Below, in pieces: positions 1-64,000 of a DNA stretch of 64,000 bases. Position 1 is the first letter of the stretch, and every line of letters begins with the position of its first letter. Location: NCBI GenBank assembly GCA_044355035.1, contig JBIKYX010000003.1, forward strand, positions 10,851 through 74,850, written 5' to 3'. Both the position numbers and the translations under genes were made by a program. The notes under the pieces were generated by a model. The model saw nothing but the letters and a program-made list of their open reading frames with translations, ran no database searches and had not been told where the DNA came from. The stretch comes from Pseudanabaena sp. (GTDB taxonomy: Bacteria > Cyanobacteriota > Cyanobacteriia > Pseudanabaenales > Pseudanabaenaceae).

Positions 1-1203
1 ACTAATGAACATGTCGGTCAAGTAGTTTGGATTGGCAGCATTCTTTTAGTCGGGACTTCCTCAATTTTGGCGGCAGTAAATTTTATCGTCACCATTTGGT
101 CGATGCGGATGCCAGGCATGGATCTGTTCAGTATGCCGTTGTTTTGTTGGGCGATGATGGCGACCTCGGTTCTCGCACTGTTGGCAACACCTGTATTAGC
201 AGGTGCTATGGTGTTACTAGGTTTTGACTTACTAATCGGCACAAACTTTTTTAATCCCACGGGCGGCGGCGATCCCGTTGTCTATCAGCACTTATTCTGG
301 TTCTATTCCCACCCAGCCGTTTATGTGATGATTCTGCCTGTATTCGGGATTATCTCGGAAGTCATACCTCCCCATAGCCGTAAGCCAATTTTTGGTTATA
401 AGGCGATCGCCTATTCCAGCATGATGATTTGCGCTTTAGGCTTATTTGTGTGGGCGCACCATATGTTTACCAGTGGCACACCTGATTGGCTGCGCGTATT
501 CTTCATGGTCGCGACTTTACTTGTCGCCGTACCAACGGGGATCAAGGTATTTAGCTGGGTAGCGACACTCTGGGGCGGCAAATTACGCTTAGATAGTCCT
601 TTGCTATTTGCGATGGGCTTTATCTCCACCTTCTTGATTGGTGGCTTGAGCGGCGTAATGCTCGGCTCGGCTCCCATTGACATCCATGTTCACGATACTT
701 ATTTTGTCGTAGCTCACTTCCATTACGTCTTATTTGGTGGCAGCGTATTCGGCATTTATGCGGGGCTGTACCATTGGTTCCCGAAAATGACGGGGCGGAT
801 GTTGAATGAGTTTTGGGGTAAAGTGCATTTTGTCCTCACCTTTATCGGAATGCATTTAACTTTTGGACCGATGCATATTCTTGGTTTACAAGGTATGCCT
901 CGCCGTGTTGCTCAGTACGATCCCCAATTTGCACCGATTAATGTGATCTGCACCATTGGCGCTTTTGTGCTTGCCATTTCCACTGTTCCCTTTGTAATCA
1001 ATGCGGTCTACAGTTGGTTTAAGGGTGAACAAGCTCCCGATAATCCTTGGGATGCACTGACCCTAGAATGGACAACTTCTTCGCCACCAATTCCCCACAA
1101 CTGGGTTAATGATCCTGTCTTGTCTACAGGTCCCTATGACTACGGCGAAGAATATAGAGAAGCTCGCCAAGAAGCGGCGATCGCCTCTCAATCCGCAGCT
1201 TAA
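1..1203 (+). CDS. ctaD: Cytochrome c oxidase subunit I (5' end outside window)
   Basis: Frame open from base 1. Contains the heme-copper oxidase motifs WFYSHPAVY, WAHHMF and VVAHFHYV. Confidence 0.97.
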   Translation, partial: TNEHVGQVVWIGSILLVGTSSILAAVNFIVTIWSMRMPGMDLFSMPLFCWAMMATSVLALLATPVLAGAMVLLGFDLLIGTNFFNPTGGGDPVVYQHLFWFYSHPAVYVMILPVFGIISEVIPPHSRKPIFGYKAIAYSSMMICALGLFVWAHHMFTSGTPDWLRVFFMVATLLVAVPTGIKVFSWVATLWGGKLRLDSPLLFAMGFISTFLIGGLSGVMLGSAPIDIHVHDTYFVVAHFHYVLFGGSVFGIYAGLYHWFPKMTGRMLNEFWGKVHFVLTFIGMHLTFGPMHILGLQGMPRRVAQYDPQFAPINVICTIGAFVLAISTVPFVINAVYSWFKGEQAPDNPWDALTLEWTTSSPPIPHNWVNDPVLSTGPYDYGEEYREARQEAAIASQSAA

Positions 1204-1212
1204 TCTCTCTGG

Positions 1213-1335
1213 CTACGTTTGAAGGTTACGATCCCCCCCAGCCCCCCTTATAAAGGGGGGGAGAATTAATTCAATTTTCTTCTTCCCCCTTTACAAGGGG
1301 GATTGAGGGGGATCTCTTAGATGATTTGAACGTAG
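1213..1335. mobile_element. MITE/REP-like palindromic repeat, copy 1
   Basis: Ends CTACGTTTGAA...TTTGAACGTAG are imperfect inverted repeats. Two internal CCCCCTT(A/G)TAAAGGGGG-type hairpins. Near-identical copy at 49827-49946. Confidence 0.75.
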
Positions 1336-1391
1336 AAAATGATTCTTAAATGATGTCTTACATAACTATCCCTTTATCCAAACATTAATCT

Positions 1392-2018
1392 ATGCAAGGA
1401 TCGATCGCTCCAGTTACTGCTCCAACTGCCGAAGAAGCACTTCATGGTCATAGTACCGAATCAGCTCATACTGAACATCCAGACTTAAGGGTTTTCGGCT
1501 TAATTGTCTTCCTGATTTCTGAAGGAATGCTATTTTTCGGATTGTTTGCCGCTTATTTAACCTTTCGCTCCGTAGCTACAGCTTGGCCCCCAGAAGGTAC
1601 ACCCGAACTAGAATTGCTATTGCCAGGAATTAATACAATTATTCTCGTATCCAGTAGTTTTGTAATTCACCAAGCCGATGATGCGATCAAAGCCAACAAA
1701 GTTAAAGCCGCGCAATTATGGTTTCTCGCCACATTTGTCATGGGTGCGATCTTCATTGCGGGACAGATTTATGAATATCAGCATTTAGAATTCGGGTTAA
1801 CCACAAATCTCTTTGCTAGTACTTTCTATGTCTTAACTGGTTTTCATGGCTTACACGTCATTATCGGTCTGACTTTAATTGCCTCGGTGTTAGTGCGATC
1901 GCTTAAAGCGGGACATTACAGCAACACTAGTCACTTTGGCATCGAAGCCGCCTCAATCTACTGGCACTTTGTCGATATTGTTTGGATTGTCTTGTTTTTA
2001 CTTCTGTATATCCTATAA
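1392..2018 (+). CDS. ctaE: Cytochrome c oxidase subunit III
   Basis: Motifs FLISEGMLFFGLF, TGFHGLHV and YWHFVDIVW; directly follows subunit I. Confidence 0.96.
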   Translation: MQGSIAPVTAPTAEEALHGHSTESAHTEHPDLRVFGLIVFLISEGMLFFGLFAAYLTFRSVATAWPPEGTPELELLLPGINTIILVSSSFVIHQADDAIKANKVKAAQLWFLATFVMGAIFIAGQIYEYQHLEFGLTTNLFASTFYVLTGFHGLHVIIGLTLIASVLVRSLKAGHYSNTSHFGIEAASIYWHFVDIVWIVLFLLLYIL

Positions 2019-2063
2019 AAAAGGGACGACGCAATGCGCCGCCTCCTTTATTCAAAAGTATTC

Positions 2064-2104
2064 AAAAAAATAGTTGACTAGCAAAGCTAGTCAACTATTT
2101 TTTT
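2064..2104. terminator. Bidirectional intrinsic terminator
   Basis: Perfect hairpin AAAAAAATAGTTGACTAGC-AAA-GCTAGTCAACTATTTTTTT between convergent genes. Confidence 0.8.
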
Positions 2105-2106
2105 AG

Positions 2107-2775
2107 TTATTTTTCGATTTTAAAAGAAGTAATAAAGCGATCGACATCCGCCGTAGCGAATTTTTCTTTAGCCCCTAATACAAACACTTGATATAGTCGA
2201 TTGTCTGCTAGACAAAAACGACCTTTCATTGATACATCAGTTGCTTGCACCTTACCGCCAGCCTCAAAGTCACGACAAGGGACATCACCCAGCATATACT
2301 CTTTTTCTGACTTGATTTCACCCTTAAGATTAGATACAGAACCTTTGACCGAATCAGCTAACCCCTTTTGGATATCAGCAGGATCGGCGACTTTACTGGG
2401 AAAATCGGCATAGCCTACAAAATACCCCGAATCACTAGCCTCAGCAATCACCATATTCAGCTTGATCGTTCCCACATCAGTAGTTTGGTCTTGGGACTGT
2501 TCCTGTGGTTTACTAGGCACTTGAATTGTAAATTTCCCTGCTGCCGATTTGTACTCTTGCCAGCTTGCGGCACTATCCGTTGGTGTTTTTTCGTCCGACT
2601 TGGTTGTACTTGCAGGCGATGCTGATGGTTTTTCGGATGCTGTTGCAGTCGGTGATGCAGCCGTGGTAGGCGTAGATGGTTTATCTGCTGGCTTTTCAGT
2701 TATAGGTGCAGATGGGGTGCAGGCAGTGACTGCAAGTAAGGCTAAACCAGCCGCAAGGGAAATATACTTTTTCAT
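2107..2775 (-). CDS. Putative lipoprotein with Pro/Thr/Ala-rich linker
   Basis: ATG at 2775 gives MKKYISLAAGLALLAVTA-C (signal peptide plus lipobox), then a low-complexity linker and a globular C-terminal domain. Confidence 0.75.
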   Translation of the reverse strand: MKKYISLAAGLALLAVTACTPSAPITEKPADKPSTPTTAASPTATASEKPSASPASTTKSDEKTPTDSAASWQEYKSAAGKFTIQVPSKPQEQSQDQTTDVGTIKLNMVIAEASDSGYFVGYADFPSKVADPADIQKGLADSVKGSVSNLKGEIKSEKEYMLGDVPCRDFEAGGKVQATDVSMKGRFCLADNRLYQVFVLGAKEKFATADVDRFITSFKIEK

Positions 2776-2964
2776 TTCTATTTCTAAGATATGAGTTTCG
2801 GTTAAACGATAAGCATGAAGCTTGATAGCTACTATAGCAATCACTAGCTAAATTACAAAACAAAACTACAACACAAAACTACGGCACAAAACATAGATAG
2901 GTAAACAAGACTGTATGGCTGTGGGGTATGATGCTGTGAATGCGTTTAGGTTAAATAAAAGTCC

Positions 2965-4239
2965 GTGTTAGACATTAAGCTCTTGCGATCGCAACCCGAA
3001 CAGGTGCAAGCTCGCCTCAACAATCGTGGCAAAGGTTACGACATTACTAGACTGGTTGAACTAGAACAGGAAGTGCGAGTATTAGAGACACAGCGATCTC
3101 ATTTGCAAGCCGAGAGCAACGATATCGGGAAGCAAGTTGGCATCAAAATTAAGTCAGGAGCGCCCGAAGCTGAAATTCAAGCACTAAAAGCGCGGTCGCC
3201 TGAAATCAAAGAGTTGCTGGCAGAACTGGAACCAAGGGAAAAAGCCCTGCGGGAAGAAAGCAATCAGATTTTGATGACGCTGCCGAACTTGCCCAGTGAA
3301 ACTACGCCAATTGGGGCAAATGAAACTGAAAATGTGGAAGTACGACGTTGGGGCGATGAATACAAAACGACGCGCACTGATGTCCCCCCTCATTGGGAAA
3401 TAGGCGAAAAATTAGGAATTCTCAACTTTGAACGTGCTGTCAAAATATCTCAAGCTCGTTTTGTAAATCTGATTGGCGCGGGAGCGGCTCTCGAACGCGC
3501 TTTAATTCAGTTTATGCTGAATACCCACACCGCTAATGGTTATATCGAAGTAGCACCACCGCTTTTAGTTAATACTGACAGCATGACAGGCACGGGGCAG
3601 CTACCAAAGTTTGCCGATGATTTATTCAAATGTGCGGAAGACGATCTCTGGCTGATTCCTACGGCGGAGGTTCCTGTTACCAATCTGTACCGTGATGAAA
3701 CCATTGATGCGGAAACCTTGCCGATTCATCACTGTGCCTATACACCCTGTTTTCGTCGTGAAGCAGGTAGTTATGGTCGGGATACCAGAGGCTTGATCCG
3801 TTTGCATCAGTTCAATAAAGTCGAACTAGTCAAATTTGTCCTTCCTGAAAATTCCGCAGAAGAACATGAGAAATTAGTGCGCGATGCTGAATCAATTTTG
3901 CAAGCTTTGAAATTACCCTATCGCGTTGTCGAGCTTTGCACTGGTGATATTGGTTTCAGTGCTGCAAAATGCTACGACCTTGAAGTATGGCTTCCCAGCG
4001 CCAATACCTATCGCGAAATTTCTAGCTGTTCTAATTTCCATGATTTTCAAGCCAGACGCGCCAATATTCGCTTTAAGAGCAGGGGCAAAAAGGGAACTGA
4101 ATTTTTGCATACTCTCAACGGTTCGGGCTTAGCGGTTGGACGCACAATGACGGCGATTCTTGAAAATTATCAGCAACCTGACGGACGAGTTCTCATTCCT
4201 GAGGTGTTACAACCTATACTCAACAGAGAATATCTCTAA
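2965..4239 (+). CDS. serS: Serine--tRNA ligase
   Basis: N-terminal coiled coil; class II motifs [29 protein letters not shown] and [11 protein letters not shown]. Confidence 0.98.
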
Positions 4240-4251
4240 GAAACCATTTAA

Positions 4252-4401
4252 GAATTGGCTGATTCCTATCGAGTGGCTTTGTCTGGTGCGGCGGCTGATG
4301 CTTTTGGAGGCTGCTATACAGTCAGTCAAATAGCGGCGATGGTCGATCGCACTACGATTATTGATGAAGCGATCGCTTTAATCTTGAATCAAATAAGTTG
4401 A
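4252..4401 (+). pseudogene. C-terminal remnant of a DUF29-like gene
   Basis: No start codon; frame reads ELADSYRVALSGAAADAFGGCYTVSQIAAMVDRTTIIDEAIALILNQIS*, which resembles the C-terminus of a cyanobacterial DUF29 subfamily as I recall it. Confidence 0.45.
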
Positions 4402-4410
4402 TACCATTAG

Positions 4411-4767
4411 TTACAGTTCTAAATACCTAAGTAAAATCTGCTGAATTTCTTGCAATTGATATGCTTCTACTTGACCAAGGTATTGAATTAATCTGCGTTT
4501 ATCAAAAGTCATAGGATCGACACACACCACAAAACTATTGCTGCTAAGTCCATTCATACGGGAAGGCATCAAAGGAACGACCACTGGCAGCAAGCGATCG
4601 CTGGGATTAGCAGAAGTAATCGGGATTACAGTTACCTTACTACGCTGATTAAAACTAGTTCCAGAGACGATCAAAGCAGGACGAGTCTTGCGAATCTCTG
4701 TGCCAATCGAAGGATCGAAACTCACTAACCAGATACTTCCCAGTCGATAATCGCCGCTTGCTGCCAT
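4411..4767 (-). CDS. PemK/MazF family toxin
   Basis: Motifs IWLVSFDPSIGTEIRKTRPALIVS and VTVIPITS. Confidence 0.92.
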   Translation of the reverse strand: MAASGDYRLGSIWLVSFDPSIGTEIRKTRPALIVSGTSFNQRSKVTVIPITSANPSDRLLPVVVPLMPSRMNGLSSNSFVVCVDPMTFDKRRLIQYLGQVEAYQLQEIQQILLRYLEL

Positions 4768-4949
4768 GCCTGCTCCTGATCATTGAATCCATCTAATTCA
4801 TCCAGCAATAAACAAGCCTCAACCATAGCCTTATTTTCTTGCTGTTTGCGCCATTCTTGTAGTAAGCGCTCAACAAGCCGACTGCGGTTATCAACGCGAG
4901 CATCTAGGTATCGGACTAACTCTTCTGGAAGAGAAATAGATACTTTCAT
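4725..4949 (-). CDS. Ribbon-helix-helix (CopG-like) antitoxin
   Basis: N-terminus MKVSISLPEELVRYLD...NRSRLVE; upstream of and overlapping the toxin by 43 nt. Confidence 0.85.
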   Translation of the reverse strand: MKVSISLPEELVRYLDARVDNRSRLVERLLQEWRKQQENKAMVEACLLLDELDGFNDQEQAWQQAAIIDWEVSG

Positions 4950-5073
4950 AAATACTTTATACTACTTATAATACTACTCATGGTAGCATATCCCATGAAA
5001 ATCATTCATTTTTGGTTAGGCATTCCTAAAAATTGGCGAATAGTGATTACCAAACTTAGCGCGAGGCGCAATC

Positions 5074-5757
5074 ATGGCTACGATTCACCGACTACATCCT
5101 GATAATCCTCAACCACGCACGATCGCCCAAATCATCACAGCCCTGCGTGGCGGCGCGATCATGCTCTATCCCACCGATACTGTCTATGCGATCGGCTGTG
5201 ATCTCATGTCCAAGTCAGCGATCGAGCGCGTGCGTAAACTCAAGCAAATGTCGAACGATAAACCGCTCACCTTTTTATGTTCTTCTTTGTCCAATATTTC
5301 CGAATATGCAAATGTTTCGGATGTTAACTATCGCACCATGCGAAGTCTGGTTCCAGGTCCTTTCACATTCATTTTGCCAGCCACTAAGCTTGTACCAAAA
5401 TTGGTATTAAATCCCAAACGCAAAACCACAGGAATTCGAGTTCCCAAACACCTAGTCTCACAGGCGATCGTTGAGGCTTTGGGTAATCCAATTATTTCTA
5501 CATCAGCAAATTTGCAAGAAGATAATCTAGAAGAGCAAGATTTTGGCGATTTAGATAAAAACAGCAAACATCGCGATGTTGATAATTTGCCAAAAATGGA
5601 ATTGTTTGATTACTTTGACAGATTAGTTGATTTAATTGTTGATGATGGTTCAGAATGTGGTCACGAAGTTTCGACTATTCTGGACTTGACAAATGACTTG
5701 CAACCGCAGATTTTGCGTCAAGGATTAGGACAAGTGCCACATTTAGCAAAGGGTTAA
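5074..5757 (+). CDS. Sua5/YciO/YrdC family protein (YciO-like)
   Basis: Motifs YPTDTVYAIGC, PGPFTFIL, GIRVP and STSAN. Confidence 0.9.
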   Translation: MATIHRLHPDNPQPRTIAQIITALRGGAIMLYPTDTVYAIGCDLMSKSAIERVRKLKQMSNDKPLTFLCSSLSNISEYANVSDVNYRTMRSLVPGPFTFILPATKLVPKLVLNPKRKTTGIRVPKHLVSQAIVEALGNPIISTSANLQEDNLEEQDFGDLDKNSKHRDVDNLPKMELFDYFDRLVDLIVDDGSECGHEVSTILDLTNDLQPQILRQGLGQVPHLAKG

Positions 5758-5763
5758 ACCAAT

Positions 5764-6171
5764 ATGTATATGTTACGCAGATTTCCGATATTGTCGCTAA
5801 CCGTTATTTTGCTCGGTTATATCGCCTATGGATGGTTACTATCTATTCATAGAGCTAATTGGATGGTATGGATTCCCACTGGCGCGATCGCTTTTGGTGT
5901 GGATTGGATCTTTTCGGTAGGATGGGCGATCGCGGCGATCGCATTTGTATTTTATAACAAAGCTCAGTTTGGCTTATCGTTAGGAATAAGTATTGTCTGG
6001 GTGATGTTGATGTATGTCGCAAGAAACGAACTCCGCTCATATTTGTTACACAATCGCACCTTGAGTTTTTTTATTCTTGCGGCGATCGCAGGAGCAGGGC
6101 TAGGCTTGGGATGGTTTACGGACACATTACCCGCGATTCGCACCTTTGGAGATTCATTGCTCAAATTATGA
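5764..6171 (+). CDS. Hypothetical membrane protein
   Basis: 135 aa, several hydrophobic helices, tightly packed between neighbours. Confidence 0.7.
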
Positions 6172-8169
6172 TTTACCGATGAGGCGATCGCGTAGTAACT
6201 TAATTTTGTCGCGCAAAGCCGCAGCTTGCTCAAACTCTTGTTTCTTAGCAGCATCTTTCATTTCTTTTTCCAACTCTCCAATTAACGTGGGAATATCATC
6301 AAGGGGAATCTCCTTGGCATTGTTCACGACATATTCAAGCTGGCGTTCGTTGAGACGGCGTGATACTGAGAGAAAGTCCAAGATCGAATTACCTTCAATA
6401 GATTTGACAATTGAAGTTGGGGTGATCTGATTATCTTGGTTATACTTGGTTTGAATACGGCGGCGGCGCTCGGTTTCAGTGATTGCCTTTTCCATGCTGT
6501 TAGTCATGCGATCGGCATACATGATCACCTGTCCAGCTATATTTCGGGCGGCTCTACCGATAGTCTGAATCAGCGATCGCTCAGCCCTTAAAAATCCTTC
6601 TTTATCTGCATCGAGAATTGCCACAAGGGAAACTTCAGGTAAATCTAAACCTTCCCGCAGTAAATTTACACCGATCAATACATCAAAAGTCCCACGCCGC
6701 AGATCTTGAAGAATTTCAATTCGTTCAATCGATTTAATGTCAGAATGGAGATAGCGGACCGCCACATTCCGTTCTTGAAAATAAGTAGTCAAATCCTCTG
6801 CCATTTTCTTAGTCAGGGTTGTGATTAATACCCGTTCTTTCTGCTTCACTCGCAATTGAATCTCATGATAGAGATCATCAACCTGCCCCTCAGTGGGACG
6901 CACAAAGATCTCTGGATCGACTACACCTGTAGGTCTGATAATCTGTTCAACCACCTGCTCGGAAACTTCCATTTCCCAATCCCCAGGAGTTGCAGAGACA
7001 AAAATACATTGCTTCACCATTTCCCAGAATTCATCAGCCTTGAGCGGTCGATTGTCGGCAGCACTGGGTAAACGGAATCCATGATCGATTAATGTCATCT
7101 TACGAGCGCGATCGCCATTGTACATTCCCCTAATTTGCGGTATGGAAACATGGGACTCATCGACTATTAACAACCAATCATCCTTGGGGAAATAATCTAC
7201 CAAACAGGCTGGAGACTCTCCTGCTTCTCGCCCTGCTAAATGCCGCGAATAGTTCTCTACACCATTACAGAAACCAACTTCTTGCAACAGTTCCAAATCG
7301 TACTTAGTCCTCTGTTCTAGACGTTGAGCCTCAAGTAACTTTCCTGCCTTGGTTAATTCTTCTAACCGCTCTTCTAATTCTTGTTTAATATCGGCACAGG
7401 CAATTTCTAAGCGATCGGTTGGTGTGACAAAGTGCCTTGCTGGATAGATATTCAGGGCATCTAACTTTTGTAAAGTTTCACCTGTGACGGGATCGACATA
7501 ACTAATTGCTTCTATTTCATCGCCAAAAAATTCCACACGAATTGTGCGATCTTCATAGGCGGGACCAATTTCTAAAATGTCGCCCTTAACGCGAAACTTA
7601 CCGCGTCCCATTTCAATATCGTTACGCTCGTACTGAACATTGGTTAACGCTTTTAATAGTTCTCTTTGGTCATATTCCACACCTACTGCTAGGGGAATCG
7701 AAGCTTTGAGATATTCTTCTGGAATTCCTAAACCATAGATACAGCTTACAGACGCGACGACAATGACATCTTTGCGCTCGAATAGCGATCGCGTGGCTGA
7801 GTGGCGCAACATATCGATTTCATCATTAATCGAGGCGGTTTTCTCAATATAAGTATCGGTAACGGGAATATAGGCTTCTGGCTGATAGTAATCGTAATAG
7901 CTAATGAAATATTCAACGGCGTTATTGGGAAAGAATTCTCGCAATTCGTTACATAGCTGCGCCGCTAAGGTTTTGTTATGGGCAAGCACTAACGTGGGCT
8001 TTTGGTATTGGGCGATCGCATTGGCGACAGTCATGGTTTTACCAGTCCCTGTTGCACCTAAGAGGGTTTGATAACGCAGTCCTTTATTTAATCCATCGAA
8101 TAATTTGGCGATCGCTTTCGGTTGATCGGCGGTGGGTTGCCAAGGGGTTTGGATATCAAACAGGGGCAT
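6166..8169 (-). CDS. uvrB: Excinuclease ABC subunit B
   Basis: Motifs [18 protein letters not shown] and VDESH, with a C-terminal UVR domain; start placed at the ATG of MPLFDI. Confidence 0.98.
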
Positions 8170-8225
8170 GGGTTTAAAACTTAGGTAGTAAGGTTTTTGG
8201 GAAAGCAAGTTCTATTGTAGCCCAA

Positions 8226-9581
8226 TTAAATTAGCCCTAAAGCCGCTAACTGAGCTTGCGCTTTTTGCAAAGATTCTCGCCACTCGCGATCGCTAATACT
8301 ATCAGCAACAATTCCTGCGCCCACCTGTCCCCAAATGTGATCATCGGTTTTGAGAAGGGTGCGAATGAGAATATTGAGATCCATATTGCCGCGCCTATCG
8401 ATATAGCCACAGGAACCATAAAATAAACTACGGCGTTGGGGTTCTAACTTTTCCACAATTTCCATACAGCGCACTTTCGGACAGCCAGTAATTGTTCCCC
8501 CAGGGAAGGTAGCGCGAATCAAATCAACTAGGGTGCGATCGCTGCGTAATGTGCCGATGACGTTACTCACCAGATGCATCACATGGCTATAACGCTCAAT
8601 TACCAATAATTCATCGACTTTCACGGTTCCCCATTCACAAACCCGCCCCAGATCGTTCCGTTCTAAATCCACAAGCATGATATGTTCGGCTTGTTCTTTC
8701 GTACAGGCGAGTAATTCCTGCTCAAATGCTTGATCTTCTGGTTCAGTTTTACCGCGTGGTCTTGTACCTGCGATCGGACGAGTTTCGATATGGCGATCGC
8801 GCAGACTAACGAGACGCTCAGGAGAGACGCTAATCACTTCACCCCAAGTTGTGCGCCAGTAACTCGCAAAGGGTGATGGATTAATTTTTTGTAAATGTTT
8901 ATATAATTGCCATCCATCTGCATCCCAAGGATAACCAAACCGCATCGAGAGATTCGCCTGAAAAATATCACCCTCATAAATATGTTTTTTCGCGGTTTCC
9001 ACCATTGCTTCGTAGCCTTGCTGCTCTGGTGAATAGGTTGGAGCAGATTGGGAATCACTACGGTTATGAAAGGCAAGGGGCTTAAGCCCCTTGCTCAGGA
9101 AAATGTTGAGCTGATCGCTTAATTCCTGAAGTTCATGGCGATCGCTGGCGGCTAGCCAGACCTCTTGAGTTTGATGATCAAGTACGGCAAAACTTGACGG
9201 CTCATACCAGAAGGCAACAGGGAAGGGCAAATTATCAGGTTTGGTATAGGGCAGGCGCTCAATTTCCCATGCAAGGTCATAGCCAAACCATCCCAAATAA
9301 CCACCTGTGAAGGGCAAATGCGCGGGTAAATCTTGATTGTTGGTAATAGATAGCATTTGCGATCGCAAATTTTCCAAACAAGAAAAAATACCGCCCACCG
9401 CAGGAGTCCAAATCTGGCGCGGCTTACCTGCGGCGATCGAATAACGTGCTAATTTTGAGGGCATGATGGCTGGGCTTTCGAGTAGAACCGCAACTGGCTC
9501 ATCAGCATAGAGACATTCCCACAGATCCGCCCCTGTCATGTTGATCGGTAGCGATCGCTGAAGCCACAACCAATTAAGCAT
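8226..9581 (-). CDS. pabB: Chorismate-binding enzyme, aminodeoxychorismate synthase component I / anthranilate synthase I family
   Basis: Motifs GDIFQANLS, SPERL, PIAGTRPRG, EHIMLVDLERNDLGR and FPGGTITGCPK. The PabB versus TrpE assignment is inferred. Confidence 0.75.
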   Translation of the reverse strand: MLNWLWLQRSLPINMTGADLWECLYADEPVAVLLESPAIMPSKLARYSIAAGKPRQIWTPAVGGIFSCLENLRSQMLSITNNQDLPAHLPFTGGYLGWFGYDLAWEIERLPYTKPDNLPFPVAFWYEPSSFAVLDHQTQEVWLAASDRHELQELSDQLNIFLSKGLKPLAFHNRSDSQSAPTYSPEQQGYEAMVETAKKHIYEGDIFQANLSMRFGYPWDADGWQLYKHLQKINPSPFASYWRTTWGEVISVSPERLVSLRDRHIETRPIAGTRPRGKTEPEDQAFEQELLACTKEQAEHIMLVDLERNDLGRVCEWGTVKVDELLVIERYSHVMHLVSNVIGTLRSDRTLVDLIRATFPGGTITGCPKVRCMEIVEKLEPQRRSLFYGSCGYIDRRGNMDLNILIRTLLKTDDHIWGQVGAGIVADSISDREWRESLQKAQAQLAALGLI

Positions 9582-9660
9582 AGAAAGATTAAATAATTCT
9601 GTACGGTCTTATTATCCGTCTTATTATAGAGTTGTCGCACTTTTAGCTATAAGCCGCAGT

Positions 9661-9852
9661 ATGAATCGCAGTGTATTTATCGGAATTATGATCATTCTTG
9701 GGCTAATGGTACTAGCGAGTTCATTGCCTAACAGATTTTATGGTGCAAGCGATCGCAAATTTATCATTATTACCATTGCTACCTGTATTGTCTCAGCGAT
9801 CGGCTTAGTTGCCTTTTTTAGTATTCCACTATTAACAGGAAATACATTTTAG
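9661..9852 (+). CDS. Small two-helix membrane protein
   Basis: 63 aa, two hydrophobic segments, followed by a hairpin. Confidence 0.5.
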   Translation: MNRSVFIGIMIILGLMVLASSLPNRFYGASDRKFIIITIATCIVSAIGLVAFFSIPLLTGNTF

Positions 9853-9873
9853 AGAGGGCGCAAAGCGCCCTCT
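9853..9873. terminator. GCGC-NNN-GCGC hairpin (terminator/REP-like)
   Basis: AGAGGGCGC-AAA-GCGCCCTCT between convergent genes. Confidence 0.65.
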
Positions 9874-9883
9874 TTAAAAAAGT

Positions 9884-10252
9884 TTAATATTTTGCCATAT
9901 TTGGCTCGATCGCATAGGCATAGGCATCGATCCCACCGCCAATATTTTTAACATTGGTAAATCCTTGATTAACCAACCACTGGCACATTTGTCCAGAACG
10001 CATTCCATGATGGCATAGCACCAAGGTTTCCACATGGGGATCAAACTTGGTGTGAAAATCCACGCCCCATTGGTCATACTCACTCAAAGGCAAGATCTCA
10101 AAGCCCTCAATCGCGGCAATTTCGACTTCATCCCGTTCGCGGACATCAATCAGTTGTAAATCTTGGCGTTGTAAATTTGCGATTTGTGAATCTTGGCGTG
10201 AACTCGCTAAACGTTCGGCGAGTTCTTGGACAGTAATTTGTATGATAGACAT
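9884..10252 (-). CDS. Rhodanese-like domain protein
   Basis: Motifs LIDVRE, LCHHGMRS and NIGGGIDAY. Confidence 0.92.
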   Translation of the reverse strand: MSIIQITVQELAERLASSRQDSQIANLQRQDLQLIDVRERDEVEIAAIEGFEILPLSEYDQWGVDFHTKFDPHVETLVLCHHGMRSGQMCQWLVNQGFTNVKNIGGGIDAYAYAIEPNMAKY

Positions 10253-10316
10253 GGGTACGGAATATCTCTATGGTATGCGTAAAACCTATCACAAACCCTT
10301 AATCCCGACCAGATCA

Positions 10317-10784
10317 ATGAGCCAGCCCATCGAAGAACTATTACGAGATCTCAAAAGTGAGAGTGAATATATTCGCGATCGCGCCACGGACGGGCTGTGG
10401 GAAATGTGGTTTATGCAAAAGGGAATGCAGGGTTTACAGGTTTTGCGTCAAAGCCAAATGATGGCGGATAGTGGCAACGTGCGTCAGGCTGAACTCCTCC
10501 TGACACAAGTGATTCATGCTCAGCCCGATTTTGTGGAGGCTTGGAATCGCCGCGCTGTCTTGTTTTATATGCAGGGTGATTACAAGCGATCGATCAAAGA
10601 TTGTCAAAAGGCGATCGCTCTGAATCCCTATCATTTTGGAGCGGTACATGGCTTGGGTTTAGGATATGCAGCGATCGGTAATTATCGTGAGGCGATCGCC
10701 GCTTTTCGGATGGCGCTGGAAATCCAACCCTATTCGCTCACCAATCAAAAATTAATTCTGGAATGTACGGCATTGCTTAATTAA
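10317..10784 (+). CDS. Tetratricopeptide repeat protein
   Basis: TPR signatures PDFVEAWNRRA and PYHFGAVHGLG; start placed at MSQPIEE. Confidence 0.88.
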   Translation: MSQPIEELLRDLKSESEYIRDRATDGLWEMWFMQKGMQGLQVLRQSQMMADSGNVRQAELLLTQVIHAQPDFVEAWNRRAVLFYMQGDYKRSIKDCQKAIALNPYHFGAVHGLGLGYAAIGNYREAIAAFRMALEIQPYSLTNQKLILECTALLN

Positions 10785-11994
10785 TAATGCTTAATTGTTT
10801 GAGCAACCACCCGATCGCTGCTCCCGCAATCAATAACCAAGCCGAATTAAATTTGGGAAATTTTAGCAAAATCACGAAACTGGCGATCGCTATAGTAACT
10901 GTCCAAATATCAATCAAAGTGCCGCGCCCCAACTCCAAGGCAACTGCTGCCATTAAACCAATAGAAGCAGCATTCACTCCATCTAAGAAACCTGCTGTCC
11001 AAGATGATTTGCGTAATTTTGATACAAAGGGATTAATCGCAGGCACAAAAATAAATGCGGGTAAAAATATACCAATTGTCGCGGCGATCGCGCCCAAATT
11101 CCCTGCGAGTAAATAACCAATAAAGGTTGCCGTCGTTAATATTGGTCCGGGGGTAAACTGCCCGATCGCGACAGCATCCAACAGCTGTTGTGAAGTTAGC
11201 CAATGATGGCGATCGACGAATTCCTGCTGCACAAAAGCTAACAAAACATAGCCACTGCCATAGAGAACCGAGCCAATTTTTAAAAAACTGAGAAATACAG
11301 CAGTCCAAGGTTTAGGCGTTGCAGCAAGAGGGAGAACAGAAAAAGGAAAGAGGATGATTGATAAGGATTTTGTTTTTTGGAAAATGCTTAAGTTATGAAC
11401 GAGGGTGACGACTAATCCTGCGCCGAGCATTAAGGCGACTTCATTAATGTTGAAGAAATATAGTGTTAAAACTAAGCAACCTGCGATCGATGTTGGGGCA
11501 TTTTTAAATCCCGATCGCCCTAGCTTAGAGAGAGATTGGACAATAATTGCAATAATTACAGGCTTGACTCCGTAAAGTAGCCAACCAACCACGGGCATAG
11601 TTTGATATTCAACATAGGCGATCGCTAATCCCCATACCAACAACATGGCAGGAACAATAAAGCAAACTCCCGCCACAATCGCGCCTAAAATTCCCGCTCG
11701 TTCTAATCCGACATGAATTACTAATTCCGTGGAATTTGGACCGGGAATCAGATTGCAAATACTCAATAAATCCAGTAACTTTTCGCGGCTCAACCATTGA
11801 CGGCGCTGTACTATTTCTAATTCAATTTGAGCAATATGGGCGGCTGGACCGCCAAAAGCGATCGCGCCCAGCTTAGTAAAAACAATCGCTAAATCAGTCA
11901 GTTTAGTCTTCGGTGGTAAAAGGGCTTGACTATCTTGGGAATCATTTAAATCTGGTGACTCTGGCTCTAAATCTTTTTTTGTATACTGGGACAT
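10777..11994 (-). CDS. chrA: Chromate efflux transporter (long-chain CHR)
   Basis: Motifs AFGGPAAHIA, PGPNSTE, YGSGYVLLAF and TPGP in two repeats. Confidence 0.93.
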   Translation of the reverse strand: MSQYTKKDLEPESPDLNDSQDSQALLPPKTKLTDLAIVFTKLGAIAFGGPAAHIAQIELEIVQRRQWLSREKLLDLLSICNLIPGPNSTELVIHVGLERAGILGAIVAGVCFIVPAMLLVWGLAIAYVEYQTMPVVGWLLYGVKPVIIAIIVQSLSKLGRSGFKNAPTSIAGCLVLTLYFFNINEVALMLGAGLVVTLVHNLSIFQKTKSLSIILFPFSVLPLAATPKPWTAVFLSFLKIGSVLYGSGYVLLAFVQQEFVDRHHWLTSQQLLDAVAIGQFTPGPILTTATFIGYLLAGNLGAIAATIGIFLPAFIFVPAINPFVSKLRKSSWTAGFLDGVNAASIGLMAAVALELGRGTLIDIWTVTIAIASFVILLKFPKFNSAWLLIAGAAIGWLLKQLSIIN

Positions 11995-12129
11995 ATTTTA
12001 AAAAAGTTAGGTAGGACATACTTGATCTCAAATTTGCGATCAAAGTAAATCCCAAGAGCATACACAAAGCTTTATACTTTTTGCATGTATCTCAGAATAC
12101 TAACTAGCTTTTGCCTAGATTATATAGAT

Positions 12130-12696
12130 ATGGTAGATTCGCTCAAATCTCAGCAGTTAAAGACTTCAGCCAGTTCTCATTTAGCAAATCACTCAGCCCC
12201 CGTCAATCAATCTGAGTGCTTTTACTACTTTGCGTACGGCTCTTGTATGTGTCCTGTGGATTTGAAGCGATCGCTGGGTGAGGCGGCTCATCACTATGTG
12301 GTGGGTGTAGCCAGATTAAATGGATATAAACTCGGCTTTTATTATCGATCGCCCCATCGTGGTTGTGGTTGCCTAGATATTGTCAAAGATCACAATTCCT
12401 ATGTAGAAGGTGTTTTATATTGCTTACCAATGCGTTTGAGCGATCGGCTTGATATTCGGGAAGATGTATCGCGGGGTGGCTATCAGCATGAACTAGTCAC
12501 GGTCACCGTAGATCAGACTGTTTATCAAAATGTACGCACCTACAGTGTGATCAATAAGTTACCTCGCGAACTCGCACCTAATGATTGGTATTCAACCGTA
12601 GTGCTACGGGGCGCATCCACTTGTGGACTTACTGAAAAATATTTTTGGCAATTGTTCTATCACATTTATCAATTACAGTCATATGTAAGTAATTAA
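12130..12696 (+). CDS. Gamma-glutamylcyclotransferase family protein
   Basis: Motifs YYFAYGSCM, VEGVLY and LDIRE. Confidence 0.85.
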   Translation: MVDSLKSQQLKTSASSHLANHSAPVNQSECFYYFAYGSCMCPVDLKRSLGEAAHHYVVGVARLNGYKLGFYYRSPHRGCGCLDIVKDHNSYVEGVLYCLPMRLSDRLDIREDVSRGGYQHELVTVTVDQTVYQNVRTYSVINKLPRELAPNDWYSTVVLRGASTCGLTEKYFWQLFYHIYQLQSYVSN

Positions 12697-12742
12697 GCGC
12701 AATTCAGCCTGTGTTCACAGGCTTTTCTATTTTAAAAATGAA

Positions 12743-13885
12743 TTAAAAATGAATTTGCAAGAGCGAAACATCATCATCAAACTTCGCACTTGGAGATTCA
12801 CGGCGAATTTCTTCGAGAATCGAATTTGCATTAATTGCTTCTGCTTCTAAAAAGTTTTCTGTCAAAAAATTGATAAATTTAGGCATCCCCCAAACCTTCT
12901 CATTTTCCTGCATCACCTCAAAAACACCGTCACTAAAAACATAAAGTTTACTATTGAGCGGGATCGATACTTCGGCGTAACTATATTCCATATCAGGAAA
13001 AAATCCAATTGGAATATCAAGGCTGGGAAGCTTTTTGATTTCAGGATTTGTCCCCTCCCCGTCAATTATCAAAAGTCCATTGGGATGCCCTGCACTTGCG
13101 TAGGTAAGCTTGCGTTGCGATCGCTTAAAAACGCCATACCACATTGTGAAATAACGCCCATTATGGCGGCTCATCTCAAAAGCGCGATTCAATTCCGCCA
13201 TAATCTCATCAGGTTTATATAGCTTTTCCTTCCCAAAAGACTGCGATCGCATCAGATTTAAAATGGAAACCGCCAACAACGCGGCTCCGACTCCATGCCC
13301 TGCGGTATCAATCAAATAAATAACAAGATGATCATGATCTAACCAATAAAAATCATAGCAATCACCACTCAATTGAGTTGAAGGTATAAACTCAGCAGAA
13401 ATATTCACTGAACCTTCCAAAACTGTTGGTAATAAGGATTTTATATAATCACTTGCTTCAGTAAGTTCTGCTTCTAATAATTGCTTTTGTACCTGTAAAT
13501 CTTGATTAAGTTGATAGATTCTTAAGCCAGCCCTAACGCTAGCAATCAACTCACTTTTGTCGATCGGCTTTGATAAAAAATCATCAGCCCCATTGTCTAG
13601 AGCCTTTACCTTGTCTTCGATCGCCGCTTTGGAAGTTAATAAGATAAAAATTGATGAATATATATTCTGTTCTAGTTTAACTTGGCGACAAACCTCTAAT
13701 CCATCGATATCAGGCATCATCCAATCACAGAGAACCAAAGCAGGATGGTGCTTTTGGGCAAGTGCTATACCCTCACTGCCATTTTGAGCGACAAAGACTT
13801 CATATCCTTGTGCTTGCAGTATATTTTTAAGGATCATTTGCATGACCAGATCATCATCGATTACTAAAATCTTAAGCATTCCCAC
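12743..13885 (-). CDS. Response regulator receiver fused to SpoIIE/PP2C phosphatase
   Basis: Receiver: ILVIDDD, CDWMMP, KP. PP2C: SGDCYD, DTAGHG, SDG, DDDVS. Confidence 0.93.
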   Translation of the reverse strand: MGMLKILVIDDDLVMQMILKNILQAQGYEVFVAQNGSEGIALAQKHHPALVLCDWMMPDIDGLEVCRQVKLEQNIYSSIFILLTSKAAIEDKVKALDNGADDFLSKPIDKSELIASVRAGLRIYQLNQDLQVQKQLLEAELTEASDYIKSLLPTVLEGSVNISAEFIPSTQLSGDCYDFYWLDHDHLVIYLIDTAGHGVGAALLAVSILNLMRSQSFGKEKLYKPDEIMAELNRAFEMSRHNGRYFTMWYGVFKRSQRKLTYASAGHPNGLLIIDGEGTNPEIKKLPSLDIPIGFFPDMEYSYAEVSIPLNSKLYVFSDGVFEVMQENEKVWGMPKFINFLTENFLEAEAINANSILEEIRRESPSAKFDDDVSLLQIHF

Positions 13886-13993
13886 TACCTCAACCCATAT
13901 ATTTTAAGAAAACTTTGATTAGACTTATCTTCCAAGATTCCCCAATTAAAAACAAGTGCCATTTCTATTACCATTACGGCTTACGCATGGTAA

Positions 13994-14013
13994 GGGTAAT
14001 TCATGAATTGCCC
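13994..14013. repeat. REP-like palindrome
   Basis: GGGTAATTCATGAATTGCCC; related to 61153-61180. Confidence 0.6.
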
Positions 14014-14174
14014 ATGAAATAAGGGGGGCAAGCTATTTTTGCGTAAATACTAACAGTATTTTGAGTCTAATCCAAAACAACTAAAATCTAACTTCTGATA
14101 GCAGCGATAATAAATATGTATAGATGATTATCTCATTGCCATACATCAATCTGACACCGATGACAATATTTAAA

Positions 14175-14188
14175 GTAACAATGTTTAC
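14175..14188. promoter_or_regulatory. Possible NtcA box
   Basis: Exact GTA-N8-TAC (GTAACAATGTTTAC) in a divergent intergenic region. No TAN3T at the canonical spacing. Confidence 0.3.
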
Positions 14189-14306
14189 AGAATTTAATAT
14201 TTAGATCGCCAAAATTGTGATCAGCAAATGGTTGCTCATGCCAATGCTGCCTATTCTCCCTGCGATTCTCGTTTCTGTACTCGTTTAAGTAATTTAGGAG
14301 GAGCCA

Positions 14307-14513
14307 ATGTCTAATATCCCAACTGGTGGTCAAATGCTTTGGAAACTGGAAGATGGTGAACGTGTATTGCATTTACGGCACAATGTCACCGAACAATGGC
14401 GGCACTATGAAGAGTTTCCTGAATACGCTGAGCAAGATCCTGTAGGCTTTTCTAAAGGCATCACGACTTTTGTGAGATTACTAAAAAAAGATTGGATTGC
14501 AATTAAATCCTAG
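14307..14513 (+). CDS. Small hypothetical protein
   Basis: 68 aa, strong Shine-Dalgarno (AGGAGGAG) before the ATG, followed by a hairpin at 14524-14546. Confidence 0.75.
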   Translation: MSNIPTGGQMLWKLEDGERVLHLRHNVTEQWRHYEEFPEYAEQDPVGFSKGITTFVRLLKKDWIAIKS

Positions 14514-14559
14514 TGTCTTAAAAAATAGGGCGCTTTGCGCCCTATTCGTTTAAACGCAC

Positions 14560-15192
14560 CTAATTATCGTAGTTGCGTCTTGCCTTATTTGCTTCAGAGC
14601 GTAGTGCATCAAGACGCTTTTCCAGCAAAGTCCGCGATCTCCCCTTAGAGACATCACTCAACATGATTTTGAGCGCACTTCCCAAACTTTTATAAGCCGC
14701 AGGCAAGGGATAACCATTGCGAACTGCTAAACGAATCGCACCTTGATCCGCCTCAATCAAGTTACGAATATCTTTTTTGCTTGTCCCCTTGCGCCATAGC
14801 TGAAAACCTGCGACACCGCAGATACCAAGGGCTAGTACAAACAGCAATCCATTTTGTACCCACAACTCACCAACTGCGCCGCCCAAACCGATCGCCAAGG
14901 CGGCAACTTCCCAGCCATCTTTGGGGACTGCATCATTTTGAATACGGGCAACCTCATGCCAGTAAAGCAGATTACGCTGATCCTCCGCCATGCGTTCCCA
15001 ACGGACCATATCAATCAAAATTACCACTTCGTCGCCACCAGCTTCTTCACAAGCAATCAGTGGCGGTCGCACACCATCAGCATTCAGGACTTTTACCCAA
15101 GCCTGTAATTCTGGCGGCAGCAAGTCTTGAAGACGGCGAATCTCAGTTCTAGCAAAGGTATTGCGGAGGGATGAAGAAGTAGGGGATGGCAT
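14560..15192 (-). CDS. DUF3318-like cyanobacterial membrane protein
   Basis: Motifs LPPELQAWV, QRNLLYWHEVARIQ and IGLGGAVGELW recognised from the family. Confidence 0.75.
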   Translation of the reverse strand: MPSPTSSSLRNTFARTEIRRLQDLLPPELQAWVKVLNADGVRPPLIACEEAGGDEVVILIDMVRWERMAEDQRNLLYWHEVARIQNDAVPKDGWEVAALAIGLGGAVGELWVQNGLLFVLALGICGVAGFQLWRKGTSKKDIRNLIEADQGAIRLAVRNGYPLPAAYKSLGSALKIMLSDVSKGRSRTLLEKRLDALRSEANKARRNYDN

Positions 15193-15309
15193 GAATCTTC
15201 GTCGTTAGCTCAGTACAACTAAAAAGTTATTTTAAAATTATAGTCTTTGTCGGACTGACAAGCAATTATCACGGTTAGTTTAGCCAAACTATAATAAAGT
15301 CTGTATTTT

Positions 15310-18162
15310 GTGGAGACCTTGGTGAAGCGTAAATTTATGCTCTCTTTTTTGAGTCGTGGTTTAGCCGCAGCGATCGCAGTGGTGATCTTCGGTAGTTTAC
15401 CCCTTAGTTTCTCGTTCAATTTGCCATTTTTCCAGCTTTGGGGCGGTCAAGCGATCGCCCAGTCTGATACTTCTAAGCAATTGGTCGCCAAATCATCAGA
15501 GTTATTAACTGGTAATGTGGTTAAAACTGTTTTAGATAATGGTCTGACGGTTTTGACAAAAGAAGTAAATACGGCTCCTGTCGTCAGCGTCCAAATCTGG
15601 TATCGCGTTGGTTCCCAAAATGAAAAATTGGGGATTACAGGTATTTCTCACCAACTTGAGCATTTGATGTTTAAGGGAACAAAGGAACGACCAATTCAAT
15701 TTGGACGTTTGTTTAGTGCCTTGGGCAGTAGCTCTAATGCTTTTACTAGCTATGACATGACCGCCTATTACGGCACAACTGGCAGCGATAAACTAGAGGC
15801 GATGCTCAGACTGGAAGCCGATCGCATGGTAAACACGGTCGCAGGTGAACAAGAACTGAAGAGCGAACGTACCGTAGTTTTGTCCGAACTTGATGGTGGT
15901 AATAATAATCCTGGAACCAGACTTTATCGAGAACTGATGTTGGCAGCCTATCCTGATAGTTCCTATGGATGGCCCGTGATTGGTTATCGTCCAGAGGTAG
16001 AAAACTATACGGTTGAAGATATTCAAAATTATTACCGTACTTTTTATCGTCCTGATAATGCCACTTTGGTCATAGTTGGTAATTTCGAGACAGAAGCAAC
16101 TCTCAAACAAGTACAGGAGATCTATGGCGCGATCGCCGCTCCTCCCAAACCACAATTTTTAATCAGTCCTGAGGCTCAAAAGAACAAGCCCCAGCCACCA
16201 CAACCAAAGTCTTCAAAACAACCGATTGTCCTCAAAGAACCTGGTAGTATTCCATTTTTGCAGGTGGTATATCCCAATTTGCCCAAGGTGAATGATCCTG
16301 ATGTCGCAGCGATCGATGTGATGGATAGCATTTTGTCATCAGGGCGTAGTTCTCGATTTTATCAAGCCCTTGTGGAAACTGGTTTAGCCAGTAGCGCTAG
16401 TGGCAGTGCTTCGGCACAAATTGGCACTGGTTGGTATTTCTTAAGCGCTACGCCAACGGCGGGTAAATCCTTAGAAGATCTTCAGCAGTTACTACTTGCT
16501 GAGATCGAAAAGTTAAAAACTGAGCCAATTACCCAAGCCGAACTGGAACGAGCCAAAGTCAGTATGCGAGCTAGTTATATTCTTGGGAATCGTGATATTA
16601 ATTCGCAAGCTATTCAGATCGGGTTTAACCAAACTGTTGCTAAGGACTACCGCTATAGCGATCGCTATTTGAGTGCAGTTGATCGGGTGACTAGCGCGGA
16701 TGTCAAGCGAGTAGCCAGAAAATATCTGCAACGCGATCGCCGTGTAGTTGGTTATTTTGAGCCGTCAGTAATTACGGCTCAGGCAGGAACTTCTCCCAGT
16801 AACGCTCATTCTTCAAATGCATTTCAACCAAGTACCCCCGTTGATCCTGCGGAAGTAGCTAAATATTTACCTGAAAGTGCTTTTATCGCTAAGGCACAAG
16901 TACCCGTGCAAGTGAAGCCTGAGAGCTTTACGCTATCGAATGGGTTAAAGGTATTGCTATTGAGTGATCGCAGTACACCAGCCGTGACAATCGTCGGTGA
17001 AATCAATGCAGGGTCGGGTTTTGACTCCGTTGCCAAGGCGGGATTAGCTACACTCACCGCAGAAAATATTCCCAATGGTACGACCACCAAAGATGCATTG
17101 ACTCTAGCGTCCCGTTTAGAAAATCGTGGCGCGAGGCTAGGCATCGGTGCAAGACGTGAAAGTGTCGGTATATCAGGGATCGCGATGGCTAGCGATTTAC
17201 CAATTATGATCGATCAGTTAGCCGATCTATTGCAAAATGCCACATTCCCAGCTAAGGAATTTGAGCTGAATCTACAACGGAATCTACTAGCTTTCAAAGC
17301 CGAACTAGACAGCCCTAACGCTTTGGCGCGGAGGATTTTTCAATCAACCCTCTATCCCAATGGACATCCATTTAATGCGATGCGGACTGAGGAAAGTCTT
17401 AAATCTATCAAGAGAGAAGATCTAGTCGATTTCTATAAAACCTATTACCGTCCTGACCAAGCAATTCTCACGATCATGGGTGATTTTGAGCCTGAAGCGG
17501 TTAAAGATTTGCTTGAAGAGAAATTAGGTAGTTGGAAATCTACAGGCAAAACACTGAAGTTTCAATTTCCCGAATTGACTCAGTTTGCCACCACGACCGA
17601 AAAACAAACGGCTTTGGCAGGAAAAACTCAAGCTGTCACCCTTATGGGACATGCCAGTATTTCCCGTTTCGACCCTCAGTATTATCCTGCGATTTTACTA
17701 AATCAGATTTTGGGTGGTGATACATTATCCAGCCGTCTTGGGTCCGAAATTCGCGATCGCCTTGGTTTAACCTATGGCATTTATAGCGCTTTCCGAGCAG
17801 GTAAACCGCTACAAGGTGAGTTTCTTGTGCAGATGCAAACTAGTGCTAAAGATACCGAAAAGGCGATCGCGGCTACTGTCACCCTTCTAAAAAACATCCG
17901 CGATCGGGGCATTACCCAATCGGAATTTGAGGTTGCGAAGAAGAGCTTAATTAATAGCTTTTCAACGGAATTTGCTGATCCCGACACCATCGCTGGTTCA
18001 TTACTAAGTGATAAGAGCTATGGCTTACCGATTGGCGACTTTTACAAGTTTCCTCAACGGATTGAGTCCGTAACTATAGATCAGGTCAATCGCGCCGCGA
18101 AGGAGTTATTACAACCTGATAACATGTTGATTGTTTCTGTAGTTCCTAAAACTGACAAATAA
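15310..18162 (+). CDS. M16 family (pitrilysin-like) zinc peptidase, fused two-unit form, probably exported
   Basis: HxxEH motif (HQLEH), NAFTS, a second inactive M16 unit, and an N-terminal hydrophobic signal. Confidence 0.92.
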   Translation: METLVKRKFMLSFLSRGLAAAIAVVIFGSLPLSFSFNLPFFQLWGGQAIAQSDTSKQLVAKSSELLTGNVVKTVLDNGLTVLTKEVNTAPVVSVQIWYRVGSQNEKLGITGISHQLEHLMFKGTKERPIQFGRLFSALGSSSNAFTSYDMTAYYGTTGSDKLEAMLRLEADRMVNTVAGEQELKSERTVVLSELDGGNNNPGTRLYRELMLAAYPDSSYGWPVIGYRPEVENYTVEDIQNYYRTFYRPDNATLVIVGNFETEATLKQVQEIYGAIAAPPKPQFLISPEAQKNKPQPPQPKSSKQPIVLKEPGSIPFLQVVYPNLPKVNDPDVAAIDVMDSILSSGRSSRFYQALVETGLASSASGSASAQIGTGWYFLSATPTAGKSLEDLQQLLLAEIEKLKTEPITQAELERAKVSMRASYILGNRDINSQAIQIGFNQTVAKDYRYSDRYLSAVDRVTSADVKRVARKYLQRDRRVVGYFEPSVITAQAGTSPSNAHSSNAFQPSTPVDPAEVAKYLPESAFIAKAQVPVQVKPESFTLSNGLKVLLLSDRSTPAVTIVGEINAGSGFDSVAKAGLATLTAENIPNGTTTKDALTLASRLENRGARLGIGARRESVGISGIAMASDLPIMIDQLADLLQNATFPAKEFELNLQRNLLAFKAELDSPNALARRIFQSTLYPNGHPFNAMRTEESLKSIKREDLVDFYKTYYRPDQAILTIMGDFEPEAVKDLLEEKLGSWKSTGKTLKFQFPELTQFATTTEKQTALAGKTQAVTLMGHASISRFDPQYYPAILLNQILGGDTLSSRLGSEIRDRLGLTYGIYSAFRAGKPLQGEFLVQMQTSAKDTEKAIAATVTLLKNIRDRGITQSEFEVAKKSLINSFSTEFADPDTIAGSLLSDKSYGLPIGDFYKFPQRIESVTIDQVNRAAKELLQPDNMLIVSVVPKTDK

Positions 18163-18173
18163 GCAATCTCTGG

Positions 18174-18204
18174 TAGTTAAGCCGCGCTCTGCGCGGCTTA
18201 ACTA
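18174..18204. terminator. GCGC-NNN-GCGC hairpin
   Basis: TAGTTAAGCCGCGC-TCT-GCGCGGCTTAACTA. Confidence 0.65.
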
Positions 18205-18238
18205 TTGTCTACATCTCAGCACTTTTAACGAAACTTGA

Positions 18239-19945
<1,707 letters not shown>

Positions 19946-19954
19946 AAAACTGGA

Positions 19955-19981
19955 GAGTTGCGGCGCTTCGCGCCGCAACTC
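19955..19981. terminator. GCGC-NNN-GCGC hairpin
   Basis: GAGTTGCGGCGC-TTC-GCGCCGCAACTC followed by a T tract. Confidence 0.65.
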
Positions 19982-20078
19982 CCTTTTGATTGAAATAACT
20001 GTGACAAAAAAATAATGGCTAAAGGCTATAATTGCAAAACAGACAAATTTTCTTGAATAGTCTAGGTAGTCATTGAGC

Positions 20079-20993
20079 GTGCCAAAGGTCGGTATTGTCT
20101 ATAACGACGCAAAACCCATTGCTGTAAGTGTAGCGATGGATATGAAGTTATGGCTGGAAAAGCGCAATATTCAAGCTGTTCTGGCAACAGGAAATGGCGG
20201 TATTTTGGGCTATGGTAAGCCAGACGCTCCAGTTTGCCATACTCCTATCGAGAGTTTAGTGCCATTAGGATTTGATCGCGATATTATGTTTGTCGTCGCT
20301 CTGGGTGGTGATGGCACGGTATTATCCACCTGTCGCCAAATTGCCCCCCTAGGACTACCCGTGTTAAATGTAAATACGGGACATATGGGCTTTTTAACTG
20401 AAATTTATCTAACTGAATGGGAAGAGGCGATCGCCCAAGTCGTCGAGGGGCAGTATGTGGTGGAGCAGCGATCGATGATGGCTGTACGAGTTTATGATAG
20501 CCAAGGTTTACTCTGGGAAGCTTTATCACTAAATGAAATGGTACTGCACCGTGAACCTTTGACTAGTATGTGTCATTTTGAAGTGCAGATCGGTCAGCAT
20601 ATGCCCGTGGATATTGCCGCCGATGGGGTGATTATCTCCACGCCCACAGGTTCTACTGCCTATGCCCTGTCCGCAGGCGGTCCTGTGATCGAACCAGGGA
20701 TTCCTGTATTTCAACTGATTCCTATTTGCGCTCACTCAATGGCTTCTAGAGCTTTAGTTTTTGCAAATACCGAAAAAGTCGTTGTTACGCCCGCCAATCG
20801 TCATCGTTTAGTGCTGGTTGTCGATGGTAATGCGGGCTGTTATGTCTATCCAGACTATCGCGTTGAGGTAGAGCGATCGCCCTATCCTGCGAGATTTATC
20901 CGTTTGCAAAAAGGTGAATTTTTCAAGGTTTTGCGTGAAAAACTAGGCTGGGGACTACCGCATATTTCCAAACCAACCTCAATGGAGTTATGA
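20079..20993 (+). CDS. nadK: NAD(+) kinase
   Basis: Motifs GGDGT, GHMGFL, NE, and [21 protein letters not shown]; GTG start. Confidence 0.95.
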
Positions 20994-21769
20994 GTCAAAA
21001 TCTTAACTTTACTAACCAAGATTTACGCGATCGCTCTTTTAAAGGTAAAAATCTTGTCGGAGCCGACTTTAGTGGTGCAGATATTCGGGGATGTAACTTT
21101 AGTTACTCGCAGCTTCAGTCTGCAAACTTTACCAAGGTCTTAGCGGGGCGTAGTCAACGTCAAAACCTGATTGTTAGTTTTACTTCCTTGGCAATGGCGC
21201 TCATGTCTGCGGGAACTGCGATGATCGCTTCGATATTATTAATTACTTTTACCCTCTCCATAATTTTGGGCATCGCTCAGATTAATCGCGAAACTATTTA
21301 TTGGGTTGCCATTGTGGCGATTGTCGTGTTTGCCGTTGGTTTTGCGATCGCTTTCACCATGTCCTTAACCGAGAGTTTTATAAACGTTAATCCCAAAGGA
21401 ACTTTAGCCGCTATTCCCATTTCTCTCGTCACCGCTTTTATGTCAGGGTTCTATGGCTCTACTTTTACTAAAATTTTGGTAACGGGTGCATTTAATGCGA
21501 GCGCGAGTTTGCTGCAATTTAATATTTTTACGGCGTTGTTAACATTTTTAGCGATCGAGCCATTGCAAATTTTTGGCTGTCTTTATTTATTTCGCCTAGC
21601 CGTAAATGCCTCACGCACAAAAGCGGGGACAAATTTTAACTACGCCGATCTCACTCAAGCCTCATTTCACAGCGCCATATTAGTTAATTGTGATTTTTCT
21701 AAGGCTATTACAAATGATGTTGATTGGGAACAGGCAAAAATATCAAGATGTATCGCCGCCTTCAAGTGA
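20990..21769 (+). CDS. Pentapeptide-repeat membrane protein
   Basis: Pentapeptide (A[D/N]FSx-type) repeats at both ends, separated by hydrophobic helices. Confidence 0.85.
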
Positions 21770-21779
21770 CTGTTAGAGT

Positions 21780-22880
21780 TCACTCTTGAATCTTACTCGT
21801 AGATATAATGTGAATATCAACATTTTTGAGGAGTCTTAAAATCCTTTGAGTTAGCGATCCCTTAAATAAAATCTGCCAACGCGATTTCTGGCTTTCACCC
21901 ATGACTATTTGGGTAATTCGATAACTGCGTGATGTTTCGACAATTGCCTCTAAAGCATGACTATCACGCACTCGAATGAAAGTACCATCAAACTCTTTGC
22001 AGAGACGCTCACAGGTTTCAATATGCAAGCTTTCGGCTTTAGTCAAAAAGCGTTCGGGATTATCCACAAATAGAACATAAAGTTGAGCGTGCATATATCC
22101 TGCAATTCGCGCTCCTCTTCGCAACAGTTGCAGTGAATTGGGATAAGTAGAAACACAAACTAAAACCCGTTCATGAATATTACAAATTAGATTTGTCGCA
22201 GAACCTGAGCGATCGTGGGCTTCGAGATCATCTTCAATATTGTCAGCAATTTCCCGAAGTGCTAATTCTCGTAAAGCAATCAAGTGGCGGCGCTGAAAAA
22301 AGTTATTCAGAGATTGATCGATCTTTTCAGGCGCATAAATCTTGCCATCGCGCAGTCGTTCTTGAAGCGTTTCAGGGGTAACATCAACCACCACCACCTC
22401 ATCGGCATCTTCTAAAATGCGATCAGGTATCCGTTCGCGCACGATTACGCCTGTGATCTTTGCCACTGTGTCGTTGAGGCTTTCAATATGCTGAATATTC
22501 ACAGTGGAATAAACATCAATCCCTGCTTCAAGTAGAACTTCTACATCTTGATAGCGCTTCTCACGCAATGCATTAGGAACGTTAGTATGCGCTAGCTCAT
22601 CTACTAGAGCGAGTTGAGGCTGACGTTTAAGAATCGCATCAGTATCCATTTCCGTTAGAGTAACAGACTCACAGCTAATCTGTTGACGAGGAACTAGTTC
22701 CAAACCGATCGCTTTTTCTTTGGTTTCCACGCGATTATGGGTTTCTAGTAAACCGATAACCACATCAGTTCCCTCAGAACGTAGCCGATGCCCTTCCTCC
22801 AGCATCCGATAGGTTTTACCGACTCCTGGACTCATGCCGATAAATATTTTATGCTTGCCCCGCCGATGGGTTTTAATCAT
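21780..22880 (-). CDS. kdpD: Short KdpD (N-terminal sensor plus universal-stress domain; no kinase domain)
   Basis: Motifs GMSPGVGKTY, LVDELAH and NIQHIESLND, with a Usp-like C-terminus; no TM or HisKA region. Confidence 0.9.
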   Translation of the reverse strand: MIKTHRRGKHKIFIGMSPGVGKTYRMLEEGHRLRSEGTDVVIGLLETHNRVETKEKAIGLELVPRQQISCESVTLTEMDTDAILKRQPQLALVDELAHTNVPNALREKRYQDVEVLLEAGIDVYSTVNIQHIESLNDTVAKITGVIVRERIPDRILEDADEVVVVDVTPETLQERLRDGKIYAPEKIDQSLNNFFQRRHLIALRELALREIADNIEDDLEAHDRSGSATNLICNIHERVLVCVSTYPNSLQLLRRGARIAGYMHAQLYVLFVDNPERFLTKAESLHIETCERLCKEFDGTFIRVRDSHALEAIVETSRSYRITQIVMGESQKSRWQILFKGSLTQRILRLLKNVDIHIISTSKIQE

Positions 22881-22937
22881 GATATTTGCCCACTGTGTTT
22901 GAATATTGTATGCTAGGTTTGGAACAAGTCTAGTTCT

Positions 22938-23144
22938 ATGTATGTAATGGGTAGAAAACTTGATCACAAACAAGTTGATGCGATCGCTAGTAAATATAAA
23001 ATGTCATTCGAGCAAAGAAAAGCTTTTGGTAAGTTTGTTGAACAGGAAAAAAGATATGGCTATGGTGGTACTTTAAATTATAGAAAAGACTTTACGTGGG
23101 AAGAACTTGAGCAAAAAGCTCAAGAATTTTTAGAGGAGATTTAA
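22938..23144 (+). CDS. Small hypothetical protein (candidate toxin-like domain)
   Basis: 68 aa, charged and helical; stop lies 2 nt before the next ATG. Confidence 0.65.
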   Translation: MYVMGRKLDHKQVDAIASKYKMSFEQRKAFGKFVEQEKRYGYGGTLNYRKDFTWEELEQKAQEFLEEI

Positions 23145-23146
23145 GC

Positions 23147-23689
23147 ATGACAACTCAAATTTTTATCCCTGATTCTCAGGCTACTTTAAGACGAATTATG
23201 CAAAGGCTTATAGGTGAAACTTGTCATCAGGTTGATTTTAGTTATGGGGATGAATTGCAATTAGATTTTGGTAAAATGACAGCTTACGCTCATTCTAAGT
23301 TGGCACATTTATCTAAAGGAAGTTGGCAATTAAGTACGAGAGCGACAGAATGGACTTTAATGCATAACAATAAAGTTTTAATCTCTGAGATTGATAACTA
23401 TAACAAAACAGAAATCGAGCCTACTCTTTGGGATTTAAACAATCCCCAGATTTGGGTTTTGCCGAAAATACAGCAATTACAAGAAAAACAAATCAACAAT
23501 TTTGTCTTTGATGGAAATTCGATGAGCTTGACCTTGTTTTTTGAAGATGATTATCAACTTGCGTTAAAGCCAGATTTACAAGATGATTCTGGACTGTCTT
23601 ATTGGGAATTGATGATGCCTAATGAGCAAATTTTGATAGTTGGGCCTGGATCGTCTTGGCAGTGTAAATCAATTCACGATCCAGTTTAA
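23147..23689 (+). CDS. Hypothetical protein (candidate immunity-like)
   Basis: 180 aa ORF in an AT-rich segment, coupled to the preceding small ORF. Confidence 0.75.
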   Translation: MTTQIFIPDSQATLRRIMQRLIGETCHQVDFSYGDELQLDFGKMTAYAHSKLAHLSKGSWQLSTRATEWTLMHNNKVLISEIDNYNKTEIEPTLWDLNNPQIWVLPKIQQLQEKQINNFVFDGNSMSLTLFFEDDYQLALKPDLQDDSGLSYWELMMPNEQILIVGPGSSWQCKSIHDPV

Positions 23690-23727
23690 ACCCGAATTGA
23701 TTAAATCGTAATTGCCAACAATCAGAA

Positions 23728-24336
23728 TCAAGGAGAAACCTTGGTAGGCAAATTGTCCAAAGCTAAGTTTAACTTCAAGACATTCACACCATCCTCACCA
23801 AAGATACCGAGAAAACGGCGATCGCTATTTTGTTCGATTAGCTTTTCGAGTTGGCTAGTTTCGACTTTGCGGATTTGAGCAATTCTGGCAACTTGCGCTT
23901 TTGCGGATTCAGGCGTGATATGGGGATCAAGACTAGAGCCAGAAGTATAGACCAAATCAGCAGTTGGTGAGATTCCTGATTGTTGGAGTTTCGATATATC
24001 CGCTTTAACTCTCTTCAGCAAGTCAGGATTGCTCGGCGCAAGGTTGCTTGCACCTGAAACACCTGTTTTAAGAATATTCACTGTATCCGCCTTCGGATCG
24101 GCGGTGCTGTAATTGGTAGTGCTGGGGCGGCTGTTGAAATAGCGATCGCTTGTAAAAGGCTGTCCAATTAATGCGGAACCAACGATTTGACCTTGAGCAT
24201 TACGGATGAGGCTCCCATTTGCTTGATTTGAGAGAAAAGGTAACTGCGCGATCGCTAACATTCCCAAAGGATAAATCACAGCTACAAGTACCCAAAGGAC
24301 AATAGTGACGCGAATAGCTTTAATAATTTCATTCAT
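23728..24336 (-). CDS. kdpC: K+-transporting ATPase subunit C
   Basis: Motifs GSALIGQPF, SGASNLAPSN, SGSSLDPHI and VNVLKLNLAL. Confidence 0.96.
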   Translation of the reverse strand: MNEIIKAIRVTIVLWVLVAVIYPLGMLAIAQLPFLSNQANGSLIRNAQGQIVGSALIGQPFTSDRYFNSRPSTTNYSTADPKADTVNILKTGVSGASNLAPSNPDLLKRVKADISKLQQSGISPTADLVYTSGSSLDPHITPESAKAQVARIAQIRKVETSQLEKLIEQNSDRRFLGIFGEDGVNVLKLNLALDNLPTKVSP

Positions 24337-24368
24337 AGATTTTTGATAATTCGTAATTCGCAATTAAT

Positions 24369-24560
24369 TTAAAACTTCTCAGGTTGAAACATCACAGCAA
24401 ACAAGTAGATAGAAAAAGCAAAGGTGACAATCCCTAAAATTCCTAGAGCGTAGGCTTGAAATTTGGTGAAGCTTTCAGCGTTGGCGGCATAGAGTGCAGG
24501 GGCAACAACTAGGTTTAGGCAGAGGGAAAAGAATAGATATAGGGGATATTTCTTTTTCAT
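24369..24560 (-). CDS. Small Kdp subunit (KdpF-like C-terminus; cyanobacterial KdpG type)
   Basis: Two hydrophobic helices ending YLFAVMFQPEKF (KdpF-like PEKF), located between kdpB and kdpC. Confidence 0.8.
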   Translation of the reverse strand: MKKKYPLYLFFSLCLNLVVAPALYAANAESFTKFQAYALGILGIVTFAFSIYLFAVMFQPEKF

Positions 24561-24563
24561 GGT

Positions 24564-26648
24564 TCAAGTTATGGGTAATAAAATATCGATAAACTTAATC
24601 GCAATAAATGGCGCAACCACTCCACCCAAACCATAAAGCAGAATATTACGCTGCAATAGTTGATCGGCGGTGAGAGGGCGGAATTTTACACCTTTTAAAG
24701 CCAAAGGAATCAGCGCTGGAATGATCAGCGCGTTGTAAATTAAAGCCGAAAGAATGGCTGACTGCGGACTTTTTAGACCCATAATATTTAATGCACCGAT
24801 ACCTGATGCAGCAAAGATCGTGGGGATAATTGCAAAGTATTTGGCGATGTCATTAGCGATCGAGAAAGTGGTTAACGCGCCGCGAGTGATTAGCAATTGT
24901 TTTCCGATCGCCACTAAATCAATTAACTTAGTCGGATCGCTATCCAAATCCACCATATTCGCGGCTTCTTTAGCAGCCTGAGTACCTGAATTCATAGCAA
25001 CACCGACATTTGCTTGAGCTAATGCAGGAGCATCATTAGTTCCATCGCCTGTCATTGCTACCAATTTACCTTGAGACTGTTCGCGGCGAATTACTTCGAT
25101 TTTGTCTTCGGGAGTAGCCTCCGCAATAAAATCATCGACACCTGCTTCTTTAGCTATGACAGAAGCCGTAATCTGGTTGTCACCCGTGAGCATGATCGTG
25201 CGGACACCCATGCGCCTTAGCTGATCAAATCTCTCTCTCAGTCCAGATTTCACAATATCTTTGAGATAGATAACACCATAGAGATCGCCGCCCTGACATA
25301 TTCCTAAAGGTGTGCCGCCAAGCTTGGAGACTTTCTCATAGGCAACTTCAAATTCTTCGGGAACTTCACCCGATCGCGATCGCACAAATCCACGAATCGC
25401 ATCCACAGCACCTTTGCGAACTTCGACATTTTCGGGTAAATCCGTGCCACTCATGCGCGTGCGTGCCGAGAAGTCAATGCCTTTAGCTTGAGTGCGATCA
25501 AATTTGACAACGGCTCCTGACTGCTCGGCTAACTGCACAATGGAACGACCTTCGGGAGTTTCATCAAAAATGCTTGCCGCCAGCGCAACCGTAGCAACTT
25601 CGGCAAGGGTATGTCCATTTACAGGGATAAACTCATCGGCTAAACGATTGCCTAGCGTAATTGTGCCAGTTTTATCTAACACTAGAGTATTGATATCACC
25701 GCAAGCTTCAACGGCGCGTCCAGAAGTGGCGATCACATTAAACTGGGCGACTCGATCCATGCCTGCAATACCGATCGCACTCAATAAACCACCGATTGTA
25801 GTGGGAATCAGGGCAACTAATAGCGAAATTAAAATCGCGATCGTTGTCGGTGTATTTACATAATTAGCGATCGGCGTAATCGTTGCCACGACGATTAAAA
25901 ATACCTGTGTTAACACCGTTAGCAAAACCGTCAAAGCAATTTCGTTAGGTGTTTTCGTGCGCTCTGCACCTTCAACAAGGGCAATCATGCGATCGATAAA
26001 TCCCTGTCCAGGGTCAGCCGAAATCCTGATTGTCAATTCATCGGAAACGACGCGAGTACCACCTGTGACCGAGCTAGAAATATCTGTCCCTGCTTGCTTG
26101 AGGACGGGAGCCGATTCGCCTGTAATTGCTGATTCATCGACAGAAGCTAAGCCCGCAATTACTTCGCCATCCGCAGGAATCATCTCACCGATCGCCACTT
26201 TTACCAAGTCACCACGGCGTAATTCCGTCGAGCTAGTTGGCTGAATCGTGCCGTCAGGTAGGACTTTACGGGCGATCGTATCTGTCTGTGTAGTTCGCAA
26301 AGAATCGGCTTGGGCCTTACCGCGTCCTTCAGCGATCGCCTCGGCAAAGTTGGCGAATACTACCGTAAAAAAGAGAATTACCGTAATCGAGCCGTTAAGA
26401 ATCCGTTCTTGATTGGGATCACCTTGCACATTTCCAAAGAGATTCGGATCAAAAGTGACAAGTAATGTAATTAGCGTACCGACCCAAACCATAAACATGA
26501 CGGGATTTCGCACCGCAATTTTGGGATTGAGTTTACGGAAGGCATCACGGACAGCCCGTTGATATAGTCCCGCCATTGACGCTTTAGGCGTGTGTCGGCG
26601 GGATTCGCGAGTTCCGCTAGGAACGGGTTTAGTTGAAGAATTATTCAC
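24564..26648 (-). CDS. kdpB: K+-transporting ATPase subunit B
   Basis: P-type motifs DKTGT, TGES and [10 protein letters not shown]; GTGA overlap with the kdpA stop. Confidence 0.97.
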
Positions 26649-28342
26649 ATTCCACCTCTAGCAATGAGAAAAGCTTCGGCAATAGAACCAAGAGCCAATA
26701 CAGGAAAGAAAGTCAATGCACCCATAATCAAAATCACACCTGCGGTAACGCTCGTAAAAAGAACAGTATCAGTACGCAATGTTCCTGTAGTCATGGCAAC
26801 GGGTTGCTTCCGTGATATGCCATCAGCTAACAGCAATAGGGCAATTAAAGGAATAAAACGACCGCCCAGCAAACTAACGGAAGTACTCAGATTCCACCAG
26901 AGGGTATTATCCGCTAATCCTTCCAAACCAGAGCCATTATTGGCTGCTGCCGAAGCATATTCATAAACCACTTGCGACAAGCCATGAAATCCTGAATTGC
27001 TAATTCCTGCTAATTGATCGGGAAATGCTAAGGCGATCGCACTGGGAATGAGAATAAAAATGGGATGGATTAACAAAATCAAAAAACTAGTTAAAACCAC
27101 TTCATTCTTTTCAATCTTACGCCCCAAAAATTCAGGAGTTCGCCCAACCATTAAGCCAGTGACAAATACTGCCAAAATCGAATAGGCGAACAAATAAGCA
27201 GTTCCCGTTCCCTGTCCACCCCAGATGATTTGCAAAAAGAGATTAGACAGAGTAATAAAACCGCCGCTTGGCATCAGGGAATCATGCATCGAATTAACTG
27301 CGCCCGTCATCGTGCCTGTGGTCGTCACCGCAAACAGAGCCGATTGCGCCCAACCAAAGCGGACTTCTTTACCTTCTAAATTGGGGCTTTGGGAACCGAG
27401 CAAAGACTTCACAAGGGGATTGCCATGATATTCTCCAATTCCTGCAACGATAATGAAAGTAACATAGAGAATGAACACCATTCCAAACATTAACCAAGCT
27501 TGTTTGCGATTATTGGCAAAGATTCCATAGCTATGAATTAGCGCTGTGGGGATGGAAATCATCGTCAAAGTTTGAAGCAAATTCGTGAAGCCATTGGGAT
27601 TCTCAAAGGGATGGGCGGAATTAGCACCAAAAAAACCGCCGCCATTTTCGCCAAGTTGCTTGATAATCTCAAAATGTGCGACTGGTCCGATCGCGATCGC
27701 CTGACTAATATTCGGATTTTCTAAGGTTGGCACAATTACAGGTGTGGATAAGGTTTCAGGAACACCTGCGATGATCAAGGCGATCGCGCCAATGACACTA
27801 ATCGGCAACAAAATTCGAGTAATTGATTTTGTCAGATCGACATAAAAATTACCTAGAGATCTACCCGTTAAACCACGAATAAAGGCAATCCCGACCGCTA
27901 AACCTGTAGCTGCGGAGGTGAAAAATAGAAGTCCTAAACCTAGCATCTGGGTAAAGTAGCTAAGGGTAGTTTCACCAGAATAATGTTGTTGATTGGTATT
28001 GGTAATAAAGGAAATCGTCGTATGCAAAGCGAGATCCCAACTAGGAGCGCTCAAGCCTGTCGGATTTAGTGGTAAAGCTCCCTGAAACATGAGCATCAGG
28101 AATAGCATGATTGCCATTACCAAATTGCTATACAAAATCGCACGGGCATATTGCCAACCTGTCATTTGCGTTTGAGAATTAACTCCACTAAGAGTAAATA
28201 TCAAACTCTCCAGTGGGTTCAAAACTCTATCTAGTAAAGTCTTTTGTCCTAAGAACACTCGTGCGATATAGCCCCCAAAGATCGGGGCGATCGCCACAAT
28301 CAGCACTAGTGTAATTCCAATCTGTATCCATCCTTGTAGCAT
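26645..28342 (-). CDS. kdpA: K+-transporting ATPase subunit A
   Basis: Motifs [23 protein letters not shown] and SAAANNGSG. Confidence 0.97.
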
Positions 28343-28499
28343 GGAAATTTCTGCTTCCTTTTGAGTCGATGAAGTATCAAGCAATTGCTGTGATAGTCAA
28401 ATCATCAACCTATTTCCCTACTCTGACAAGGTATATCTTTTTGTTTAGAATCCTTGTGCCTAATCAAGCATAGGTTTTAGACACATTCGAGATTGCGCT

Positions 28500-28528
28500 G
28501 TTTAGATAGCGTTTAGATGATGTTTAGT
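28500..28528 (-). promoter_or_regulatory. Three 7-bp direct repeats at 11-bp period upstream of kdpA
   Basis: GTTTAGA at 28500 and 28511, GTTTAGT at 28522. Confidence 0.45.
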
Positions 28529-28530
28529 TA

Positions 28531-28571
28531 GCGATCGCCTCCTTATCTCATGGTTAAGTGCATAGGCGATC
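28531..28571. repeat. HIP1-capped 43-bp element, copy 1 (right end lacks the last 2 nt)
   Basis: GCGATCGCCTCCTTATCTCATGGTTAAGTGCATAGGCGATC. Confidence 0.9.
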
Positions 28572-28645
28572 AAAGATATCGAAGTCATTGATGCTGTCAT
28601 GTTATTATAATGTTGATTCTCTGCTTGCAGTTTGGGAGTAATTTT

Positions 28646-28972
28646 ATGACTTTACAAAGTTTAGAACCACAACTACTGTCTTTAAGCCAAAACGAAAAAA
28701 CACGGGCAATTCAGATATTAGCTCAAAGTCTTGGCAATCCTTGGCGGGGCATTCAGAAGACGTTGGGGGTATGTGGTGGTGATGCTTGCATTGGTTTAAC
28801 TCGGATTCCTGTGTGGGTTTTGGTTAACGCTCGTGATATCGGAATTAGTGAATCTCAACTTTTAAAAGATTATCCGACTCTATCGGTAAGTGATTTAGCA
28901 AATGCTTGGTTTTATGCTTCGATGTATCCTGAAGAAATTGCCTTGGCTATTAAGGAGAATGAAGAAGCTTGA
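28646..28972 (+). CDS. DUF433 family antitoxin-like protein, no partner toxin gene
   Basis: Motifs GVCGGDACIGLTRIPVWVL and DLANAWFYA; GGGAG RBS. Confidence 0.88.
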   Translation: MTLQSLEPQLLSLSQNEKTRAIQILAQSLGNPWRGIQKTLGVCGGDACIGLTRIPVWVLVNARDIGISESQLLKDYPTLSVSDLANAWFYASMYPEEIALAIKENEEA

Positions 28973-29031
28973 GGTGACATGAGACAATTTGGTACAATTT
29001 TATGTAAATTCATCCTGTGGCTTAAAACGCT

Positions 29032-29121
29032 ATGACTTTTCAGACACTTCACGAACAAGTACTAACGCTTCCCGAAGATGATCGTTGGGAATTATTTCTC
29101 GATGGATTATGGTCCCTGTGA
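29032..29121 (+). pseudogene. Truncated antitoxin-like N-terminal fragment
   Basis: MTFQTLHEQVLTLPEDDRWELFLDGLWSL* parallels the N-termini of the two neighbouring DUF433 proteins (MTLQSLEPQLLSLS, MTIQEIEHQFLNIS). Confidence 0.4.
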
Positions 29122-29168
29122 CTACGCGCAGAGCCAAATTTGATCTTATCAGTATAAAATAATCCTCT

Positions 29169-29473
29169 ATGGCAAAAGATTTATATCACGATCTTGTTAA
29201 ACGCGCACTGAAAAAAGATGGATGGGAAATAACTCACGATCCATACGAATTGCGTGTAGGTGGTGTAGAAATGTATGTAGATATTGGGGCTGAACAGATT
29301 ATTGGCGCTGATAGAGGGAATGATAAAATAGGGTTTTATATTTGGCTGTACCTCATTTTGTCTATCAAACCTTTTTTAATCTATCCTTCATTAATAGAGT
29401 TATACAGCGAAGTCAATTGAATCTTTTGGTTTATGACTTAGATAAGGAGAGCATTGAACAATGGATAAAGTAG
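29169..29473 (+). pseudogene. xisH-family gene with internal deletion and frameshift
   Basis: The N-terminus (KDLYHDLVKRALKKDGWEITHDP...DKI) joins out of frame near 29330 to a XisH C-terminus (RVLYLAVP...LLVYDLDKESIEQWIK*). Confidence 0.85.
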
Positions 29474-29802
29474 TTATATATAGGCAATATATTCAACAGC
29501 TAATGCAGGCAAGAGCAGATCGTTCTATGCAATCGTCAAAGGACGTTGAGGCTCAGACGATTTTTGATGTGGAGCGTGACCATTATCAACTAGTCTATGT
29601 GGGTTGGAAACGTAATAATATAAGGGATTACGGATGTTTACTACATCTGGATATTAAGGATGGAAAGATTTGGATTCAATATGATGGTACTGAGGGTGGT
29701 ATTGCTTACGAGTTAGTGAAATTAGGTGTACCTAACCAAGATATAGTTTTAGGCTTTCAACCTGCTAAAGTTCGTTCTGCAACTGAGTTTGCTGTGGGTT
29801 AG
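29461..29802 (+). CDS. XisI family protein
   Basis: Motifs DHYQLVYVGW, HLDIKDGKIWIQYDGTE and DIVLGF; start overlaps the xisH end. Confidence 0.92.
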   Translation: MDKVVIYRQYIQQLMQARADRSMQSSKDVEAQTIFDVERDHYQLVYVGWKRNNIRDYGCLLHLDIKDGKIWIQYDGTEGGIAYELVKLGVPNQDIVLGFQPAKVRSATEFAVG

Positions 29803-29931
29803 TAACGTGCCGAAAAGTGTGAAACTATCCTTGTTTGAATATGACTTGAGTAATGGTTTTAATTGGACAGATCGAGAGCAAGAGGCGATCGAGGATATCA
29901 ATTAGTGCATCAGACATTGGTGCGATCGCTC

Positions 29932-30027
29932 CTACCTTGATGGGCGCACAACTCTAATAAGTTTACCTTGCAGAGATTCTTGAATAGCGATTGCTTCATT
30001 AATTCGAGTTGCCATGCGTCGTGCCAT
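29932..30027 (-). pseudogene. DUF5615/PIN-like toxin gene collapsed by in-frame internal deletion
   Basis: ATG 4 nt after the DUF433 stop. Reads MAR-RMATRINEAIAIQESLQGKLIRVVRPSR*, i.e. the first and last residues typical of the DUF433-associated PIN-like partner. Confidence 0.7.
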
Positions 30028-30030
30028 TGG

Positions 30031-30360
30031 TTAGGCTGCCTCGTTATTTGCAAGGATTACTGCGGCAATTTCTTCGGGATAGGCTTCGGCATAAGTCCAT
30101 GCGTTGACGAGATCGGCGGCGGTGATGTGGGGATAGTCTTGTAGTAGTTGAGCTTCGGTGATGCCAAGTTGTTGGGCTTCGACTAGTAACCAAACTGCTA
30201 TTCGGGTTCCTGCAATGCAAGCTTCGCCACCACAAACGCCTGCTGTTTTGGTAATTCCTTTGCCGCTTTTGCTTAGGGTTTTGGTAAGACGTTGAACGAT
30301 CGCTGCTCTGTCGGCGAGTGATATGTTAAGAAATTGATGTTCGATTTCTTGAATGGTCAT
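30031..30360 (-). CDS. DUF433 family antitoxin-like protein
   Basis: Motifs GVCGGEACIAGTRIAVWLL and DLVNAWTYA. Confidence 0.9.
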   Translation of the reverse strand: MTIQEIEHQFLNISLADRAAIVQRLTKTLSKSGKGITKTAGVCGGEACIAGTRIAVWLLVEAQQLGITEAQLLQDYPHITAADLVNAWTYAEAYPEEIAAVILANNEAA

Positions 30361-30410
30361 GATGATTTCAGTTGATTGGAACTGTGTTTATTGTAGCAAT
30401 CTGGTGAAGG

Positions 30411-30453
30411 GCGATCGCCTAGTCATCTCATGGTTAAGTGCATAGGCGATCGC
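30411..30453. repeat. HIP1-capped 43-bp element, copy 2
   Basis: GCGATCGCCTAGTCATCTCATGGTTAAGTGCATAGGCGATCGC, with perfect 10-bp terminal inverted repeats. Confidence 0.92.
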
Positions 30454-30534
30454 TTCTTGCCTACGTCTGTTTAAAATTACGATTCAACGATATGTTAGGA
30501 TAAAAATTGGTTGAATTTAAGGAGTTGAAATGGT

Positions 30535-30810
30535 TTGGAACTAGAGTTTGAGTGGGATGAGCGAAAAGATAAAACAAATCAAATAAAACATGGCGTTTCT
30601 TTTGAAGAGGCTGCTACTGTATTTGACGATCCATTATCTCTAAATTTTGATAATCCTGAGCATTCTAGAGGAGAAGAGCGCTATATTATATTAGGCTTAT
30701 CAAATCAAAGTAGACTTCTGTTTGTATCTCATACGGATCGCAATAATAAGATTCGTTTAATTAGTGCAAGATTGCTTACACCAAAGGAGAGAAGATATTA
30801 TGAGCGATGA
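30535..30810 (+). CDS. BrnT family toxin
   Basis: Motifs FEWDERK, KHGVSFEEAATVFDDP, EERYIILG and IRLISAR; TTG start after AAGGAG. Confidence 0.88.
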   Translation: MELEFEWDERKDKTNQIKHGVSFEEAATVFDDPLSLNFDNPEHSRGEERYIILGLSNQSRLLFVSHTDRNNKIRLISARLLTPKERRYYER

Positions 30811-31072
30811 AATTCAATATGAATTAGAAGATGATTTACGGGAAGAATATGATTTAACTGAGCTTAAAAATCCTGTTCGTGGTAAATATTATCAACAGTA
30901 TCGAAAAGGGCATAGTGTTACTATTCATCATGAGGATGGTACATCTACTGTGGAACATTTCCCTCCACAAGATGATTTAATTGTTCTCGATCCTGATGTC
31001 AAAATATATTTTCCCAATTCAGAATCGGTCAATTCTACTTTAAGAAGTTTAATCAAATTAATTCCTCGTTAG
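30800..31072 (+). CDS. BrnA-like antitoxin
   Basis: Overlaps the BrnT stop; motifs DDLREEYD, VRGKY and LDPDV..YFPNSESVNSTLRSLI. Confidence 0.8.
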   Translation: MSDEIQYELEDDLREEYDLTELKNPVRGKYYQQYRKGHSVTIHHEDGTSTVEHFPPQDDLIVLDPDVKIYFPNSESVNSTLRSLIKLIPR

Positions 31073-31092
31073 AACCTATTCAATGCTTTATT

Positions 31093-31135
31093 AGAATCGC
31101 CTTGTCATCTCATGGCTAAGTACATAGGCGATCAC
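31093..31135. repeat. HIP1-capped 43-bp element, copy 3 (degenerate ends)
   Basis: AGAATCGCCTTGTCATCTCATGGCTAAGTACATAGGCGATCAC. Confidence 0.85.
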
Positions 31136-31299
31136 ACATCTCTGACTAATCTAGCGTCTTAAATGAGCGATCAACGTAAAAATCTCTTGTTGAAAATCTC
31201 TAGACTGCATAGAGCCGTTTTGGATCGGATTGAGCTAAGATTTCTTAGGGGGATCGCAATTTTAATGAAGTTTAAATTATTTTTAGGAATACCAAATTT

Positions 31300-32397
31300 A
31301 TGTTTGACAAAAGTTTTTTAAAGCAACTCGCTAAGGATGCCTTACACGTTAGTAAAGAAGTTGTTAAAGGGGCAGACCACGTTAGCAAGGAAATTAGCAA
31401 AGGGGCTTCATACACATCCGAATTTGTAACGTCAAGCACAATAAAAGCTGGTGAAAAAATAGGTGAAGTAGCATCTCAAGCAGTGGGAGCCGTAACCGAT
31501 AACTTATGGGGCAATGAATCTACAGGTTGGGATCTAACCAAACTCCCAGAAGATCAACGCCTCGCATTTTATGGGGCATTGTTTGCCATAGCCTCTGCCG
31601 ATGGACATTTTGATAAAGACGAAATGGACTTGATTTGTGGAGTTATGGATTTAGATGGAATGTCAGACTACGCTAAAGAGCAAATACAGGAATACATCAT
31701 TGAACCACCCAGTTTATTTCACTGTTTAAAGGTTTTAAGCAGCGCCGATGATTCATTGCGCTATGGAGTAATGATGAATATGGTTGGTACAGCGTGGGCT
31801 GATGACGATCTCGATCCTGAAGAGAGCAAAGCACTGGATCTAGCTCAGGTAGAACTCAATATTTCCGATGAACAGCGTCAAGCGATCAATAACTTTGTCC
31901 AGAAAATGCGAGAGATTCGCGCTCGTGGACTTGACGATAATCAAGCTGCCGACACAATCAAAAAAGCAACCGCAGCTTTATCCGCCGTTGGTGTCCCGAT
32001 CACCGCAGTATATCTCTCAGGATCGGTAATTGGTTTAAGTGCCGCAGGAATTACATCTGGATTAGCAGCGCTTGGCTTAGGATTTGGCATGGTTCCCGGT
32101 ATAGGTGTTGCGATCTTAGTTGGCACGGGGATCTTTATAGGTGCATCCCAAGTTCTAGATATTGGAGGAAAACAAGAAAAAGAGCGACTTATGGCAGAGC
32201 GAGAACGCAAAGCACAATTAGTGATCGCGAATCTGCAAGGTGCGCTTAATAAACTTATCGAGCGAGTTGCCAACTTACAAACAGTCGCGGCGGATGCTGA
32301 AGCTAATAAGGAAGTGATTCGAGTCTTAACTGAAAAAATGCGTTACCTTCAACAACTCGTTGCCAAGCGTAAACAAGCAAGTGCAAAACCTGTATAA
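31300..32397 (+). CDS. TerB-domain protein with glycine-rich hydrophobic segment and C-terminal coiled coil
   Basis: TerB-like hairpins AIASADGHFDKDE and TAWADDDLDPEE; a Gly/Ala-rich hydrophobic stretch; a heptad-like tail. Confidence 0.8.
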   Translation: MFDKSFLKQLAKDALHVSKEVVKGADHVSKEISKGASYTSEFVTSSTIKAGEKIGEVASQAVGAVTDNLWGNESTGWDLTKLPEDQRLAFYGALFAIASADGHFDKDEMDLICGVMDLDGMSDYAKEQIQEYIIEPPSLFHCLKVLSSADDSLRYGVMMNMVGTAWADDDLDPEESKALDLAQVELNISDEQRQAINNFVQKMREIRARGLDDNQAADTIKKATAALSAVGVPITAVYLSGSVIGLSAAGITSGLAALGLGFGMVPGIGVAILVGTGIFIGASQVLDIGGKQEKERLMAERERKAQLVIANLQGALNKLIERVANLQTVAADAEANKEVIRVLTEKMRYLQQLVAKRKQASAKPV

Positions 32398-32400
32398 ACT

Positions 32401-41709: not shown

Positions 41710-44700
41710 ATGTTAGAGAACGACTCGCAGCATATATCGCAGCAAAGCACTGAAAATCCAATTAACCGACCAAATCACAAAGTCAGCTCACCAAATAATC
41801 ATACGCAAGAGATTTTAGTCGGTGTTTGGTCTGATATTCTGGGGCTTGAGCAAGTTGGGATTGAAGATAATTTCTTTGATTTGGGAGGACATTCACTGCT
41901 AGTAATTCAGGTGGCTTTGCGAAGTCGTCAAGCTTTTGGCGTTGATATACCTTTGCAAGCTCTATTTGAAAGCCCGACAATTTCCAGCTTTAGCGAATTG
42001 ATTCTTGAGATTCAATCACAAAACTTGGAGCTAGTTGATCAATCGATTACTCCAAGAATAGAACACCACAGTACACCACTTTCTTTCTCTCAAGAAATTA
42101 TGTGGTTTGGAAAACAATTAAATCCAGATCGGTTAATTCATATTAATGAAGCATTCAGATTGAAAGGATATCTTGATCTATCGATTATGAAGCGATCGCT
42201 TGAGGCTATAGTTGCTCACCATGAGGTGCTACGCACTAACTTTAGGCTTGAAGATGGTAGACCGATACAGGTGCTTCAGGCGATCGCTCCATTTGATATG
42301 GAAATCATTGACCTACGAAGTCTTGCTCCCGCAGAGATGGATGCTCAGTTGCCAGTTCTACTTCAACAAAAAGCCCATGAACATTTTGATTTAGAATCAG
42401 ATTTGATGTTACGAGCAACTCTATTCCAATTAAATGATTTGGAAAATGTTTTGCTTTTAGTATTGAATTATATAGTCAGTGATAGTTGGTCTATGGGTAT
42501 ATTGAGACAGCAACTAACGCAGTTATATAACGCATTTTTGATTGGAAAGCCGAATCCTTTATCGCCATTACCGATTCAGTATGCTGATTATGTATGGTGG
42601 CAGCGAGAATGGGTGCAAAGTGGATTACTAGATCAACAAATTAATTATTGGAAAAAACAATTAGAAGGCGTAAATCCCGTTCTAAACTTGCCGATAGACC
42701 GTCCCCGCCCTGCCATTCAAAAAGATTTCGGCGCTACTCAATCCGTAATAATTTCAACTAATTTAAGTAAGGCTCTAAAACAGATTGCTCACAAAGAAGG
42801 TGTAACCTTGTTTATGGTCTTGTTAGCAGCATTTCAAATACTTCTCTATCGATATAGTCATCAAGAAGATATTACAGTTGGTTCGTTAGTAGCGGGGCGT
42901 AATCGCATTGAATTAGAGAATTTAATCGGATTATTTATTAACTTCGTAGCTTTACGCACAGATTTAGGTGGCAATCCAAATTTTAAGGAGCTTTTGCAGA
43001 GGGTTCGCGCCGTATCTCTTGAAGCCTATGCAAATTCCGATTTACCCTTCGACAAGCTATTAGAATATCTAAATTTTAGTAGATCGCTCAGTTATAAACC
43101 ACTATTCCAAGTAATGTTTATTCTCGAAAATACACCGAATCATCCCTTGGAAATGGAAGGAATGACGGGTGTATCCCAAAAAATTGATAATCTTCAGTCT
43201 GGCATGGATTTGACCTTACAGTTACAGGAATACAACGATGATATTCGTGGAACCCTTACTTATAGTACGGATCTGTTCGATCGCGAAACGATCACCAGAA
43301 TGTTAAATCATTTCCAGATTTTGCTAGAAGCGATCGCCGCAAATCCTGAACAGCCGATCGCCAATTTACCAATTTTAACCAGATCTGAACAAGAGCTATT
43401 TCTATTCCCTTATCAGAATCGAATTAGTCCAGAAATTCATGCTCCAATTCATGATCAAGAATTACTAGTTCACCAATTATTTGAGAATCAAGCACGACTT
43501 ACACCCAGTACGATCGCTGTCCAGTATATTGATCGAACATTAACTTATCAACAACTAAACGCCAAAGCTAACCAGTTAGCCCATTATCTGCGCTCCATCG
43601 GTGTTAGAGCCGATCAATTTGTGGGAATCACAGTGGAACGCAATTTAGAAATGATCGTGGGAATTATGGGGATTCTCAAAGCTGGAGCGGCATACGTTCC
43701 TCTTGATCCTGACTATCCACGCGATCGCCTAGCATATATGATCGATGATGCCAAAATCTCGATCCTATTAACCCAAAGTCAATACATATCACAATTACCC
43801 ATTTCTCAAGCAGACAATTCTCAAGTACAGATAATCTGTTTAGATACTAACTGGATAGATATTTCTACATTCAGCGAAGAAAATCCATCATCCATTAATA
43901 CCCTTGAAAATACCGCCTATCTTATCTATACTTCTGGCTCTACGGGGCAGCCAAAAGGGGTAATTATTAGCCATCAGGCGCTCAGCAGTTTTACTAAATC
44001 GGCGATCGCGGAATATAAAATAACCAGTAGCGATCGGGTATTGCAGTTTGCTTCTATCAATTTTGATGCAGCTATAGAAGAAATATATTGCAGTTTATGC
44101 ACAGGTGCTACGTTAGTATTGCGAACTGATGTCATGATTGCTGATTCTCGTAAATTCCTACAAACTTGCGGTGATTGGCAAATAACTGTACTTGATTTAC
44201 CCACTGCTTATTGGCATCAGTTAGTAGCTGATTTAGAAGCGGTTAATTCAACTAATCCAAAAACAAAGTTGTCTTTGCCAGATTCCATTAGACTAGTAAT
44301 TATCGGTGGCGAAAAAGTGCTGCCTGAAGCCGTTAGAGCTTGGCAAAAATATGTAATTAGTTCTCACAAGGAAGGTCAGCTACAGCTAGTCAATACCTAT
44401 GGACCGACGGAAGCAACAGTTGTGGCGGCGGTGTACTGGATTTCAGAAAATGCTGCTTTTAGTGGTGAAGTTCCCATTGGTCGCCCGCTCCGTCACATAG
44501 AAACCTATGTTTTAGACTCCTATTTGCAATTAGTTCCCATCGGTGTAGCAGGAGAACTACATATAGGTGGTGATAGCTTGGCAAATGGATATTTACATCG
44601 TCCTGAACTGACAGCCGCCAAATTTATTCCTAATCCTTTTAGTAGCATTGCTGAACCTTCTTCACTTAATCGCCCACATAGAAGCTTATATAAAACTGGT

Positions 44701-46260
44701 GATTTAGTTCGTTATCTGCCTGATGGCAACCTTGAATTTATCGGTCGCATTGATGACCAAGTAAAAATTCGTGGTTTTCGGATTGAGTTAGGGGAAATTG
44801 AATCCATTCTGACTCAACATCCACATATCCGTGAAGCGGCGATCGTTGTCAGAGAAGAAATCCTCAACAATAAACGCCTTGTTGCTTTTCTTGTGACATC
44901 TACAGGGTTGAAATCAGAACAGGTTCAAGAACTAGAAACAATCAAAAGTAGTGTACGTCAATTCCTGCAAGAGCGATTGCCGAATTATATGCTCCCCAGT
45001 GCTTTTGTCTTTCTAGACAGTTTACCGATTACTCCCAATGGCAAAATTGATCGTCGCATCTTGTCTAATTTAGATATTGCCAATATTCAGTCTGAATCCA
45101 ACTTTGTTCCGCCTCGTAATTACACGGAAGAGGTTTTAGCCAAGATTTGGGCTGAAGTTCTTGGCTTAGAAAGAGTGGGAATTCATGATAACTTTTTTGA
45201 ATTAGGTGGTCATTCGCTTTTGTCTGTTCGTCTAATTTTTGAGATGGAGAAAGCTCTAAACTATCATTTCCCATTAAAATCCCTATTCCAAATTGGCACG
45301 ATCGCCGAAATAGCTAAATTTATTCAAGAACAGGATTCGGAAGAATCATCAGTAGAAGATGTGCCTGCGGGCTTAAGTATTGATGATTATCGCGCCTTGC
45401 TATCTTTACGCGCTGGGATGACAGGTTCACGCATGGGTAAGCGCGGCTTAATTGTCCATATTGCGCCAGCAGTTGAATTAACATCACAACCTTTTGTCTG
45501 GGTCGGTGAAGTGAAAACAGGCAAAAGACTGAAGCTGAAACAACCTGTTTATGTAATGCCAGGGGCAAGTTTATCTTCATCCATGAATTCGTCTCAAGAT
45601 TACATTTCCGTAATTGCTAGCTTGCTGGTAGAAGAGTTACTGTCTGCGAAACCCAGCGATTCCTATTCACTCGGTGGATGGTGTTACAATGGGTTAGTGG
45701 CTATGGAAATGGCTCAACAATTACAGAAGCTTGGCAAACAAGTGGATTTACTCACATTTGTCGATGTGTCAGGGCGATCGCCGATTTATAGTCTAGTGTG
45801 CGATCTGAATTTTCACTTAGGAACTATGCGATTCCACTTGTACAATCTTAACAAATTATCATTTACAAACAAATTGAAGTACATTGTGGAACGGATTCTT
45901 TTCAAATTTAATCCGCCCAAAAGCTCTAGCTCAGCCATTAATAGATTTGATGACAAGATAGAAACGGAGCAGGTGCTTACCCTACTTTTAAAAGCTTTTA
46001 ACAAATACACGCCTAAACCTTACAATGGTAAAGTTTTAATGGTGATTGGTAGTGAACAGATTATTCATGGTCAAAGGGAAATTAAGTATTTTGATGTTTC
46101 TGGTCTATTCCCTTACAACGGATGGGAAAATTTACTAGGTGGTCAAGTATTGCTGGAAAAGATGCCATGCGATCATCTGGACTTAATGGAAAATCCTTAT
46201 TGCGAAAGAATAGGTAATACAATTGCAACTATTACCGCAGCCCCAAAAATTAGGAGATAG
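41710..46260 (+). CDS. Stand-alone NRPS: PCP-C-A-PCP-TE
   Basis: Two LGGHSLL carrier motifs; a condensation domain; A-domain motifs YTSGSTGQPKG, YGPTE, YKTGD and QVKIRGFRIELGE; a C-terminal alpha/beta-hydrolase. Confidence 0.93.
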   Translation: MLENDSQHISQQSTENPINRPNHKVSSPNNHTQEILVGVWSDILGLEQVGIEDNFFDLGGHSLLVIQVALRSRQAFGVDIPLQALFESPTISSFSELILEIQSQNLELVDQSITPRIEHHSTPLSFSQEIMWFGKQLNPDRLIHINEAFRLKGYLDLSIMKRSLEAIVAHHEVLRTNFRLEDGRPIQVLQAIAPFDMEIIDLRSLAPAEMDAQLPVLLQQKAHEHFDLESDLMLRATLFQLNDLENVLLLVLNYIVSDSWSMGILRQQLTQLYNAFLIGKPNPLSPLPIQYADYVWWQREWVQSGLLDQQINYWKKQLEGVNPVLNLPIDRPRPAIQKDFGATQSVIISTNLSKALKQIAHKEGVTLFMVLLAAFQILLYRYSHQEDITVGSLVAGRNRIELENLIGLFINFVALRTDLGGNPNFKELLQRVRAVSLEAYANSDLPFDKLLEYLNFSRSLSYKPLFQVMFILENTPNHPLEMEGMTGVSQKIDNLQSGMDLTLQLQEYNDDIRGTLTYSTDLFDRETITRMLNHFQILLEAIAANPEQPIANLPILTRSEQELFLFPYQNRISPEIHAPIHDQELLVHQLFENQARLTPSTIAVQYIDRTLTYQQLNAKANQLAHYLRSIGVRADQFVGITVERNLEMIVGIMGILKAGAAYVPLDPDYPRDRLAYMIDDAKISILLTQSQYISQLPISQADNSQVQIICLDTNWIDISTFSEENPSSINTLENTAYLIYTSGSTGQPKGVIISHQALSSFTKSAIAEYKITSSDRVLQFASINFDAAIEEIYCSLCTGATLVLRTDVMIADSRKFLQTCGDWQITVLDLPTAYWHQLVADLEAVNSTNPKTKLSLPDSIRLVIIGGEKVLPEAVRAWQKYVISSHKEGQLQLVNTYGPTEATVVAAVYWISENAAFSGEVPIGRPLRHIETYVLDSYLQLVPIGVAGELHIGGDSLANGYLHRPELTAAKFIPNPFSSIAEPSSLNRPHRSLYKTGDLVRYLPDGNLEFIGRIDDQVKIRGFRIELGEIESILTQHPHIREAAIVVREEILNNKRLVAFLVTSTGLKSEQVQELETIKSSVRQFLQERLPNYMLPSAFVFLDSLPITPNGKIDRRILSNLDIANIQSESNFVPPRNYTEEVLAKIWAEVLGLERVGIHDNFFELGGHSLLSVRLIFEMEKALNYHFPLKSLFQIGTIAEIAKFIQEQDSEESSVEDVPAGLSIDDYRALLSLRAGMTGSRMGKRGLIVHIAPAVELTSQPFVWVGEVKTGKRLKLKQPVYVMPGASLSSSMNSSQDYISVIASLLVEELLSAKPSDSYSLGGWCYNGLVAMEMAQQLQKLGKQVDLLTFVDVSGRSPIYSLVCDLNFHLGTMRFHLYNLNKLSFTNKLKYIVERILFKFNPPKSSSSAINRFDDKIETEQVLTLLLKAFNKYTPKPYNGKVLMVIGSEQIIHGQREIKYFDVSGLFPYNGWENLLGGQVLLEKMPCDHLDLMENPYCERIGNTIATITAAPKIRR

Positions 46261-46265
46261 CAGCT

Positions 46266-48014
46266 ATGTTAAAAAGTAAACCTCGCGATGTACAAGTAAT
46301 TTATATTGCTGATCAAACCTATGCCCTGCGATCGCGTAGTTGGAATCGCTTGCGGTTTGAAATTGAATATGCTTTAGAGAAAGGAACTACCGCTAATTCA
46401 TTTTTAATTCAGGGAGCTTTACAAGCAATCATTGATCCCCCTGGCGGAACTTTTACTGATATTTATTTAGATCAACTGCGACAACGCATAAATATTAGCG
46501 ATATCAGTTATGTGATCCTTGGTCATGTCAACCAAAACCGTATTGATACCTTAAAAGCTTTATTAGAAATCAATCGCCGCCTTACATTTGTCTGCACTAA
46601 CGCTGGGGCGATCGCTTTACGCGAAGGTTTGGGTGAAGGTTTGGGCGAAGGATCGGGTGAAGGCTTGGGCAAAGGTTTAGGCGATAATATCAAAATTCAA
46701 ATTGTGCGTGGCGAAGAAACCCTCGATCTTGGCAAAGGGCATATTCTTAAATTTATCCCCACCTCCACACCGCGCCATCCTGACCAGCTCTGCACCTACG
46801 ACTCGAAAACGCAGATTTTATATACAGATAAATTTTTTGGGGCGCATATCTGTGGCGATCAGGTATTTGATGAAGGCTGGAGCCAACTGCTGAGCGATCG
46901 CCGCTATTACTTTGACAGCACAATGGCAAACCAAGTCCGTCAAGTCGAATCAGCCCTTGATAAATTTGCCGATCTTGAGGTTGCTTTTTATGCCCCTGGG
47001 CATGGTCCAATGGTGCGCTATGGCTTGAATGAACTCGTAAAGCTCTATCGCCAATGGTGCGAATCACAAAAGCAGCAAAACATTTCTGTAGTTGTGATCT
47101 TTGCGTCCGCCTATGGCAACACCACCACGATCGCTAATGCACTGGCTCGAGGCATTACCAAAGCAGGCGTGGCAGTAGAGTTAATCAATTGCGAAAGTGC
47201 AGAACCTGAAGAAATTAAAGCGGCGATCGAAAAGTCTTCGGGATTCCTGATTGGTTCTCCGACTCTGGCTGGACATTTGCCAACACAGGTGCAGACGGCT
47301 TTAGGAATCATCTTGTCTACGGCAACCAAGAGTTATCAAGCAGGTGTTTTCGGCTCCTTTGGTTGGAGTGGTGAAGCTGTGGATATTATTGCGGGAAAAC
47401 TTAAGGATGCGGGATATATCCTTGCCTTTGAACCAATTCGGATCAAGTTCACGCCCACGGAAGCGACATTACAGCTTTGTGAAGAAACAGGTACAGACTT
47501 TGCCCAAGCCCTAAAACGCGCCAAAAAAGTTCGCACAACCCTGAATCCAGGCAGTACGGTTGAGCAAGCGGTCGGGCGCATTGTTGGCTCCTTATGTGTG
47601 TTAACCGTTCAGCGCGGTGAAGTATCTACAGCGATGCTAGCTTCTTGGGTATCGCAAGCCACCTTTAATCCCCCAGGGCTGACGATCGCCGTAGCCAAGG
47701 ATCGCGCCGTCGAGTCTTATTTGTTTGAAGGCGATCGCTTTGTTTTAAATATTCTCGAACAGGGCAAGCAACTCCGCAAACACTTTATGAAAAAATTTGC
47801 GCCTGGGGAAAATCGCTTTGTGGATGTCCAATCAGAACTAACTGAAGGCGGTTTGATTTTAACCGATGGTTTGGCATATTTAGAATGTCGCGTTGCTCAG
47901 CGAATGGAATGTGGTGATCACTGGATTATCTATGCGATCGCGGACAATGGGAAGTTATTGCAGTCCAACGGCTTAACCGCTATTCATCACCGCAAAACTG
48001 CCAGTAATTATTAG
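46266..48014 (+). CDS. Flavodiiron protein (Flv1/Flv2-type; beta-lactamase-like, flavodoxin and flavin reductase domains)
   Basis: Motifs RSRSWNRLRFEIEY, ASAYGNT, FGSFGWSGE and GDHW. Confidence 0.92.
   Translation: MLKSKPRDVQVIYIADQTYALRSRSWNRLRFEIEYALEKGTTANSFLIQGALQAIIDPPGGTFTDIYLDQLRQRINISDISYVILGHVNQNRIDTLKALLEINRRLTFVCTNAGAIALREGLGEGLGEGSGEGLGKGLGDNIKIQIVRGEETLDLGKGHILKFIPTSTPRHPDQLCTYDSKTQILYTDKFFGAHICGDQVFDEGWSQLLSDRRYYFDSTMANQVRQVESALDKFADLEVAFYAPGHGPMVRYGLNELVKLYRQWCESQKQQNISVVVIFASAYGNTTTIANALARGITKAGVAVELINCESAEPEEIKAAIEKSSGFLIGSPTLAGHLPTQVQTALGIILSTATKSYQAGVFGSFGWSGEAVDIIAGKLKDAGYILAFEPIRIKFTPTEATLQLCEETGTDFAQALKRAKKVRTTLNPGSTVEQAVGRIVGSLCVLTVQRGEVSTAMLASWVSQATFNPPGLTIAVAKDRAVESYLFEGDRFVLNILEQGKQLRKHFMKKFAPGENRFVDVQSELTEGGLILTDGLAYLECRVAQRMECGDHWIIYAIADNGKLLQSNGLTAIHHRKTASNY
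46623..46682 (+). repeat. In-frame 12-bp tandem repeat x5 inside the flavodiiron gene
   Basis: GAAGGTTTGGG(T/C)-type units encoding EGLG EGLG EGSG EGLG KGLG. Confidence 0.85.
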
Positions 48015-48100
48015 ATGTTTGCCTAGCTTACCAATCACTCGTAAAATTAAAGCAAGCCTAAAGGTATGGGCTTTTTAAAGTTTTTTTAGAGAATTTATAG

Positions 48101-49747
<1,647 letters not shown>

Positions 49748-49771
49748 TGATGTTACGTGGAAGTTTCTAAA

Positions 49772-49998
49772 GCCCTCACCCCTAGCCCTCTCCCATAGGC
49801 TACCTTGTACACACAAGTCTAACTGTCTACGTTTCAGGGTTTAGATCCCCCCAGCCCCCCTTGTAAAGGGGGGAGAATCAATTAAATTTTCTTCTTCCCC
49901 CTTTACAAGGGGGATTGAGGGGGATCTTTAGTAACTTGCACTATAGCTGATAACTTGTGTGTAAACGGTAGTCTGTGGGATAGGGGCTAAGATGAGAG
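49772..49998. mobile_element. Three nested palindromic repeat elements
   Basis: Outer arms CCCTCTCCCA / TGGGATAGGG; middle arms CTACCTTGTACACACAAGT (49800-49818) / ACTTGTGTGTAAACGGTAG (49953-49971); inner element 49827-49946 matches 1213-1335. Confidence 0.75.
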
Positions 49999-50102
49999 CT
50001 TGACTAATCTTCTGCGTAACATAACTAATTATTCACCTTGCAACACCTATTTACTTAATAGGAAAAGAGTATAATCCGAAAACAAATTTAGGAATAGATT
50101 AA

Positions 50103-51215
50103 ATGGTGTCCACAAGTTTTCATGTCTGCATCACCCTAGGTACTCGTCCCGAAGCAATCAAACTTGCGCCTGTCATCCATTTATTTAGAAATAATTCCCA
50201 GTTCCAAACCTCAGTGATTCTAACGGGACAACATCGCGAAATGGTTGCCCAAGTGATGCAGTTGTTTGAACTTCAAGCTGATTATGATTTGGGAATTATG
50301 CAACCAAAGCAAACCCTCACTCAGATTACTTGCAATAGTTTGATGGGGTTAGAGAAGTTATATCAAGAGATTCAGCCCAATATAGTATTGGTTCAAGGCG
50401 ATACAACCACAGCTTTTGCGGCGGCTCTAGCAGCTTTTTATCAACAAATTCCTGTGGGTCATGTTGAAGCAGGGTTGCGTACCGATAATCTCTTTAATCC
50501 ATTTCCTGAAGAAGCCAATCGTCGTCTAGTTTCCCAAATCGCCCAACTTCATTTTGCTCCCACCCTTGCCTCCGTCGAAAATCTCAAGGTTTCAGGGGTA
50601 AAAGAGGGAATACACCATACGGGAAATACAGTAATTGATGCGCTGTTATATGTTTCGGGGCGATCGCCTGAATGTGCGATCGCAGGTTTAGACTGGTCAG
50701 CCCAGCGCGTGATCCTTGCCACCGTGCATCGCCGCGAAAATTGGGGTGAACCATTGGCGCAAATTACTGAAGCATGGTTACAGATCTTGGCAGATTTCCC
50801 CGATGTAGCCTTAGTATTGCCGATGCATCTCAATCCTGTCGTGCGCGAACCATTAATCGCCAAGTTAGGAAATCATCCCCGCATTTTCTTAGTTGAACCG
50901 CTAGATTATGAGCAGTTGGTCGGTGCGATGCAGTGCTGTTATTTGATCATGAGTGATTCAGGCGGCTTGCAAGAAGAAGCTCCTAGCTTAGGAAAACCAG
51001 TCCTAGTATTACGTTCCACGACTGAACGACCTGAAGCGATCGCCGCAGGAACGAGCAAACTAGTAGGTACAGAAACCCAAGACATCGTAGCGGCGGCAAC
51101 TAAATTATTAAGCGATCGCACTGCCTATGAAGAAATGGCAAATGTGGCAAATCCATTTGGTGATGGTCAATCTAGTCAGCGTATCCTAGAGATCGTCCAT
51201 TCATTTTTAGCTTAA
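50103..51215 (+). CDS. wecB: UDP-N-acetylglucosamine 2-epimerase (non-hydrolysing)
   Basis: Motifs GTRPEAIK, GQHREM, QGDT, HVEAGLR and DSGGLQEE. Confidence 0.96.
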   Translation: MVSTSFHVCITLGTRPEAIKLAPVIHLFRNNSQFQTSVILTGQHREMVAQVMQLFELQADYDLGIMQPKQTLTQITCNSLMGLEKLYQEIQPNIVLVQGDTTTAFAAALAAFYQQIPVGHVEAGLRTDNLFNPFPEEANRRLVSQIAQLHFAPTLASVENLKVSGVKEGIHHTGNTVIDALLYVSGRSPECAIAGLDWSAQRVILATVHRRENWGEPLAQITEAWLQILADFPDVALVLPMHLNPVVREPLIAKLGNHPRIFLVEPLDYEQLVGAMQCCYLIMSDSGGLQEEAPSLGKPVLVLRSTTERPEAIAAGTSKLVGTETQDIVAAATKLLSDRTAYEEMANVANPFGDGQSSQRILEIVHSFLA

Positions 51216-51279
51216 AACCACCTAGTTTCCATTCTCGACTGGGCTTCATAGACTTTTGTCAGTCAATCAGAAAAATAAC

Positions 51280-51924
51280 TTATGTATTTTTGGCAATAGC
51301 TCTATAGTTCCAATAGAAGGCGATCGCTAAATTGATCCACTTCAGAATGTAATAAAGTCCTGTAAAGACAACAAAAAATATGATTGTCCCCAAAAAGAAA
51401 TTGGGACTTTCAAGATTGTTAAAAGCATCTTGAATGACGCGGCGTGGTTGCGTCAACACATACCAACTGTTTAAACGATTAACCCGCCCCCAATATACGC
51501 CGATCGCACAGATAAAATTGATGCTGATTTCTACCCAAGTTGTATTTTTTATGAACTTACTCAAACTTAAATAGTTCGCGAGATTCATCATTGATAAGAC
51601 ATAAAGTTGATAACCCAGCAATATAAAAGCAAAATACTGCGGAATTAATACAAAAATCACACCGTTAGTTGAAATATCAGGCAACCTTGTATCATAAACA
51701 AAATGAATAATGTCGGTGAGGATATAGGGAGCATTTGGCAAAAACAAGATAAATATCGCGATACCGAACCACCAAATTAAATTTTGGGATAATTGCTTAG
51801 GCGATCGCTTAACAAATCGTTGATCAAACAAGATAAAACTAAGCGCACAGGGAATTATGGCTAAAAACAAATTCCAGCCCATCCACCGAAAGTTATCCAA
51901 AAACTGCTCAAATGCTTCTGTCAT
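51280..51924 (-). CDS. DUF1361-like membrane protein
   Basis: Motifs WNLFLA, FLPNAPYILTDIIH and G..R.NSW. Confidence 0.85.
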   Translation of the reverse strand: MTEAFEQFLDNFRWMGWNLFLAIIPCALSFILFDQRFVKRSPKQLSQNLIWWFGIAIFILFLPNAPYILTDIIHFVYDTRLPDISTNGVIFVLIPQYFAFILLGYQLYVLSMMNLANYLSLSKFIKNTTWVEISINFICAIGVYWGRVNRLNSWYVLTQPRRVIQDAFNNLESPNFFLGTIIFFVVFTGLYYILKWINLAIAFYWNYRAIAKNT

Positions 51925-52019
51925 TGATTTTTACTGCGTAGTATGTTGATAGGCTAGCTCTTGCTAGTTATTAATTTCTTCGAGATTAAACTGTTAGATA
52001 GACTTTTAGATAGATATTT

Positions 52020-52760
52020 ATGATAAATGGTTTCCCGATTTCGCAAAGCTGGTTAATAGCGATCGCTCTAAATACTATTCTCGGTGCGATCGCCTTATTG
52101 TTACCGCGCAAGGTCTTGACCACTACAGGCATATATCATGCATGGGCGTTGGGAATCACGATCTGGGGCTGTCTAGGATGGCAGGGTTATATCGTAATTT
52201 TAAGCTATTTGATTGTGGGATCGGGGGTAACACGCATCGGTAAAGATATTAAAGAAGCTAAAGGCATTGCCGAAAAACGCGATGGCGCAAGGGGACCTGA
52301 AAATCTGTGGGGATCGGCTGCTACGGGTGCGATTTGTGCGATTGGTCAAGCGATCGCGCCCAACCCTCTGTGGCTATTGGCATACACCGCCAGTCTCAGC
52401 ACCAAACTAGCCGATACAACTGCTAGCGAAATAGGCAAGGCTTACGGTAAAACCACCTATTTAATCACTACACTCAAACCAGTCCCCGCAGGCACAGAAG
52501 GCGCTGTCAGCCTCGAAGGCACGATCGCAGGAATTATCGGGTCGCTCTTGATCGCGGCGATCGGTTTTGTGGGTTTATTAACTAGTCCGTGGGATCTCCT
52601 CTACTGTGCGATCGCCGCCTTTATCGCCACAAATATCGAGAGCTTAATTGGCGCAACTTTACAAGAAAAATATGACTGGCTCACCAATGAACTCGTGAAC
52701 GGGATTAATACAACTATCGGTGCGGCGATCGCGGTTTTGGTTGCCTCAATTATGAGATGA
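52020..52760 (+). CDS. DUF92 / TIGR00297 membrane protein
   Basis: Motifs GARGPENLWG, ADT.ASEIG, GT.GAVSLEG and TNELVN. Confidence 0.9.
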   Translation: MINGFPISQSWLIAIALNTILGAIALLLPRKVLTTTGIYHAWALGITIWGCLGWQGYIVILSYLIVGSGVTRIGKDIKEAKGIAEKRDGARGPENLWGSAATGAICAIGQAIAPNPLWLLAYTASLSTKLADTTASEIGKAYGKTTYLITTLKPVPAGTEGAVSLEGTIAGIIGSLLIAAIGFVGLLTSPWDLLYCAIAAFIATNIESLIGATLQEKYDWLTNELVNGINTTIGAAIAVLVASIMR

Positions 52761-52842
52761 TAAGACGTGTATTTTGATGCAGCGCTTTGCGCTTTTTGAA
52801 AATACAAAAAACTTTCTTGTAAGTAGGTTGTTGGAATTAAAC

Positions 52843-52917
52843 GTAGGATGTGTTAGCGATAGCGTAACGCATCTGCTTTAAGCAATTGATGCGTTACGTT
52901 GCACTAACGCATCCTAC
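52843..52917. repeat. REP-like double-hairpin element, copy 2
   Basis: GTAGGATGTGTTAGCG...CGTAACGCATC...GATGCGTTACGTTGCACTAACGCATCCTAC. Confidence 0.85.
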
Positions 52918-52960
52918 AAATAATTAAGCTGTATTTAAATCTGTATTTAGAAGAGTTGCA

Positions 52961-53395
52961 ATGGGACTAAGTAACAATCTGTTAAACCCTAATAACCAAT
53001 CCTTGATTGTACGAGACTGCTGTGAAATGATCGATGCACAAGTAGCTAGCAAGTCAGGGCTGAGTGGAATAGCGATTAAAACCGCCTTTGCCGCGCTTAA
53101 GGGAATTAAACCAAATTATATTTATGGTGTTGTTGATTCGCTGTTAGAACCATGTTTGAACGCAATTGATCCTCTTTGGGATGAGGGCATCGCCCAAGGT
53201 GAGCCTGTAGAGTATCTCAAAGCAAATCGATCTCGTACCGCAGACGCATTGCTGATTGTTACTGACAAAAAAGTGAAAAGCACCAAACTACAACTGGTGA
53301 AAGGGGTCTATGACAAACTGCGTAGTTCGGCAAAGCAACATGTCGAAGAAGCGGTTCCCGCTTTTGCTCAGATAATCGGAAAATATTCCCTATAA
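52961..53395 (+). CDS. Conserved helical hypothetical protein (DUF6918-like)
   Basis: Motifs KSGLSGIAIK.AF..LK..KP, ADALL.VTD and AK.HVEEAVP. Confidence 0.75.
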   Translation: MGLSNNLLNPNNQSLIVRDCCEMIDAQVASKSGLSGIAIKTAFAALKGIKPNYIYGVVDSLLEPCLNAIDPLWDEGIAQGEPVEYLKANRSRTADALLIVTDKKVKSTKLQLVKGVYDKLRSSAKQHVEEAVPAFAQIIGKYSL

Positions 53396-53602
53396 AACCA
53401 AAATTTAACCAAAAGGATTACCATTATTATTCTGTGCTTGTACTACAATCTTTAGGATAAGCAAACAAATATTTTCACATCTCTACCTGATTGGATACAT
53501 CTCTACCCGATTGGATGATGATTGTGATCTATTAACTATCGGAATATGCCTGAACTAAGGTATGTTGGCTGCTGTTTTAATGTGAGGAGTTACAAATAAG
53601 TT

Positions 53603-55357
53603 ATGCAAATTTCATCCAGTTGGTTGACGCTTGGTGCGAGTTTATCGCTTCTGATTCCAGCTTGGACAGCCAATGCTCAAGAATTTACGACATCCCTCCA
53701 GCCTTTGAGCGTGGTCAGTATTGAAATCGCCAGAGCAAAGCCAGAGGCGGATAAGCCAGCAACTGTATTTCCCTCAACCGTATTTCCAGTAGCAACACGC
53801 GCAACAGCAACATTTACCGCAATACCCATAGCACCATCAGTTCCATCCTTAGTATCAACGTCATTAGTATCGACATCTACAGTATCAACATTTACAATAT
53901 CGACATCTACAACAACGACGGAATCTGAACCAAAATCTAACATTCCGCAAGTGATCGCAGCGCCTTCTACCCCCTCCCCACAAACGTCTTCACAACCTCA
54001 AATCGTCAGTTCCACAACAGAACCTGCTAGAGTCATCCCCAGTGCGGCGGCAGCTACTTCAGGAAAACTAGATCCTGCTCAAACTCTAGTCGTGCCAACT
54101 ACACCGAGCCAAGTTAAGTTAGAGAACACTAAGTCAATCACGCTCAACGAAGTTGTCGAATTGGTAGAAAGATCAAGCCCTGACTGGATTCAAGCAAAGA
54201 TAGCTGTCGATCGCGCTCGCGCAGTATTAGAAGAAGCCCAAGCAGGGCGATCTGCGACAGTTTCCAGTTCTGCCCAGTACACATTCACGGACTCGGCTCA
54301 AGCGCGACTGAGCAACATTAACAATAATTTATCCAATAATACTAAAAGCCAATCGCTCTCTGGCACAGTGGGCGTTAACTACAATATTTTCGACTCAGGC
54401 GTGAATGATTCCACCATTCGGACTGCGGAAAATAACCTCCGAATTGCCGAAGCAAATCTCAACCAAGCGCGTCAAACGATTCGATTGAGTATCGTCACTG
54501 CCTATTACAACTTACAAAATACTGATGAAACGATCAAGATTCGTCTAAAAGCTGTCGAAAATGCGGAAAAAAGTTTAAAAGACACCAAAGCAAGAGAACG
54601 TGCAGGTGTTGGCACAAAATTTGATGTCCTCCAATCCGATGTCTCACTTGCCAATGCCAAGCAAGAGCTATTTAATGCGGAAGCAGCCCAATTAATCGCA
54701 AGGCGTGAGTTATCGCGTCAAATTAATTATCCGCCCACCGTAGAAATTACCGCTAAGGACGAGGTTGTGCCTGTGGCTCCGTGGCAATTGTCGAGGGAAG
54801 AAACAATTTTACTGGCGCTGCGAAATCGTGCCGAACTTGATATTCGCAAACTAGAGCGAGAGGTAGCCCGCGATCGCGCTACGACTGCTTTAGCCAGATT
54901 AGGACCTCAAGTTAGTGTTTTTGCCAACTTAAATGCCGTTACTGATTTTGCTGGTATAGGCTCTATTGGTACTGGTTATCAACTTGGCACAAGACTAGAA
55001 TGGAATCTTTACGATGGTGGTAGAGCTGCCGCTCAGGTCAATCAGTTCAAAGCCGATCAAGCCACTGCTGAAAGCAATTTTGAAAAGACAGCTCGTCAAG
55101 CTCGCTATGATGTGGAAGAGGCTTACATCAACCAAGAATCTCGCCTTAAGCAAATTGAAACCGCAACTGGAGCAGTTAAACAAGCGGAAGAAGCTCTCCG
55201 ACTGTCACGGTTACGGCTTGATGCTGGTGTTGGTACACAGCTAGAGGTGATTACGGCTGAGTCAGACTTTACCCGTGCGGATGTCAACCGTGTCCAAGCG
55301 ATTATTGGCTATAACCAGTCCCGCGCCAGTCTCGAACGTGCTGTAAGCGGGCTTTAA
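53603..55357 (+). CDS. TolC family outer membrane efflux protein
   Basis: Signal peptide, Ser/Thr/Pro-rich linker, two OEP repeats (AGVGTKFDVLQS, AGVGTQLEVITA). Confidence 0.92.
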   Translation: MQISSSWLTLGASLSLLIPAWTANAQEFTTSLQPLSVVSIEIARAKPEADKPATVFPSTVFPVATRATATFTAIPIAPSVPSLVSTSLVSTSTVSTFTISTSTTTTESEPKSNIPQVIAAPSTPSPQTSSQPQIVSSTTEPARVIPSAAAATSGKLDPAQTLVVPTTPSQVKLENTKSITLNEVVELVERSSPDWIQAKIAVDRARAVLEEAQAGRSATVSSSAQYTFTDSAQARLSNINNNLSNNTKSQSLSGTVGVNYNIFDSGVNDSTIRTAENNLRIAEANLNQARQTIRLSIVTAYYNLQNTDETIKIRLKAVENAEKSLKDTKARERAGVGTKFDVLQSDVSLANAKQELFNAEAAQLIARRELSRQINYPPTVEITAKDEVVPVAPWQLSREETILLALRNRAELDIRKLEREVARDRATTALARLGPQVSVFANLNAVTDFAGIGSIGTGYQLGTRLEWNLYDGGRAAAQVNQFKADQATAESNFEKTARQARYDVEEAYINQESRLKQIETATGAVKQAEEALRLSRLRLDAGVGTQLEVITAESDFTRADVNRVQAIIGYNQSRASLERAVSGL

Positions 55358-55401
55358 ATCACACCAAACTCAAAAAGTAAACTCAAAAGGAGTTGATTTT
55401 T

Positions 55402-55980
55402 ATGACAGTCCAATTGGTTGAGGCGATCGCAAACCCACATAAGTTTCTGTTGACGACCGATCAATATCACCTTATGCATGAAGCTGGTGTTTTTCAAGAT
55501 GGCGATCGCCTTGAATTAATTAATGGAGAAGTTACAGAAATGTCCCCGATTGGCAGAAAACATGGATCTTGTATTAATCGGTTAGTGACCAAACTCACGC
55601 AAAAGCTAGGAACTCGTATTGTTCTGTCTGTACAGAACTCAATTCGCCTTGAGGATAATTCACAGCCACAGCCTGACTTGGCAATCCTAAAGCCGCGTGA
55701 TGATTTTTATGAGGCAGCATTGCCAACACCGGATGATATTTTGTTGATCATTGAAGTTGCCGATAGTTCCCTTGATTACGATCGCCATGTGAAAGCACCT
55801 CTATACGCGGCGGCAGGAATTCCAGAAATGTGGCTATTTGATGTCAACCAGAAAATAATTGAAGGCTATTCACAACCATCGCCAAATGGATACAAACTTC
55901 TCAGGCGTTACGATGAAGGCGATAAATTATCCATACTTGCCTTTCCCGACGTTACTTTTAATTGGAATGAGCTTTTATAA
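55402..55980 (+). CDS. Uma2 family endonuclease
   Basis: Motifs RLELING, PQPDL, LIIEVADSS and YAAAGIPEMW. Confidence 0.92.
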   Translation: MTVQLVEAIANPHKFLLTTDQYHLMHEAGVFQDGDRLELINGEVTEMSPIGRKHGSCINRLVTKLTQKLGTRIVLSVQNSIRLEDNSQPQPDLAILKPRDDFYEAALPTPDDILLIIEVADSSLDYDRHVKAPLYAAAGIPEMWLFDVNQKIIEGYSQPSPNGYKLLRRYDEGDKLSILAFPDVTFNWNELL

Positions 55981-56059
55981 GTTATTTTGAAATTTTGCTT
56001 GACTAACATACAAACTTAAAGTTATATTAGTGAGTTCGGAATTCCAAAACTGTAAAGCC

Positions 56060-57418
56060 ATGCCGCTACCGATTGTTGCCGTTGTCGGTCGCCCCAATGT
56101 GGGCAAATCTACGCTAGTAAATCGCCTCTCAGGCGAACAATATGCGATCGTTTATGATCAACCAGGTGTTACCCGCGATCGCGTTTATCGCGAATGTTTC
56201 TGGGGCGCACATGAATTTCAAGTCGTGGATACGGGGGGATTAGTCTTTGATGATGAGACGGAATTTTTACCGATGATTCGCGAACAGGCGGAGATTGCCA
56301 TTCGCGAGTCGGCGGCGGTGATTTTTGTGGTGGATGGATTGGCAGGAATTACGGATGCTGATGAACAATTGGGCGGCTGGCTACGGCGACAAAACATTCC
56401 TGTGTTATTGGCGGTAAATAAATGTGAAGGTTCTAAATTTGGACTTTCGTTGGCTGCTGAATTTTGGAATTTGGGCTTAGGTGAACCGATTCCCATGTCA
56501 GGGATTCATGGTAATGGTACGGGCGAATTACTGGATGAGTTGATTAAGCACTTACCCGCGCCCGAAGATGTCATTAAGGAAACTGATGAAATTAAAGTGG
56601 CGATTATTGGTCGTCCTAACGTTGGCAAATCTAGCCTATTAAATGCTTTTATTGGTGAAAATCGCAGCATTGTCAGTCCGATTTCTGGCACAACCCGCGA
56701 TGCGATCGATATGTCGGTAGAGCGTAATGGTCGAAAATATCGCTTGATTGATACGGCAGGTGTCCGCCGCAAAAAGAATATTGATTACGGTATTGAGTTT
56801 TTTAGTATTAACCGCGCTTTCAAAGCGATCGGGCGTTCGGATGTGGTTTTGTTGGTGATTGATGCCCTTGATGGTGTCACCGATCAAGATCAAAAACTGG
56901 CGGGGCGGATCAACGATGAAGGGAAAGCTTGTGTAATTGTTATCAATAAATGGGATGCGATCGAAAAGGATTCCTACACAATTTATGACTACACCGCCGA
57001 TGTGAAAAGTCGTCTAATGTTTGTCGAATATGCGCCGATTATCTTTGTCAGTGCGCTCACAGGGCAGAGGGTTGAGCAAATTCTAGAGCGTGTGGACATT
57101 GCTGCCGAACAACATAAACGCCGTGTTCCCACTGCAATTTTGAATGAAGCTTTGAACGAAGCTGTGACATGGCACGCGCCACCGACTAGTCGTGGTGGTA
57201 AACAGGGCAAGGTTTATTACTGTACCCAAATTTCCGATAGTCCTCCGACAGTAATTCTTTTTGTGAATGATCCCCATCGCTTTAACGATAACTACAAGCG
57301 TTACATCGAAAATCAATTCCGTAAAACTCTTGGTTTTGAAGGTACTCCTGTCAGGTTCATCTTCCGTGGCAAGAAGGATCGCGAAGTTGAGAAGTCGAAA
57401 AACTCAGCATTAAGATAG
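56060..57418 (+). CDS. der: Ribosome biogenesis GTPase Der
   Basis: Tandem GTPase domains (GRPNVGKS twice, DTGG/DTAG, NKCE/NKWD) plus a KH-like C-terminus. Confidence 0.97.
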
Positions 57419-57447
57419 TTTGTAGGGGCGCAATGCGCCCCTTGTCT

Positions 57448-58206
57448 TTATCTTGGCGCTCTCCGCCAACCTGCGGCGATCGCTTCAGATTCTGAGCAGA
57501 ACCATTTTTCCCCTTTAGATGGATCGATTTTTGTCCCTTCGTAATCCTCCATACCTACAACATGGTATAGCCTATCTCCTGTCGAGACTGAGATGTTTCC
57601 CTTGATATTGCAATTCTGCTGTGCAACTGGTTCGTTAATAACTATAGGCTCAGAAACAGGCGTAACTTTAGGTGCAGCAACAGGGGTAACTTTAGGTGCA
57701 GAGACAGGGGTAACTTTAGGTGCAGAGACAGGGTTACTAGTTTTAGGTGCAGAGACAGGGTTGCTAGTTTTAGGTGCAGAAACAAGATTACTGGCTTTAG
57801 GTGTAAACGGAAGATTGAACGGAAAATTAAATAACCGACTAAATTGGTTTGGAGCAAGGACAACAACAGATGTAATACCTATACCTACTCCAAGAAAACC
57901 AATAATTAATTGAGGCAATATGCTCTTGCTGGGCTTGTGAATCGCTGCTACAGCCTTATTTCTTGACGAACTTGGAGATGCCGATGCAACACCTTGAATT
58001 GATGCTGAAACTGCACAGGTTTTCCCATTTTTGCCAGTACCTAACGTATAAAACACCACATCTCCTATTTTTGGACGGCGACCTGTTGTCCTAATCTCGC
58101 TAATGTGTAAAAAAATTTCTTCCTTCCCGTCAGTAGGCTTAATAAACCCAAAACCCCGATCATCATTCCACTTAACCAATTGTCCCTTACATAAACTGCT
58201 ATTCAT
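57448..58206 (-). CDS. Cold-shock-domain protein with TM helix, Pro-rich repeats and thermonuclease-associated C-terminal domain
   Basis: CSD motifs WNDDRGFGFI and IFLHIS; C-terminal CNIKGNIS...YH...WFCSESEA.AAGWR. Confidence 0.85.
   Translation of the reverse strand: MNSSLCKGQLVKWNDDRGFGFIKPTDGKEEIFLHISEIRTTGRRPKIGDVVFYTLGTGKNGKTCAVSASIQGVASASPSSSRNKAVAAIHKPSKSILPQLIIGFLGVGIGITSVVVLAPNQFSRLFNFPFNLPFTPKASNLVSAPKTSNPVSAPKTSNPVSAPKVTPVSAPKVTPVAAPKVTPVSEPIVINEPVAQQNCNIKGNISVSTGDRLYHVVGMEDYEGTKIDPSKGEKWFCSESEAIAAGWRRAPR
57651..57802 (-). repeat. Coding tandem repeats (27-bp and 24-bp units)
   Basis: Encodes (VSAPKTSNP)-type and (SAPKVTPV)-type units, about three of each. Confidence 0.8.
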
Positions 58207-58368
58207 TTAAAGATCACTATTTATCAACTATATTTTACTAAATCTATTTAACACATGTATTTTAGCGTTTGTTTGCAAGAAAATAAGCTCTTACATTTAT
58301 TTAAGCACTATGACGGTTACTATGATTGCGGTGGTAAGGTTGAATAATATCAGTAGCAGGGAAAACTC

Positions 58369-59841
58369 ATGGAAGAGCGATCGCAAGCGCTGCTGAGCTT
58401 AGCCAAAGCGAGATTATCCAGACGAATTGCTTTTTGGATATTTATTAGTATTGTGGTGATCGAAGCGATTATTCTGGTTCCGTCATATTTTCGACGTGAA
58501 CAAGAATTACTTGATAGCGCTGAAAATGTATCCGCAATTCATGCCAGATTTTTATTGCAAGCTGCACAATCAATGAAATCTGAGCCACAGATTTTAGATT
58601 TAGCAAATTTGATCAAACAGGATAGTAATATCGTTGGATGGGCGATCGAAGATGCATCGGGGCGGAGAATCTTGCAAGTGGGAGAAGTTGCAACATTAAA
58701 ATCAGCAAATGTGCAAGATAAACCGATCGCTCGTTTGCGTAGTTCTAATGGCGATCGCTACGATGTGGCTTGGAATGGGCGGCAATTTGGTAGTAGATAT
58801 ATTTTAGTTGTGCGTCATAATGTCGAATTTATTAAGCAAGAGCTAATCGATTATGTATGGCGGATTATCGGCTTAGTTGCGATTATTTCCCTATTTGTGA
58901 CAGTCAGTACATTGGTGATTTTAGGAGCGATCGTGATTTTACCGATCTTAAAATTGCGCGAAGATTTGGAGCTTGTCGCCGATTCGATTAGTCAAGAACA
59001 AATGAATTTACGATTTCATTCGATGTTGACTTTGCGGATGGATGAGCTAGGGGATGTGATGTCAGCCTTTAATCAAATGTATGCGAGGATCATCAAAGAA
59101 ATATCCGAACGGAAACGCGCTGAAGCAATCATTCAACAGGAAAAAGATACTTCTGATAATTTACTGTTGAATATTCTGCCCTATGCGATCGCCAATCGTT
59201 TAAAACTAGGAGAAACCGTTATTGCAGATGGTTTTAATGAGGCGACAATTTTATTTGCGGATATTGTCAACTTTACGGAACTATCGGCGACCGTACCGCC
59301 AGTGAAGTTGGTCTGCATACTCAATGAAATTTTTTCTGAATTTGACGGGCTAGCTGAAAAATATGGTTTAGAAAAAATTAAAACCATTGGTGATGCCTAT
59401 ATGGTGGCGGGCGGACTACCCACTTATAAACCCGATCATGCTGAAGCGATCGCCGACATGGCGTTGGATATGCAAAAAGTAATTAGTAATTTTGCCAGTG
59501 ATTTGGGCGAACCTTTCAAAATTCGGATTGGAATTAACACTGGACCTGTGATTGCAGGTGTCATCGGCATCAAGAAATTTATCTATGATCTTTGGGGGGA
59601 TGCGGTTAACATTGCCAGTAGAATGGAATCGCATGGATTAGCCGATCATATTCAAGTCTCGGACTCGACCTATGCAATTTTACAAAATAAATACGACTTT
59701 GTAGATCGAGGCATAATTAAGGTTAAGGGGAAGGGGGAAATGCAAACTTACTTTTTGCTTAGCAAATTACTTAATCAAACAAGTCAAGAGCTTGTTAGTG
59801 AGCCAGATATTAGGAAAAGCGCCGCTTATCAGAACATCTAG
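58369..59841 (+). CDS. Membrane class III adenylate cyclase with HAMP-like region
   Basis: Motifs FADIVNFT, KIKTIGDAYM, RIGINTGPV and YDLWGDAVNIASRMES; the Lys/Asp pair indicates ATP specificity. Confidence 0.92.
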   Translation: MEERSQALLSLAKARLSRRIAFWIFISIVVIEAIILVPSYFRREQELLDSAENVSAIHARFLLQAAQSMKSEPQILDLANLIKQDSNIVGWAIEDASGRRILQVGEVATLKSANVQDKPIARLRSSNGDRYDVAWNGRQFGSRYILVVRHNVEFIKQELIDYVWRIIGLVAIISLFVTVSTLVILGAIVILPILKLREDLELVADSISQEQMNLRFHSMLTLRMDELGDVMSAFNQMYARIIKEISERKRAEAIIQQEKDTSDNLLLNILPYAIANRLKLGETVIADGFNEATILFADIVNFTELSATVPPVKLVCILNEIFSEFDGLAEKYGLEKIKTIGDAYMVAGGLPTYKPDHAEAIADMALDMQKVISNFASDLGEPFKIRIGINTGPVIAGVIGIKKFIYDLWGDAVNIASRMESHGLADHIQVSDSTYAILQNKYDFVDRGIIKVKGKGEMQTYFLLSKLLNQTSQELVSEPDIRKSAAYQNI

Positions 59842-59899
59842 ATCTCACGGTTTGTTTTATTGAAGTAGATGAAATAGGCGATCGCTTGCCATAACCACC

Positions 59900-60265
59900 A
59901 TGACAGTCTTAGACACAAACTCGTTTGAAGTTTATACAATTGGAGCCGCCACTTTTGACTTAAGCGGACTCCCCAAGGAATATTACACGCTCATTGATGG
60001 CAACAAAAACATCACTTGGGTACAGCCAATTTTTCAAGCGCTGGGGCTAAAGTCATTGTTAGCCGCGTCTTTGCCTGTTGAAAATTTCACCCATGCCATC
60101 ATTCATGGTAAGGACTATACGGCAGTGGTGATCAAACAGCAGGGCAGTTATTTGGCTTTGCTAATTGATATTCAAAATGAGATTATTAATGATCAATTTC
60201 TAAACTGGGCGATCGGTTTCGATGCGACAACGCTCCGACATAATCCTAAGTTTCAAGTAATTTAA
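59900..60265 (+). CDS. Hypothetical protein
   Basis: 121 aa ORF between the cyclase and pirin genes, followed by a hairpin at 60300-60320. Confidence 0.7.
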   Translation: MTVLDTNSFEVYTIGAATFDLSGLPKEYYTLIDGNKNITWVQPIFQALGLKSLLAASLPVENFTHAIIHGKDYTAVVIKQQGSYLALLIDIQNEIINDQFLNWAIGFDATTLRHNPKFQVI

Positions 60266-60366
60266 TGATACTGACGCAAAGCGTCACTATTCAAATGGGT
60301 GATGGCGCTTTGCGCCATTAATGTTTAGTTTCATATAATAAGTTTGGATGTTGTTCTGGAAAAAAT

Positions 60367-61065
60367 ATGCTAACCATTCGTAAATCAGAAGAGAGAGGTC
60401 ATGCAAATCATGGCTGGCTCGATAGCTATCACACCTTCTCTTTTGCCAGCTATTATGATCCGCAAAATATGTCTTTTCGCTCATTGCGCGTGATTAATCA
60501 AGATCAAATCGCTGGAGGCAAAGGTTTTGGAACCCATCCCCATCGGGATATGGAGATCATTACCTATATGCTCGAAGGTTCGTTAGAACATAAAGATAGT
60601 ATGGGGAATGGCTCAATCATTCAAGTTGGTGATGTTCAAAGAATGAGCGCGGGAACAGGAATTACCCATAGTGAGTTCAATCCTTCGGCTACAGAATCAG
60701 CCCATCTATTACAAATCTGGATTCTACCCAATCAAGATAATGTAAAACCGAGCTATGAACAAATCTCTTTTTCACGCGAAGAGAAGCTTAATCAATTGCG
60801 TTTGATTGTTTCCCCCGATGGTCGAGAAAAGTCAGTCAAGATTTATCAAGATGCTTATGTCTATGCTTCCATTCTTGATGATGGCGTAGAAGTAACCTAT
60901 ACCCAAAATCCAAATCGCTATGTGTGGATACAGGTAGCAAGAGGAAGTTTGTTAATCGGCGATCGCCTACTGAATGCTGGTGATGCAATTTCTAGCGATC
61001 GCTCTGATAATTGGGCTTTAACTGGTCAAGGTAGCGCCGAAATCCTGATTTTTGATTTGCCATAG
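60367..61065 (+). CDS. Pirin family protein
   Basis: Motifs [28 protein letters not shown] and LQIWI. Confidence 0.94.
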
Positions 61066-61152
61066 TATTTCGCGTAGGTTGCGATCGCACTCACAAAATC
61101 TTTATGGCTTACGCAAAAAAGACTTGAGAAACGTATTTTAAGGTGTTTTCTG

Positions 61153-61180
61153 GTAGGGACAATTCATGAATTGTCCCTAT
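61153..61180. repeat. REP-like palindrome
   Basis: GTAGGGACAATTCATGAATTGTCCCTAT. Confidence 0.7.
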
Positions 61181-61255
61181 TTTCTTGCTGTTGCGTAAGT
61201 CATAATCCTGTTTGTACGGTAAGCCGATCTAGTTCCCTAGTCATTTCGCAGTATA

Positions 61256-61282
61256 TTAGCACTCAGTGAGACAGAGTGCTAA
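61256..61282 (+). promoter_or_regulatory. CIRCE element (HrcA operator)
   Basis: Exact TTAGCACTC-N9-GAGTGCTAA upstream of groES. Confidence 0.95.
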
Positions 61283-61388
61283 AGCACGCAGCTTATGTCC
61301 AAAGTGAAATCAAAATTTGTCTTGAATTTCGCCTTGAGGCATAACCCGCATAGTCCACTCTGATTAGATTTTAAGGAGGTATAGCATA

Positions 61389-61700
61389 GTGGCATCATTA
61401 ACCCTAAATACTGGTACATTGCAACCCCTAGGCGATCGCCTATTGGTCAAAGTAGCCACCAAAGAAGAAAAAACATCGGGCGGTATTTTCTTGCCTGATA
61501 CAGCCCAAGAAAAGCCTCAAGTCGGTGAAGTCGTCGCTGTTGGCGCTGGCGCTCGTAACGACAAGGGTACTCGTGTGGCTCTAGAGGTCAAAGCGGGTGA
61601 CAAAGTTCTTTACTCTAAGTATGCAGGCACTGAAGTCAAAATCGAAAGCGTAGATTATCTGCTACTTGCAGAAAGAGATATTCTCGCGATCGTTGAATAG
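61389..61700 (+). CDS. groES: Co-chaperonin GroES
   Basis: Motifs [23 protein letters not shown] and [10 protein letters not shown]; AAGGAGG RBS with GTG start. Confidence 0.97.
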
Positions 61701-61705
61701 AGAGT

Positions 61706-61762
61706 AATTACGAATTATCAATTACGAATTGCGAATTACGAATTATCAATTTACCAATTATT
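61706..61762. repeat. Heptamer tandem repeat (STRR-like)
   Basis: About eight AATTA(C/T)(G/C)-type units between groES and groEL; a short inverse copy lies near 24348-24366. Confidence 0.8.
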
Positions 61763-61769
61763 AAACTAG

Positions 61770-63431
<1,662 letters not shown>

Positions 63432-63447
63432 TTGCTGCTCTGCTCTC

Positions 63448-63527
63448 AAAAAAAGGAGTGGCTTTGCCGCTCCTTTTTTTATTTAGAAATAACAAATAAA
63501 AAAAGCGGCGCGTTGCGCCGCTTTTTT
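63448..63527. terminator. Two tandem hairpin terminators
   Basis: AAAAAAAGGAGTGGC-TTT-GCCGCTCCTTTTTTT and AAAAAAGCGGCGC-GTT-GCGCCGCTTTTTT. Confidence 0.8.
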
Positions 63528-63551
63528 CACTGCCCTAAAAGGGCTAAAAAT

Positions 63552-63698
63552 CTAAACCAAGCCGATTTGTGAAAGAATGCCTTGTCCAGTAATTAATTCT
63601 GTAGCCAAACCAATAACGAAACCTAGCATTGCAAGGCGACCGTTCCAAGTTTCAGCGAAGTTGTTAAAACCGAATTTAGGCTCTGTAGTGTTTTCCAT
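63552..63698 (-). CDS. High light-inducible protein (HLIP), not in the ORF track
   Basis: MENTTEPKFGFNNFAETWNGRLAMLGFVIGLATELITGQGILSQIGLV*, containing the ExxNGRLAM chlorophyll-binding motif. Confidence 0.95.
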   Translation of the reverse strand: MENTTEPKFGFNNFAETWNGRLAMLGFVIGLATELITGQGILSQIGLV

Positions 63699-63847
63699 TG
63701 CAGTAATCTCCTTAGTGGTCTAACTGTTAAGTAAAAGTTAGAAATCTTTGTATGAATTAATAATACTTTATATTTGTTAATATACCATACCACCAAGGAT
63801 AGATTCAACCCAAAGAAGGGGTGGGCTTGACATCATCGCCAAGCACT

Positions 63848-64000
63848 CTACTTCGCGTATAAGTTTTGGAGGGTGGGAATAAATGTGGGGTAGGAAATAG
63901 CTGCGGATTCAGCACGGGCGATCGCCGTTTTACCTTTAGCAACTAGGGCGGCGATCGCTAAGCTCATGGCAATCCGATGATCGTCATAGCTATCAACTTC
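63848..64000 (-). CDS. aroA: 3-phosphoshikimate 1-carboxyvinyltransferase, 3' end only
   Basis: Reads [19 protein letters not shown]...AAISYPTF...*, the EPSP synthase C-terminal motif. Confidence 0.9.

What the first reader, a model, noticed from the sequence alone, without database searches (positions are those of the whole stretch)
41710..46260. Orphan PCP-C-A-PCP-TE NRPS with a His-less condensation motif and a Cys-nucleophile thioesterase
Seen: both carrier domains keep GGHS. The C-domain HHxxxDG motif reads NYIVSDS (42466-42486). The TE GxSxG reads GWCYNG (Cys at 45682-45684), with a His retained near the C-terminus (CDHLDL). By manual alignment to GrsA the A-domain code is D-A-E-D-I-G-T-V-V-K. 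No tailoring, PPTase, acyl-ligase or second NRPS gene is adjacent. The gene is HIP1-rich and has an intact frame, so it is probably long-resident. Established: the second His is normally needed for peptide-bond formation; Cys can replace Ser in some TE domains. Inference: the code resembles basic-residue (Lys/Orn/Arg) domains. Chemistry may be shifted to the Cys-TE (cyclisation, dimerisation or transacylation), with C acting as a scaffold and the N-terminal PCP loaded in trans. This could be an undescribed minimal NRPS logic.
Basis: partly seen in the sequence, partly recalled or inferred. Interest (0 to 1): 0.7.

Follow-up and report, generated by a model that had tools for sequence, protein, structure and literature searches.

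The report
Truncated remnant of two-module peptide synthetase
This cyanobacterial gene is not a new minimal peptide-synthetase design: it is a deletion-shortened copy of a two-module enzyme that close relatives keep whole, with its first module dead and its second still under purifying selection.

Summary
ORF 41710-46260 encodes PCP-C-A-PCP-TE. The C motif reads NYIVSDS, the TE nucleophile motif reads GWCYNG, and the A-domain code is DAEDIGTVVK.

The 'orphan minimal NRPS' reading does not hold. Orthologues at the same site, between an ABC-2 permease gene and a flavodiiron gene, are 2041-2088 aa A-PCP-C-A-PCP-TE enzymes. They have canonical HHIVSDGWS and the same GWCYNG.

In the window most of A1 is deleted. 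A 43-codon in-frame remnant of A1 (41641-41769) spans the present ATG.

A second lineage lost the A1 C-terminal subdomain independently. It also has a spoiled C motif (HHIVGDDRS).

The Cys-Asp-His TE is ancestral. It is invariant in 17 orthologues and paralogues from the genus, and its closest solved relative is AB3403, which also has a Cys TE.

Codon models on the truncated alleles:
- PCP1 and C are relaxed, with omega 0.41 and 0.32 against 0.15 in intact alleles (p=0.013 and 0.002). Both are still below 1.
- A2 and PCP2-TE are unchanged (omega 0.17-0.18).
- No nonsense change occurs where about 26 would be expected under neutrality.

Some truncated alleles nevertheless carry IS insertions or core-motif lesions.

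Most likely this is a half-dead enzyme whose C*-A(Lys-like)-PCP-TE module still functions or has only just begun to decay. Expression could not be tested.

The parts
41491..41567 (+). Retained ancestral intergenic region and 5' leader, shared with the intact allele and with the NRPS-free site of a sister species. It is the probable promoter region for NRPS-flv.
   Evidence: Aligns with the intact allele L109 3939-4012. Window 41533-41584 aligns with the ABC2-flv intergenic region of G036/L115. Promoter-like hexamers lie at 41510-41538; this is a consensus match only.
41587..41641 (.). AT-rich short tandem repeats at the 5' deletion junction.
   Evidence: TRF finds period 13 x 2.9 copies and period 9 x 3.0 copies. 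There is no detectable match to A1 codons 1-145 of the intact alleles. Copy number differs by 3 nt between truncated alleles.
41641..41769 (+). In-frame remnant of the lost first adenylation domain (ancestral A1 residues 146-188). It contains the present start codon ATG 41710, which corresponds to an internal ancestral Val codon.
   Evidence: tblastn of the A1 domain of L002 gives 63% identity over 43 aa, E=5e-10. The next match jumps to ancestral residue 580 at 41776. blastn agrees.
41710..46260 (+). ORF of 1516 aa: PCP1 - C(inactive motif) - A2 - PCP2 - TE(Cys).
41815..42003 (+). PCP1, the carrier domain of the dead module 1. The GGHS serine motif lies at 41878-41901. Selection on it is relaxed.
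   Evidence: Pfam PP-binding 36-98. Omega is 0.41 against 0.15 in intact alleles, p=0.013.
42067..43398 (+). Condensation domain with a degenerate active-site motif NYIVSDS (42466-42486; His254Tyr at 42469-42471). Motifs C1, C2, C4 and C5 are kept.
   Evidence: Pfam Condensation E=4e-99. Intact orthologues read HHIVSDGWS and the other truncated alleles read NHIVSDS. Omega is 0.32 against 0.15, p=0.002, and it is below 1 with p=3e-6.
43480..45054 (+). Adenylation domain A2. Core motifs A3-A10 are all intact and the code is DAEDIGTVVK (Lys/Orn-like).
   Evidence: Pfam AMP-binding and AMP-binding_C. Omega is 0.168 against 0.161 in intact alleles.
45118..45324 (+). PCP2, with its GGHS motif at 45199-45222.
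45382..46257 (+). Thioesterase domain with a Cys1325-Asp1352-His1489 triad (45682-45684, 45763-45765, 46174-46176).
   Evidence: The triad residues are invariant in 17 orthologues and paralogues. AB3403 (4ZXH) is the best match by sequence and by fold (AF2 model pLDDT 79.8, pTM 0.81; Foldseek E=1.5e-12). Omega for PCP2+TE is 0.175.
46266..48014 (+). Flavodiiron gene starting 6 nt after the NRPS stop. It is probably co-transcribed, and it is the conserved downstream neighbour in every orthologous locus.

Best explanation
The ORF is an orthologue of a two-module NRPS, A1-PCP1-C-A2-PCP2-TE, that has lost its first module.

Shown:
- Two deletions removed A1 codons 1-145 and 189-579. They left a 43-codon in-frame A1 remnant, and translation can now start only at an internal ATG (41710).
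- The C domain's catalytic motif has decayed from HHxxxDG to NHxxxDS in the allele class. In this genome it has gone further to NYxxxDS, which removes the catalytic second His.
- PCP1 and C evolve under relaxed constraint, though not zero constraint.
- A2, PCP2 and the Cys-Asp-His TE keep every core motif and the same purifying selection as in intact alleles.
- The frame through PCP1-C is kept open.

Inferred:
- With no donor substrate loaded in cis, the C domain became catalytically dispensable.
- The protein is still made. It probably works as a single module: A2 activates a basic amino acid (Lys/Orn-like code) and loads PCP2. The ancestral Cys-TE then takes it as a thioester and releases it by hydrolysis or by intramolecular aminolysis to a lactam.
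- The dead C domain serves only as the structural platform for A2, and PCP1 is vestigial.

The Cys-TE is a family trait and not an adaptation to the dead C domain.

The confidence given here (0.55) is for the whole statement, including 'still functional as a reduced module'. I put the origin as a truncated orthologue, taken alone, above 0.9.
For: Orthology and truncation:
- The ABC2(-)|NRPS(+)|flv(+) synteny is the same in the intact loci L001, L002, L005, L010 and L109.
- The A1 remnant and the deletion junctions are mapped.

C motif:
- All five intact lineages read HHIVSDGWS. All truncated alleles read N[HY]IV[SG]DS.
- An independent A1-defective lineage (G023/L011, L008) reads HHIVGDDRS.

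Selection (ML GY94):
- Truncated clade omega: PCP1 0.407, C 0.323, A2 0.168, PCP2-TE 0.175.
- Intact clade omega: 0.147, 0.153, 0.161, 0.200.
- Likelihood-ratio tests of truncated against intact omega: C p=0.0019, PCP1 p=0.013, A2 p=0.8, PCP2-TE p=0.73.
- Tests against omega=1: C 3e-6, A2 7e-28, PCP2-TE 6e-6.
- With synonymous changes as the clock, 8.8 nonsense changes are expected in PCP1-C and 25.7 overall. None is observed.
- The length lesions in C (a roughly 107-codon deletion and a 3-codon duplication) are both in frame.

Other:
- All A2, PCP2 and TE motifs are intact in the window.
- The TE triad is invariant down to 38% identity. AB3403, a Cys-TE, is the top hit by sequence and by fold.
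- The genome has a PPTase.
- The ancestral 5' region is retained.
Against:
- The start codon is fortuitous and has no clear Shine-Dalgarno sequence.
- Several truncated alleles carry lesions that should hurt the second module: an A5 Pro-to-Leu change (P0007 group), a 6-aa deletion in the A2 core motif (P0008), and an IS30-like element inserted in the TE at two different sites (P0013/P0129 and P0134).
- The alleles are mosaic. A2-TE of truncated alleles is 94-97% identical to the intact allele L109, while PCP1-C is only 85-89% identical (dS 0.32-0.40 against 0.12-0.15). Part of the low omega in A2-TE may therefore have been imported by recombination from functional alleles.
- The window allele carries 8 private changes at otherwise invariant sites, 3 of them in A2.
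- A free amino acid released by a TE has no obvious use.
Confidence: 0.55

Rival explanations
1. The gene is a young pseudogene. It is the same truncated derivative, but no part of it functions any more. The open frame and low omega reflect short time since inactivation, recombination with intact alleles, and perhaps selection only against disturbing transcription or translation upstream of the co-transcribed flavodiiron gene.
For: - Module 1 is dead and the catalytic His of C is lost.
- Independent disabling lesions occur in other truncated alleles, including two IS insertions in the TE, an A5 Pro-to-Leu change and an A2-motif deletion.
- The orthologue is present in only 3 of 48 species genomes of the genus. 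It is entirely absent from the same site in G036, so the locus is dispensable.
- The alleles are mosaic.
- This is the only C domain in the assembly.
Against: - Missense constraint in A2 and PCP2-TE equals that of intact alleles.
- Omega of C is 0.32 and not 1.
- No nonsense change is seen against 8.8 expected in the PCP1-C part. The truncated haplotypes there are distinct from known intact alleles, so import by recombination is unlikely.
- The truncated allele class is found intact (1516-1527 aa) in at least nine distinct sequences from several sources. It occurs in backgrounds whose flanks differ by about 4%.
Confidence: 0.35
2. This is the first reader's model: a purpose-built minimal NRPS. 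PCP1 is loaded in trans by another enzyme, the His-less C domain is a scaffold, and bond formation, cyclisation or dimerisation is done by the Cys-TE.
For: - The PCP1 serine motif is kept in all alleles.
- Most truncated alleles keep the second, catalytic His (NHIVSDS).
- A second NRPS gene starts with an A domain 51% identical to A1 at the end of contig C127.
Against: - The architecture arose by deletion from a canonical two-module enzyme.
- PCP1 is the most relaxed domain (omega 0.41).
- The Cys-TE predates the change and co-occurs with canonical C domains in orthologues and paralogues.
- The window allele has lost the catalytic His.
- In-frame deletion of the C core is tolerated in some alleles.
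Confidence: 0.07
3. The truncation or the His-to-Tyr change is an assembly or sequencing artefact of a metagenome-derived genome.
For: The genome is a draft of 174 contigs.
Against: - The identical 1516-aa protein is recorded on 3 contigs from several sources.
- The same truncation junction is present in the independent assemblies L007, L009, L110 and L111 at 96-97% identity.
Confidence: 0.02

Closest known systems
Intact orthologues in the same genus (probably Pseudanabaena), e.g. P0139/L109, P0009/L001, P0010/L002, P0011/L005 and G042/L010. These are uncharacterised A-PCP-C-A-PCP-TE NRPSs.
   Same: They occupy the same chromosomal site. They are 81-84% identical overall to the window protein (P0009-P0011), and L109 is 94-97% identical at nucleotide level in A2-TE. 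They share the A2 code region, the GWCYNG/Asp/His TE and the downstream flavodiiron gene.
   Different: They keep A1, which has an unusual Ser in place of Asp235 and so probably takes a starter that is not an alpha-amino acid. They also keep a canonical HHIVSDGWS motif. The window copy has lost both.
AB3403 (ABBFA_003403) of Acinetobacter baumannii, PDB 4ZXH/4ZXI: a C-A-PCP-TE termination module.
   Same: Same C-A-PCP-TE layout. The TE nucleophile is Cys (GGWCFGG) with the Asp in the canonical position. It is the best hit for the window's TE by sequence (E=4.5e-8) and by fold (E=1.5e-12). PMC11298585 notes that it has a nucleophilic Cys with the Asp at position I.
   Different: AB3403 has no N-terminal PCP. 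The second Gly of GxCxG is Asn in the window protein. The product is unknown for both.
Beta-lactone and beta-lactam forming Cys-TEs: ObiF1 (obafluorin) and SulM (sulfazecin).
   Same: Cys replaces Ser as the TE nucleophile (PMC6668435, PMC11298585).
   Different: Those TEs have the triad Asp moved to a different strand (position II), and SulM has a Gln-Cys-Asn motif. Here the Asp lies 27 residues after the Cys, as in canonical TEs, and the motif is Trp-Cys-Tyr. Nothing therefore points to four-membered-ring chemistry.
Partly deleted NRPS/PKS clusters in non-producing cyanobacterial strains, such as mcy remnants in non-toxic Planktothrix and Microcystis (recalled from my own knowledge, not checked here).
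   Same: Natural deletion and IS-mediated inactivation of an accessory NRPS locus, with intact, partial and empty states co-existing among close relatives.
   Different: Here the surviving module still shows purifying selection, and two lineages lost the same domain independently.
Non-catalytic condensation-like domains, such as the X domain of glycopeptide NRPSs (recalled from my own knowledge).
   Same: A C-fold domain without the His motif that is retained for a structural or recruiting role.
   Different: The X domain is ancient and has a defined partner (P450s). The window's C domain lost its motif recently, and no partner is known.

Membership tests
NRPS elongation/termination module (C-A-PCP-TE) | Pfam domains Condensation, AMP-binding(+C), PP-binding and Thioesterase, in that order | tested here: met
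   E-values 4e-99, 2.8e-84, 3e-31 and 4.8e-10, in the right order
NRPS elongation/termination module (C-A-PCP-TE) | Catalytic C3 motif HHxxxDG, with the second His | tested here: not met
   The motif reads NYIVSDS at residues 253-259. Orthologues read HHIVSDGWS.
NRPS elongation/termination module (C-A-PCP-TE) | A-domain core motifs A3-A10, with Asp235 and Lys517 | tested here: met
   YTSGSTGQPKG, FDAAIEE, NTYGPTE, GELHIGGDSLANGY, YKTGD, GRIDDQVKIRGFRIELGEIE and PNGKIDR are all present.
NRPS elongation/termination module (C-A-PCP-TE) | Carrier-domain serine in GG(H/D)S and a PPTase in the genome | tested here: met
   GGHS is present in both PCPs. One PF01648 hit at 61.5 bits on contig C86.
NRPS elongation/termination module (C-A-PCP-TE) | An upstream donor module that supplies the C domain | tested here: not met
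   A1 is deleted. This is the only C domain in the assembly. The only other NRPS A-domain start lies on another contig.
Orthologous group A1-PCP1-C-A2-PCP2-TE between ABC-2 and flv | Same genomic site and more than 80% identity over the shared domains | tested here: met
Orthologous group A1-PCP1-C-A2-PCP2-TE between ABC-2 and flv | N-terminal adenylation domain A1 | tested here: not met
   Only ancestral residues 146-188 survive, at 41641-41769.
Cys-nucleophile type I thioesterase (AB3403-like) | Alpha/beta-hydrolase TE fold | tested here: met
   AF2 model pLDDT 79.8, pTM 0.81. The top Foldseek hits are the TEs of AB3403, Pks13, NocB and Vlm2.
Cys-nucleophile type I thioesterase (AB3403-like) | Cys at the nucleophile elbow, Asp about 27 residues later, and a C-terminal His | tested here: met
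   Cys1325, Asp1352 and His1489 are invariant in 17 sequences.
Cys-nucleophile type I thioesterase (AB3403-like) | Strict GxCxG elbow | tested here: not met
   The motif is G-W-C-Y-N-G. The residue two positions after the Cys is Asn (Glu in the paralogue group GNCYEG), followed by an invariant Gly.
Beta-lactone/beta-lactam-forming Cys-TE (ObiF/SulM type) | Triad Asp relocated to position II; Gln-Cys-Asn motif (SulM) | tested here: not met
   By sequence, the Asp is at the canonical position 27 residues after the Cys, and the motif is Trp-Cys-Tyr. The criteria are taken from PMC6668435 and PMC11298585.
Lys/Orn-activating A domains | A specificity code that matches a characterised Lys/Orn code | tested here: inconclusive
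   DAEDIGTVVK matches 8 of 10 positions of the Lys code DGEDHGTVVK (PMC12283262). No exact match was found in the paper library. No substrate predictor was available.

The most novel reading that the evidence does not exclude
Loss of module 1 is not decay but a repeated, selected remodelling. Two lineages independently deleted A1 in frame and lost the C motif, yet kept C*-A(Lys-like)-PCP-TE(Cys) under purifying selection. The truncated allele is more similar between genomes (about 97%) than their flanking genes are (about 96%), as if it had spread by recombination. On this reading a single-module Cys-TE enzyme makes its own product from one basic amino acid, for example a lactam or a TE-built oligomer. 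That would be a natural case of an NRPS gaining a new function by losing a module.
Probability: 0.25. Interest if true: 0.55.

Novelty: new member of a known kind. Interest (0 to 1): 0.3.

Why it matters
The locus shows accessory NRPS turnover in one genus as a graded series at a single site:
- intact two-module gene;
- A1 C-terminal subdomain deleted;
- A1 almost wholly deleted, with the C motif lost;
- IS-disrupted;
- empty site.

It also shows that a His-less C domain next to a Cys-TE can look like new chemistry when it is the wreck of a canonical assembly line. Genome-mining pipelines that flag odd domain strings should check orthologues first.

If the surviving module really works alone, it would be a natural example of module deletion that leaves a functional enzyme, which is of some interest for NRPS engineering.

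The conserved Cys-TE subfamily (GWCYNG/GNCYEG) in this genus, and the Ser235-type starter A domain of the intact enzymes, are uncharacterised and may be worth biochemical study.

Tried and rejected
Expression and the His254Tyr call could therefore not be checked with reads.
- A scan of genome contigs with P0001 returned only distant NRPSs at 36-48% identity. It did indicate a Pseudanabaenales affinity.
- Literature look-up of the exact code DAEDIGTVVK and near variants found nothing exact.
- The first IQ-TREE batch failed on output parsing, and a second batch timed out. The batch was rerun in smaller pieces.
- Earlier notes of this scan held nothing on this gene or its relatives.
- Accelerated, relaxed evolution as the cause of the high divergence of PCP1-C from the intact allele L109: rejected. 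The excess is in dS (0.32-0.40), which indicates mosaic ancestry.
- The Cys-TE as beta-lactone/beta-lactam type: rejected from the position of the Asp.
- A1 surviving elsewhere in the genome: rejected. The only A1-like match is a different NRPS start at 51% identity, at the end of contig C127.

Full report
**Observation.** ORF 41710-46260 (+) encodes 1516 aa. Pfam gives PP-binding, Condensation (120-563), AMP-binding with AMP-binding_C (591-1112), a second PP-binding and Thioesterase. NYIVSDS lies at 42466-42486, Cys1325 of GGWCYNG at 45682-45684, and His1489 in PCDHLDL. Both carrier domains read GGHS. The neighbours are an M3 oligopeptidase, an ABC-2 permease, a flavodiiron protein, phosphoglucomutase and UDP-GlcNAc 2-epimerase. 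HIP1 occurs 6 times in the gene, which is 1.3 per kb against 1.8 per kb in the window.

**What it is.** A protein search found near-identical proteins of 1516-1527 aa. It also found relatives of 81-84% identity that are about 550 aa longer. Their contigs show the same gene order: ABC-2 permease (-), NRPS (+), flavodiiron (+). One intact allele, P0139 on L109, lies in the window's full synteny (Gln synthetase, M3 peptidase, ABC-2, NRPS, flv, PGM, epimerase), and its flanks are 95-98% identical to the window. These are therefore orthologues. They are A1-PCP1-C-A2-PCP2-TE, with HHIVSDGWS in C and the same GGWCYNG and CDHLDL in the TE.

In the window, tblastn with A1 finds ancestral residues 146-188 at 41641-41769, in the ORF's frame and spanning the present ATG. 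The match then jumps to ancestral residue 580 at 41776. So 391 codons carrying A-domain motifs A3-A10 were removed in frame. The first roughly 145 codons are also gone, and short AT-rich tandem repeats now sit in their place. The ancestral intergenic region and 5' leader (41491-41567) are retained. The start codon is an internal ancestral Val codon.

**A graded series at one locus.** Across 81 genomes searched with P0009, which include the 48 species genomes of the genus, only three hold the orthologue.
- G042 has it intact.
- G023 (and contig L008) has an independent in-frame deletion of the A1 C-terminal subdomain, which removes motifs A8-A10. Its C motif reads HHIVGDDRS.
- The window's genome has the large A1 deletion.
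- G036 has ABC-2 and flv directly adjacent, 241 nt apart. It shares the same 5'-leader-like sequence as window 41533-41584. This is either an empty site or a clean deletion.
- Some alleles of the truncated class carry further lesions: an in-frame deletion of about 107 codons that removes the C core (P0013, P0128-P0130), a 3-codon duplication in C4 (P0148), NTYGLTE in A5 (P0007 group), and a 6-aa deletion in the A2 core motif (P0008).
- Two alleles have the TE cut at different positions with the same foreign tail (P0013/P0129 and P0134). That tail is the end of a repeat found at a contig end (C50) and within C52 of the window's genome. I read it as the reverse strand of an IS30-like transposase C-terminus.
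- Every other truncated allele reads NHIV[SG]DS. Only the window's reads NY. The exact window protein is on record from 3 contigs.

**The thioesterase.** The Cys is not peculiar to this copy. All orthologues carry GGWCYNG. Paralogous NRPS termination modules in the genus carry GGWCYNG (55-60% identical) or GGNCYEG (38-40% identical), and other cyanobacteria carry GGWC[FI]GG. In an alignment of 17 sequences Cys101, Asp128 and His265 (TE numbering) are invariant. The best solved relative by sequence is AB3403 (4ZXH, GGWCFGG). The same entry is the top hit by fold for an AlphaFold model with pLDDT 79.8 and pTM 0.81. The literature describes Cys-TEs in ObiF1, which forms a beta-lactone, and in SulM, which forms a beta-lactam. 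In both the triad Asp is relocated. The SulM paper notes that AB3403 is the other structurally characterised Cys-TE and has its Asp in the usual position (PMC6668435, PMC11298585). The window's Asp lies 27 residues after the Cys, so this is the AB3403 type. There is no indication of four-membered-ring chemistry.

**Selection.** Pairwise Nei-Gojobori omega is 0.21-0.22 within the truncated class and 0.14-0.17 among intact alleles. The table gives ML GY94+F3X4 fits by domain. The truncated set is WIN, L007, L110, L111 and L009. The intact set is L109, L001, L002 and L005.

| Domain | omega, truncated | omega, intact | p, truncated vs intact | p, truncated vs omega=1 |
|---|---|---|---|---|
| PCP1 | 0.407 | 0.147 | 0.013 | 0.037 |
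| C | 0.323 | 0.153 | 0.0019 | 3e-6 |
| A2 | 0.168 | 0.161 | 0.8 | 7e-28 |
| PCP2-TE | 0.175 | 0.200 | 0.73 | 6e-6 |

A1 in intact alleles has omega 0.170.

With synonymous variants as the neutral clock, 8.8 nonsense changes are expected in PCP1-C and 25.7 overall within the truncated class. None is seen. The length lesions in C are in frame.

There is a caveat. The alleles are mosaic. Against the intact allele L109, PCP1-C has dS 0.32-0.40, but A2-rest, PCP2 and TE have dS 0.11-0.15. The window's flanks are as close to L109's as to those of other truncated alleles. Part of the constraint signal in A2-TE could therefore have been imported from functional alleles. This caveat is weaker for PCP1-C, where the truncated haplotypes form their own deep clade.

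**Mechanism.** The following is shown:
- Module 1 cannot adenylate.
- The C domain lacks its catalytic His in this genome.
- The second module and the TE are intact in sequence.

The following is inferred:
- The ORF is still translated from ATG 41710 on a transcript that also carries flv.
- A2 activates a basic amino acid. DAEDIGTVVK matches 8 of 10 positions of the Lys code DGEDHGTVVK (PMC12283262).
- PCP2 carries the amino acid to the Cys-TE, which releases it by hydrolysis or lactam formation.
- The C domain survives as the structural partner of A2, which would explain omega 0.32 rather than 1. PCP1 is vestigial.

I give about 0.55 to 'still functional in this reduced form' and about 0.35 to 'already functionless, early decay'. 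Independently of those odds, I put the evolutionary origin as a truncated orthologue, and the ancestral nature of the Cys-TE, at above 0.9.

**Context of the intact enzyme.** A1 of the intact orthologues has Ser where alpha-amino-acid-activating domains have Asp235 (FSFSSSVRQ aligned to LgrA SFSFDGSALD). It also has unusual A5, A6 and A8 motifs, yet omega is 0.17. The ancestral product was therefore probably an N-acylated basic amino acid, released or cyclised by the Cys-TE. The window's genome has one PPTase and no other C domain in the assembly. Another NRPS gene starts at the very end of contig C127.

**Comparison and novelty.** This is an NRPS of a known kind in a degraded state. Cys-TEs, degenerate C domains and partly deleted cyanobacterial NRPS loci are all known. 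The details that are new are modest. They are the parallel loss of A1 with C-motif decay in two lineages, the persistence of purifying selection on the remaining module, and an uncharacterised Cys-TE subfamily (GWCYNG/GNCYEG) that is common in this genus.

**Limits.** No substrate predictor or MIBiG comparison was available. The codon tests assume a single tree per partition despite recombination.

Noticed in passing
L109 4001-5700 (also L001, L002, L005, L010): The first A domain of the intact orthologues has Ser in place of the Asp235 that binds the alpha-amino group (FSFSSSVRQ). It also has atypical A5 (NVYGQTE), A6 (GELHVAVNS) and A8 (KIREMRIE) motifs, yet omega is 0.17. It probably loads a starter that is not an alpha-amino acid.
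   Followed up: partly
L009 13756-13886; own genome C50:40627-40751 and C52:18039-18162: The end of a repeated element, probably IS30-like. Its reverse strand reads like a transposase C-terminus. It is inserted at a HIP1 site in the TE-coding region of some truncated alleles, at two different positions. The same repeat sits at a contig end in the window's genome.
   Followed up: partly
window 46621-46684 (flavodiiron gene): A 12/24-nt tandem repeat encodes (G-E/K-G-L)n inside the metallo-beta-lactamase-like domain of the flavodiiron protein. It makes this copy 582 aa against 566-570 aa in relatives, so copy number varies between strains.
   Followed up: no
own genome C127:24942-25652: A second NRPS gene starts with an A domain 51% identical to A1 of the intact orthologues and runs off the contig end. 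The rest of that cluster is not in the assembly.
   Followed up: partly
L115 (G036) ABC2-flv intergenic, about 1260-1500: The NRPS-free site carries a perfect GC-rich hairpin (AAAACCCAAGAGAGAGCG/CGCCACTCTCTCTTGGGTTTT) that is absent from the window. It could be a small palindromic element or a terminator.
   Followed up: no
L013-L030, L034 (paralogous NRPS termination modules of the genus): Two conserved Cys-TE subtypes, GGWCYNG and GGNCYEG, end many NRPS assembly lines in this genus. None of these enzymes appears to be characterised.
   Followed up: partly
window 41553-41588: The ATG annotated as the start in the intact allele P0139 survives in the window. There it opens only an 11-codon ORF in another frame, upstream of the present start.
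   Followed up: no
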